Assembly (NCBI GenBank): GCA_028826165.1
Contig: JAPDFW010000076.1
Span: 186,001-250,000, forward strand
Reading direction: 5' to 3'
Origin: Anaeramoeba ignava BMAN
Lineage: Eukaryota; Protista; Anaeramoebae
Length of the DNA stretch: 64,000 nucleotides
Made by a program: the position numbers and the translations under genes. How positions within the stretch are numbered: the stretch's first letter is position 1; every line of letters starts with the position of its first letter. Positions 1-64,000 of the stretch are shown piece by piece. The notes beneath the pieces were generated by a model. That model was not told the DNA's origin. It searched no databases and was given only the letters and a program-made list of their open reading frames with translations.

Positions 1-2
1 AT

Positions 3-437
3 ATTGAAAATATTAAAAATATTCAAATCTCAAATTCAGAATCTTTTTCAGATGATGATATTGATAATGAAATAAGTAGTAGTGATAATGAAAATGAAAA
101 TGATAATGATGCTGATTCTGAAATTCCAACTAATTTAAGATATATGAAAGCAATGTTTAATTCATCTGAAAATCAAGAAGTTTTACAATTTTCAGCTGGA
201 GAAATTGTTTATATTGAAAAAATTGTTGATGAAACTTGGTTTTATGGGAATGTTCTTAATAGACCATTTTCTGAATCTGGATTTGTTCCTTATAATTTTC
301 TTGAACCAATTAATGATTCAAAAAAAATTCAAAATATTTTACGAATACATGAGAACATTTTAGAATTAAGAAAACAAGTGATCCAATTACAAAAAAAAAT
401 GACTGAAATGGCTAATTCTTTTAATGATTTAAAATGA
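3..437 (+). CDS. 3' end of an SH3-domain protein with C-terminal coiled coil (5' part lies outside the window)
   Basis: Frame is open from base 3. SH3 signature YMKAMFNS...LQFSAGEIVYI...ETWFYG...GFVPYNFL. Confidence 0.8.
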   Translation: MENIKNIQISNSESFSDDDIDNEISSSDNENENDNDADSEIPTNLRYMKAMFNSSENQEVLQFSAGEIVYIEKIVDETWFYGNVLNRPFSESGFVPYNFLEPINDSKKIQNILRIHENILELRKQVIQLQKKMTEMANSFNDLK

Positions 438-692
438 AAATTAATTGGAAATTGAAAACAAAAAGATTTTTTTTTTCTTTGAACAAAAATTTTAATAATA
501 AGATTGTGATATTTCTTTTTGTCCGTTTTCTTTTTGTTTTCTTTTTGTTGTTTTTAAATAAAAATTTTTTCCCTTTTTCTTTTTCTTTTTCTTTTTCTTT
601 TTTTCGCTTTTTAAAAAAAAATTTTTTTTAATTTTTCATTTTTCATTTTTTTATTTTTCATTTTTCATTTTTCATTTTTAGAGATAGAGAAA

Positions 693-3600
693 ATGTCAGT
701 AAAAGAAACAGGTTATTATGATACTTTAGGTGTTTCTCCTAATGCAACTGAAGTAAATTTTTTTTTCCTTCTTTTAAATTTTAATAAAAAAAAATTAACT
801 AATCAAATTTTTTTTTGTCTGATTTTGTTTTTTTTTTTTAGTCCGAAATTAAAAGTGCTTATAGAAAATTAGCTTTAAAATATCATCCAGATAGAAATCC
901 TAATGGAGCTGAAAAAGTATTTCTTTCTTTTAAAATTCATTTATTAATTAAAATTAAAATTAAATTCATTTATAAAATAATAATTAAAATTAAATTTAAA
1001 ATTAAAATTAAAATTAAAATTAAAATTTAAAATTAAAAATAAAATTAAAATTAAAATTAAAATTAAAATTAAAATTAAAATTAAATTTAAAATTAAAATT
1101 AAAATTTAAAATTTAAATTTAAATTAAAATTAAAAATAAAATTTAAATTAAAATTTAAATTAAAATTAAAATTTAAATTTAAAATTAAAATTAAAATTAA
1201 AATTAAAATTAAAATTAAAATTAAAATTAATATTAAAATTAAAAATAATAATTAAAATTAAAATTAAAATTAAAATTCATTTATTAATTAAAATTAAAAT
1301 TAAAATTAAAATTAAAATCAAAATTTAAATTAAATAAGTTTAAAGAAATTGGAGAAGCTTATGAGGTTTTAAGTAATTCTGAAAAAAGAGAAGTTTATGA
1401 TAAATATGGAAAAGAGGGATTACAAGGTGGAGGAGGAATGGGTGTTGACCCTTTTGATCTTTTTTCATCATTTTTTGGAACAGGATTTTCTTTTGGTAAA
1501 GAGAAAATAAATATTTTAAAATAATAAAATAATAAAATAATAAATTAATAAATTCTAATTACAGGACATCAAAAAAGGAGAAGTGGACCAAGAAGAGGAG
1601 AAGATCTTGTTCATCAACTTCCTGTTTCATTAGAAGATTTGTATAAAGGAAAAACAACTAAAATTGCAGTTAATAAAGATGTGATTTGCCCTGTTTGCAA
1701 TGGGTATTTTTAATAATAAATTTAATAATAATTTTAATAATAAATTAAATAATAATTTAATAATAAATTAAATAATAAATTTAATAATAAATTAAATAAT
1801 AAATTTAATAATAAATTAAATAATAATAAATTAAATAATAAATTTAATAATAAATTAAATAATAAATTAAATAATAAAATAAATAATAAATTAAATAATA
1901 AATTAAATAATAAATTAAATAATAAAATAAATAATAAATTAAATAATAAATTAAATAATAAATTAAATAATAAATTAAATAATAAATTAAATAATAAATT
2001 AAATAATAAATTAAATAAATAAATTAAATAATAATTTAATAATAAATTAAATAATAAATTTAATAATAAATTTAATAATAAATTTAATAATAAATTTAAA
2101 TAATAAATTTAATAATTTAAAATTTAATAAAATAAATTAAATAATAAATTTAAATAATAAATTTAAATAATAAATTAAATAATAAATTTAATAATAAATT
2201 TAAATAAAATAAATTAAATAATAAATTTAATAATAAATTTAAATAATAAATTTAATAATAAATTTAATAATAAATTTAATAATAAATTTTTTAATAATAA
2301 ATTAAATAATAAATTAAATAAAATAATAAATTAAATAATAAATTAAATAATAAATTAAATAATAAATTTAATAATAAATTTAAATAATAAATTTAATAAT
2401 AAATTAAATAATAAATTTAATAAAAAATTAAATAATAATTTTAATAAAAAATTAAATAATAAATTAAATAATAATTTAAATAATAAATTAAATAATAAAT
2501 TTAATAATAAATTTAATAAAAAATTAAATAATAAATTAAAATAATAAATTTAATAATAAATTTAATAAAAAATTAAATAATAAATTAAAATAATAAATTT
2601 AAATAATAAATTTAAATAATTTAGAAAAGGATCAGAAAAACCAGATGCTGTTCAAAAATGTAAAGTTTGTGATGGTCATGGAATTAGAATTACAATACAT
2701 CAAATTGGACCTGGAATGATTCAACAAGTTCAACAAAGATGTGATGTTTGTGGTGGTACTGGAGAAACAATAATGGATGAATATCGTTGCAAGAAATGTA
2801 ATGCTAAAAAGGTTATTAATGAAAGAAAAATTTTAGAAGTTTTTATTGATAAAGGAATGCGATGGGGAGAAAAAATTACATTTCCTGGTGAAGGAGATCA
2901 AGCAGTAAGTTTTTTTTTAAATAAATATTAAATAAATATTAAAATATTAAAATATTAAAATATTAAAATATTAAAATATTAAAATATTAAAATATTAAAA
3001 TATTAAAATATTAAAATATTAAAATATTAAAATATTAAAATATTAAAATATTAAAATATTAAAATATTAAAATATTAAAATATTAAAATATTAAAATATT
3101 AAAATATTAAAATATTAAAATATTAAAATATTAAAATATTAAAATAAAAGCCTGATACAGTAGCTGGTGATGTTGTTTTGGTTCTTTCAGAAAAACATCA
3201 TTCAATATTCCAAAGAAAAGGAAATGATCTTTTTATGACTCACAATTTAACTCTTGTCGAAGCACTTTGTGGATTTGAATTCGTTCTTCAACATCTTGAT
3301 GGAAGACAATTAGTTATCAAATCAGAACAAAATGAGATAATTAAACCAGGTGATGTCCGAGGAATTGAACATCAAGGAATGCCACTTAAAGAAAGTCCTT
3401 ATGAATTTGGAAATTTATATGTTAAATTTGAAGTTGAATTTCCAAAAAAAGGACAAATTAACTCAAAAAATTTCAATGTATTTTGTTCTTTAAAAGATTT
3501 TATATATTTATTTATTTATTTATATTAAAAATTAATATTTCTTTTTTTAGACTCTTAGAGAAATTCTTCCAAATCCAAAAACTCCAAAACACAAACTTAA

Positions 3601-3730
3601 ACAAACGGATATTGTTGTTGAATTAAAAGAAATCCAACAAAACTCTAAAAAATCACAAAGATCTCAACATACTTATTATAGTCAACAAGATTCTGATGAT
3701 GAAAGATCAACTGGTTGCAAACAAATGTAA
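693..3730 (+). CDS. DNAJA: Type I DnaJ/Hsp40 (Ydj1/DNAJA-like), 7 exons: 693-752, 842-916, 1339-1495, 1565-1703, 2625-2904, 3151-3477, 3551-3730
   Basis: J domain with HPD (KYHPDRNP), G/F region, CxxCxGxG zinc-finger repeats, C-terminal domain and CaaX box CKQM. All introns are GT-AG and keep the frame. Confidence 0.95.
945..1335. repeat. (AAAATT)n microsatellite filling DnaJ intron 2
   Basis: Tandem hexamer read directly from the sequence. Confidence 0.9.
1710..2620. repeat. ~12-bp (AATAATAAATTA/T)n array filling DnaJ intron 4
   Basis: Tandem repeat read directly from the sequence. Confidence 0.9.
2922..3145. repeat. (AAAATATT)n octamer array filling DnaJ intron 5
   Basis: Near-perfect tandem octamer. 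Confidence 0.95.
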
Positions 3731-4702
3731 AGGAAAAATTTTCAAAACCAAAAAATTAAGTAAAAGAGATTGATAAAAATGAAGTTTTTACTGAATTAAT
3801 TTTTCATTTTCTTTCAAGAGAGAAAAAATTTAAATCAAAATTTAAATCAAAATCTGAATCTTTTTTTTTCTTTTTTTTCCCTAATAATAATAATAATAAT
3901 AAATTTCTCCAAAACAAAACAAAACAAAACAAAACAAAACAAAATAAAAAAACAAAACAAATTTTTTAAAAAAAAGAAAACCCCCTTTAATATTTTAGTT
4001 TTAAATTTAGTTTTAATTTTAATTTAGTTTTAAATTTAGTTAATTTTTAATTTATTTTTAATTAATTTTTTTAAGTGGAATTTTCTGATTCGATCAAACA
4101 CTTTTCCAAATTTTTTTTTTAAATTTATATTTTAATTAATAATTAATTTTTAATTTTTAATTACGTGTTCATTATTTTAATAATAATTTTAATAAAAATA
4201 TTTTTATTTTTTTTAATTAATTTAATAAATTAAAAAAATTTCTGGCAAAATAGTTATTTTCTTTTAAAAAAAAAATGGCAAAAAAAAACTGGCAAAATAA
4301 ATTAAAAAAATAAAAAAAAAAAATCTTTTCAGATCAAATTTTCCTTTTTTTTTTTCTTTTTTATTTTCTTTTTTGCTTAATCTTTTTGAAGGTTTTTTTT
4401 GGGTTTATTTATTTTTAATTTTTTATTTTTTTATTTTTTTCAAAAGAATGTCAAATTAAAACTTTTTAATTTTTCATTTTTTTCTTCATTCTTTTTCTTT
4501 TTCTTTTTCTTTATTCTTTTTTTTTTTTTTGATTTTCTTTCCAAAAAAAAAAAGTTTATAAAACAAAATAAAACAAAACAACAATCAAAAATCAAAAATC
4601 AAAAAAGATTAAAAAAAAAACAAACAAATTCTTAAAACAAAAAAAAATTTTTTTTCTTAGTTAACAAAAAACCCACAAAAAAAAATTCAAATAAAAAAGC
4701 AA

Positions 4703-7700
4703 ATGAAACAGCACGTTTTCGTGCTTGTAATAATTTTAATAATAAAACTAAGTGAGGCATGTATGCCAATTTCCCAACTTTTTGGGTCAAAATACTTTAG
4801 CGATTGTCATGATATTCATCTTGACGCATCACTTTCTTTTGGAGCCAATCTGACCTTTGAATGGGATTCTTCAGACCCTTCTCTACTTGAATATTGCGAA
4901 GGAATGACATGCAACATTCCATATTCAGCACATAATATGGAAGCATATGAATTCAATGTAACTGTCAAAGATGTTTTCGGAAACAATTCGACATCAACGT
5001 TTAATACTCAAAATGTAACTGATTCTGCGCCGTTAATTTTTATACCTTCTCCTTCAAGTTTTCAAGTCACAAAAAACTTCAATTACACCTTTAATTCTTT
5101 TATTGAGCCAAGTTGTATTAATTCAACGAATCCTCAAGTTTATTGGGTTCTTTTTGATGAAAACGACCAAATTTATTGGCTAGATGATTTTGGTATTATT
5201 GATAATCAAAGAACTTTAGAGATTAATTTTTGTGATGTTGATGTGGCAAATATGACACAATTTAAACTTGTGTTATTTTCTGAATTGATGGAAAGTAGTA
5301 CCTTAAATTATAATAACGATTTAAATGATAAAATCGATAAAAATTATAATAACGATTTAAATGATAAAAACGATTTAAATGATAAAATCGATTTAATTCA
5401 CAAAAATGGCAAAAATGACAATTATAAAATCTATTTAGAAAATTATAAAATCTATAAAAATAACCTCAAACTGCAAACAATCCAATGCCTAAGTTCTATA
5501 ACTTCTCCTTCTCAAATACTTTCTAACCAAACTTCTATTGGTATTTGCAGAAATATCACACTCCAATTCAATCCAAAAGAAATACAAATAAAATTCCAAG
5601 GAGGAAGTTACCGAGAAATCCCGTATTTGAACCTGTTTCAAATCGATGCATCAGAAACAACAGATCCAGATATCTGCTCTGATGATCAATTAAGCTTATT
5701 AAATTTCTCGTGGGAATGCTTCTATTTTGACAACATAACAAATTGCTTTACAGGAAACCCTTTTAGCGACCAACCAGTAATCACAATCAACTCGGCATCC
5801 TTTCCATCAACAGGAGTATATTATTTTGATCTTACAGTAACATCTCCAGATGGGAAGAACGCATCATCTCGCGTTGCTATTAACATAACAGCTGATTTTG
5901 TTGCTCCTCAAGTTTTAATCAGCATAAATTCCGAAGAGCAATTCTTCAATTCTTCGCCAAATTCTGTCCTTGCCAAATCAAGAGTCATCCTGCAGGGATT
6001 TGTTGACGGATTCGCAAGTAAAATTGACGAATATTCATTTCTTGTTTTTTCTTGGGCAATCGAAGACTCAGGAAAAGATACAAATATAAGCATCAACGAT
6101 GCCACAAAATTCCCTTCAGGATTCCAATCGGATTTTCTCGCAATCAATGGATATTCTTTGCAGCCAAATAACACATATAAATTTGTTCTGAAAGTCTGCT
6201 CCAAAAGCAACTCAACAATTTGTGGATCAGCTAAAGCATATCTGGATGTTTTTGCATCTCCTGAATTCGGATGCTTGATAAACAACTCGTTGAATGAGAT
6301 GAATGTGAGTGATTTCAACACCTCATATTTCTTGGCAAAAACAAATCTGGAAGTCGAATCTGTGGATTTGCTTCCGATCATATCGCAATATTGGATTTCC
6401 TGGGATAATTTGCCAATCTCTTTGGATTCTCACCAAATATTCTCTCAGCTCACTACAGCCTCGCTAATGAATCTTGTCGAAATCAATATTCTTCCTCCTG
6501 GGCAAATCACGCTTCTGTTTGCTCAAATGAACGCAGAAAAAATATCCTCGTTTCAAATTATCAACATGACTTTGGAATATCCAAATTTTTCATCACCCAG
6601 TGATTGCGCAACTTTCATTCTTGCGAAACAAGAAGAATATCTTTCCAGTTTAGCATCAATCCCCATTAAGGACGAAACGTCGCAGTCAGAATTCCACAAC
6701 TTTAAATTTGTAGAAACCTTTTATTCCTTGGCAAATGTAACTCCTCAGTTACTCAACCAATACGTGATTCTTGATACCTTGATTTTGATTATGAACTACT
6801 ACGAAACATCTTTTTCATCGTCTTTACTCACTCAAGTTCGCGATGAATTGATCCAATCGCTGCAGCTTCTTGATTCTGGAATCTCTGCAAAGCAAAGCTC
6901 ATCGCGCCATAAAATCACCCAATCCATCCTTGATGCCTTCATTTCAATTCGCTTTTTTCTCACCTCGAATATTTCTTATTCTTCTTACCATCTTGATCTA
7001 CTGCTTGACGAAATGCTTGATTTAATTGAGATGGATTGCTCAAACGACTCAACAGACACATTACCCTTGATTCCAAACGAAATGGAGTTTGGAATTGCAA
7101 ATATTGTGCTGGATTCAATCGATTACATATATCTCAATTCACTTGGAATCTCAGAAAGTCATTCGGACTCAATCACCGAACTCTTTTCCAAAACAACTTC
7201 TCGGATTCTGAGCCATAACTTGTGTCCCCAAAGCGTATTTCTTCCAGAATTCAACCAATTCCACGCAAATTTAACAAATATTTATGGATGGAATCTAAAT
7301 ACAACATTCGAAAGTCCCGAATCAAATAGCGGGCAGAAAATGACTTTCTATTTCCCCGAAGAAGGAATATTCGAGAATCAAGGTTATCACACCGAATGCA
7401 TTTCCGTTGTTTCTGCAGTTTTTGAATCTGATCCTTTCAACGGACAATCACCTTCAAAACAATATCCAGCATCAAATGTCTTTTCCTTAAACATGTTTCT
7501 TCATTCAAACACATCCCAAGAAATCACTTCAGTGTCAGAAACCTTTATTTTTGACATCCCCGTTCACACACACGGAGATACAAGCTTTGAGTGCGGATAT
7601 TGGGATTCAAAAACAAACTCATGGAAAACAGACGATACTTCAAAAATACGCACTTTGGGCATCAATAATAAAAACGGTCGTCTTGAATGTGAATCTCAAG

Positions 7701-7993
7701 TTCTTGGAAGTTTCTTGATTTTCCAAAAATCAAGTAATTCAGGTTCTGGTGAATCTAATAACAAAAAATTAACTATTATCGCCATTTCTGCTCTTTTGGG
7801 TCTTCTTGCTTTGATTATCCCTATTTCTATTTTCCTTATTCGCAAAAGACATACTAAACATGAAAAAACTATGACAAATAAACAAGCTGAAATTGAAATG
7901 GATAAGATTGTGATGCGTCAAAGATATGCTCTTTCACTTGGAAAAAAAGAAGAAAATTCTTCAACTAAAGATCTTGAAAAGGCGTTTTATTAA
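4703..7993 (+). CDS. Single-pass membrane protein with signal peptide, PKD/REJ-like region and a GPS/GAIN-like motif (polycystin-1-like ectodomain)
   Basis: Signal peptide; REJ-like segments (IDASETTDPD...LNFSWEC, LQPNNTYKFVLKV); GPS-like CGYWDSKTNSW...LECESQVLGSF; one TM (IIAISALLGLLALIIPISIFLI) and a short basic tail. Confidence 0.7.
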   Translation: MKQHVFVLVIILIIKLSEACMPISQLFGSKYFSDCHDIHLDASLSFGANLTFEWDSSDPSLLEYCEGMTCNIPYSAHNMEAYEFNVTVKDVFGNNSTSTFNTQNVTDSAPLIFIPSPSSFQVTKNFNYTFNSFIEPSCINSTNPQVYWVLFDENDQIYWLDDFGIIDNQRTLEINFCDVDVANMTQFKLVLFSELMESSTLNYNNDLNDKIDKNYNNDLNDKNDLNDKIDLIHKNGKNDNYKIYLENYKIYKNNLKLQTIQCLSSITSPSQILSNQTSIGICRNITLQFNPKEIQIKFQGGSYREIPYLNLFQIDASETTDPDICSDDQLSLLNFSWECFYFDNITNCFTGNPFSDQPVITINSASFPSTGVYYFDLTVTSPDGKNASSRVAINITADFVAPQVLISINSEEQFFNSSPNSVLAKSRVILQGFVDGFASKIDEYSFLVFSWAIEDSGKDTNISINDATKFPSGFQSDFLAINGYSLQPNNTYKFVLKVCSKSNSTICGSAKAYLDVFASPEFGCLINNSLNEMNVSDFNTSYFLAKTNLEVESVDLLPIISQYWISWDNLPISLDSHQIFSQLTTASLMNLVEINILPPGQITLLFAQMNAEKISSFQIINMTLEYPNFSSPSDCATFILAKQEEYLSSLASIPIKDETSQSEFHNFKFVETFYSLANVTPQLLNQYVILDTLILIMNYYETSFSSSLLTQVRDELIQSLQLLDSGISAKQSSSRHKITQSILDAFISIRFFLTSNISYSSYHLDLLLDEMLDLIEMDCSNDSTDTLPLIPNEMEFGIANIVLDSIDYIYLNSLGISESHSDSITELFSKTTSRILSHNLCPQSVFLPEFNQFHANLTNIYGWNLNTTFESPESNSGQKMTFYFPEEGIFENQGYHTECISVVSAVFESDPFNGQSPSKQYPASNVFSLNMFLHSNTSQEITSVSETFIFDIPVHTHGDTSFECGYWDSKTNSWKTDDTSKIRTLGINNKNGRLECESQVLGSFLIFQKSSNSGSGESNNKKLTIIAISALLGLLALIIPISIFLIRKRHTKHEKTMTNKQAEIEMDKIVMRQRYALSLGKKEENSSTKDLEKAFY

Positions 7994-8233
7994 ATTTTCA
8001 TTCCAATTTCTCAATTATTTTCTTTCAATATTGATTGTGCATTTTTAATTACTTTTTTGAACTATTTCTATTTCTATTTTCTATTTTCTATTTTCTATTT
8101 TCTATTTTCTTTTTTTGAGAATTGTAAATGATTCTCTTTTCTTTCTTTTGTTCATTTTAGTTGTGAATAAATTTTTTTAATGAATGAATCAAAAAAAATT
8201 AAAATCAAAAAAAAAAAATATCATTTTCTTTTT

Positions 8234-11200
8234 CTAAATTTCTTGAAGTGATTTTGCAAAGTATTTTTCATTTCTAAAGGGAATTTCATTATATTCTTTA
8301 ACATTATACCAATCAACAATATAATTTATCTTAAAGAATTGAAGAAGATTATTTTTCCAACCCAAATCAAAAGGATTACAATATTGACCTTCTTTATAGA
8401 AATGTAAGTATCTTTTTAAATTAATTCTTTCATTTGTTGTTAAATTTGCAACTACATTCCGAAGTTGTTGTAAAACTAAAAAGGTTTCCCAAAAAATAAA
8501 AACAATAGTTTGAATAACAGCTGATAAAATCCAAGGTTGTTTTTGGTATACTTGAGCAAGAATATCCCAAATTTCATTGTTTGATTCAATTGATTCATCT
8601 GATTTTTCAAATTGATATTCTTTTACCAAACAATAACATAGCCAAACAAAAATTGTCTGAACAGTGATTGTAATAACAAGAAATATTACAAATAGATCAT
8701 GATTTTTATATCCAACACAATTTAAAGTAAAGCCGCATGTATGATCAAATTTTGCAATACATTTATCAAGAATTTTATCATGTTTTGAACGGAGTGGCTT
8801 AATAATTTCACAAGTAAAACAGAATGTTTTATCTGTAATTGGGAATTTTCCTTTATTTTTTTTTTGTAAGAATTTTTTGATTTCTTCTTCGAGATTTATT
8901 TTTTTTTGTTTAATTATTCCTGGATTTCCAAGAACCAAAATTTTGAAAAAATAAAGCATTATTAAACCTAAAATTATATCAAAGATGATGAGGAATTGAT
9001 GAGAAGAAAACAAATGTGAAGAAGAAAGTTAAGGAAAATATTTTTTTGAATTATTTTTAAATTGAATATTTTTTAAATTATTTTTATATTATTTTTAAAT
9101 TGAATATTTTTAAATTAAATATTTTTAAATTAAATATATTTGAATTATTTTGAATTATTTTTAAATTAAATATTTTCTGGAAAGGATATTTGGTAATAAA
9201 CGGAATATCATAGTTGAGAAAAAGCAAAATATTGCATAACAATATAAACCAAATGCAGCAGGATTCATTCCATGTGATTTAGGATAAATATAACAATTTT
9301 TAAAGAAAGAATAAGCAAGAATTGGAATTATTGTAATAGAAATCCAAAAAGAAGTAAAAACAAAAAAGAAATCAATAAGGAAAAATATTGCAAAAGGAAA
9401 TATAAAAAATAATGGATAAATTCCAATTCCAAAAATTTTAAAATGTTTTAGATAATCTTCAATTTTTAAATCAGAAATAAATTTTGACATTAAAGAATTA
9501 GATTCCCTTGTAACTTGATATGGAGTTCTATGTTCATTATCTTGAACATTTAAATCTCCTCCACTTTCATAAATAATTGAAATTGTTTCTGAATTTGGAC
9601 TTAATGCTGAATAATGAAATGGTGTTTTTCCTTCAATATCTCTTGAATCTATTTTTGCTCCTTTTCTTATTAAAAATCTTGTAATTTGTGATGATCCAGA
9701 CATTGCAGAATAATGAAGAGCTTTGAATTTTGATTTTAATTTTGATTTTAATTTTAATTTTGAATTTAATTTTGATTTGAATTTTGATTTTGATTTTGAT
9801 TTTAATTTGAATTTTGATTTTGATTTTGATTTTGATTTTAATTTTAATTTTGATTTTGATTTAGATTTTGATTTTGATTTTGATTTTGATTTTAATTTTG
9901 ATTTTAATTTTGATTTTGATTTTGATTTTGATTTTAAATTTGATTTTAATTTTGATTTTGATTTTGATTTTAATTTTAATTTTAATTTTGATTTTGATTT
10001 TGATTTTGATTTTAAATTTGATTTTGATTTTGATTTTGATTTTAATTTTAATTTTGATTTTGATTTTGATTTTGATTTTGATTTTGATTTTGATTTTGAT
10101 TTTGATTTTAATTTTGATTTTAATTTTGATTTTAATTTTGATTTTGATTTTAATTTTTGATTTTGATTTTGATTTTGATTTTGATTTTGATTTTGATTTT
10201 GATTTTGATTTTGATTTTGATTTTGATTTTATTTTTGATTTTGATTTTGATTTTGATTTTGATTTTGATTTTAATTTTATTTTTAATTTTGATTTTGATT
10301 TTGATTTTGATTTTGATTTTGATTTTGAATTTTGATTTTGATTTTGATTTTGATTTTGATTTTAATTTTAATTTTGATTTTAATTTTGATTTTGATTTTG
10401 ATTTTGATTTTGATTTTGATTTTAATTTTGATTTTGATTTTGATTTTGATTTTGATTTTGATTTTGATTTTGATTTTGATTTTGATTTTGATTTTGATTT
10501 TAATTTTGATTTTGATTTTGATTTTGATTTTGATTTTGATTTTAATTTTGATTTTAATTTTGATTTTAATTTTTAATTTTGATTTTGATTTTGATTTTGA
10601 TTTTGATTTATATTTTGATTTTGATTTTTATTTTGATTTTGATTTTGATTTTAATTTATATTTTGATTTTGATTTTGAATTTGATTTTGATTTTGATTTT
10701 GATTTTAATTTTGATTTTGATTTTGATTTTAATTTTAATTTTGATTTTAATTTGATTTTGATTTTCATTTTGATTTTGATTTATATTTTGATTTTGCCAA
10801 TTTACGAGTTCTTTGATTATCATCTAGAAGATCAACAGATAAACCTTTAGAAAGTAAATAAAAACAAACTAATGATTTATTTAATTTTGCAGCTAAATGT
10901 AAAGGCATTAAACCATTTATATCAGTCTAAAAAAAAATAGAAAATAAAAAAAATTTTCGAATTTAAACTAAATATTTATTTATATACTTGATATAAATCA
11001 GCACCATTTTCAATTAAAAGGTGACAAAATAATAAAGAACCACTTGCACAAGCCCAATGAAGAGGTGTATGACGGTTAATATCAACAAGACTAATATCAG
11101 CTCCATTATCTAAAAGAAATTTTGCAATATCATATCTATCATTAAATGCACACCAATGAAGTGCTGTTGTTTGTTGTTGATCTTTTTCATTGATTTCTTG

Positions 11201-11281
11201 TCCTTGTTTAACCATTTCTTGTATTTTATTAAAATCTCCTTCTCTAACTGTATTTATAAAATTTGTTGAAGAAAATTCCAT
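8234..11281 (-). CDS. Ankyrin-repeat DHHC-family palmitoyltransferase (Akr1/ZDHHC17-like); exons 11281-10988, 10926-10806, 9720-9190, 9015-8234
   Basis: N-terminal ankyrin repeats, TM helices, FCFTCEIIKPLRSKH...CIAKFDHTC...NCVGYKNH, TTNE and NPFDLGW motifs. Splice phases restore a single frame. Confidence 0.9.
9016..9189 (-). other. U12-type (minor spliceosome) AT-AC intron
   Basis: 5' site ATATCCTTT (9189-9181); branch site TTCCTTAAC (9036-9028) lying 12 nt before the intron's 3' end (terminal AC, 9017-9016). Splicing joins RLLPN to LFSSHQ in frame. Confidence 0.92.
9723..10795. repeat. (TTTTGA/TTTTAA)n microsatellite filling the 1085-nt GT-AG intron 9721-10805 of the palmitoyltransferase
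   Basis: Tandem hexamer. Flanking exons join as DDNQRT-P-LHYSAM. Confidence 0.9.
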
Positions 11282-11354
11282 TTGAGTAAAAAAAAATGAA
11301 AAAAAAAATGAAAAAAAAAATTTGGATTAAATTCAAAAAAAAGAAGAAGAATGA

Positions 11355-14080
11355 GATTAAATAGATTAATAAATTGGATTAATAAATTGATTAATAAATT
11401 AGATTAATAAATTAGATTAATAAATTAGATTAATAAATTAATTAATAAATTTGATTAATAAATTAGATTAATAAATTAGATTAATAAATTAGATTAATAA
11501 ATTGATTAATAAATTAGATTAATAAATTGAATTAATAAATTGAATTAATAAATTGAATTAATAAATTGAATTAATAAATTGGATTAATAAATTAGATTAA
11601 TAAATTAGATTAATAAATTGGATTAATAAATTGGATTAATAAATTGGATTAATAAATTTGATTAATAAATTGGATTAATAAATTAATAAATTAATAAATT
11701 GAATTAATAAATTGATTAATAAAATTGATTAATAAATTGAAAAAAAATTGATTAATAAATTCAAAAAGAAGAAGAAGAATGAGATAAATAAATTGATTAA
11801 TAAATTGGATTAATAAATTGAATTAATAAATTGGATTATTAATTAATAAATTTGATTAATAAATTGATTAATAAATTGGATTAATAAATTAGATTAATAA
11901 ATTGAATTAATAAATTGAATTAATAAATTGAATAATAAATTGATTAATAAAAATTAAATTAATAAATTTGGATTAATAAATTAGATTAATAAATTGATTA
12001 ATAAATTGGATTAATAAATTGATTAATAAATTGGATTAATAAATTAGATTAATAAATTGGATTAATAAATTGATTAATAAATTGAATTAATAAATTGAAT
12101 TAATAAATTGAATTAATAAATTGAATTAATAAATTGGATTAATAAATTGGATTAATAAATTAATAAATTGATTAATAAATTGATTAATAAATTGATTAAT
12201 AAATTGAATTAATAAATTGGATTAATAAATTGAAATTGATTAATAAATTGAATTAATAAATTGATTAATAAATTGGATTAATAAATTGGATTAATAAATT
12301 AGATTAATAAATTGGATTAATAAATTGGATTAATAAATTAGATTAATAAATTAAATTGGATTAATAATAAATTAGATTAATAAATTGGATTAATAAATTT
12401 GAATAATAAAAATTAAATTAATTAATAAATTAGATTAATAAATTAAATTAATAAATTGGATTAATAAATTGATTAATAAATTGAATTAATAAATTGATTA
12501 ATAAAATGTAATTGAATTAATAAATTGGATTAATAAATTGGATTAATAAAATTAGATTAATAAATTAGATTAATAAATAAATTAGATTAATAAATTGGAA
12601 TTAATAAATTAAATTAAAAAATTGGATTAATAAATTTGATTAATAAATTGATTAAATAAATTGATTAATAAATTGGATTAATAAATTGGATTAATAAATT
12701 TGATTAATAAATAGATTAATAAATTGATTAAATAAATTTGATTAATAAATTGATTAATAAAATTGATTAATAAAATTTTTAAATTGATTAAATAAAATTG
12801 GATTAAAATTAATTAATAAATTAATTAATAAATTGAATTAATAAATTAAAAATGATTAATAAATTAGATTAATAAAATTGATTAATAAATTAAATTAATA
12901 AATTTGATTAATAAATTGATTAATAAAAATTAAATAAATTGAAAATAAAATTGATTGTAAATTAAAAATTTGATTAATAAATTTGATTTAAATTAAATTA
13001 AAAATTAAATTAAATAAAAAATAAATTAATAAAACAAAAATTAAATTATAAATAAATTAAATAAAACAAAATAAATTAAAATAAATTGATTAATAAAATT
13101 AATTAATAAATGGATTAATAAAATTGATTAATAAATTAAATTAATAAATTGGATTAATAAATTAATTAATAAATTAGATTAATAAATTTGATTAATAAAT
13201 TGATTAAATAAATTAATTAATAAATTTGATTAATAAATTGATTAATAAATTGATTAATAAATTTGATTAATAAATTGGATTAATAAATTGATTAATAAAT
13301 TGATTAATAAATTTGATTAATAAATTGGATTAATAAATTGGATTAATAAATTGGATTAATAAATTGGATTAATAAATTGGATTAATAAATTGAATTAAAT
13401 AAATTAAATAATAAAATTTAAATAAAAATTGATTAATAAATTAAATTAATAAATTGAATTTAATAAATTTGATTAATAAATTAGATTAATAAATTGATTA
13501 ATAAATTGGATTAATAAAATTGGATTAAATTAACAAATTAGATTAATAAATTGGATTAATAAATTGAATAAATAAATTTTAATTGTAAAATTAATAAATT
13601 AATTAATAAATTAACAATAAATTAGATTAATAAATTGGATTTAATAAATTGAATTAATAAATTGATTAATAAATTAGATTAATAAATTGGATTAATAAAT
13701 TGGATTAATAAATTGGATTAATAAATTAGATTAATAAATTAATTAATAAATTAGATTAATAAATTGGATTAATAAATTGGATTAATAAATTGGATTAATA
13801 AATTAGATTAATAAATTAATTAATAAATTAGATTAATAAATTTGATTAATAAATTAGATTAATAAATTGGATTAATAAATTGGATTAATAAATTGGATTA
13901 ATAAATTGAATTAATAAATTTGATTAATAAATTAGATTAATAAATTGAATTAATAAATTTGATTAATAAATTTGATTAATAAATTAGATTAATAAATTAG
14001 ATTAATAAATTGATTAATAAATTGGATTAATAAATTGGATTAATGAATGAGATTAATAAAATTGATTAATAAATTAGATT
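11355..14080. repeat. ~2.7-kb array of a 13-bp unit (ATTAATAAATTGG / ATTAATAAATTAG) between divergent genes
   Basis: Tandem repeat, roughly 200 units by length, with a degenerate middle. Confidence 0.95.
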
Positions 14081-14154
14081 AAAAGAAAAAAGCAAAATTC
14101 TTATTTTTTTTTTTAAAAATTTTTTTTTTTCATTTTTTTTTTTGCTTCTGAAAA

Positions 14155-16107
14155 ATGAAAATTAAATTCATCCTTTTTCTTATTCTCATCTCATTTCTCT
14201 TCAATTTACAAATAATTTACACAGATCCACAAGAATGCTATTCAGAAATAATTCACGCTTTTTTACTAAAAGATTTACCATATTCAAGCGAATTAAACGA
14301 TGCATCTTCATTTGTTCCAAATCGATTGGGGAATTTTGGAGAATGTGAAAATTTAACACAAATAGAAGTTGGAAGATACGTTTTAGTAACAGCAACTTTG
14401 GGATATGATGTCTTCCATTCAGGAATTTGCTTTCCTTTTAATTGTTCTTATGATGACTTAGTTGCAAACTCAGAAAATTTGGTCCAATTAATGAGTCTTC
14501 CACAAGGAACACAACTACAGTTCCAAATGTACCAGAAATTCAAGCTTTCTAAATCGGCAGGAATCATGATTGGATTCACTTCTATTCTTGCTCTTCTTGT
14601 TATTTTGGGAACCATTTTGGAATACCAAAAAAATCAAAAAGTGGAAGTTTTTCAAAAAAAATTGAATATAAATTCTCATGAAAACGAACAAAACGATGAG
14701 CAAGAAACTCTTCTTGATAAATCCAAAGATACAGATGAAAAAATTGAGTTTATTTATGAAGAAAAGAAAAAACCAAAAAAATTGTTCTTATTTTTGGCAC
14801 AATTTTCCGTTATTAAAAATTACAAGCAAATATTCACACAGCATCCATCCTCGATCAAGTTCCTGAACTTCATGAGATTCCTAAGTATGCTTTGGGTCAT
14901 ATTAGGACATACATACACAACAGGACTTGCTGTACCAGTGACGGATAATTTGCAACAATTTTCATTGTGGCTAAAAAAATTCTCTTTTCAAGTCATTCCT
15001 GGCGCTGAATTTGGTGTGGACACCTTCTTTTTTCTTGGCGGGTTTCTGATCTCCTTCCTGCTAATTTCTCATCTCGAAAAAACCAACAAACGCATGATAA
15101 ATTTCGGGAAATTCTATCTTCACAGAATAATAAGACTGCTCCCTGTCTTTACATATGTCCTGTTCTTCTCTTATACTCTTGCTCCTTATTTGGGAAATGG
15201 GCCTGTTTGGCCTCGAACCAAGAACCTGCTTGAGACGAACTGCAAGAAGTACTGGTGGACCAATATACTTTTCATCAATAATTTCTATCCCAAGTTCATG
15301 GACCAGTGCATGATGCATCTTTGGTACATTGCAGACGACTTGCAATTCTACCTCATTACCCCCTTTATTGTTCTTGCTTTCGTTAGAAAAAAGTGGATCG
15401 GATGGACAATAAGTATTTTTCTACTTGTTGTTTCTTTTATAATCTCGATTGTGCTTTCAACGCACTATAACTTGTCGCTTTCTTTTTTCAGTCCCAACAT
15501 GGAGGACTATTACAATTACTACTACGAGAAACCCTATACAAGACTTCCTTCTTATCTAGTTGGTGTTTTTTTTGCTTTTTTTCTTTCTTATTCCAAATTT
15601 AGTCCATCCAAAATCAAGCTCAGTTTTATTTTTCGATGGTCACTTTTCTTACTGGCCTTATTTTTCATTTCTGTCACAACATTTGGAACTTATTCTCTTT
15701 ACCGGAAAGTGACTTTTGATTTGAATAGTGGTGAAATTGATTGGAATTTCTGGAGTAAAACTGAGAATTGTTTTTACATCACTTTTTCAAAGTTCACTTT
15801 TTGTTTGGGATTGGCAATCCTTTCTTTCTTGTTTATGACACCCTACTTCAAATATCTGGTTAGATTTCTCTCTTCGGATGTCTGGCTTCCTTTTTCAAAA
15901 CTCACTTATTGTGCCTATGTTATTCATCCAACTCTTATTACTATTTTTAATGGAAGTAGAAGACTTCATTTTCATTATGCAACTTATGCTATGATTATTG
16001 AATATGTTACAAATGTTGTTTTTTCTTATTTCTTTGCTTTTATTATTATGATTCTTGTTGAACTTCCTTTTGCCAATTTGAAGAATGTTTTCTTTTCCAA
16101 ATTTTAA
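14155..16107 (+). CDS. NRF-6/OACYL-like acyltransferase-3 family membrane protein
   Basis: NRF-like N-terminus (LGNFGEC...GICFPFNCS); RFLSMLWVILGH, VDTFFFLGGFL, HRIIRLLP, HLWYIADDLQFY, KPYTR and VELPF motifs. Intronless. Confidence 0.9.
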   Translation: MKIKFILFLILISFLFNLQIIYTDPQECYSEIIHAFLLKDLPYSSELNDASSFVPNRLGNFGECENLTQIEVGRYVLVTATLGYDVFHSGICFPFNCSYDDLVANSENLVQLMSLPQGTQLQFQMYQKFKLSKSAGIMIGFTSILALLVILGTILEYQKNQKVEVFQKKLNINSHENEQNDEQETLLDKSKDTDEKIEFIYEEKKKPKKLFLFLAQFSVIKNYKQIFTQHPSSIKFLNFMRFLSMLWVILGHTYTTGLAVPVTDNLQQFSLWLKKFSFQVIPGAEFGVDTFFFLGGFLISFLLISHLEKTNKRMINFGKFYLHRIIRLLPVFTYVLFFSYTLAPYLGNGPVWPRTKNLLETNCKKYWWTNILFINNFYPKFMDQCMMHLWYIADDLQFYLITPFIVLAFVRKKWIGWTISIFLLVVSFIISIVLSTHYNLSLSFFSPNMEDYYNYYYEKPYTRLPSYLVGVFFAFFLSYSKFSPSKIKLSFIFRWSLFLLALFFISVTTFGTYSLYRKVTFDLNSGEIDWNFWSKTENCFYITFSKFTFCLGLAILSFLFMTPYFKYLVRFLSSDVWLPFSKLTYCAYVIHPTLITIFNGSRRLHFHYATYAMIIEYVTNVVFSYFFAFIIMILVELPFANLKNVFFSKF

Positions 16108-16276
16108 TTCAATTCAATTCAATTTTAAAAAATTTTAATTCAATTTAATTCTTTTTAAAAAATTTTAATTCAATTTAATTCTTTTGATTTAATTTTTTTA
16201 AATAAAGAAGAAGAAAAAAATAATCCAAATCCAAAAATGAAAAAAAGTTTTTTGTTTTTGTTTTTGTTTTTTAATT

Positions 16277-19200
16277 TTAATCCAATTTAAATTCAGGAAG
16301 TTGAGTTAAAGCTTTAAAAGAATCTGTGAAAATCATCTTCAAACTAAGAGAATCTTCACAAAGAGCAATTTTCTCGTTAACCTTTAAATTAACCTTTTCA
16401 AAAAGAACTTGATTAGAAAGAAGACTGTGAATATGTTTCAAAGAAACCTCAAGTTGATTACTCTCGAAATTAACTGATTCAAACATAGTATCCAAATATA
16501 AATCCTTATTTTGAATATCAACATATTCAACAGGAATTTTGCGGACATCATAAATCAATTGATGGGATTCAGGTGTTATTTTTGCGAAAAGGGTTTTCTC
16601 ATCATCAGACATTCCAAGACAAACAACAGATTGATTTTGTTTCAAATCCAAACTTGGATAATCTTCTTTGATTTTGACTTCGAAACAAGGTTGAAGAAGT
16701 CTATCCATAAATTTCTTTGTCAAAGGAATCATTTTCTCAAGAAGCGGATTGCAAACAGCCATTGGAGATTTTAAATCAAACATCATCCCATTAGCAATGC
16801 TTTGGATAACCTTAGAAATCAAGACAAGAGCACGACGCGCATCCTTATTTGGTGGCGAAGAAGCAAGACCAAAGATCTCTGGAGCAACGATTGCAGGGCA
16901 GATCAGTCGCAGAAAAACAAGCCCCGCAACAATCACGTATCGAGAACTGGGGAATTTCTCCGCTGTGATTTGGAAAAGCTTGTAATTCAGCTCTCGAAGA
17001 ACAATCGGAAAAAAATATAATGATTCAAATATTTGATTCAACATGATTTCCGAATACTCAATTAATTCAGTAATATTCTCCTTCAACTGCTCATCGCTCT
17101 CAACTTTTCCTGGATAAATCTCCAGCGTTTTGTTCGCTTCAATCACTTTCTCAAGCGGTTTTTTGATCGACATTTCCAAAAAATATTTCCCGTAAATTCC
17201 GCAAAATTCGGAGATGATCTTGATTGCTGTGCTCTTTCCCCGGAAAAGAACAGCCTCGCTTGTTGTCGACTTTATTTCTGCCTCAATGAGCTGTTTCAAT
17301 AACGGAAGGATTGGTTGTTGTACATATTCGAATATAAAAATCAAGTTTTTGCAAAGCATATCCATTTCACGAATGTTCACTTCTTCGAGTAAACAGAAAG
17401 GAAGAATCATCTGAGGAAGAAGCAAAACAACCAAAAGAGACTCTCTTTCTTGCTGGGACAATCCCGAAGATGTTGTGTCAACAGGCTTGTTTGGATCAAC
17501 GTTCTTTTGCTTTGTTTTTTTCGGTTTTTTTTGTTTTTTCGGTTTTTCGGTTTTTTTCGGTTTTTCTTTTTTTTTTGGATTTTCCGTTTTTTTGGGTTTC
17601 TTTGTTTTTGTTTCTTTGGGTTGGTGATGTTTTTCGCGGGATGGTTCCATTGTGAAGTCTCTAAGTCTGATGGGGAAAATAATATCAATATTTTCGAAAA
17701 TAACTGATTTAATTTCTTGTTCTTGAATCAAGTCAATTTTTCCATCTGAAATTTGTTGAACATTTGCAATTTCGAACCAGCGCTTGTTTTCGTCAGTAGA
17801 GCTTGCTTTCCAATAAGCTCTGGGTTTGTTATCATCATTTTTGCCGATTCTATGTCTCAACAAGTATGAAAGAACGATTTTGCGCCAGTTTTCTGTTTGT
17901 TGGAGCGCCTTTGAATAGCTCAAATATTGCTTTTTCATTGCTTCTTGTTCTTTTGGATGAATCAAAACAAGATCATTCTGATAGAATATTTTGCTGATCT
18001 CCTCCAGTTTGGTTTTGAACTCAGCGACTTGAGTATCCATCCAGTCGCGGATATTGATCAATAGGTCATATGCTTTGAATCCACTATCCAAAATATCGTT
18101 ACTAAATAGTGTGTCTATTGAAATTGGGAAATTTCTGAACAATAATATTTTTTCAAAAAATGCCATAAGATTTGTTGTTTCTTGCTCTTTGAAGCTTCCG
18201 ATCTTCGTCGGTTTTTTGTCTTGAACAATCTCGAATCCTTTACTCGTGACTTCCTTGTCGATCTTGATTTGGATGTTTTTCACAATAGAAAAATCACCAA
18301 GTTTGAGTGTATTCAGATTTTTTGTTTGGAATTTGTCAGTGAAAAATTCAACAACATTCTTGTTGATCCTCATCCACGCTTTTGTGCAACTTGTTGTGCG
18401 GAATTTGTGGTGAGGAATAAAGTAAACATATCCTTCAAAATAAACAGGGGGAGGTATTGATGAAGTAATCAAGTCGAGAAATTGTCTGTAAATAAACTGC
18501 AGAAGCGTATTTTGATCGAAAGAAAGAATTTCTGGTGTGATAATATGAATGTTTTTGCTGAAAACAAGTCCCTTTTGTGAGCTTTTCTCTGTTTTTTCGA
18601 GCGGATGAGCTGCGAAAAATTGGCTACTGTGTTCAGGATCATTCGCACCTTTCTTCTCAAAATTGCTCAAATCATCGCGATCCAAAACGAACCATTTTTC
18701 TTGGGAATAATTCAGATACGGAAGTAAATGATGAGTTGTTGATTCGCCTTGTTTTTGTTTGAATATTTGAATCTCAATGCCGCTCGGACGTTCCGAAAAG
18801 GCAAGTAAAATATCAGGATTTTTCTGCAAAAGATCCGAAAATTCAACTCTTGATATTTTATAAAGAACTCGATTTTTCCAGAGCTCCAAATGAGATATTT
18901 TTTGATAAGATAGTTGCAGTTGATGCTGAAGAGAAATGAAGGAAAACTCATCGTATTCTTGATATAACTGAAGAAGATTTTCCGAGCTTGTGTTTTCCTC
19001 TTCTTCCCTTTTGATTTCGCTTACAATCCAATGGTATATATTATATAAATAAGAAAGTAACTGGTCGTTTTTCATTTTGGAAATGCTCAAAATTGGGTGC
19101 GGAATGAGATTGAACAAAGACACGAAGTTGCGAACAATCTGGATGTAGTTGATCCAAGAATCCAATTCGCGCTCGTTGTTGGAAGTCAAGTACAACTGGG

Positions 19201-22200
19201 AATTGAGGAGTTTGAGATGAATTATGTACTTATATTTGGATTCGTTCTTTTCGTTGTTAGTATCATCATCAAACGAGATGTTGCCGAAAGTTTCCTGGCA
19301 TGAGATCTTCTTCACCATCAAGTACTTCCGTAGATCAACCACGCGAGACAGCTTCTTGGACGTGCTGGAAAGGTAAAAACAAAGAATCCATCCTCTGAAG
19401 AACCACATGCCAACTCTCCTTCTTCTTGTTTGTGATCATCACCAGATTTCCGCTGTAAGAAACGGGAATGCTCAGCAAATCCTCGTTCCTACTGGCTTCC
19501 CAATTACGCATAAATTCACTTGCCATATCAATTGCAATTTTCGCGTTTTTGGTGTTGAGATCGATTGAGTACGCGTTTCGGAATAATTTAACCGATAATT
19601 TCTTCTCCTCGTAGTTCTCGTTGCTGTTATTCAACAACATCCGATCTTCGAAAATGCTCACATTCATTGCATACTTGCGTTTTTTAGATCTCAAAAACAG
19701 CTCGTTTTGGATCTCTGTTTGAGCAATGTTGCTGTCGTCATAATAATAATTTGAATTGTCCATATTTTGATATTCTTCATTTGAAAGCACGTTGTCATTT
19801 TGCACCATTTCCCATTCCTGGAAATCCTCTGTTTGAGAGAAATCTCCGGTTGTTTCTGACCTTGAGTCCTTGGAAGTTGTATTCTGGAAATCGGGATTAT
19901 TTGTATTTTGGTTCGAATTCGTAAAAAGAGCAGATTTTTCCGAATTTGAGCGGTTAAGTTGAAATTCGCTCATGGTTTTATTTGGATCGTTTGTTTGCGA
20001 ATGGAAACTTCGTTGCTTTTGATGTCCATGAGGATTTGAAAAAGAACCCTTTTGGGAAGAGTGGGTTTGCTGGAAAATTAGTGATGAACAAGGATGAACA
20101 ATTTCCACGTGATTTGCAGGAATTTTGCCTTGATTTCCATCGTCTTTTTTGACGATCCACATTGCACTTTGGGAATCAACAAGCATCAGAAAATCATTTT
20201 CTGAAATGGACAATTCATCATTTGTTTTTGCTTGGTATTTCTCAAGACAGAACACTCTGCGTTGCAGATCGCTGTCTTCCTGTATCAATAGTCTGCACAG
20301 TCTTGAAAGAAGCGTTTTGCGCAAGTTTTGCAAAGCAGAGATCCATTCTTGGCTCTTCTCAACTTGCTCTTTTATTGATTCATCCAGTGAATTCGGATCC
20401 ATTAGTTTGGAAAGAAGATCCGATTCCTGAACAAACTCTCTTTCGAGCCAGGATATCAGTTTCAAATACCGCGGTTTGAACTGAATTAGTAACTCTTTCT
20501 GTGGAAAAAGTGGTTTTTTGAGAATGTTCACAAAATTCCTTCCAATATAAAACACATTCAACCACGACTTGAGTTCTTCTGTTGTGTCAAATCCAAATAT
20601 CCATTCCGTATCGTTTTCCGTTGTCACTCGGAAAGAATATTTCGATTCCACAATTTCCGTTGTTTTTTCGATTTTTTCAATTGCCAAAAACGTGGTGGAA
20701 ATTTTCGGCGCAGCAAGAATATCCTTTCTGTGAGAGAAAACACAGATGTCCCAGCCGTTAACAATAAGCCACTTCTTGCGCCATTTTTTGCGATGGAACC
20801 GTTTGTAAGTTTTGAAAAGATCTCCCTTTAAATACGCAAGTCCTTCTTGGAAAATTGGGATATTTTTTATAACGTCATCTGAAATTGAGTTTACGGATTG
20901 AAACCCGCTTGGTCTGGGATGAAACAAGTAGCTTTTTCTCGCACGAGAGGTTGAGAAGGCGAGGAAATTATCTGTGCGATCTAGTTGTTTCATATCCCAT
21001 CCTATTTCTGAGTGTGCCTGCAAACTTCCTTTTGTGGGTTTAGTGATTTCAACAATTTCAACGGAATCTTCCTTGACATCTCCAATGTCTTTGCCAAGTT
21101 GTGCTTTCATCCATGAATCGACTGATTTTCTGATCAGAATCATCCACTGACCCTTTTTGAATGAAATTTCGTTGTCTTTCGCCTCTTTATAACTTCTGAC
21201 AGGAAATATTCTTGTTCGATAATCATCCGGTTTTTCAATCACGCGTTTTGCTTCAGAAGCCAGGAACCTTTTCTTCCAATTTAACAAACACTGTTTTTTG
21301 GGTGTGTCTTCTGTGCCAAATTTACTTTCCATTTCTGAAATCCATTCAATGATCAAAATCAATTGTTTAGTTCTTCTTTTTAGACATGCAATTTCATAAT
21401 ACAATTTTGTCAAGCTCGCGTTATCCTGGCTATCGAACTCAACCACGACTTGGATACCGTGGAGAACAAAGAGCCATTTCTTGAGATCTTGTTCGTTTTC
21501 CACAGCAAATAGTTTGTACTCATTTTCGTTGAAACGCACCAAGAAAATATATTTGGGCTGATTTTTTCCTGAAGTGATCACACTTTGAGTTGATACAATT
21601 GATCGTGTATCAATAGCGAATATAGGATCGTTCGAAGTCTCGCTACTAAACGATCCAAAAAACCATCCACGAACAACAAACCATAATTTTTCCCATTGAT
21701 TTTTCTTGTTTCTTGTCTGCAGATATCCTTCATGATTTACTGGGAATATTTCTCTTGTCTGCTCATCCTCAATAACATTTTTAAGTAATCCCTTTGCTAT
21801 ACTTGCTTCGTTGACTTGCTTTGTACTGTCTGTTTGCGCTCTTTTCGCATCTTCTTGTTGCTGATTCTCGTTTTTTTTCGCTATTTCAAATATTGGATTC
21901 ACTGCTTTTGTTCCGCTCATTACATTCTCAACTTGAACTCCATATGAATATTTTTCAAATTGCAAATTTGTTTTGAATGAGATTAGCATTCGATTTACCG
22001 GTTGCACTATTAAAATCTTCGATCTTGGAATCAATCCACTTAATCCACCACTTGATCCCCTTAAATACTTCGCATTTTCCTCTTTCAGATTCACAAACCA
22101 TTGTCTTGATACAAATGAAAGCTCTTCCTGATTTTTTAGTGGGATGTTTGAAATGAAGGAATATCCAATCTCCTTTTCCATCAACTCAGGAAAATTGATT

Positions 22201-24858
22201 CTTGCCGAAATGGTGAGTAAATAATAGTGTACACTTTTGATAACGGATATTTGGTTTTCTGTAGCCATGATTTTTTGGCGGATGAACAACATTTGATTCG
22301 AGATATCCCGTTCTTTTTCTGTTTGTGCTGACTGCAATAAATGTATGCTTTCAATTGGTTTTTTTGCGTTTTTATTTTGATTATTATTTTCAATTTGATT
22401 TTGATTTTCAATTTGATTTTGATTCTGATTTTGATTTTCAATTTGATTTTGATTTTGATTTTGATTCTGATTTTGATTTTGATTGTGATTTTGATTCTGA
22501 TTGTCCTTGATTATCTGATATTTTGCAAGTTTTGATTCCAAATTATGATACTTATCCAAAGTCTGTTTTTCTTCAGAAAACATCCCTTCAATCCAAATTA
22601 TTAGTCGCTCTGCCTCTTCCTCATAAAAAGCTCTTTGATTGTACGGAACAGGATTTTTTGTGTTTATATTAGACAGTAAAAACAACGACACTAACCGTTT
22701 GAAATGAGTAATCCATTCTTCCATTGATTGTTTGTCAGGAGTGCAAAAATTCACTTTTGTGCTATTCATCTCCATTTGGAAAGCAAATGGTACATTTAGT
22801 TTGGCTTCTGCACTTGTGATTGAACGTATTTCTGCTGTGTGGAACGTTCTTTCCGGAATAAAATCTTCTTTTGCTCCAAAAATAAAAATGTAGAAATTTG
22901 AAATAACGACCCACTTTGTGATCCATTTAAAATTTTTGCCTTTTTTTTCCTGGATTATCAATTCTTTAGCATAAAAAATATTGAGTTGTTCGAAGATGTA
23001 TGTATTATATTGCGCCGTATTTTGGTCGTCTTTGAGATCTTTATTCGAAGTCTCCTGAACTTGATTGGTCTTGTCTGTTGGTGCTTTTGGAATAGATTGA
23101 TCCATTAAATTAGGGATTAAAAGAAGCATATTATCTGGAGTAAACCATCCAGCAACTCCATTCATTTCTCCGAACCATTCACTATCTTGATACGCCTTAA
23201 GCACTCGAATCACATCGAATTTAGAATATGAGAGACTATCTTTGCTTTGCTCGTCGCGGCTTTTTGAGTAACAAACAAGAAATTGATGTTCAGAACGATA
23301 AAGTTGAGAATGTGTTTTATAAAGTTTTCCAATCAGAAAAATCTCCCAATAGTAAATTGACTGCAGAATGTTTCTGCATGTAGTTAAGTTCTGGTTGATT
23401 TCGTTCGTTTTTGCGTTTGTTAGTTGCTTCTGCATCGCTTTGTTATCCTTTGAAATCAACCAAGTCAGCTGATTTTTTGTTTTATTAACTTCTTCTTTTA
23501 AAAAATCCAAATATGTCAAAAGTAATTTAAAAAGAACAATATCCGTTTGATCGTTTATTCGGAGATTGATTCCAAGAAATGTTTGCGATAATTTGATTGT
23601 AACAATCCATTCATTCACTTCATCTTCACTATTTACTTGAAAGAAATAGATGCGTGATTTTGTTCCAACTTCAAGAACATTTTGCTTTTTGAGTCTTTCT
23701 GTGTCTGCTTTAACAAAAATGATTTCTTTCAGGTTGATTGTTCCTTTATAATCATTGGCATTCTCATTGAAAGTTGCTTCGTTTGAGTAATAATTCAATG
23801 AACTATTCTTTAAAACTAGATATCTTTTTTGCCATATTCTTTTTTGCCAGTTTGTCCGACTTTTCCGGTATTTATATACATATGATTTTTTTTCGATTGG
23901 AATATTTTCTAATGATTCTTGTGGTATTTGTGTTAATGGGCAAAATGCAACAACTTGTTTTGGTGTTAGATTTGTGTAATCTTTCTCCATAATTTCTGTG
24001 TTTTTTTTTGAGAAATTTTTCTCGATTGATTTTTGTAATTCTGCTTGATTCATTTGGAGTGTTGGAATAGTTTGAAATTTGTGGGTTGTATCATTTTGTT
24101 GTTTTTGTTGTTTTTGAATTTCCTCGATTATTTTGTTATCTGCTGTTATTCTTATGTAATGGCCTTTTTAAATATAAATATTAATTTAAATATTAATATT
24201 AAATTTAATTTTAATTTTAATATTAATTTTAAATGTTAATTTTAATATTAATTTTAATATTAATTTTAATTTTAATTTTTAATTGTAATATTAATTTTAA
24301 TATTAATTTAAATATTAATTTTAATTATTAATTGTAATTTTAATGTTAATTTTAAGTTGGATTTTAAAAAAAAAATTTTTTTGCTTTTTTTTTATTTTTG
24401 GAATGGCAAATTTAATAAATTTTTTTGAAAAGATTATCAAAAATTAATATTATTATTATAATTATTATTTATAAAGACAAAATTAGCATCAATATTGTAA
24501 AATATTTATAAAAATTTAAATAAAAAATTGATATAATTCAAAATTTAAGATCCAACTTCTTTTTGGATTTGATTTAGTTTGTTTTTGATTTAATTTGATT
24601 GGTTTTTTAATTTATTTTGGTTTAATTTAATTTAATTTGTTTGAATTCAATGGAAATTGGAAAATTGTTTTGATTTTGTTTTTTAAATTTGATTTATTTA
24701 CGAGGAAAATATCCTTGTTTATTTGAATTTAAAGAAGTTCCTTGCCAAAATTTTTCTCCTTTATTGGTAATTTCAATAACTTCACCTCTTTTAAATGAAA
24801 GATGTGAAGGAAAAGAAGAGTAATAATCAAATAAGGCAATTCCTTTATTCGAAGTCAT
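16277..24858 (-). CDS. Giant multi-PH/multi-SH3 RasGAP (~2,700 aa); exon 1 24858-24702 (SH3), intron 24701-24164, then one long exon with two apparent 1-nt frameshifts (~24132, ~19397)
   Basis: Exon 1 encodes ALFDY...LSFKRGEVI...WQG...GYFPRHYI. Repeated PH motifs (WQKRYLVL, WEKLWFVVRGW, WRKKWLIVNGW) and SH3 motifs (YQAKTNDELSI...GKIPANHV). RasGAP arginine finger LFRGKS and signature FLRLICPAIVAP. Confidence 0.85.
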
Positions 24859-24945
24859 TTTGTAAAAAAAATGGGAAAATGAAAAATGAAAAATGAAAAA
24901 TGAAAAAAATGAAAAAAAAAAGATTTTTTGATTATTTAAATTTTC

Positions 24946-27900
24946 TTATTTAAATTTAGTTTTTAATCCTTCAATTTGATCATCAAAACTTGAATCAGGA
25001 TTTAATCGGTAAAATTCAACTGCATCTTCAATTTCTTCAACTTTTTCAAGTGTCATTAATGGATCTAATTTATCAGTATATAAGAAATTAATAAAGAATT
25101 CCATTGCTTCTTTACTTTTTTCACTATAATCATGAACCTCATTTGATGAATCGTTCACACTAAGAAACATTTCTCTAAAAAGACCACTTCTAGCAAGTAA
25201 AACAACACTATGAACATTAATTCTAGTTTCTGCACAAATTATTGAAAAATCAGCTGAACTTCGATTATCATATGCTTTTTTGAGATCACGTAGTAATCCT
25301 TTTTTATATGCCTTTTCTTCCCAATTAATCCCGATTTCTTTGCAAATTTCTTCAATTACTGATGATGATATCTTTTTGTTCACATTTCCTGAATAAATAA
25401 ACTCAATAAACGCTTTCACTTCTTCATCTGTTCGATTCCCAAGAACTTCAGCAACTTTGTTTAATTTATCTTCTCCAATTCGAATTTTCAACATTGAAGA
25501 ATGAACAAAATATGATCCTTCTTTTGAGTGTATTTTCAAATCACATTTTTCTTGTCTTTGGAATATTCCATAAAAATCTTCATTATAACTATTAAATTTC
25601 TTTAAAATAATTGTTGGAATATAAGATCTTCTATTGTAATCAAGTGGTGTCATTCTCTTTTAAACAAAATTAAACAAAAACAAAAGCAATTTGAATATTT
25701 CTAATTCCCAATTTAAATAATAATTTTAATAATAATATTACAAACTATTCCATTAAAAAGAAAAGTTTTTTTTTATTATTTTTTTTTCTAAATTTTTATT
25801 TTTATTTTTACATTCTAAAAAAATTTTTTGGAAATTAAAATTTTCTTTTCTTTTCTTTTCTTTTCTTTTCTTTTCTTTTCAAACATTTTCAATTGATAAA
25901 TCAGCTCCTGCATTCAATAAAACTTGAATAATTTCAAAAGGAAGAGAATACCAAAAACATAAGTGAAGTGGAGTATTTCCCTAATAAGTTTTTTACTTAT
26001 TTTTTTTAATACAATTTATTTTCATTTTCTCTAAATTTTATTTACATTCTTCAATTATAACAAATTTTCAAAATGAATACAATTTATTCTAAATAAATTT
26101 TTTTTTAATTTTTAAAATAAACAAACTTTCTATTATTTTTTTTTCAAATTAATAAATAGATTAATAAATAAATTAATAATTTTTATTATACATTTTGTAA
26201 ATTGACATCTGCTCCTGAATTAATAAGATAAGTAAAAATATCTTTTTCTTTGTTATTTTGACAAAGAAGATGAAGTGGTGTATTTCCCTAATAATAATTT
26301 TTTTTTAATTATAGATTAGTTTTATTTTTATTTTTGAAAAAAAAGATAAATAAAATTTCTTAATTACAAACTATTTGGAAAAAACAAAAATAAACATTAA
26401 ATTTAAAACAAAACAAAACCAAAAATATTTTTGTATTTTACTTCCTTTTTTATTTAGAAATAAATTTTAGATATTTTCTAAATAAATAAAAAAAAATTAT
26501 TTAATAAAAATTTTACATTCTGTTCATTAACATCTAATCCTAATTCAATTAAATATTTGATCATTTGGAGATCTCGACTTTTTTGGCAATAAGAATGAAG
26601 AAGAGTAGAACCCTATTTATTAAATTAAATTAAATTATTTTTATTTTTAAATATGAAAGAAAATTTTACAATCTAATTAAATTTTATCCAAAAAAAAAAA
26701 AAAACAATCAAAAATCTTTTTCTTTTGTTCTTATTAAAAATTTCTTAAAAAAATTACAGCCTAATTAATTCCCAAAAATTAATCTTTTTGTTCTTTTTTT
26801 TTTTTTTATAAAAAGAAAGAAAAAAAAAATTACATCTTTCATTTTGCAATCAAAGTTTTTTGAAATGAGAAAATTGATAATTTCAGTACTTGAACCAGAA
26901 TCTGTATTAATATAAGATAAATTGAATCCCTAATAAAAAAAAATATTATGATATTAATATCATTAATAGAAATATTTTTTATTTTGATCTGTTAAGATCA
27001 ATTTACTTTTTTATCTTTTAAAATATCTTCACTGTAAAGCATTTTTACTAAATCAATTGATTTGGAATTGATACAAGCATAATCAAAAGGAGTATATCCC
27101 TTTTTGTTTTTATAATATAAGTAATTAAAAAGATCGAATAAGAGATGAAAAATAAAATTTACAAACTAATAAATGATAAAATTAATTATTTAAAGAAATT
27201 TGAAAATTAACAAATTATATTTTACGTTCTATTGAAAAATATTTTTTTTTAAGTTTTAGAAAATTTTTCAAAAATTTTGTTCTTCTTTTCTTTTTTTTTG
27301 GTTTACATTAGTTGCTGTTAAGGAAGAATTCTTTTCAAATACTATCTTAACTAACTCTTTATTTCCTGTACGTGCTGCAATATGAAGAATTGTATCATTC
27401 TATTTATTTCCACAAAAAAAAAGTTATTTAAATATTTCCTAATAAAAATATTAATAAAAATACATTCTAAAAATGAATTAGAAATAATTTTAATTAAAAT
27501 ATAAATTAGCAAATAATAAAATAATGGAATACAATCTAAATCATTTTGAAAATGAATATAAGAGAATTTTGGAATAAATAAAAGTAATTTTTTTTTCACT
27601 GTTTTAATAGATGTATCTGCTCCTTTTGAAAGTAAAAAAATAACATTTGGAATGATTTGTTTTTTAATTGCATAAAATAATGGTGTTTCTCCCTTAAAAT
27701 GAAATTAAATAAAATAAGATTAAAATGATTTTATTTATTCAAATTTAAAAATTACAAACTAAAAGAAAATTGATGATTTAATTAATTAATTAAAAAAAAA
27801 GGAAAACTCTTTTTTATATTTTTATATTTATTTTTCTTTTACTTTCTATTAATAAAAAAGAAATCATTTTAAATCAAAAAAGAGAATTTTCTTTTTTTTT

Positions 27901-28344
27901 TTTTAGAATTACATTTTTTGAATTAATATCAAAATGTTTAAGACCAAATTGGAGAACTTCATCTGTTTGAGGAAGTTTGCAAATATAATGAAGCAAAGTA
28001 TTATTTTTCTATTAAAATTTCAAATTAAATTAAATTAAATCAAAAATAATTTAGAATTTTTTTTATTTTATTTTATTTTTTGGATTAAAATACTTTAGAA
28101 GAAAATTTAAAAGATTTTTTTTCAATCATATTTTGAATAACTGTAAGAGCACCATCCTTAGTTAAATGAGCTGCACATTTAAATATCTATATTAAAATAA
28201 AAAGAATATTTTAAATTTGCTTTTTGCTTTTTCTTCTTTTTTTTTGAATTTAAATAAAATAAAATTAAATACCCAATGTTGATCGTTATTAGAAATATTA
28301 GGTTTTTCTGAATGTTCTTTTAAAGTTTTTACTTGATAAGACAT
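24946..28344 (-). CDS. Ankyrin-repeat + tandem BTB/POZ protein; 11 ordinary exons (28344-28273, 28186-28094, 28008-27913, 27692-27600, 27399-27307, 27099-27007, 26929-26834, 26612-26517, 26287-26192, 25980-25885, 25656-24946) plus 14 3-nt microexons
   Basis: The 93/96-nt phase-0 exons each encode one ankyrin repeat (e.g. GNTPLHLLCQNNKEKDIFTYLINSGADVNLQN). The last exon has BTB motifs (ADFSIIC...VHSVVLLARSGLFREMF...FINFLYTD). Confidence 0.9.
25742..27845 (-). other. Array of 14 single-codon microexons (AG|NNN|GT), two per ankyrin-repeat junction
   Basis: 27845-43 AAA, 27758-56 TTT; 27535-33 ATT, 27466-64 AAT; 27228-26 AAC, 27165-63 TTT; 26760-58 GCT, 26672-70 ATT; 26444-42 GAA, 26370-68 TTT; 26129-27 AAA, 26048-46 AAT; 25814-12 AAT, 25744-42 TTT. 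Separating introns are 57-85 nt. Confidence 0.88.
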
Positions 28345-28451
28345 TTACTTTCTTAAATTTAAAATGATTAATTTTAAAAAAAAAAAGAAAAAAAATGAAA
28401 TTTTAATTTTTACATTTTTCATTTTTCTTTTTTATTTAAAAATAATCAAAA

Positions 28452-29747
28452 ATGGATAAAATTGAAGAATTAATTGAAAAACTTGATAAAATTACATCCA
28501 ATTTAGAAAAAATTGCAGATCAAGAAGAATTTTATGAGAAATTTTATGAAGAAAAAGTGAAAAAAATTGAAAAAACAAGAATTATAATGGAATTTGAAGA
28601 AATTATGCAATTAATAAATAAAGATTTTGAAGCAAGTTACAAAAAAATTGGGGGTGAAATTGAAGTGATTAGCACATTTTGGAAACAAGGAATGGAATTT
28701 ACATACAGACTTATATGTCTAGCAGAGACCTATTCAAATCCAAAAAATAGTAAAACACTTGAATTGCTATTTGAACCGTTAAAAAAACAAATTGAACTAG
28801 CAAATGATTTTAAAGAGAGCCAAAGAAAATCTGAGTATTTTGATTTTTTGGTTGCTATTTCTAATGGAATTCCTGCACTGAGTTGGGTTGAGAAGACCAA
28901 TTTGCATATTACACACTATGTGGAAAAATATATGGATTCTGCTTGTTTTAATTCAAATAAAATTATTCGAAACAAAGATTTCCAAAATACAGAATATTCA
29001 AATTGGGCAATTTTATTCAACCAATCATTAAATCAGCTTCATGAGTTTTTGAAGCAGCATTACAGCTTTGGTTTAACATGGAATCTTAAACAGAAAGAAT
29101 GCACAATAGATGATATTGATGAATATTTAGAATATTTCAAAGAAACTCAAAAAGAAAATTCAAATTCAAATTCAAAACAAGAAACAGATATTTCTGAAAA
29201 AAATGAAAATGAAAATAAAAATGAAAATGAAAATGAAAATGAAAATAATAAAAGTGATTCAAATGCAAGAATTGAAAAAACTGAATGGATTGTGGAATTT
29301 CAAAAGGGAAAAAAAGAGGGAATTAAAATTACAAACACTTCACGCAAACAAAATGTTCATATTTTCAAATGCGAAGATTCTGTTATAATAATTGAAGGGA
29401 TAGTCAATAGTATTGTTGTTGATCAATGTTTGAGATGTGGAATTATTGTTGAAAAATCGACTTCTGTTCATGCAATCAGATGTCAAAACATCAAAATTCA
29501 AATCAAAACAAAAACACCAACAATCCAAATTGAACACACTAATGGATGTTATGTTTATTTATCTCAATCAAGTTTGAAATCAGAAATCACAACTTCAAAA
29601 TCAACAGGAATGTATCTTGTTATTCCCAAAAAATCACTGGATAACGATGGAGAACAAGAAAAAGAAATTCCACTTCCAGAAAGATTCAGAACAATTTATG
29701 ATAAACCAACAAGGCAAATAGTGACTGAAACAATCAAGCACATTTAA
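28452..29747 (+). CDS. CAP: Adenylyl cyclase-associated protein (CAP/Srv2)-like
   Basis: Helical folded domain (AISNGIPALSWV...DSACFNSNKI...HYSFGLTWN) and CARP domain (WIVEFQ...VNSIVVDQC...EIPLPERF). Confidence 0.88.
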   Translation: MDKIEELIEKLDKITSNLEKIADQEEFYEKFYEEKVKKIEKTRIIMEFEEIMQLINKDFEASYKKIGGEIEVISTFWKQGMEFTYRLICLAETYSNPKNSKTLELLFEPLKKQIELANDFKESQRKSEYFDFLVAISNGIPALSWVEKTNLHITHYVEKYMDSACFNSNKIIRNKDFQNTEYSNWAILFNQSLNQLHEFLKQHYSFGLTWNLKQKECTIDDIDEYLEYFKETQKENSNSNSKQETDISEKNENENKNENENENENNKSDSNARIEKTEWIVEFQKGKKEGIKITNTSRKQNVHIFKCEDSVIIIEGIVNSIVVDQCLRCGIIVEKSTSVHAIRCQNIKIQIKTKTPTIQIEHTNGCYVYLSQSSLKSEITTSKSTGMYLVIPKKSLDNDGEQEKEIPLPERFRTIYDKPTRQIVTETIKHI

Positions 29748-29895
29748 TCATTTCATTCTTAATTTTAATTTTCTAATTTTTCAAAATAATTTATTTCCAA
29801 AATCCAAAAATTATTTTCCAAAAATTTTCTTTTCTTTTCTTTTCAGAAGTTTTCATTTTAAAAAGTTTTAAAATAAAAAGAAGAAGATTAAAAAA

Positions 29896-30855
29896 TCATT
29901 TTTGTTTTAGTTGTTTTTTTTGTAAAATCCCTTTCAATTCTTCATTTTCTAAAGCAATTTTTTTATATTCTAATAAAATATCACGCAAATCACGAATATT
30001 CAATTTTTCAAGAGGAACATTTTCAAATAAATATTTTGGTTCATTTTCTTCAGATTTAATCTGGTTCATGTGATTTTCAAATTCTTCTTGAGACATTAAG
30101 ACCTGTTGAGCAGTAAGATTTTCCAAGAAGCGAACAGCAGAAGAGAAATTAGTAAAATAATAACCAGCTTGGGTCATTGAAAGAAGGTTTGAATTTTTAA
30201 AACGAAGAATGTATTCGATATTTGAGTGAATATTAAGAGGATTTGCATGCAAAACTTGGTAAATAAAAAATGGAAAGAAAGAATCTGCACCATTCATATT
30301 TGCCCTATCAAGAATTTTGTTAATTTGGTTGCAAGATTCGCATATCCTCTCAATTTTGTCATGAGGATTTTTTGCATTGTTGATTTCTTGCAGTTTTTTT
30401 CTTGCTTTATGAGCTCCTTTTTGTTTTACAAGATCTTCTGGAATTTCTAAGTGTTTTGGCTTGATAAAAGAAAGCTTGCGGAAAAACGCTCGCAAAGCCT
30501 TATCTTTCTCTTCATCCTCTTTGGGATTGAGTCTAAATGTTCTTGTGTACATTTTCCTTAAAATATATCGTTCAAAATATTCTCTGAATTCATTTGTTTT
30601 TTGTTTGATTGTTTTTTCTCTTTTCTGTTGTTTATTCCATTTCAAAATGTGTTTTTCAACTGTTTCTTGTGTGATTTTGTCAATAAACTCAATTATTTTG
30701 TTGTCATTTTCTCTTGGATCTTCTTTTTTTCTTTGGTGTAATAATATTACAATTCCTCTTCTTATTTTTTGATATAAAGTTTGTGATTTATCTTTTTTAA
30801 TAAAATTATAAAAATCAAAATAACGATGAATTTTTAAAAAATCTTCAAAATTCAT
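29896..30855 (-). CDS. VPS9-domain protein (Rab5-family GEF)
   Basis: AKNPHDKIERI, GADSFFPFFIY, ANPLNIHSNIEYI, GYYFTNFSSAVRFL. True start is probably the ATG at 30855 (MNFEDF). Confidence 0.9.
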   Translation of the reverse strand: MNFEDFLKIHRYFDFYNFIKKDKSQTLYQKIRRGIVILLHQRKKEDPRENDNKIIEFIDKITQETVEKHILKWNKQQKREKTIKQKTNEFREYFERYILRKMYTRTFRLNPKEDEEKDKALRAFFRKLSFIKPKHLEIPEDLVKQKGAHKARKKLQEINNAKNPHDKIERICESCNQINKILDRANMNGADSFFPFFIYQVLHANPLNIHSNIEYILRFKNSNLLSMTQAGYYFTNFSSAVRFLENLTAQQVLMSQEEFENHMNQIKSEENEPKYLFENVPLEKLNIRDLRDILLEYKKIALENEELKGILQKKQLKQK

Positions 30856-31014
30856 TTTTTTTTTTAAAGAATAGAAAGAAAAAGAAAAAAAGAAAGAGAA
30901 AAAAAATGAATTTTGAAGATTTTTTAAATGAAAAATTTCAAAAAAAAAAAAAATGGAATTTTGGAAAAATTGTTCCTTTTTCAAATTAAAAAAAAAAAAT
31001 TATTATTATTATTT

Positions 31015-33184
31015 CTATAGTTGAGATATAACTAAATTATTTCTTGAAGGTTGAAAGAAAAACTCAATAAATGTCTCAGTAAAATCACAAAGATTCTTAT
31101 TAAATTTATCAGTGTAAAATTTTTCGGATCCTTCAAGATAATAATAAACAGATTCTTCTTCTGATTCAAACCAACAAATTGTAGCAATTATATTATTGAC
31201 AAATTTAAAACTCAAAATTTCATTTCCACTTTCAACAGAATTTTTTTGAAAGGAAAAACTGAGACGATCCAAATCCTGGAATTGCTTCTTTGCATTTGAT
31301 AGCGTGATGTCGCTCAGTCTTGATTGGTGAAAATTATTGAATTTCATTGAGCGAGAATTGGGAACGATATTTGTGAACAATTTGCATTTTTTATCGCGAG
31401 TTGAACTATCAAAGTTCTGCGAAACGTCGCGAATGGAAATGATTGAAACACCATCCAAATCTTTGAAATAATTGCCGCCGTTCCTGATTCTGTTGAAGAT
31501 GTTGCGATAAATATTGGTGAAATCTTTTGACTGACATCGGATGATTCCCTTTTCGGTTGAGTAAAATCCAAATTGGGTTTTCAATTCATCGTATTTTTGC
31601 TTCAAAGTTTGTTTTTTATAATGATTGAGATAATTTGCCAATTCGGATATTGCAGTTGCAGCTGAAATTCCGTCTCTGTATAAGGATTTTTCTCCTGTCA
31701 AATAACTGAAATCTTCATCAAATCCAAAAAGAAATTTAACTCCTGTTTCCTGTAGCTTTGATGCGCAATTCCCAATCCATTTCACTCCTGGCAATGATTC
31801 CTGGTATTGGAATCCCTCTTTTTTTGCCATTTCTTCCAACATTTTAGTTGATGTTATTGTGTTTATTAAGGCTACATTTTTTGTTTCAATTTCTGGTGAC
31901 AATTTCCGGAAATTTATCATATGCCACCAAGATAAAAGAATCCCAATTTCATTTGCAGTGAAGAAATACCAACCTTTATCTATTAAATATTATTTCCAAT
32001 TTTTTGTTTTAAATTTGATTTGATTTTTTTTTATCAGAAAAAAGTGTTTTTTTTTTAAAACATTCCAAAATTATTTTTCTACCAATTTTCTCAAAAACAA
32101 ACAATCTTCCACAATCATAATCATTTAAAAGTATGATATTTGAATCTTTTCTTTCAGCCAATCGTGTGACATGGCCAAACAACTTGGAAAATTCGTTCTT
32201 GAATATTCTGCGAAGTTCCCTCGATGTTTCATCTTCAATAACAGCAACAGGAACTGAAAACCACGAAAAAGCTGTTTGAATCCATTTTGTCCAAGAAGAA
32301 TTGACTGGGAAATAACTTATTGAAATTGGAGAAGCAATTTTCAAAATGTTGAGATACGAAAAATTATCCTTCAAATATTCATAATATTCCCTCGTGTTCT
32401 TGATGATCTGCGAATTATTTAATTTGGAATTATCCGTGGTTTCCATTTCTTGAGATTGTCTTGAATTTTCAATCAAATCATTCGAAATTGATGTCTGTAA
32501 TCTCTGAAGAAATAATTGCATCATGATATCATCATGAGGGAAAGAAAGTTCTGCTCCATCATTCCAAAAAATTCTATAAATAAATTTATTATCAGAATTC
32601 ATTGATCCTGTGATCATTATTCCCGCAACAAATTGCGAAAATTTGACTGAAAAAGAGAGCAATCCAATAGGAATTGGCTCTTGATAAATTTCGCAATTGA
32701 TTTGATTTTTGACAAAAATTTCTGCTATAATTTGTGCATATTTTTTCGCTTGTTCGTCTTCATCATAACCCAATATAATTCCATTTCTTTCTAATTTTTC
32801 TTTTGGATATAACGAATTTAAATAATCCATCAATGTTTCTGTGTATTCCTTCAAAATTGACAAAGTTGTTGTTGCTTTTGTTGTTGTCATTGTTTTATTT
32901 GGGTTTGTGATAACTAACCCTGAACGTTTATCTAATCCATTGCATATTTTTATGTGCTGAATTAATTTGTATAAGTTATTTTTGGTATTTTTATATTCAT
33001 TTTCGTTTTCATTTTCATTTTCTTTTTCATTTTCATTTTCATTTTCATTTTCATTTTCGTTTTCGTTTTCATTTTCATTGTTTTTGAATAATTTCCATGT
33101 TATAACTCCTGCTGCAACACTTATAACCACTCCAAAAATAAAAACTTTCACTTTTTTTGGATTTGTGTTTGTGATAAAATCCAT
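31015..33184 (-). CDS. Divergent phosphoglucomutase-2-like protein with N-terminal hydrophobic anchor; exons 33184-32083 and 31979-31015
   Basis: PGM2-like GIILGYD, AGIMITGSMN, FTANEIGILL, PGVKWIGN and RDGISA segments. A phase-1 GT-AG intron joins the two ORFs. Confidence 0.8.
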
Positions 33185-33329
33185 TTATTTTAATATAAAT
33201 TTTAAATATTTCTTTTTGATTTAATTTGATTTAATTTGATTTGATGAATAAAAACTTAAAGAAAAAAAATGAAAAAAAAAATGAAAAAAAATTTTTTCTT
33301 CTTTTCCAATAAATAAAAAAACCCCTTTT

Positions 33330-33705
33330 TCAAAATCAAAATGAAAATCAAAATCAATATCAAAATCAAAATTAAAATTATAATCAAAATCAAAATCAAA
33401 AATCAAAATCAATATCAAAATCAAAATCAAAATCAAAATCAAAATCAAAATCAATATCAAAATCAAAATCAAAATCAATATCAACATCAAAATCAATATA
33501 AAATCAAAATCAATATATAAATCAAAATCAATATCAATATCAATATCCAAAATAAAAATCAAAATCAAAATCCAAATCAAAATCCAAATCCAAATCAAAA
33601 TTAAAATTAAAATCAAAATCAAAATCAAAATCAAAATCAAAATCAATATCAACATCAAAATCAAAATCAAAATCAAAATCAAAATCAAAATAAAAATAAA
33701 ATTCA
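33330..33705. repeat. Intergenic (AAAATC)n microsatellite
   Basis: Tandem hexamer. Confidence 0.85.
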
Positions 33706-33715
33706 ATTTAATCCA

Positions 33716-34160
33716 AATATTTTCTTTTCTCTTAAATTTAATTATTATTGATTTAGCAATTAATCCAAAAAAAAGTGAATTTTTTTGCTTTTTTTTTTAA
33801 TTTAAAAAAAAGAAATAAAAATACAAATCTATTTTAAATCTATTTTAAATCTATTCTAAATCTATTTTAAATCTATTTTAATTAAAAAAATAATTTAAAT
33901 CTATTTTAATATTTTAAATCTATTTTAAATCTATTTTAAATCCATTCTAAATCTATTTTAAATTTAAATTTAATTAAAAAAATAATTAAAATATTTTCTT
34001 TTCTCTTAAATTTAATTATTTTTGATTTAACAATTAATCCAAAAAAAAAAGTGAATTTTTTTGCTTTTTTTTTTAATTTAAAAAAAAGGAATAAAAATAC
34101 AAATCTATTTTTAAATCTATTTTAAATCTAAATTTAATTAAAAAAATAATTAAAATATTT
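33716..34160. repeat. Imperfect direct duplication (33716-~33850 vs ~33988-34130) with (AAATCTATTTT)n sub-repeats
   Basis: Two near-identical copies of AAATATTTTCTTTTCTCTTAAATTTAATTATT...GTGAATTTTTTTGC...AAAATACAAATCTATTTT. Confidence 0.8.
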
Positions 34161-34817
34161 TATGCTCGACTGGAATTTTATTATTTTTTTAAATTTTTAA
34201 TTGATCCAAAGAAAGAATTTTATTTTTAATTTTATTTTCAATTCATTTTTTATTCATTTTTTTTTAGATCTTTTTAATTAAAAAAAGTTAAAAAATCGAA
34301 ACTATTTTAAACAATCAATAAATAAGTAAATAAATAAGTAAAAATTGAATAAAAAATAACACCTCAATAAAATACAAAAAGGAAAAAAAGAGAAGAAAAC
34401 AAAAAGAAAAAGAAATAGAAATAAAAATTATTTTTTAATTTCATTCGCAAATTTTTCAATTATAAAATTATTATTCTTAATTTTATTATAAATAAAAATA
34501 AAAAGCAAAAAGAAAAAAAGAAAACTTATTAAAAAAGTTATTTTTAAATTAAAAAATGTTATTAAAAAATGATTTCTTTTTTGCTTTCAAAAAAAAAAAA
34601 AAACAAACAAAAGATCACATTCATCTTATTATTTATTTTTAATTAAAAAAAATTTTAATTTAAATTTCAATTTCAATTTTAAATTATTCTTTTTTTATTT
34701 TTTTAAAAAACCCCTTTTTCATTTATTCCACAAAACTTTTTTTTTTTTTTTCCATTTTTTTTCTTTCAATTTTTAATTAGCAAATTTACTTTTTTTTTTT
34801 CAATAAAACATAAGTAA

Positions 34818-37335
34818 ATGAAAAAAGGAAAAAAGCTTAATTCAAAAACTTCAAAAATAACTCCAAATTTTTTAAAGAAAAGTGGAAAAACCAAAAAACA
34901 AAAAGAATCAAAAAAAGAAATAAAAGAAAAAGATCAAGAAAAAGATCAAAAAATAAAAACTGGTAAGAAATTCCAAAAACACTTATTCAAATAATAAATA
35001 TTTCCTATTCATTGTTGGCATTAAATAAACCTGAATAATTGAAATAATATAATCATTTCAATTTAGATTTAAGGAAAAAAAATAATTTAAAGAAAATTCC
35101 ACTAAAATTTTAAAAAAAAAAAACAAATTTAAATTTAAATAAAATAAACTTAATTTAATAAATTTAGTTGATCAACAAGAAATCCAAAATGAAAGAAAAA
35201 AAGAAACCAAAAATGAAACCAAAAATGAAACCAAAAATGAAACCAAAAATGAAAATCCTTTTTATCAATCAAAATCAGAAAATTTAGATCGAACAAAAAA
35301 TCTAGAAAAGAGAAAACTTTTTCGCAAATCTAAATCAGAAAATCAACTTTTTTCAATTCCTCAACCTACTTTACAGGATCTTCTTATTGTAACAGAACAT
35401 TTACAAACAAAAAGGCAAAGAAAAAAAGAAAATAAAAATCAAAATCAAAATCAAAATCAATATCAATATCCAAATCAATATCCAAATCAATATCAATATC
35501 AATATCAAAATGAAAATCAATATCCAAATCAATATCAATATCAAAATCAAAATGAAAATCAATATCCAAATCAAAATCAAAATCAATATCAAAATCAAAA
35601 TCAAAATCAAAATCAATATCAATATCAATATCAAAATCAAAATCAAAATCAAAATCAAAATCAATATCAAAATCAAAATCAATATCCAAATCAATATCCA
35701 AATCAATATCCAAATCAATATCCAAATCAAAATCAAAATATAAATAAAAATCAAAATCAAAATCAAAATCAAAATCAAAATCAAAATCAAAATCAAAATC
35801 AAAATCAAAATCAAAATCAATATCCAAATCAAAATCAATATCAAAATCAAAATCAAAATCAAAATCAATATCAATATCAATATCCAAATCAATATTCACA
35901 AAATCCATTTTTTATTAATCCTCAATTTCCTTCTCATTATGTTCCTTCACTTTCAGCATATTATTTTTTCAATTCTCAATACAATAATCAATCCAATTTA
36001 ATGACTAATTACAATTCAAATCCTTATTCACAACCTTATTCACATTCATATCCAGATTCATATCTTCCAAGTTTTTCTCAAAATAATTTCATTCGATTTT
36101 TTACAAATTCTGATTCAAATTCACATTTTTCCCGATTTACAAAAAGCTATTCAAATTTCCAAAATATTGATTATTTTGAAGGAGATTTTTATAGAAACAA
36201 TCCACAAATCCAAAATCAAAATCAAAATATAAATCAAAATCAAAATCAAAATCAAAATCAAAATCAAAATCAAAATCAAAATCAAAATCAAAATCAAAAT
36301 ATAAATCAAAATCAAAATCAAAATCAAAATCAAAATCAAAATCAAAATCAAAATCAAAATCAAAATCAAAATCAAAATCAAAATCAAAATCAAAATCAAA
36401 ATAAAAAAAATCAAAATCAAAATCAAAATCAAAATCAAAATCAAAATCAAAATCAAAATCAAAATCAAAATCAAAATCAAAATCAAAATCAAAATGAAAA
36501 TCAAAATCAAAATCAAAATCAAAATCAAAATCAAAATCAAAATCAAAATCAAAATCAAAATGAAAATCAAAATCAAAATCAAAATCAAAATCAAAATCAA
36601 AATCAAAATCAAAATCAAAATGAAAATCAAAATCAAAATGAAACCAAAATGAAAATCAAAATCAAAATCAAAATCAAAATCAAAATCAAAATCAAAATCA
36701 AAATCAAAATCAAAATCAAAATCAAAATCAAAATCAAAAATCAAAATCAAAATCAAAATCAAAATGAAAAAAATGAAAATCAAAATGAAAATCAAAATCA
36801 AAATGAAAATGAAAATCAAAATATAAATCAAAATCAAAATGAAAATCAAAATGAAAATCAAAATCAAAATGAAAATCAAAATGAAAATCAAAATGAAAAT
36901 CAAAATCTAAATCAAAATCAAAATCAAAATGAAAATCAAAATCAAAATCAAAATCAAAATCAAAATCAAAATGAAAATCAAAATCAAAATCAAAATCAAA
37001 ATATAAATCAAAATATAAATCAAAATCAATACCAAAAAAGGAAAATTGGATTGAAAATACAAAAAGGAGATTGTGTTCAAATGTATTCTGAATTAGGAGA
37101 ATCTTTATTTGCAGTGATTCTTGAAATTATTTCTTTTTCAAATTTAGATCAAACATTTTGTAAAGTTCAATGGTTAATTCCAAAAATATCTAATTCTTCT
37201 GGAATTATTAAAGATTCAAATCTAAAAATAGAAAATTTAGAATTAGATGATTTCTATTTAGGTAACATTGAACCATCTTTACAATCAACAAGAACAATCG
37301 CTGCTAAATTAAAATTCAGAATGGAAAATTTTTGA
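34818..37335 (+). CDS. Q/N/Y-rich low-complexity protein with C-terminal BAH-like (GATAD1-like) domain; exons 34818-34962 and 35168-37335
   Basis: Phase-1 GT-AG intron; long NQ/YQ/YP tracts; C-terminus GDCVQMYS...FAVILEI...KVQWLIPK...DFYLGNIEP resembles the GATAD1 BAH-like region (from memory). Confidence 0.6.
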
Positions 37336-37457
37336 TTTAAAAAAAAACAAAGAACCATCTTTTTTTTTTCATTTTTTTTTTCATTTTTTTTCTTACTTTT
37401 TATTTTATTTTATTTTTTAATTTTTATTCATTTTTTTACACTTTTATAATTAAATTA

Positions 37458-40400
37458 ATGTCTTCAATTCCTCAAATTTATGTTAAAGGTTTGTTTAATA
37501 TTTAGCTTATTTAAATAAACACAAAAAAGAAAAAGAAAAAGAAAAAGAATCACCGTTAAAAAATAAATATAAAAATAGTTATAAATATAAAAATAAATAT
37601 AAATATAAATATAAATATAAATATAAATATAAATATAATTATAATTATAAATATAAATATAAATATTTAAAATATAAATATAAAAATAAATATAAATATA
37701 AAAAAAATAAAATATAAATAAAAATAAAAAATAAACATAAAAAATATAAAAATAAATATAAAAAAAATATAAATATAAATATAAATATAAACATAAATAT
37801 AAAAATAAAAAATATAAATATAAAAATATAAATATAAAATAAATATAAATATAAACATAAATATAAATATATAAATATAAACATAAATATAAATATAAAT
37901 ATAAATATAAATAAATATAAATATAAACATAAATATAAACATAAAAATATAAATATAAAATAAAATATAAAATATAAACATAAAATATAAACATAAATAA
38001 AAAATATAAATATAAATATAAATATAAAATAAATATAAATATAAATATAAACATAAACATAAAACATAAATATAAATATAAATAAAAATATAAAATATAA
38101 ATATAAATATAAATATATAAATAAAATAATAATAAAAACATAAATATAAATATAAAAATATAAAATATAAATATAAATATAAAATATAAATATAAATATA
38201 AATAAAAAAACATAAAATATAAATATAAAAAATATAAATATAAACATAAAATAAAATATAAATATAAAAATAAATAAATAAATATAAAATATAAATATAA
38301 ATATAAATATAAAATAAAATATAAATATAAACATAAATATAAATATAAAATATAAATATAAATATAAATATAAATATAAAATAAATATAAAATATAAATA
38401 TAAATATAAACATAAATATAAATAAATATAAATATAAATATAAACATAAAATATAAATATAAACATAAAATATAAAAATAAATATAAATATAAATATAAA
38501 TATAAATATAAATATAAATATAAATATAAATAATATAAATATAAATATAAATATAAAATATAAAATAAAAAAATATAAAATATAAAATTTATAAATATAA
38601 AATATAAATATAAATATAAATATAAAATATAAATATAAAAAATCTAAAATATAAAAATATAAATATAAATATAAATATAAATATAAATATAAATATAAAT
38701 ATAAATATAAATATAATAAATATAAAAATATAAATATAAATATAAATATAAATATAAATATAAATATAAATATAAATATAAATATAAATATAAATATAAA
38801 TATAAATATAAATATAAATATAAATATAAATATAAATATAAATATAATATAAATATAAATATAAATATAAATATAAATATAAATATAAATATAAATACAA
38901 ATACAAATACAAATATAAATATAAATCTAATTATAAATATAAATATAAATCTAAATATAAATTTTCGTTTTTACTTTTAAAATTTAGTTCTTGAAGCAAA
39001 AGTTAATTCTTCTGAAATTCAAAACCCAAGTCTTTCTTGTATCTTAAAACTACAAAAATTAAAGCTTAAAACTACATCTCAAGACACTCCATCTCCAAAA
39101 TGGAATGAAGACTTTGTTTTCTATGTTAAAAAAGAAACAAAATTAATTGTCCAATTAGTTCATTCACAAGTCCATAAAAAAAAAGGGATTACTCTTGGAA
39201 AAGTTGAAATTCCTTTAAAACCTTTAAAAAATGAAAAACCTCAAGAAAATTATTTTGAATTATTATCACCAAAAAAAAAGGAACCAATAGGAAAAATTAA
39301 ACTTTTATTACATTATCTTGATAAAAAAGTATTTTTTTTTTGAATAGGAAAAAAATAAGATAATTGAAATGGGAAAATTTTTATGAATTATTTTTTATAG
39401 GAAGGATTATCAAGAACACTTCAAATCAGAGAATCTTGGAAGATGAAATTTCCTGAACTTTTTGAAGTAAAATAATCAAATTTAAATGAAAAATTTAAAT
39501 TAAAATTTCAAAATTGAAAATTTAAATTAAAAATTTATCAGATTGTAACTTCAGATGATTTTGAGGTTTTAAGTATTCTTGTAGATGTTATACCTTCAAG
39601 AGAAGCAACAAATGTTGCTAGTAATTTAGTTTCAATTTTAAATTGTCAAGGAAAAATAATACCATTCATCAAAAATTCAATTGAAAAAGAAGTTGCAAAT
39701 TCTCGTAAAGAAAATAATATATAAATATAAATATAAATATAAATATAAATATAAATATAAATATAAATATATTTATAAATATAAATATAAATATAAATAT
39801 AAATATAAATATATATATAAATATAAATATAAATATAAATATAAATATAAATATAAATATAAATATAAATATAAATAAATATAAATATAAATATTTAAAT
39901 ATTTATTTATAAATTATTTTGTTTCTTAATCATTAAAAAAAAATTTTTTTTTGATATTATTTTAGGATCTCCAAATCAATTATTTCGAACAAATTCTTTT
40001 GCAACAAAAATAATAAAAGAATATTCAATAAAAATTGGGTTAGATTTTGTTCAATCAACTCTAAAAAAATCATTAAATGAAATTCTAAAATTAGCAAATA
40101 TAATTAATGTAGAAAAAAAACGAAAAATATTTGATAACATTTTATATTTAATATTAATATATATATTTTTTTGAAAATTAGCTTTCAAACGATAATCAAG
40201 ATCAATCAATTTTGGAGAAAAATTATGATACTGTAAGAAAACTTAGTGATAATGTTCTTTCATCAATTTTTTCATCTAAAAACAAAATGCCAAAGTAATT
40301 TAAAATTGAAATTCATTTTGAAATTAAAATTAAAATTAAAATTAAAATTCATTTTGAAATTAAAATTCATTTTGAAATTAAAATTAATTTTGAAATTAAA

Positions 40401-43400
40401 ATTAAAATTAAAATTCAAATTAAAATTAAAATTGAATTTAAAATTAAAATTAAAATTAAAATTCATTTTGAATTTAAAATTAAAATTAAATATTTTTTTT
40501 GTAGAGAATTCTTTTATATTTGCAATTTTATTCGAGAAGCAGTTTCTGCTAAATTTCCTGATTATTCTCTTATAGCAGTTTCTGGATTCATCTTTTTAAG
40601 ATTTTTTTGTGCAGCAATTGTTACTCCTGAAGAATTTCATATTACTTTCCAAGAAATTCCAAGTTCATCAAGAAAAAATCTTGTTTTAATAGCAAAAATT
40701 ATTCAAACACTTGCAAATCATGCAAAATTAGGAGAAAAAGATGAAAATTTAAAACCTTTATTAAGTTATTTTGAAAAAAAAATTAAAGAAATTGATCAAG
40801 TAAAAAAAAAAGAAAAAGAAAATATTTGATTGATTTTTTTAATTGAAAAAAAAATTATGAAATTATAAAATTAATTTTTATTAGTTTCTTGAAGAAATTT
40901 CTCAACAAAAAGAACCTGAAAATGATTCAGATTCTGTTATAAATATGGATTTATTTGATTTTAAAGAAATGGCAACTCTTGTCAAATATTTAAAATTATA
41001 TTTTGATAAAATTGATACAATATTAACACCAGAAGATGAAGTTGATGGAATTAAACAAGAAAAAGTAAATTAAAATTAAAATTCATTTTGAAATTAAAAT
41101 TAAAATTCATTTTGAATTTAAAATTAAAATTAAAATTAAAATTAAAATTAAATTTAAAATCAAAATTAAAATTAAAATTAAAATTAAAATTAAAATTAAA
41201 ATTAAAATTAAAATTAAAATTAAAATTAAAATTAAAATTAAAATTAAAAATTAATTTTAAAATTAAAATTGAAATTAAAAATAAAATTAAAAATTAAAAT
41301 TAAAATTAAAATTCATTTTGAATTTAAAATTGAAATTAAAATTAAAATTAAAATTAAAATTAAAATTAAAATTAAAATTAAAATTAAAATTAAAATTAAA
41401 ATTAAAATTAAAATTAATTTTGAATTTAAAATTAAAATCAAAATTAAAATTTAATAATGTTTCTTTCATAGAGTTTCTCATTAATGGGATTTTTATCAGC
41501 AAATGATAAATCAACCGAATTAGCAATTCTTTTAAATGATATTGGAGAACCACCAAATGAAGCATTTGAAAAATTACATTCAATTCCAAGTCCATTAATT
41601 CACGGAAGAAAAGCAATCAAACTTCATGATAACGAGCAAACAATTTCAACCGAAGAATCAGAAGATACATTTGGAATACTCAATCATGAATCAAAATTTT
41701 CAGGTGAATCAAGACAACCTGAAAGTGTAGCAATGGAATTAATTCGAATTATTCAAGAATTATATTATAAATATTTATCAAAAGAATCAAAACCTTCAAA
41801 CAAAAAAGATGCAAAAAAAGGCACTTTATTTTATCAAGATTGTGATTGGAATGAATTAAAAAACGATCCAAAATACATTGAATTCACTCAAAAAACTGGT
41901 GAATTAAAAGCAATTGATCCTCAAATAATCTCAAAATTAAATCGTATTTCTTTTTGGATCAATATTCATAATATTTTGTTTATTCATGGCTGCGCAGAAA
42001 ATGGACAGCCTCCTTCAACAATGTCTCAATTCAAAGCATTTGTTTCAATGCAAAAGTACAAAATTGGTGACTTAGTTTATTCAATAGATGATATTTCTCA
42101 AGGCGTTTTAAGATCAAATGCAAAGAATTTTGTTGGAATTCGTTATTTTAAAAAATCGGATCCTCGAAAAAATACTGTTTTAAAAAAGTTTTTTCCTCTT
42201 ATTCTTTTTGGTATTACAAATTTACAATTTACTTCTCCTGAGCTTTATGTATTTTCTCCTGATAGTATTGAAAAACAATTATCTCGTGCAGGTCAATTAT
42301 ATATTGAAAATTTTGTGAAGATTGAAGATAGAACTATTAATCCAATGGTAATTAATTAAAATTAATTTATAAAATTAAAAATTGATTTATAAAATTAAAA
42401 TTGATTTATAAAATTAAAATTAATTTATAAAATTAAAATTGATTTATAAAATTAAAAATTGATTTATAAAATTAAAAATTGATTTACAAAATTAAAATTG
42501 ATTTATAAAATTAAAATTAATTTATAGAATTAAAATTGATTTATAAAATTAAAAATTAATTTATAAAATTAAAAATTAATTTATAAAATTAAAATTAATT
42601 TATAAAATTAAAATTAATTTATAAAATTAAAATTGATTTATAAAATTAAAATTGATTTATAAAATTAAAATTAATTTATAAAATTAAAAATTGATTATAA
42701 AATTCATTTATAAAAATAAAAATTAATTTATAAAATTAAAAATTGATTTATAAAATTAAAATTAATTTTAAAATTAAAATTCATTTATAAAATTAAAAAT
42801 TAATTTATAAAATTAAAAATTGATTTATAAAATTAAAATTCATTTATAAAATTAAAAATTGATTTATAAAATTAAAATTGATTTATAAAATTAAAATTGA
42901 TTTATAAAATTAAAAATTGATTTATAAAATTAAAATTAATTTATAAAATTAAAAATTAATTTATAAAATTAAAATTAATTTATAAAATTAAAAATTGATT
43001 ATAAAATTAAAATTTATTTATAAAATTAAAAATTAATTTATAAAATTAAAAATTAATTTATAAAAATAAAAGATGATTTTTCCAACTTTTTTCAAATATT
43101 ATCGTTCTGATTTCGGTAGAAATGAAGATCAAGTTATTGATTTTATTATTGATATTTTGAAAAGAACACAAAGTGATGCTTATATTAAATTGAGAAATTT
43201 ATTAGTTTTGGAATATAAATTGAAATATAAAAATATTTCAAAAAAATCAAATTCAAATCCAAATGAAAATTCAAATTCAAATTCAAATTCAAATTCAAAT
43301 TCAAATGAATTATTTGATTCAAAAAGTATTAAAATTTTTCAAGATTTTGAAATTAAATATACACTTGATTGGGATTCTCCAAAAGAACCAAAAATTCAAA

Positions 43401-43579
43401 GAAAATTTTCACTTCCTCAAAATCAACCAACTCGTCTTCATAAAATGATTTCTTTAGATCCAAAACAAGAAAAAGAAAAAAAAAAAGAACAAAAAAAAGA
43501 ACCAGAATTATCTCGAAATTTAGTTGGAAAAAAAGATAAAAGAACAAAATCTCATTCATTTTTTCCTAAGAAAAAATAA
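37458..43579 (+). CDS. Multi-exon C2 + RasGAP + DUF547 protein
   Basis: Exon 1 MSSIPQIYVK joins VLEAK...SPKWNEDFVF (C2). QLFRTNSFATK and SGFIFLRFFCAAIVTP (RasGAP). ISFWINIHNILFIHG...YSIDDI...DPR (DUF547). Final exon starts at 43073. Confidence 0.85.
37560..38960. repeat. (AAATAT)n microsatellite filling the 1.5-kb first intron (37489-38987) of the C2-RasGAP gene
   Basis: Tandem hexamer. Similar fills occur at 39720-39895, 40300-40490 and 41070-41450. Confidence 0.9.
42355..43070. repeat. ~18-19-bp (AAAATTGATTTATAAAATT)n array filling the last intron of the C2-RasGAP gene
   Basis: Tandem repeat read directly from the sequence. Confidence 0.9.
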
Positions 43580-43784
43580 GATAAAGAAATTTAATTTTTT
43601 TAATTTTTTTAATTTAATTTTCTTTTTAAAAAAAAAAGTGGAATGGAAAATAAAATTTTTTTTCTTTCTTTTTGAAATTTTCTAATTGATTTTCTAATTG
43701 ATTTTCTAATTGATTTTCTAATTGATTTTCTAATTGATTTTCTAATTGATTTTCTAATTGATTTTCTAATTTGAAATTTTCTAA

Positions 43785-46700
43785 TTACATAACGCTATAA
43801 CGACTTCCACGACCTAAATAAAATTCTTGAAGAATAGATTCAACAGTAGCACGAGCTCTTAAACAAGAATCTCTTGAATTAGATTCAATATGAAGAAATA
43901 ATTTACGTTCACCTTGAGGAACCAATTTACCACGAGGAACATAAGTACCTTTTGTTATAATAGAAGCACCAGTTTCTCTTGTAATTTCAACCAAAGCATC
44001 TTTATGAGTAACTTTCCATCTTGCTTGTTGAGGATAATCATTGATTTCAAGTTCTGTTTGAAAAAGTGAATCGCCAACAGAAACAATTTCATCTTCATCT
44101 GGAGTAAGAAATCCACTTGTTAGATTGTTATTGTTTAGTATTTGATTTGGAATTATCGAATTTTGCATTGTTTGATTTGGAAAAATATTTGAGTTTGCTT
44201 TTGCTTGATTATTGTTGATGTTTCGATTGATTGTTTCTGCTAAACGTCGTGCTCTTTCTACTGGATCAAGATTTTCTTGATTTTGTAAATTGTTTGTTTT
44301 GTTAAATACTGTTGTTTCTGTTTCCATTGAATTTTCTTTTATGTTTTTTTGATTTTGATTTTGATTTTGATTTTGATTTTGATTTTTATTTGTTCCTACT
44401 TTAACTCTTATTCTTTCTAAATTTTCATATTCTTCTTGTTCTTCTGCTTTTTCTTGTTCATTAAAATAATCCTCTTTTTGTTTTTCTCTTTCTTCTCTTT
44501 TAATTTCATTTTCTGTATCATCGAACTGGAATCCTTTACCTCCATATCCACCTCCACCAATACGTTTTGGAACCAATTCTCCTTTTGTTACTTTTGATTC
44601 ATATGATTTCTCCAATTCTCGAAGTGTATCTGGTATTGTTGCGCCTGATTTTTCCAGAATTGATATAAGATCTTTTGCATGTTGTTCTTCTTCTTTGGTT
44701 ATAAAAGTTACTGCTGTTCCTTTTTTTCCTGCTCTTCCTGTTCTTCCAACTCGATGTACATAATTCTCAACATATTTCGGTACATCGTAATTGATTACCA
44801 AATTCAGATCTTTCACATCCAGTCCTCTTCCTGCAACTGAATTGTGAATGTTAATCAACCCTATTCCACCAAAAAATTTCTCGCTTCCTTCAACTGAAAT
44901 ATCATATACAAATTCAGGTTGTTTTTCTAGTTTTTCAATCCTGGAAATTTTTGAGAAACGTGTTTGTTTGGTTTCCATAAAATATCTTCCTTCATAATTT
45001 TTCTGTATTTCATCTTCTTCCATTCCATATTCTTGTTTTCTATTATAAACTTGCTGAATAATATAAATCAACCCAACTAATAATTTTCTATTTGTTTCTT
45101 CAAAACAATTTATTAAATAACTTATTAAATCTTTTCCTTGCTTTGCGTTTTCAAAATCCAATTCAAATGAGAAATGCTTTTGATTTTCTATTCTATTGAA
45201 TCTGAGAAAACCTTCCAAAAAATATTGTTTAAACTTTTCTGTTATCGAATAGATAAAATTAGGAATTTGCTTGTATTTGGTTTCATTTGGTTCAATCTTG
45301 AAAATATTTTTGTATAAATGAAATAAAATCTCATTTCCACAAATAAAAACTTGATCGGATTTCTGGTAAATATCCACATTTGATAAATTAAGAGTTTTGC
45401 ATAATTTTCTTAAATACTCTATTTCTTCTGTATTCCTTATTACTTGATTACTATCGTTATAATTATCGTATTCTCCACAAATAACAATTTTTGGAGAACA
45501 TATCGATCCAATAAACAAACAAAGTGATTTTGTTATTTGTAGAAATGTAGGTAATTTTGAAATTGTGGTTTTCGGTGATTTTTGGAATGCAATTTCAGAT
45601 GTAACGATTTTGTTTAATTCAGGAAGAAATTTAGGTATATTTATATTTTGGTTCATTTTCACTTCCAATGTTTCAAAATTGAAAAATTCATAATCATTTT
45701 CAACTGTGTTTTTAAAAATCCATTCTAAAAAGTTAATATAATTTTCCCCAGTTTTAGTAATAGTTATTGGAGAGTTTTCGTTGGATCTTATTATCAACCC
45801 ACAATTAAATAAATCTGAAATAATATTTTCATTTTCATTTTCATTTTCATTTTCAAATTTTGATTTTCTTGCAAAGGTTTGAAGAATATCAAATTGAGTT
45901 TTTAAAGATCCAGAAATTTGTGATCCTTTCAAATATTTGAATTGAAGAGAAAAATAACCAAGATATTTTTGAGGAAGATTTTCAACAAATTCTTGCAAAA
46001 TATTGATATTTCTAAGGGAATAATCGCATGTTTGTGGGATTTGGAAACCGTAATTAATTGGGAGATTAGGTTTTGCAACTGTTTCTGAAAGAATATAATC
46101 CCTATTTGAGTCATAAGTAAACAAACTATGATCTTCAGTAACAAGTGATGAAAATCCATTTTCAAGAGTCACTTTAACAACATTTGATTGGCGAATATGT
46201 CGATGAACATGGGTAATTGGATAGAAATTAATTTTATCACCGAAATGATCTGAAGAAAGACATTCCCATCCATTTTCAATTTCTCTAGAAGATTCATAAT
46301 TGTTTGATAAGAAAGATTCTACAAAAGATCCAATTTCAACAATTTCAATAATTCCTTTTGGATTTTTAATAATAATTAATTCTTTTGGATGAACAGATGT
46401 TGCAATTAAAATTGTAGCCACATGATTTTTGAAATCATTAATTGTAGATGCTCGATCTTCTTGGTCCATTCTTCCATGAAGTGATAAACAAGGATATCCT
46501 CTTTGGAAAAGGGTTTTAAGTAAAGAATCAGCACTTTCATGAGTATTGACAAACACTAAAATACTTCCTTTTTCATACCATTCTCCCAATAATTTTAATA
46601 AATAGAATATTTTTTGTTCATCATTTTCTATAACTTCAACAAGTTGATTTACATCATCACAAACAACTGAGCGTCCACCAACAACAATTTCAAGTGGTCT

Positions 46701-49700
46701 TTCCAAAATTTGTTTTGCTAACATTTCAATTTGTTTTGGAAAAGTAGCTGAAAACATTACAGTTTGTCTATCTGGTCTTATATTTTGGATTATTCTGATA
46801 ACTTGCGGTCCAAATCCTAGATCAAACATTCTATCAGCTTCATCAAGAACGACATAAGTTGTTCTACGTAAATTTGTAACTTTTCCGTTATTTGCACAAA
46901 GGAGATCGATCATTCTTCCTAAAATTATTGAAATTAAATATTTTTAAATTTAATATTTTGAAATTAATATTAAATATTTTGAAATTAAATATTTTTAAAT
47001 TTAAATAAATATTTTGAAATTTAAATAAATATTTTTAAATTAAATATTTTGAATTAAATATTTTTGAATTGAAATTAAATATTTTGAAATTAATATTAAA
47101 TATTTTGAAATTAAATATTTTGAAATTAAATATTTTGAAATTAAATATTTTTAAAATTAAAATAAATATTTTGAAATTTGATTTTGGAAATATTTAACTT
47201 ACCAGGTGTACAAACTACAATATGAGCTCCACGTTTTAAATTAGCAATTTGAAGACTAATACTAGCTCCACCATAAACACAAACACACTAAATAAAATAA
47301 TAAAATAATAAAATAATAAAATAATTAAAAAATTAAAAAATTAAAAAATTAAAATTTTGCAAATATTTTTGTTTTGAATAAAAAATAATTTACAGATAAT
47401 TTAAGTACAGAAGTAAATTTTTTAGAATCATGATATATTTGTAGTACAAGTTCTCTTGTTGGTGCAAGAATTAATGCAATCGGTCCATCTCCTTGACGAA
47501 GAGGTTGTTGATCTAAAACATGTCTAAACATTGGTAAAAGAAACGCAAGGGTTTTTCCACTTCCAGTTTTAGCACAACCAATTACATTTCTTCCTTTCAT
47601 TATTGCAGGAATAGCTTGTGATTGAATTGGTGTTGGTTTCTCAAATTGCAATTTTTCTAATCTATTCAATATTGTTGGTGATAATCCACATTCTGCAAAA
47701 GTTCTAACTGGTGGTGGACATCCTTTTCCCTATTAATTATTTGATTATTTTTTTTTTTTTGAATAAAATAATTGTGATTTTAATTGTTAATATCAATTGG
47801 AAAAAATAACTCAAAAATAAATTTGTAATAAATTGTTTTGTTTGATTAACAAATGAATATTTGAAAATAAAAATGCAAAGGTGGTTTCTTAACAATAAAT
47901 ACTGGATTCAATTTTGATTTTGAATTTTGAATTTTGAATTTGGATTTTTGAATTTGAATTGAATTTGAATTCAATTTTCATTTTGATTTTTGGATTTTGA
48001 ATTTAATTTCATTTTGATTTTTGGATTTTGAATTTGGAATTTGGAATTTAATTTCAATTTTGTTGATCTTTTCTTTTGTTTGTTTCCTCTTTTAATCTTG
48101 TTAGTTTTTCATTCATTGTTTAAATACTTGATTGGTTTAATAACTTGATTTGATTGTTTCAGTTTTTTTTTTGTTATTTTCGAATAATACAAAAATATCA
48201 AAAATAATTCAACAAAGAAAAATTGATTCTTATTTCCTTTTTTTTTTGTGTTTTTTTTTCTAAAAGGAAAAATTACATCCATATTTAAAAATTGTTTAAC
48301 AGAATATAGAAAAATAAACGGATGAAAAAGAATAGAAAGCACAAACAAAATTGGATCAATGTTCCAATTCAATAAGAAAACTTAAGGAAAACCACCTTTG
48401 CATTTGGATATGAATCAAAAAAAAAAAAAAACAACAAAAAACAAAACAAAACAAAAAATTATTTTTTAAATAAAATAACAAAAAAAAACTTACTCTTATT
48501 TTAATATTTTCCATTTCAACTCGTAATTTATCAATATCTTGAGCAGTTAATTTGGCAGATTCAGGTGATTCAATATAAAAATTTTTTCTAAAAGGAAGAT
48601 AATTAATTGAATCATGATCAACAACTGGAAGATCTTTTTTGGGTTTTTTAGTTCCATCACTTTCTGGAATAAGAGAATCATCATCTTCACTATTTTCTTC
48701 ATCACTAAAATATCTATCAATTTTGAACTTTGTTTTGATTTTTGATTTGGCTTTTGATTTCGATTTTGAATTTAAATTTGTTTCAATTGGTGGAAGTTTT
48801 TTTAATTCTTCTTCATTTTTTTTCATATAAGCATCAAGTGGATCTTCATCTCCAATATCAGAATCAGACTCAGAATCAAAATTAAAATCTGATTCCAATT
48901 TTTCTTTTTCTTTTTCATTTTCTTTTTCTTTTTCTTTTTCATTTTCATTTTCATTTTCATTTTCATTTTCATTTTGATTTTGATTTTGATTTTGATTTTG
49001 ATTTTGATTTTGATTTTGATTTTGATTTTGATTTTGATTTTGATTTTGATTTTGATTTTGATTTTGATTTTGATTTTGATTTTGATTTTGATTTTGATTT
49101 TGATTTTGATTTTGATTTTGATTTTGATTTTGATTTTGATTTTGATTTTCATTTTCATTTTCTTTTTGATTTTCATTTTGATTTTGATTTTCTAAATTGA
49201 ACATTTTTTGAAATAAAGCTAATCTTTCTCTTCTTCTTTTTTTTTTTTCATCTTCATCATTTTCAATTTGATTTTCATTTTCATTTTCATTTTCAATTTG
49301 ATTTTCAATTTGATTTTCTTTTTGATTTTCAATTTGATTTTCAATTTCATTTTCAATTTTATTTTCTTTTTCTTTTTGATTTTGTTTTTGATTTTCTTTT
49401 TCTTTTTCTTTTTGATTTTCTTTTTCTTCATTATGTTTGTAATATTTTCTATGATGACTCCTATCACTATGATTTCTGTCATGATGTTTCTCATTGTAAT
49501 TGTCTCTATGTCTTTCACTATGATGTCTTTCATGATGATGATGATGATGTTGTTGTTGTTTTTCATAATAATTGTCACGATGTTTTTGATAATGTCTATC
49601 TTTATTTTTTCTATGTTGTTTTTCATTTTCTCTATAATTTTCAATTTCTTCATTTGCTGATCTTTTTTTATCACGAGAATGTTTTGAAGAAGTTACTTTT

Positions 49701-49908
49701 ATTCTTTTCTTTCTTTTTCTTTTTTTTCTTCTTTTTCTTTATTTTCTTTATTTTCTTTTTTTACTTTATTTTCTTTATTTTCTTTATTTTCTTTATTTTC
49801 TTTATTTACTTTATTTTCTTTATTTTCTTTATTTTCTTTTATATTTTCTTTATGATAAGAATGATGTATATGTTTTATTGTTGAATTATGATGAGATTTA
49901 GAATTCAT
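43785..49908 (-). CDS. DDX46: DEAD-box splicing helicase DDX46/Prp5 containing an intein; exons ~49908-48494, 47729-47394, 47287-47203, 46918-43785
   Basis: [58 protein letters not shown] and the Prp5-specific [18 protein letters not shown]-like tail. One probable poly-A frameshift at ~49720. Confidence 0.95.
44841..46397 (-). mobile_element. Intein (519 aa) with degenerate LAGLIDADG homing endonuclease domain
   Basis: In-frame insertion between ILIAT and SVAGRGLDV. Block [11 protein letters not shown], block B VTEDHSLF, block [13 protein letters not shown], block G INIHN followed by +1 Ser. Confidence 0.96.
47871..48405. repeat. 17-bp perfect inverted repeat inside DDX46 intron 1
   Basis: AAATGCAAAGGTGGTTT (47871-47887) and AAACCACCTTTGCATTT (48389-48405). 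Confidence 0.85.
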
Positions 49909-49990
49909 TATTAAAATAAAAAATGAAAAAAAAAATGAAAAATTTATTTTTTTTTAATTTTTTTTTCATTTTTTTTAAAATAATAAAAAA

Positions 49991-52900
49991 ATGAATATTT
50001 GGAAGATTGTTGAAGAAAATAATATTGAATACTTGAAACAAATTAAAATTATTCCAAAAAATGAATTAAAAAAAGAAAATAAACCAATTTTAAATTTTGC
50101 TATTGAAAAAAAAGTTCCAAAAGAAATGATTCAACTTTTAATTGAAAAAGGAGCAAATCCAAAATCAATTGATAAATCAAGAATGGATTCACTTATAGTT
50201 GCAATTAAAAATAATGCAGAAATTGAAATACTTGATGTTTTGTTTGAAAAAGGAATTGATATTAATAGAAAAAATAGATTTAAAGAAACATTTTTACATT
50301 ATGCTTGCCAAAATCAAAATCCATCATTTGAGATTATCAAATATTTAGTTGAAAAAGGAATTGATATTCATTCAAAACCAAAATATAATTATACAGCTTT
50401 ACATTATGCTTGCAAAAATCAAAATTCATCATTTGAGATTATCAAATATTTAGTTGAAAAAGGAATTGATATTCATTCACAAGCAAAATATAATCATACA
50501 ACTTTACATTATGCTTGCAAAAATAAAAATTCATCATTTGAAATTATCAAATATTTAGTTGAAAAAGGAGTTGATATTAATTCACAAGCAGAAAGAAGTA
50601 ATTATACAGCTTTACATTATGCTTGCGAAAATGAAAATCCATCATTTGAAATTATCAAATTTCTTCTTGAAAAAGGAGCTGATATTAATTCAAAAGCACA
50701 CAATAATTATACAGCTTTACATCTTGCTTGCCAAAATAAAAATTCATCATTTGAAATTATCAAATATTTAGTTGAAAAAGGAATTGATATTCATTTAAAA
50801 ACAATCCATATTAGTTATACAGCTTTACATTATGCTTGTAAAAATGAAAATCCATCATTTGAAATTATTAAATATTTAATCGAAAAAGGAGTTGATATTA
50901 ATCCACAAGTAGAATATAATCTTACATTTTTACATTATTCTTGCAAAAATAAAAATTCATCATTTGAAATTATCAAATATTTAGTTGAAAAAGGAATTGA
51001 TATTAATTCAAAAGCAAAATATAATTATACAGCTTTACATTATGCTTGCGAAAATGAAAATCCATCATTTGAGATTATCAAATATTTAGTTGAAAAAGGA
51101 ATTGATATTAATTCAAAAACAAAATATAATTATACAGCTCTACATCTTGCTTGCCAAAATGAAAATTCATCCTTTGAAATTATCCAATATTTAGTTGAAA
51201 AAGGAATTGATATTAATGCAAAAATAGACAATAATGAAACAGCTTTACATTATGCTTGCGAAAATTCATCATTTGAAATTATTAAATATTTAGTTGAAAA
51301 AGGAATTGATATTAATTCAAAAACAAAATATAATCATACAACTTTACATTATGCTTGTAAAAATAAAAATTCATCCTTTGAAATTATCAAATATTTAATT
51401 GAAGAAGGAGTTGATATTAATTCAAAAACAGATAATAATTATACACCTTTACATTATGCTTGCGGAAATGAAAATACATCATTTGAAATTATCAAATTTC
51501 TAGTTGAAAAAGGAATTGATATTAATCAAATAGAAATACAAAACCATTATACAGCTTTATATTATGCCTGTAAAAATAAAAAACCTTCACTTAAAATTAT
51601 TCAATATTTGGTTGAAAAAGTAATTGATACTAACGAAGGAAACTTCATAAAAAAGGGAAAAGTTTTAGATCTTTCTTGCGAAAATGAAAATTCATCATTT
51701 GAAATTATCAAATATTTACTTGAAAAAGGAATTGATATGAATAAAAAACCAAAGAATGGTGTTAGAATACATTATTGTTTTGACCACCTTGATTATTTTT
51801 ACCCATATGGATTTTATAAAGAAAATGTTCTTAATGAAATGGCTTTACATTATGCTTGCAAAAATAGAAATCCATCCTTTGAAATTATCAAAATTTTGGT
51901 TGAAAAAGGAATTAATATTAATAACAAAGCAAAATATAATTATACACCTTTACATTACGCTTGCCAAAATGAAAATTCATCCTTTGAAATTATCAAATTT
52001 CTAGTTGAAAAAGGGGCTAGTATTAATGCAAAAACAGAAAAAAATGAAACACCTTTGCATATTGCTCATATAAATCCAAATTGTTCAATTGAAACTATCA
52101 AGTTTCTTATTGATAAAGTAATAGATTCTAATTCCACAACAAAAGAAGGTGAAAGATTTTTACATTATGCTTGTCAAATCCAAAACCCATCTTTTGAAAT
52201 TATCAATTATTTGATTGAAAAAGGAATTGATATTAATGCTAAAACAGATAAAAATGAAACAGCTTTTCATTTTATTTGCAAAAACAGAATTTTATCATGT
52301 GAAGTCATTGAATTTTTTATTGAAAAAGAAATTGATATTAATGCCAAAACAGATAAAAATGAAACAGCTTTTCATTATGTTTGTCAAAATCAAAATCCTT
52401 CATTTGAAATTATCAAATATTTGGTTGAAAAAGAAATTGATATTAATGCCAAAACAGATAAAAATGAAACAGCTTTACATTATGTTTGTCAAAATCAAAA
52501 CCCATTGTTTGAAACTATCAAATATTTGGTTGAAAAAGGAATTGATATTAATGCCAAAACAGATAAAAATGAAACAGCTTTACATATTTTTTGTAAAAGT
52601 GAAAATGCATCATTAGAAACTATCAAATATTTGGTTGAAAAAGGAATTGATATTAATGCCAAAACAGATAAAAATGAAACAGCTTTACATATTTTTTGTG
52701 AAAAAAAAGATGCATCATTAGAAACTATCAATTATTTGGTTGAAAAAGGAATTGATATTAATGCTAAAACAGATAAAAATGAAACAGCTCTACATATTTT
52801 TTGTAAACATCAATATCCATCTCTTGAAATTATCAACTTTCTAGTTGAAAAAGGAATTGATATTAATGCAAAAACTAATGACAATGAAACAGCTTTATAT

Positions 52901-54172
52901 ATTTTTTGTAAACATCATTATCCATCACTTAGAATTATCAAATATCTGGTTGAAAAAGGAATTGATATTAATACCAAAAATAATGAAAACAAAACATTAC
53001 TACTTCTTATTTGTGAAAAAGAATATCCATCATTTGAAACTATAAAGTACTTGATTGAGAAAGGAATTGATATTAATGCAAAAACAAATTTCGATCAAAA
53101 CGCTTTACATTTGATTTGTGAAAATAACAATTTTTCTTTTGAGGTTATCAAATATTTGATTGAGAGAGGAATTGATATTAATGCCAAAACAAAAAAAAAT
53201 ATGACAGCTTTGCATATACTTTCCCTAAATTATAAACAATCATTTGAATCTATTACATATCTTATTAGAGCAGGAATTGATATTAACATAAGAGCATTTA
53301 ATGGGAAAACAGCTCTTCCAATTGCAATTAGTCGAAAAAATAAAGATATTATTGAATTTATGTTAGTACATGAAGCAAATTTCTTTGGATTAACAAAAGA
53401 GGAAATTACAGATCAGTTTGTGGAAATATTCTTCAAAGTTTATTCAATTAATGAAGATATGAACAAATTATTGAATTCAAATAATAATTTTTCTGATTAT
53501 CAAATTCAATCAAATGATGGATTTAAATTTCATGCTCATAAATTGATTCTTCTAACAAGATTTAATAATGACACTTCACTTTTGGAAAGGTTTGTTAATC
53601 TTTGCTCTGAAAAACCAAAAGAAGTTGTTCAAGGTTGTTTAAATTTTCTTTATGATGGAATTTCTGATTTTGAGAAAATTAGTGAAATGATGAATCAAAA
53701 AATTGGTACATCCCATGTTGAAGATATATTTGCAAATCGAAAGAAATTGACACAATTTCTCCAAGAAATTGGAATTAATACAAATTGGTTTTTTGCAAAA
53801 AAAGGAAGGCAAGGTGTAATAAGAGATTTACATCATTTATATGAACAAAATGAAACAAAAGATTTCACAATAATTTGTGGAGAAGAAAAAGAAATTAAAG
53901 TTCATAAATTAATTTTGATTGCAAGAAGTGAATTATTTAAGGGAATGTTCCAATTAAATACCGGAGACTCTTCAAATCAAGTTCATGATTATTCACAAAA
54001 ATCATTTGAAACAATTCAACAATTAATTTATTTTCTTTATCATGATAATTTTGAAAAAAAAATTACAAGAGAAATGATTCAAGAATATGAAGATTTAAAA
54101 GATTATTATCAATTAAATCAAAATTCTCGAATTGATTTAATTTTGGAAAGGATGAAAAAAAATTCAAATTAA
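49991..54172 (+). CDS. Intronless ankyrin-repeat (~30 repeats) + tandem BTB/POZ protein
   Basis: 35-aa repeat NYTALHYACxNxNxSFEIIKYLVEKGIDINxK; C-terminal SDYQI...HAHKLIL and KDFTIIC...VHKLILIARSELFKGMF. Confidence 0.93.
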   Translation: MNIWKIVEENNIEYLKQIKIIPKNELKKENKPILNFAIEKKVPKEMIQLLIEKGANPKSIDKSRMDSLIVAIKNNAEIEILDVLFEKGIDINRKNRFKETFLHYACQNQNPSFEIIKYLVEKGIDIHSKPKYNYTALHYACKNQNSSFEIIKYLVEKGIDIHSQAKYNHTTLHYACKNKNSSFEIIKYLVEKGVDINSQAERSNYTALHYACENENPSFEIIKFLLEKGADINSKAHNNYTALHLACQNKNSSFEIIKYLVEKGIDIHLKTIHISYTALHYACKNENPSFEIIKYLIEKGVDINPQVEYNLTFLHYSCKNKNSSFEIIKYLVEKGIDINSKAKYNYTALHYACENENPSFEIIKYLVEKGIDINSKTKYNYTALHLACQNENSSFEIIQYLVEKGIDINAKIDNNETALHYACENSSFEIIKYLVEKGIDINSKTKYNHTTLHYACKNKNSSFEIIKYLIEEGVDINSKTDNNYTPLHYACGNENTSFEIIKFLVEKGIDINQIEIQNHYTALYYACKNKKPSLKIIQYLVEKVIDTNEGNFIKKGKVLDLSCENENSSFEIIKYLLEKGIDMNKKPKNGVRIHYCFDHLDYFYPYGFYKENVLNEMALHYACKNRNPSFEIIKILVEKGININNKAKYNYTPLHYACQNENSSFEIIKFLVEKGASINAKTEKNETPLHIAHINPNCSIETIKFLIDKVIDSNSTTKEGERFLHYACQIQNPSFEIINYLIEKGIDINAKTDKNETAFHFICKNRILSCEVIEFFIEKEIDINAKTDKNETAFHYVCQNQNPSFEIIKYLVEKEIDINAKTDKNETALHYVCQNQNPLFETIKYLVEKGIDINAKTDKNETALHIFCKSENASLETIKYLVEKGIDINAKTDKNETALHIFCEKKDASLETINYLVEKGIDINAKTDKNETALHIFCKHQYPSLEIINFLVEKGIDINAKTNDNETALYIFCKHHYPSLRIIKYLVEKGIDINTKNNENKTLLLLICEKEYPSFETIKYLIEKGIDINAKTNFDQNALHLICENNNFSFEVIKYLIERGIDINAKTKKNMTALHILSLNYKQSFESITYLIRAGIDINIRAFNGKTALPIAISRKNKDIIEFMLVHEANFFGLTKEEITDQFVEIFFKVYSINEDMNKLLNSNNNFSDYQIQSNDGFKFHAHKLILLTRFNNDTSLLERFVNLCSEKPKEVVQGCLNFLYDGISDFEKISEMMNQKIGTSHVEDIFANRKKLTQFLQEIGINTNWFFAKKGRQGVIRDLHHLYEQNETKDFTIICGEEKEIKVHKLILIARSELFKGMFQLNTGDSSNQVHDYSQKSFETIQQLIYFLYHDNFEKKITREMIQEYEDLKDYYQLNQNSRIDLILERMKKNSN

Positions 54173-54235
54173 TTTCAAATCAAATCAAAATTTTTTCATT
54201 TTTTTCATTTTTTTCATTTTTTTTATTTTTTAAAA

Positions 54236-57200
54236 ATGGATAATGATCCAGAAAATCAATTAAAAAAAAAAGAAATCCAACAAAAACTTGAGAATTTTAA
54301 AATTAAAAATGTTAAACAAATTGACGATCTTATTTATGAACATGGATATGATATTGAAATTGGATATGAAAAAAGATCACTTTTGCATTATGCTTGCATA
54401 GTAGAATTTGATGCAGAATTGGTTGAATTGCTTGTTAAAGAAGGAGTTGATGTAAATAAGAAGGATTTCGATAGAAACACACCTATTCATTTTGCATGTT
54501 CTCGAAAAGAACCAAACCTTGATTTAATTCAATTACTTATTAAATTAGGAGCTGAAATTGGCGCTATAAATTTTAAGCATGAAACTCCACTTATTTTAGC
54601 TTGTAGTCATCATTATCCAAAAAATATTATTGAATTTCTTATTAAAAATGGAGCAGATGTCAATAAATCTACTCAATCACACAAATTTCCATTTCATTTA
54701 TTACTCGAAAAAAATACAGATATTGAAACTCTCAAATTATTTCTAGATCAAAATATTGATATTAATTGTGTAAATCAAGAATTACAGAATTCACTTCATA
54801 TTGCGATTCGAAAAAATCCTGAATATAATATTGTCAAATTTTTACTTGAAAATGGATTCAAAGTTAATCATCTGGACAGTAAATCAAAAACACCTTTGCA
54901 TTACGCAATACAATCTAATTTAGACGTTTCCATAATAGAGTTGCTTGCGGAATTTGGAGCTGATTTTGAATTTCAAGATGGCAATTCTTTCACTCCTTTT
55001 GATTATGTTTTTTCTCCTAATTTAACACTTGATTATCTTAAAAAAATTCTTCAAATTTTACAAAATCGCAATCTTTTTCAGAAAATAATGGAAGGAAATC
55101 ATCTAAAAAATGCCATTTCTGGGAATGCAAGTGATGAAGTTATTAAGTATCTCACTAATTTGGGGTTTAGTTTGAAAAATGATCCTGAAACAGAAATAAG
55201 TCTTGTGAAATCAGCAATATCGAATCCAAACAAATTCCATATTGTTAAAAATTTCATAACTGAAAACTCTATTAACTATCGAGACCCAAATATGGGAACA
55301 CTTCTTCATTTGGCATGCATGAAGAAAAACAATTCTGAGCTCATTAAATTTCTCGTTTCTAAAGGAATTGATATCAATTACACAAATCATGGTCGAAAAT
55401 CTCTTGCTCTCTCTCATGCCTTCTATAATGATTATGAAGACTCAATAATTGAAATTCTTTTTAATCACGAAACAGATGTAAACTCCCAAATTTCACGAAG
55501 ATCAAAACCTCCACTTCATATTTTATGCGAAAAAAGAAGGAGCATTTCATTAATCAAAAAAATGGTTACAGCATCAAAATGTGATATAAATTTTCAAGAT
55601 TACAAAGGAAAAACTGCATTACATTTGGCATTTTTATCAACTTCAGAAGAAATTGAATCAGAAGATCAAGAAGAAAGTCTTTTTTTTCCTGAAATTGATG
55701 GAGATGATAATCAAGATGATAATGATATCCAAAACATTTTTTCCCAAGACAATATACAAGATTCATATCGATGCCAATTAATCGATTTACTGATTGAAAA
55801 TGGAGCCAGTCTTTCAGTTTTTGATTATACTAGAAAATCACCTTTGCATTATCTTCAATTTGGAAACAAAGAAATTCAACTTGTTAAATTACTTTCAGAA
55901 AAAAAAATAAATTGGAATATTTGCGACGAAATGTCAAGAACACCATTGCATTATGCGTGCTATTTGGATAATTTACCAATAGCTTTACTTGAAATTCTTC
56001 TACAAAATGGAGCAAAGATAAATCTTGGGGATAAAAAGAAAAAAACACCACTTTATATTGCTTGTTCTAAAACACAAAATTATGACATCATTTCAACATT
56101 AATTCAAAATGGAGCAAATGTAAATGCAGCAAATTTAAATGGAAAAACACCCTTATTTGCAGCAAGTGGTAAAAGGAATAATTTGAGAATAATGCAATTA
56201 TTACTTTCTTCAGGATCCAAAATTGAGGCAACTGATTCTGCAAAAAATACAATTTTGCATTATGCTTGTTCCAAAAATATTGAAACTGAAACGATTGAAT
56301 TATTAATCAATTCTGGGATGTTCTGTGTCTGCTTTAAATTCAAGATCAGATACAGTTCTTCATGTTGCTTGTAATAGTGCCTGCTTTTTAAGCACAATCA
56401 AATTATTGATATCGAAAGGAGTTGATGTGAATTCAGTTAATATAAGCAATGAAACTGCTTTGAATAGAGCTTGTCAAAAAAAATCTGGACAAGAAATCAT
56501 ACAGTTTTTATTAGATTCTGGTGCGGATGCTAATATTAAGGATTCATCGAAATTGACACCTTTTTATTATGCTTGTTCTCAAGGATGCGATTCAGAAACC
56601 ATTAAAACATTAATTAGGCACACTGAAGATATTTCAATTAGAGATTATTCAAAAAACACTCCACTTCATTTATTATGCCAAAAAATGACATCGGATGATG
56701 TTATTCAAGCATTAATTGATAAAGGAGCTGATGTAAATGCCTTGAATAACAATTCAGAAACACCTCTTTATCTTGCATGTTCTCGTACTTTGTGTTCTTT
56801 CACTGCTGGTATATTGCTGAAGAATGGAGCAAATCCAAGAATAAAATCTAAACAATGGCATTTGCCAATTACCAAATCAATTGGACTTGGAGATGTTCAA
56901 ACAATTAAAAAGCTTCTTAAATTCGATTCGGATAATAATGTAAAAATTGCATATTGTCATCCATATATTGCTCAATTACTGAATAAGTTTTATTCTATTC
57001 AGCATAACTTGGAATCAATGGTTGATTTTGAAATATTATCTGATATAACTTTTCATTGTTTGGATGGGGATGTTCATTTAAATCGAGTTATTCTTGATCT
57101 TCGACTTGCTGAGGATTTGAATGAAAATTTAAACTCCAAAAAAACAATTTACGATAAATTGGCTGAAGTTTTTTTCTCCAAAATTTGTGATGATGTTATT

Positions 57201-57698
57201 TTCTTTATGAAATTTTTATATTCAGGTTTTATTCCCTTTGAAGATTATGATGAAGATTTACAAAAAATTTATAGTTTTGCTAATGAAATTGGACTTTCAA
57301 ATTCTTGGGTTGATTCCAAAAAAGGATATCTTCATTTAATTCAAGATTTATCAATTTTATATAAGAATGAGAAATCAAAAGATTTTCAAATCAATATTGG
57401 AGAAAAAGCAATCAAAACACACAAAATTATTTTAGCAGCACGTTCTGGTTTATATCGAGCAATGTTTGAATGTGCAAATGAAGACAAATCAAATTCAGTT
57501 ACAGATTATTCTGGGAAATCTATTGAATCAATAGAAAAGATGATTGAATTTTTCTATTTTGATAAAATTGATTCAAATATTCCGATTGAAATTTTTGAAG
57601 AAATGGAAGAATTTAATGAATTTTATCGACTTGAAGAAACGATATTTTCATTAAGAATTTTAGATTGGAAGGAAAAATATGCATTAAAATTTCAATAA
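54236..57698 (+). CDS. Intronless ankyrin-repeat + tandem BTB/POZ protein with one apparent 1-nt frameshift at ~56316
   Basis: The two ORFs join as INSG-CSVSALNSRSDTVLHVAC if one G of GGG (56315-56317) is removed. BTB motif KDFQI...THKIILAARSGLYRAMF. Confidence 0.88.
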
Positions 57699-57779
57699 CA
57701 TTTAAAAATTTCAAAAATAAAAATCAAAATCAAAAATCAAAAATTTTTCATTTTTCTCAAAATAAATATTTCATCGAAA

Positions 57780-58385
57780 ATGGAAAAAATTGAAAATAAA
57801 ATTGAAGACGAATTTGATAAATATGCAGATGAAATTTTACCGAATTTATTTCTGGGAAGTGAAGATGCAGGAACAGTAGATTTAGAATTACTCCAAAAAA
57901 GAAAAATAACACACATTTTAATACCAGCAAATCTTGATAAAAAAAAAGCATTAAAATATCCAAAAGAAATCAATTACAAAATGATTTATGTTGCTGATAT
58001 TTCAGATTATCCAATTCTTCCGTTGTTTGAAGAAGCAAATCAATTCATTTCAAATGTTTTAGAAAAGGGAGAAGAGGCTATTCTAGTTCATTGCGCTTCA
58101 GGAAAAAGTAGAAGTGCTTCTTTTGTAGTTGCTTTTTTGATGAAATTTAAAAATTGGGATTTCAATAATGCTTTTTCTTTTGTTAAAAAAAAAAGACCAC
58201 AAATTTCAATTAAATTTGAAAATCAATTAAAACTTTGGGAAAAATGTCATTTTGATTTTGAATCTCAAATTATTCAAAAAAATCCCGAATTCCAAAAATT
58301 TAAAAGACATATTTTTAATTCAATTAAAAAAAAAAAAATTTCTTTTCAATTTTTTTTTTTCATTTTTTTTTTTCACTTTTTTTAA
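57780..58385 (+). CDS. Dual-specificity protein phosphatase
   Basis: EILPNLFLGS and catalytic VHCASGKSRSAS. The 3' end is uncertain because of a poly-A run. Confidence 0.9.
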   Translation: MEKIENKIEDEFDKYADEILPNLFLGSEDAGTVDLELLQKRKITHILIPANLDKKKALKYPKEINYKMIYVADISDYPILPLFEEANQFISNVLEKGEEAILVHCASGKSRSASFVVAFLMKFKNWDFNNAFSFVKKKRPQISIKFENQLKLWEKCHFDFESQIIQKNPEFQKFKRHIFNSIKKKKISFQFFFFIFFFHFF

Positions 58386-58409
58386 TTATTAAAAAAAAAA
58401 ATAATAATT

Positions 58410-61400
58410 ATGAAAAATATACAATTAAAAAACCAATTAAATTCAATAACAAAAATACTTTCCCAATCAATAGAGCAAATCAACACTTTATTAAATAATC
58501 CAAATAAAACCAAAATCCAAAAAAAACTTTCAGAAGAAGGAAATTCAATTGAAAAAATAATGAGAAGTTGTTTTGGATTTTTGGGGGACAATAGCATTAA
58601 GGACACAAAAGAAACGTTAGAGCACGTGAATCAGGCACTCAAAAGCATTGATAAAAGATTTGATCTTGAATTCAAAAAAATGCAAAAAGAGCAAGTGAAA
58701 GAAGAAACAAATGGAATCCAAACACAAGCAAACACGAAGAAGGTAAATAATCCGCTAGAAGCATTTCTTGAGTCTACAACAATTGAGCCTTTCCAAATCA
58801 CGCACCGCCAACCATTTCCTTTTGCAGGAAGAGTAACGAAGGAAATGAAAAAACTGCCAATCATGCAAGAAATTGAAAAAGAAATTGAAAAAGAAAACAA
58901 GCACAATTTAAACGGCAACGCACTGTTTGGAGACGACGAAGCGTTGTATCTCCAGAATCCCTACGAAACGCAAATCAAGGAACTTGTGTTTCCTAAAGAG
59001 CAATTTGAGGAGAGCGAAGGTGAAAAGGATGGAATAAATTTTGAGTATGAATTTGTGGATACAGAAGAGAGTTTAATACGGATGATCGGCAAATTGAAGA
59101 AGGAAAGAGCCATAGGAATTGATTTGCAGAACCACAATTATCATTCTTATCACGGATTTATTTGTATGATCCAAATATCAACGCAAGATAAAGCATATTT
59201 AGTCGACGCTTTGTCGCAAAATTTGGACATGAAAATGCGGTATCTGGAAGAGATTTTTCTCGACCCAAAGATTGTGAAGGTCTTCCATGACTCGGAAGAG
59301 AAGATTTTGTGGCTGCAGAGAGATTTTCGCATTTATGTTATTAATATGTTTGATTTATACATTGCCGCTAATGTTCTTAATTTTGAAAAAACTGGAATTG
59401 AGGATCTTGTCAAGTTGGTTGAGAATTTTGAGCTTAGCAAACCATCTCACGATTGGGATTGGCGGTTCCGTCCAATTCCCTTTAAGCTGTTGAAATATGC
59501 AAAGGATTATTTACGCTATATTTTGCCCATTTATAATCATATGAAAAAATTATTGAATTCAAAATCACAACAAGAACAGCAAAACGAGATGAAACCCAAA
59601 AAAATGCAACCAAGACTCAAATCCAAATCGTTGACAAAAAAAAACAGCTTTAGAGACAATGGAAGTTTTAAGGGAGTTTCTGTTCAAGACGGGATCAAAA
59701 TTGATCTCGAAAATATTCACGATTTTCAACAGAATTTCCAATTGCTGGTTCTTAAAAAAAGCGCGTTGATTTGCTTGCAACAATATCAACCTGAACAATA
59801 CAATGAAATTCCCTATTTTAATTGCTATGAAAAAACCCAGCAGTTATTCAACCAAAAAATGAGCAATTCGCAGCTCAATTTGTTCCAAGAATTATATAAA
59901 TGGCGCGAGGAAATTGCGCGTGAATCGGATCAAAATCCCGAATTGATTCTTCCCGATTCATATTTATTCCAAATATGTTTAAAACTCCCACAAACACAAG
60001 AAGAATTACTGACAATTTTGAACCAAGTCGTCAAAACAAACTCGAAGGAATTGATCAAGAAAATATACGAGATATTATCCACTCCAGCAAACCCACAGCC
60101 TGTAAATAAACAGAGAGTTGGGTGGAGACAAAATAATTACAAATCAATAAATAACGAACAAACTCGGAATTTTTTGGATCATAAAGAAGATGCTGCTTTG
60201 CAAGATAAAACCGATAAGAAAACACCCTTTTACGGCGGTCTTTCAGAGAAGTCAAAAGCAACAGGCATGAAGAGAGACTCCAAAACACCCAAGTCTGTCA
60301 GAGTTCTTTCGGAACCCGAGACTTTCTTTCAAATTTTCCAGACAACTGACGAAGATCTTCTCAACATACAAAATCAAACGCCTTCAGAACCAATTGAAAT
60401 TTCTATGGGAAACAACCAAAAACAATCTGAAGAGCTCAACTTGACAACCTCAGTCACACCTCCTCAGATTTTCGCTCCCAAAACAGAAAAGGAAATTTAT
60501 CAACTTTCTAATAAAAATCGCAGAAAAAATAAGGAAAAAAAGAAAAAAAGAGAAATAAGGATTTATCCTTCAACTTCTCCTCTTGATTTCGAACTTTTGT
60601 ATGAAAAGAAGGTTCAATTTCAATCTGAATTTGATTCTTCGTCTGAATCTGAATTAATGACAGAAACTGAAAGTGATGCTGATTTTGAAGAAGATGAATC
60701 AATCAATAAAAATAAAAATAAAAATAAAAATAAAAATACAAAATACAAAGAATGAAAATAATATTGAAAATAAAAATAATAATAATAATAATGAAAATAA
60801 TAATGAAAATAATAATGAAAATAATAATAATATTGAAAAGAATATCACTTCTCCTGTTAACAAAGATCCTAATTCAAAATCTCCAAAAGAAAGATCATCC
60901 AAAGAAGACTCACTTGAACAATCAATCAAATTTCTCGAAAAAATTGGTTGGATTAACGATCAAAATAGACAGATTGTCAACTCAGCAATTTACAAAAGAA
61001 CTTCACACAAATCAATATTGAAAAAATCAAATTACGCGCAATCACATGGATATAATTATTACCAAAATCAAAGTTATGATGACAACAATATTTATTACAA
61101 TCCACAAGGATTCTATCACAACCCAAATTACTTCTATCAAGATCCAAATAATCAATATAATTTCAACAACCAAATGAATCAATACGATTATTATTATGAT
61201 TATCAACAAAATCCAAATCCAAATCCAAATCCAAATCAATTTCAACAATTTAATAACTATCAAAATCAACCTCCTTATCATCAATACCAAAATTTTGCTC
61301 CAAATCAATACCAAAATTTTGCTCAAAATCAATACCCATATCAATACCAATATCAAGAACAATTTCCTGAAGAAGTGAATGTGCAAAATATTTCTTATAA

Positions 61401-61755
61401 ACAGAAATTGAAAAATCAATTTGGCGGTAAATCTCGCAAACAACGCAGACATCATAGTTATGATTTACACAATATTTCTCGCAATCAATCTCAACGCAAA
61501 TTCCATAAGCCTTTCCCTGCAAAATCAAGTCTTGTTGGTGAAACAGTTATTCCAACAAATCCTGAAATAATTCCCCAAAATCAAATTGATCCAAATTTTC
61601 CAAATTATCAACAAGAAAATATGGGGTTAATTTCACAACATAATTCAGTATTTGAACCATATTCACAAAGATATTATCTTAAAAAAGGAAGAAGTGAAAG
61701 TGTTGATATTCCTTTTCGAGGAGAAAAGAATTTCCACAATCATCAAAATAATTGA
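58410..61755 (+). CDS. RRP6/EXOSC10-like protein (RNase D exonuclease + HRDC) with substituted catalytic residues and a Q/N/Y-rich tail; apparent frameshift at ~60740
   Basis: NPYETQI, IGIDLQNHNYHSYHGFICMIQIST, IVKVFH...WLQRDF, DWRFRPIP; HRDC LYKWREEIARESD. Confidence 0.85.
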
Positions 61756-61877
61756 AAAAATTTTTAATTGAAAAATTTTTAATTGAAAAATTGTTTTTGT
61801 TTTTTTTTTGATTTTTTATGAATTGAAGAAGAAAAGCAAATTAAAAAGAAAGAAAAAATTTGTTTTGAATTTTTCTT

Positions 61878-63008
61878 TTAAAGATAAAGAATTGAACTAT
61901 TTGTTCCCCATTTGACTTTGTTTGCATCAATATAAGTATGAGAACGAGAAACAACAAGACCACTTGCTTGGAAATTCCAACCACGATCATTTGAAACAGC
62001 ATAAGTGACACCACCTGTTACTGAATTTGAAATCCAAGTGTGTCCAAATAAAACTCTTCCATAATAAAAAACACCAGAATTGACAAGATATTTTTCAGTC
62101 ATGATAATGTTATTAAAAGTAAGTTGAATGATCCCAAAATTCCCACAAATATTAAACAACGAGTTCTTGTCGCTTCTTTGCGTGAGTTTTTTTGTGTTTC
62201 CATGATTCTCAATCATCGTAACGCCTTTTATTAACAACGAAGCAAAATCACTAACTCCACATCTTAGTGGTTCGCGATAGGTATCAGAAGGGTGCTTGAA
62301 TTCCACGCATTTCGTCATCAAAATCTTTGGTGTGAAACCTTCTTTCTTGGCCGCGTCGTATCCTGCTCCGATGATTTCCAATCTGTGATGGGGAGGAACA
62401 ATGACAGGTGTGTTCCATTCATATTCCCCTTTTTCGGCTAATTGAATTCTTACTAAAGTCCATTTTGTAAATGCGTCGGAGATGAAATCTCCAAGATCAG
62501 CCTCAAGCTTCTCTTCCAAATTGAAGACCTGGAACTCCTTCAAATTCTTGACCAGTTCAGTTGTTTCTTGGACTTTTTCTTCCAAATTCTTGATTCGGAA
62601 CAACAATTCATCCAAATTCGGAATTTGTATTGCTTGATTTGGTAAGTTTTGGTTTGTGATCTCTTGATTTGATATGTTTTCCTTGAAATTTTGGATTTCC
62701 AATATTTTTTGTGATTTGAAAACTAAATCTTCTGAAAAACCTTGAATTGATAAGATGATCTCTTTTTCTGTGTATCCTTTTACTTTGAATTCGTTTTTTT
62801 TCATTGGAGAAACGATCCAAGAACCAACTTCTAATTCATTTGGAAATACTTTTCTTAATGTGTATTCTATTGATGTTCCTCGATCAAATAAAGTGAATAA
62901 AACTATGTGTTCTTTTTCTGTGCGATTCTCTGTTTTAACTTCACATCCAAATACAGATTCATTGATGTTCATTGAGAAAAAATCAACAAGAAAACTTAAA
63001 TAAGTCAT
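61878..63008 (-). CDS. Hypothetical protein with central coiled coil and beta-rich C-terminal domain
   Basis: 376-aa ORF with coding-like composition. No family recognised. Confidence 0.7.
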   Translation of the reverse strand: MTYLSFLVDFFSMNINESVFGCEVKTENRTEKEHIVLFTLFDRGTSIEYTLRKVFPNELEVGSWIVSPMKKNEFKVKGYTEKEIILSIQGFSEDLVFKSQKILEIQNFKENISNQEITNQNLPNQAIQIPNLDELLFRIKNLEEKVQETTELVKNLKEFQVFNLEEKLEADLGDFISDAFTKWTLVRIQLAEKGEYEWNTPVIVPPHHRLEIIGAGYDAAKKEGFTPKILMTKCVEFKHPSDTYREPLRCGVSDFASLLIKGVTMIENHGNTKKLTQRSDKNSLFNICGNFGIIQLTFNNIIMTEKYLVNSGVFYYGRVLFGHTWISNSVTGGVTYAVSNDRGWNFQASGLVVSRSHTYIDANKVKWGTNSSILYL

Positions 63009-63139
63009 TTTAATTAACTTTTTTTTTTGCCTGCTTTTTAAAATTAAAACAAAAAAAAAATGAGAAAAATTAAAAAAAAAATTTTTTTTCTTTTTTTTCT
63101 TTCTTTTACACGTGTTCTTTAAATTCTTAATTACATTTA

Positions 63140-64000
63140 AAGAAATAAAAAAAATAAGAATAACTTTAATTTAATTTATAAATCATTTTAAAAATATAAT
63201 TTCTAAATTAATTTTATTATTAAAATAATAATTTAATGTTTTAGATTTAAATATTTTCTTATTTAAATATTTAACATATAAATATAAAAAATAAGAATAA
63301 CTTTAATTTAATATCTAATTTATAAATTAATTTAAAAATATAATTTCTAATTTAATTTTATTATTAAAATAATAATTTATTGTTTTAGATTTAAATATTT
63401 TATTATTTAAATATTTAACAAATAAATAAAAAAAATAAGAATAACTTTTAATTTAATTTATAAAATTATTTTAAAATATAATTTCATATTTAATTTTGTT
63501 ATTAAAATAATAATTTAATGTTTTAGATTTAAATATTTTATTGTTTAAATATTTAACATAAAAAATATAAAAATGAAAATAGATTTAATTTAATATTTAA
63601 TTTATAAATCAATTTAAAAATATAATTTAATATTTAATTTTATTATTAAAATAATAATTTAATGTTTTAAATTTAAATATTTTATTGTTTAAATATTTAA
63701 CAAAGAAATATAAAAATAAGAATAGATTTAATTTAATATTTAATTTATAAATCATTTTAAAAATATAATTTCTAATTTAATTTTATTATTAAAATAATAA
63801 TTTAATGTTTTAGATTTAAATATTTTATTATTTAAATACTTAACAAATAAATATAGAATGAAAATAGATTTAATTTAGTATTTAATTTATAAAATAATTT
63901 AAAAATTAATTTCTAATTTAATGTTTTAGATTTAAATATTTTCTTATTTCAATATTTAACATATAAATATTAAAATAATAATTTAATTTAATTTTAAAGA
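63140..64000. repeat. ~140-bp tandem minisatellite, about 6 copies, running to the window end
   Basis: Recurrent TATTAAAATAATAATTTAATGTTTTAGATTTAAATATTTT at about 140-bp spacing. Confidence 0.9.

Follow-up and report, generated by a model that had tools for sequence, protein, structure and literature searches.

In vertebrate ankyrins each repeat is encoded by one exon. The micro-exon genes (MEGs) of schistosomes encode secreted proteins, are alternatively spliced and have most of their coding sequence in exons of 6–36 nt. Recursive splicing makes use of zero-length exons, AG|GT ratchet points within a long intron, and the consensus design of DARPins randomizes positions 2, 3, 5, 13, 14, and 33 of the ankyrin repeat. 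Among microexons, lengths of 3 nt are known from human RPS24 and Drosophila homothorax, plant microexons measure up to 15 nt with about 100–235 coding microexons per genome, and known microexons are isolated, an adjacent pair being occasional at most (5 nt + 12 nt in rice) (PMC8831610, PMC7392893, PMC12207440). The gene of Anaeramoeba ignava analyzed here is, with good probability, an intact ankyrin-BTB gene in which seven repeats are each built from a 93- or 96-nt exon and two constitutively spliced single-codon exons, an old trait that was spread by duplication. No description of such paired single-codon exons was found in the literature searched, and the new element is the RNA-level support for single-codon exons from two transcriptome-derived paralog proteins.

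Organization of the Ankyrin-BTB Gene

The gene occupies positions 28344-24946 on the minus strand of the window (the whole 64-kb stretch of DNA that was analyzed) and consists of 25 exons with a coding sequence of 1677 nt and no internal stop codon. Eleven exons are of ordinary size and 14 are 3 nt long, the latter forming seven pairs that contribute 42 out of 1677 coding nucleotides. The 24 introns are 57–86 nt long and in phase 0 throughout, so that the skipping of any exon would preserve the reading frame. The exons are as follows (5' to 3'; each starts at the higher of its two coordinates):

28273..28344, minus strand: exon 1, 72 nt, start codon at 28344, open frame, GT donor
28094..28186, minus strand: exon 2, N-terminal ankyrin-like cap, 93 nt
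27913..28008, minus strand: exon 3, ankyrin repeat, 96 nt
27843..27845, minus strand: 3-nt exon AAA (K), first of pair 1, taatag|AAA|gtaaaa
27756..27758, minus strand: 3-nt exon TTT (F), second of pair 1, ttttag|TTT|gtaatt
27600..27692, minus strand: ankyrin exon, 93 nt, Pfam Ank positions 2–31 of 33
27533..27535, minus strand: 3-nt exon ATT (I), first of pair 2, AG|NNN|GT
27464..27466, minus strand: 3-nt exon AAT (N), second of pair 2, AG|NNN|GT
27307..27399, minus strand: ankyrin exon, 93 nt, Ank positions 3–31
27226..27228, minus strand: 3-nt exon AAC (N), first of pair 3, AG|NNN|GT
27163..27165, minus strand: 3-nt exon TTT (F), second of pair 3, AG|NNN|GT
27007..27099, minus strand: ankyrin exon, 93 nt, weak Ank match
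26834..26929, minus strand: degenerate repeat exon, 96 nt, preceded by a single 77-nt intron (internal control junction)
26758..26760, minus strand: 3-nt exon GCT (A), first of pair 4, AG|NNN|GT
26670..26672, minus strand: 3-nt exon ATT (I), second of pair 4, AG|NNN|GT
26517..26612, minus strand: ankyrin exon, 96 nt, Ank positions 2–32
26442..26444, minus strand: 3-nt exon GAA (E), first of pair 5, AG|NNN|GT
26368..26370, minus strand: 3-nt exon TTT (F), second of pair 5, AG|NNN|GT
26192..26287, minus strand: ankyrin exon, 96 nt, Ank E = 2.2e-8, positions 2–32
26127..26129, minus strand: 3-nt exon AAA (K), first of pair 6, overlapping alternative TTT at 26123-26125
26046..26048, minus strand: 3-nt exon AAT (N), second of pair 6, AG|NNN|GT
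25885..25980, minus strand: ankyrin exon, 96 nt, Ank positions 2–32
25812..25814, minus strand: 3-nt exon AAT (N), first of pair 7, AG|NNN|GT
25742..25744, minus strand: 3-nt exon TTT (F), second of pair 7, AG|NNN|GT
24946..25656, minus strand: last exon, 711 nt with stop codon, end of the ankyrin array, BTB-like stretch and BTB/POZ domain (PF00651)

The signals of spliceosomal microexons are present at every triplet: AG and GT flank 14 out of 14, and the sub-introns of 57–85 nt within the seven triplet-bearing gaps carry consensus signals like those of ordinary introns. The three introns that are free of triplets measure 86, 85, and 77 nt. No microexon precedes exon 3 because the hairpin residues of that repeat are encoded inside exons 2 and 3. 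At junction 6 the unit AG|TTT|GT (26125-26123) overlaps and competes with AG|AAA|GT (26129-26127), and the lysine codon is preferred because of its TAG acceptor and the usage within the family. The coordinates, peptides and phase-0 junctions given in a preliminary description of the locus were all reproduced, as was its division of the seven gaps into introns of 57–85 nt (15 AG-N3-GT sites, one of which is the overlapping alternative at junction 6); the junction that it had put forward as an internal control (27006-26930) indeed consists of one 77-nt intron and contains no triplet.

Six of the repeat exons match the Ank profile PF00023 (best E = 2.2e-8) at model positions 2–31/32 of 33, including the G-x-T-P-L-H motif. 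As the large exons span only these positions, two residues per repeat (model positions 33 and 1) would be absent without the triplets, and the 33-residue periodicity of ankyrin repeats is reached only if both single-codon exons are counted (31/32 + 2). These matches support the view that the triplets behave as genuine exons and contribute the two residues lying between positions 32 and 2 of the ankyrin model. The two codons presumably correspond to DARPin positions 2 and 3 in front of G-x-T-P-L-H, at the target-contacting tip of the hairpin. The last exon, of which at least 151 paralogous copies are found across the A. ignava genome, encodes a BTB/POZ domain (PF00651, residues 127–218, E = 5.3e-15, 56 bits against a cut-off of 20.5). 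BTB domains typically recruit Cullin-3, cullin genes are present in the genome, and the domain architecture is compatible with a predicted role as a Cullin-3 substrate adaptor.

Nonrandom Occurrence of Single-Codon Exons

The triplets in the window gene are nonrandom. The seven gaps contain 15 AG-N3-GT sites compared with a mean of 1.23 (maximum 6) in 5000 dinucleotide shuffles, in which the probability of two or more such sites in one gap is 0.013, and every other spacer length between 0 and 9 nt occurs either once or not at all. On both strands of the window, 12 out of 14 AT-flanked AG-N3-GT sites lie inside the gene, one of them being the overlapping alternative.

A census of 23 gene regions of the family (111.6 kb) in A. 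ignava shows that the paired-triplet layout is family-wide. Exactly two triplets are present at 79 out of 117 ankyrin junctions. For the pattern AG-Nk-GT, k = 3 gives 201 sense-strand and 13 antisense-strand sites, and every other k from 0 to 15 gives 4–22. None of the 201 sense-strand triplets is a stop codon (P between 4.6e-5 and 7e-11). AG-stop-GT sites do occur four times in these regions, in ordinary donor contexts or within exons, and none of the four is AT-flanked on both sides. Gap length rises with the number of triplets, from a median of 140 nt with one triplet to 218 nt with two, and the three intron classes are of equal length (68–71 nt) with identical signals. The residues at both hairpin positions differ among paralogs.

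Counts of TTAG-Nk-GTAA across the genome are 703 for k = 2, 1669 for k = 3, and 383 for k = 4. This comparison replaced a loose pair pattern, AGNNNGTA-N50-80-AGNNNGTA, which was too permissive and displayed no enrichment (1493 occurrences vs. 1712 in reversed orientation). A rough estimate is that the 43-Mb genome contains approximately 3,000 such single-codon exons.

Inclusion of the Triplets in Mature Transcripts of Paralogs

Transcriptome-derived proteins in EukProt were used as the RNA-level source. The transcript-derived ORF P0152 of the paralog at C56 equals the NCBI model P0008 plus seven insertions of two residues each. Each of the seven gaps contains just two AG|NNN|GT triplets, and together these account for 14 out of 14 inserted residues in the correct order. 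In the paralog at C101, the transcript-derived ORF P0153 is reproduced exactly when two 3-nt exons are included at six junctions (12 residues) and one exon of 9 or 12 nt at each of three further junctions. Overall, 26 homologous 3-nt exons are included in the mRNAs of two paralogs, which supports the routine splicing of tandem 3-nt exons that the preliminary description had deduced for this architecture. A retrocopy origin of the paralog transcripts was ruled out: the ankyrin region of P0152 has no intronless counterpart in the genome, where identity in the best contiguous match is 43%.

For the window gene, no transcript-derived protein was found: the last exon as query matched only the window's own ORF, and in a query built by aligning that exon with a longer paralog, ankyrin words dominated and the gene was again not retrieved. 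Inclusion of the triplets in the gene's own mRNA is nevertheless very likely, given the paralogs. Inclusion is most likely constitutive; the record consists of little data, one transcript isoform per paralog.

The alternative that the triplets of the window gene are unused, each gap of 200–230 nt being a single intron and the repeats 31 or 32 residues long, would agree with the NCBI paralog models: KAJ5078051.1, KAJ5078719.1, and KAJ5068816.1 connect one large exon straight to the next and leave the triplets out. The transcript-derived ORFs, however, contradict these models in two genes, at 13 resolved junctions in total, and the three models rather bear out the earlier statement that gene predictors overlook the triplets. 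AlphaFold2 folds the ankyrin domain of a paralog equally well without the microexon residues, but this single-sequence prediction is uninformative (pLDDT 74.7 with and 76.0 without them). A more general caution comes from TLDc genes elsewhere in the genome, in which arrays of AG|NNN|GT units sit within what annotators treat as one intron and skipping of the whole array yields the canonical protein, so that the motif alone is no proof of inclusion. Against disuse in the ankyrin-BTB family stand the triplet-free introns of the window gene (77–86 nt) together with the scaling of gap length with triplet count, and the lack of stop codons, strand specificity and restriction of the enrichment to k = 3 in the census. 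Unused triplets are very improbable.

Diversification and Intron Insertion as Alternative Explanations

The preliminary description also proposed that the single-codon exons could diversify the target-binding hairpins of a Cullin-RING substrate receptor, either by skipping and mixing of exons or by shuffling at the DNA level. Several properties of the locus would suit such a device: the microexon codons coincide with positions that are randomized in DARPin libraries, skips preserve the frame at phase-0 junctions, both hairpin positions vary among paralogs, and a BTB domain and genomic cullins are present. The available data do not bear this part out. Both transcripts include every resolved microexon, and among the members of the 90% protein cluster for the C56 paralog there is no isoform with a skip. 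Splicing is unable to permute the order of exons, and the effect of skipping would be a shorter loop, not a loop with other residues, while the introns are dissimilar and lack homology that could support recombination. Furthermore, the hairpin residues are equally variable where they are encoded by ordinary exons (paralog P0019). A diversification system is thus very unlikely, and equally little probability is assigned to its specific form in which regulated in-frame skipping of hairpin codons or repeat modules would give each of hundreds of genes a receptor repertoire similar to a DARPin library. Most simply, the data can be read as a frozen gene structure with constitutive splicing that was propagated as repeats and genes duplicated.

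Recent insertion of a proliferating introner-like intron family at 3-nt offsets, as suggested by genomic arrays of near-identical intron units exactly 3 nt apart with hypervariable spacers (94.6% identity in introns and 35% per base in spacers) and by an A. flamelloides homolog with only the first of three intron positions, was rejected as an origin for the window gene and is highly unlikely, since its 24 introns and 210 family introns align no better than shuffled controls and bear no resemblance to the array units, and the layout is common to paralogs only 35–41% identical in the BTB exon and hence old. Near-identical copies of the gene's introns were likewise absent from the sample examined. 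In the window gene and the family the introns have diverged until only base composition is shared while the AG|NNN|GT frames persist. The young 3-nt-spaced arrays and the state of the one A. flamelloides homolog examined hint at lineage-specific intron gain.

Proposed Splicing of the Paired Exons and Comparison with Known Systems

In the favored explanation of constitutive inclusion, the paired exons would carry the residues at the tip of the beta-hairpin (DARPin positions 2 and 3). Each intron of ~70 nt and ~90% A+T, with its own GTAAA donor and T-rich TAG acceptor, may be recognized as a unit (intron definition), in which case the excision of three neighboring introns would leave two codons in the mRNA. 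Since splicing complexes cannot occupy both sides of a 3-nt exon at once, removal of the three introns is probably sequential. The layout would represent an old trait of gene structure that spread by repeat and gene duplication through the ankyrin and ankyrin-BTB families, an origin suggested by its present distribution, and selection on splice sites and reading frame may maintain it.

Constitutive splicing of tandem 3-nt exons, apparently at thousands of sites, stretches the limits known for exon size. As a natural system, it is suited to studying how the spliceosome handles a 5' splice site 3 nt past a 3' splice site and whether introns are excised in a fixed order, as they are in recursive splicing. 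In practical terms, many ankyrin proteins in the published A. ignava proteome are systematically short of two residues per repeat, and standard aligners and predictors will repeat the omission in other A+T-rich protists with short introns.

The likeness to animal and plant microexons is close: both are in-frame spliceosomal exons of a few nucleotides with GT-AG flanks, usually within conserved domains, and both are regularly overlooked by annotation and aligners. The A. ignava exons differ in occurring as pairs at almost every repeat across a large family, in their introns of ~70 nt and in displaying no hint of tissue-type regulation. With MEGs they share tandem, very short symmetric exons whose skipping keeps the frame, but in A. 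ignava the 3-nt exons alternate with ordinary repeat exons in an intracellular-type ANK-BTB protein, and no alternative isoform of the MEG type is on record in the C56 paralog cluster. As in recursive splicing, excision of a long gap probably takes several steps, and a 5' splice site comes immediately behind a 3' splice site; here, however, 3 nt are kept at each step and become coding, and AG|GT without a spacer (k = 0) is absent from the seven gaps. In DARPins diversity is synthetic and introduced at the DNA level, whereas the exon structure in A. ignava bears no sign of generating diversity. In ankyrin genes with one exon per repeat, as in A. ignava, every 33-residue repeat has its own genomic module bounded in phase 0, which fits growth by exon duplication; the A. 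ignava module is distinguished by its 93/96 + 3 + 3 nt composition, in which two extra introns isolate the codons of the hairpin tip.

Exon Organization of the Window Gene

A listing of all AG-NNN-GT sites on the minus strand between 24700 and 28600 was used to model the ankyrin-BTB gene of the window (28344–24946, minus strand). The resulting model, which reproduces the preliminary description exactly, has 25 exons, a coding sequence of 1,677 nt, no internal stop codon and phase 0 at all junctions. Eleven exons are ordinary (72, 93, or 96 nt, with a last exon of 711 nt that encodes a BTB/POZ domain; PF00651, E = 5.3e-15) and 14 are 3 nt long, forming seven pairs. The 24 introns span 57–86 nt, and the three that hold no triplet (an AG|NNN|GT site within a gap between large ankyrin exons) are of sub-intron size (86, 85, and 77 nt). 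The last of these (27006–26930), previously put forward as an internal control, is indeed a single intron with no triplet. Junction 6 (the AAA/AAT pair at 26129 and 26048) is ambiguous because AG|TTT|GT (26125–26123) overlaps and competes with AG|AAA|GT (26129–26127).

The 93/96-nt exons match the Pfam ankyrin repeat model from position 2 to position 31 or 32 (of 33). They therefore lack the residues linking successive repeats, and the two single-codon exons provide them. The remark that these residues are target-contact positions in designed ankyrin repeat protein (DARPin) libraries is correct as background knowledge; in DARPin numbering they are positions 2 and 3, ahead of G-x-T-P-L-H.

The triplets in the window gene far exceed the background. 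In the seven long gaps, AG-N3-GT occurs at 15 sites, compared with a mean of 1.23 and a maximum of 6 in 5,000 dinucleotide-preserving shuffles of these gaps (probability of two or more sites in one gap, 0.013), and all other spacers of 0–9 nt occur 0 or 1 time each. Fourteen AG-N3-GT sites with flanks of at least 85% A+T were found on both strands of the whole window, and 12 of them, including the overlapping alternative at junction 6, lie in the window gene. Base composition within the window is most extreme at 12001–14000 (G+C 8.7%, GC skew +0.95).

Inclusion of Single-Codon Exons in Transcripts of Two Paralogs

A EukProt entry (P0152, 512 aa), whose name fits Trinity/TransDecoder conventions, falls in one protein cluster with NCBI model KAJ5078051.1 (P0008, 498 aa), a paralog on contig C56. 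Relative to P0008, P0152 has seven 2-residue insertions, each at an ankyrin hairpin, and the two proteins are otherwise identical. When P0152 was mapped to its locus (L011), each of the seven gaps contained exactly two AG|NNN|GT triplets, which encode all 14 inserted residues in order (EF, ND, IR, DA, RG, NN, KS). The genome contains no copy of the P0152 ankyrin region that lacks introns (best contiguous match 43% identical), and the transcript must therefore derive from the split locus.

At six junctions, a second transcriptome-derived ORF (P0153, from a paralog on contig C101) follows an exact path with two 3-nt exons each, and it agrees at three further junctions apart from strain-level mismatches. 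At three other junctions it follows an exact path via a single 9- or 12-nt exon (RRF, IENI, and DESK) that replaces the two 3-nt exons. These microexons, confirmed by P0153, are located at (locus L020, minus-strand coordinates of the reverse-complemented locus):

4520–4528, 9-nt microexon
6090–6101, 12-nt microexon
7314–7325, 12-nt microexon

A 964-nt gap in the same gene (L020, about 5054–5845) holds four AG|NNN|GT triplets. The transcript contains just the two outer ones (D, D), and the two inner triplets are apparently unused, perhaps owing to their position in inserted sequence.

These transcript-derived ORFs represent new RNA-level evidence, at two loci, for the earlier proposal that tandem 3-nt exons are spliced in. 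In at least three members of the family (P0003, P0008, and P0014) the NCBI model joins the large exons directly, so public annotation omits the 3-nt exons, and the suspicion that gene predictors overlook them was well founded. With the transcript evidence coming from two paralogs rather than from the window gene itself, the single-codon exons are very probably included in the window gene's mRNA as well. AlphaFold2 models of a paralog with and without the microexon residues did not discriminate between the two forms.

Single-Codon Exons within the Gene Family

Anaeramoeba ignava is an anaerobic metamonad. Representative family proteins bear NCBI and UniProt names from this species. At least 151 loci in its 42.8-Mb assembly, in which the window is contig C77, match the BTB exon with 31–53% identity, and the same triplet pairs occur between 93/96-nt ankyrin exons, on the gene strand only, in paralogs that are ~40% identical. 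Hundreds of ankyrin genes with long unbroken open frames (500–2000 aa) exist beside this exon-per-repeat class, and the genome thus holds both intronless and heavily split kinds.

A family census covered 23 gene regions (111.6 kb in total). AT-flanked AG-Nk-GT sites with k = 3 number 201 on the sense strand versus 13 on the antisense strand, and counts at all remaining values of k between 0 and 15 are 4–22. No stop codon occurs among the 201 triplets, compared with 9.7 expected from their own base frequencies at each position (P = 4.6e-5) and 22 expected from intron composition (P = 7e-11). Among 117 junctions of consecutive ankyrin exons, 79 contain exactly two triplets, with a median gap of 218 nt, and 12 contain one, with a median gap of 140 nt. 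N, K, D, F, R, and Y predominate among the encoded residues, in line with expectation for ankyrin hairpins. The three intron classes are alike in length (medians 68, 71, and 68.5 nt) and share a GTAAA donor and a T-rich TAG acceptor.

Splicing and Function

The sub-introns are all complete introns of normal size, and the transcripts of two paralogs have lost all three and kept the codons. Splice sites would be recognized across the short introns (intron definition), and exon positions −3 to −1 would carry little information because 29 different codons occur in the census. The introns are probably removed one by one, since a 3-nt exon leaves no room for complexes on its two sides simultaneously.

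The suggestion that this architecture diversifies the protein found no support: both transcripts, one per paralog, show full inclusion, and no skipped isoform is present in the protein cluster of the C56 paralog. Splicing cannot change exon order, the introns have no homology able to support DNA-level shuffling, and the hairpin residues vary equally in paralogs that carry them inside ordinary exons (P0019). An E3-adaptor role for the gene product is plausible given its BTB domain and the cullin genes in the genome.

Age and Origin of the Organization

The window gene's 24 introns resemble one another only as far as shuffled sequences do, and 210 family introns are likewise no more alike than shuffled sequences. 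Only the AG|NNN|GT frames have persisted, the mark of old splice sites under purifying selection. The one A. flamelloides homolog examined (P0122) is encoded at:

JAOAOG010000113.1:241320–269639 (L019), ankyrin-BTB gene of 16 kb, intron lengths from 107 nt to 6.8 kb

Most of its repeats lie inside large exons, hairpin residues included, and neither a k = 3 excess nor single-codon exons were found in this gene. The four P0122 introns are all in phase 0 and immediately precede the two hairpin residues, where A. ignava has the first of its three introns. This one gene suggests that the second and third introns were gained in the A. ignava lineage.

Intron-Like Arrays Elsewhere in the Genome

Long arrays of near-identical intron-like units, exactly 3 nt apart, are located elsewhere in the A. 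ignava genome:

C1:409405–413129 (L012), minus strand, array after a BTB/coiled-coil gene, >30 units of 3 nt plus ~72 nt of intron-like sequence
C1:1056000–1075000 (L013 and L014), minus strand, arrays in four tandem BTB-BACK-TLDc genes, in the phase-1 intron after a G-P-S-F-G motif

In the first array, pairwise identity is 94.6% for the intron parts but only 35% per base for the 3-nt spacers. None of the 32 spacers contains a stop, and all keep the phase of the upstream exon; unique introns flank the first three. The array is broken by a ~1-kb (ATT)n microsatellite. It could be a one-codon-per-exon tail or an intron-derived minisatellite.

In the TLDc genes the intron is expanded to 13–27 units, with 79 spacers, all of 3 nt and mostly ATT, ATG, TTG, or CTT. 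Their inclusion would add ~15 residues and no stop. NCBI models P0295 and P0297 omit the whole array and yield the canonical TLDc sequence; the AG|NNN|GT motif alone is therefore no proof of inclusion. The arrays suggest that introns in this genome are able to multiply at 3-nt spacing. The BTB-BACK-TLDc family comprises at least 224 proteins (E ≤ 1e-40, 55–78% mutual identity), many of which bear the NCBI name "pep-cterm sorting domain-containing protein", apparently transferred in error.

Genome-Wide Scale and Comparison with Known Microexons

The genome is reported to be 80.65% A+T, with introns at 91.86% A+T (10.1101/2023.03.03.530753), and >30,000 introns have been reported (10.64898/2026.04.11.717937). 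TTAG-Nk-GTAA occurs 703, 1,669, and 383 times genome-wide for k = 2, 3, and 4, and 36% of census triplets have the exact TTAG-N3-GTAA form; together, the excess at k = 3 and this share give an order-of-magnitude estimate of roughly 3,000 single-codon exons. Microexons are unmentioned in the two Anaeramoeba genome papers, the intein paper and the A. pumila preprint, and literature searches on tandem, adjacent or 3-nt microexons yielded isolated cases from animals and plants only.
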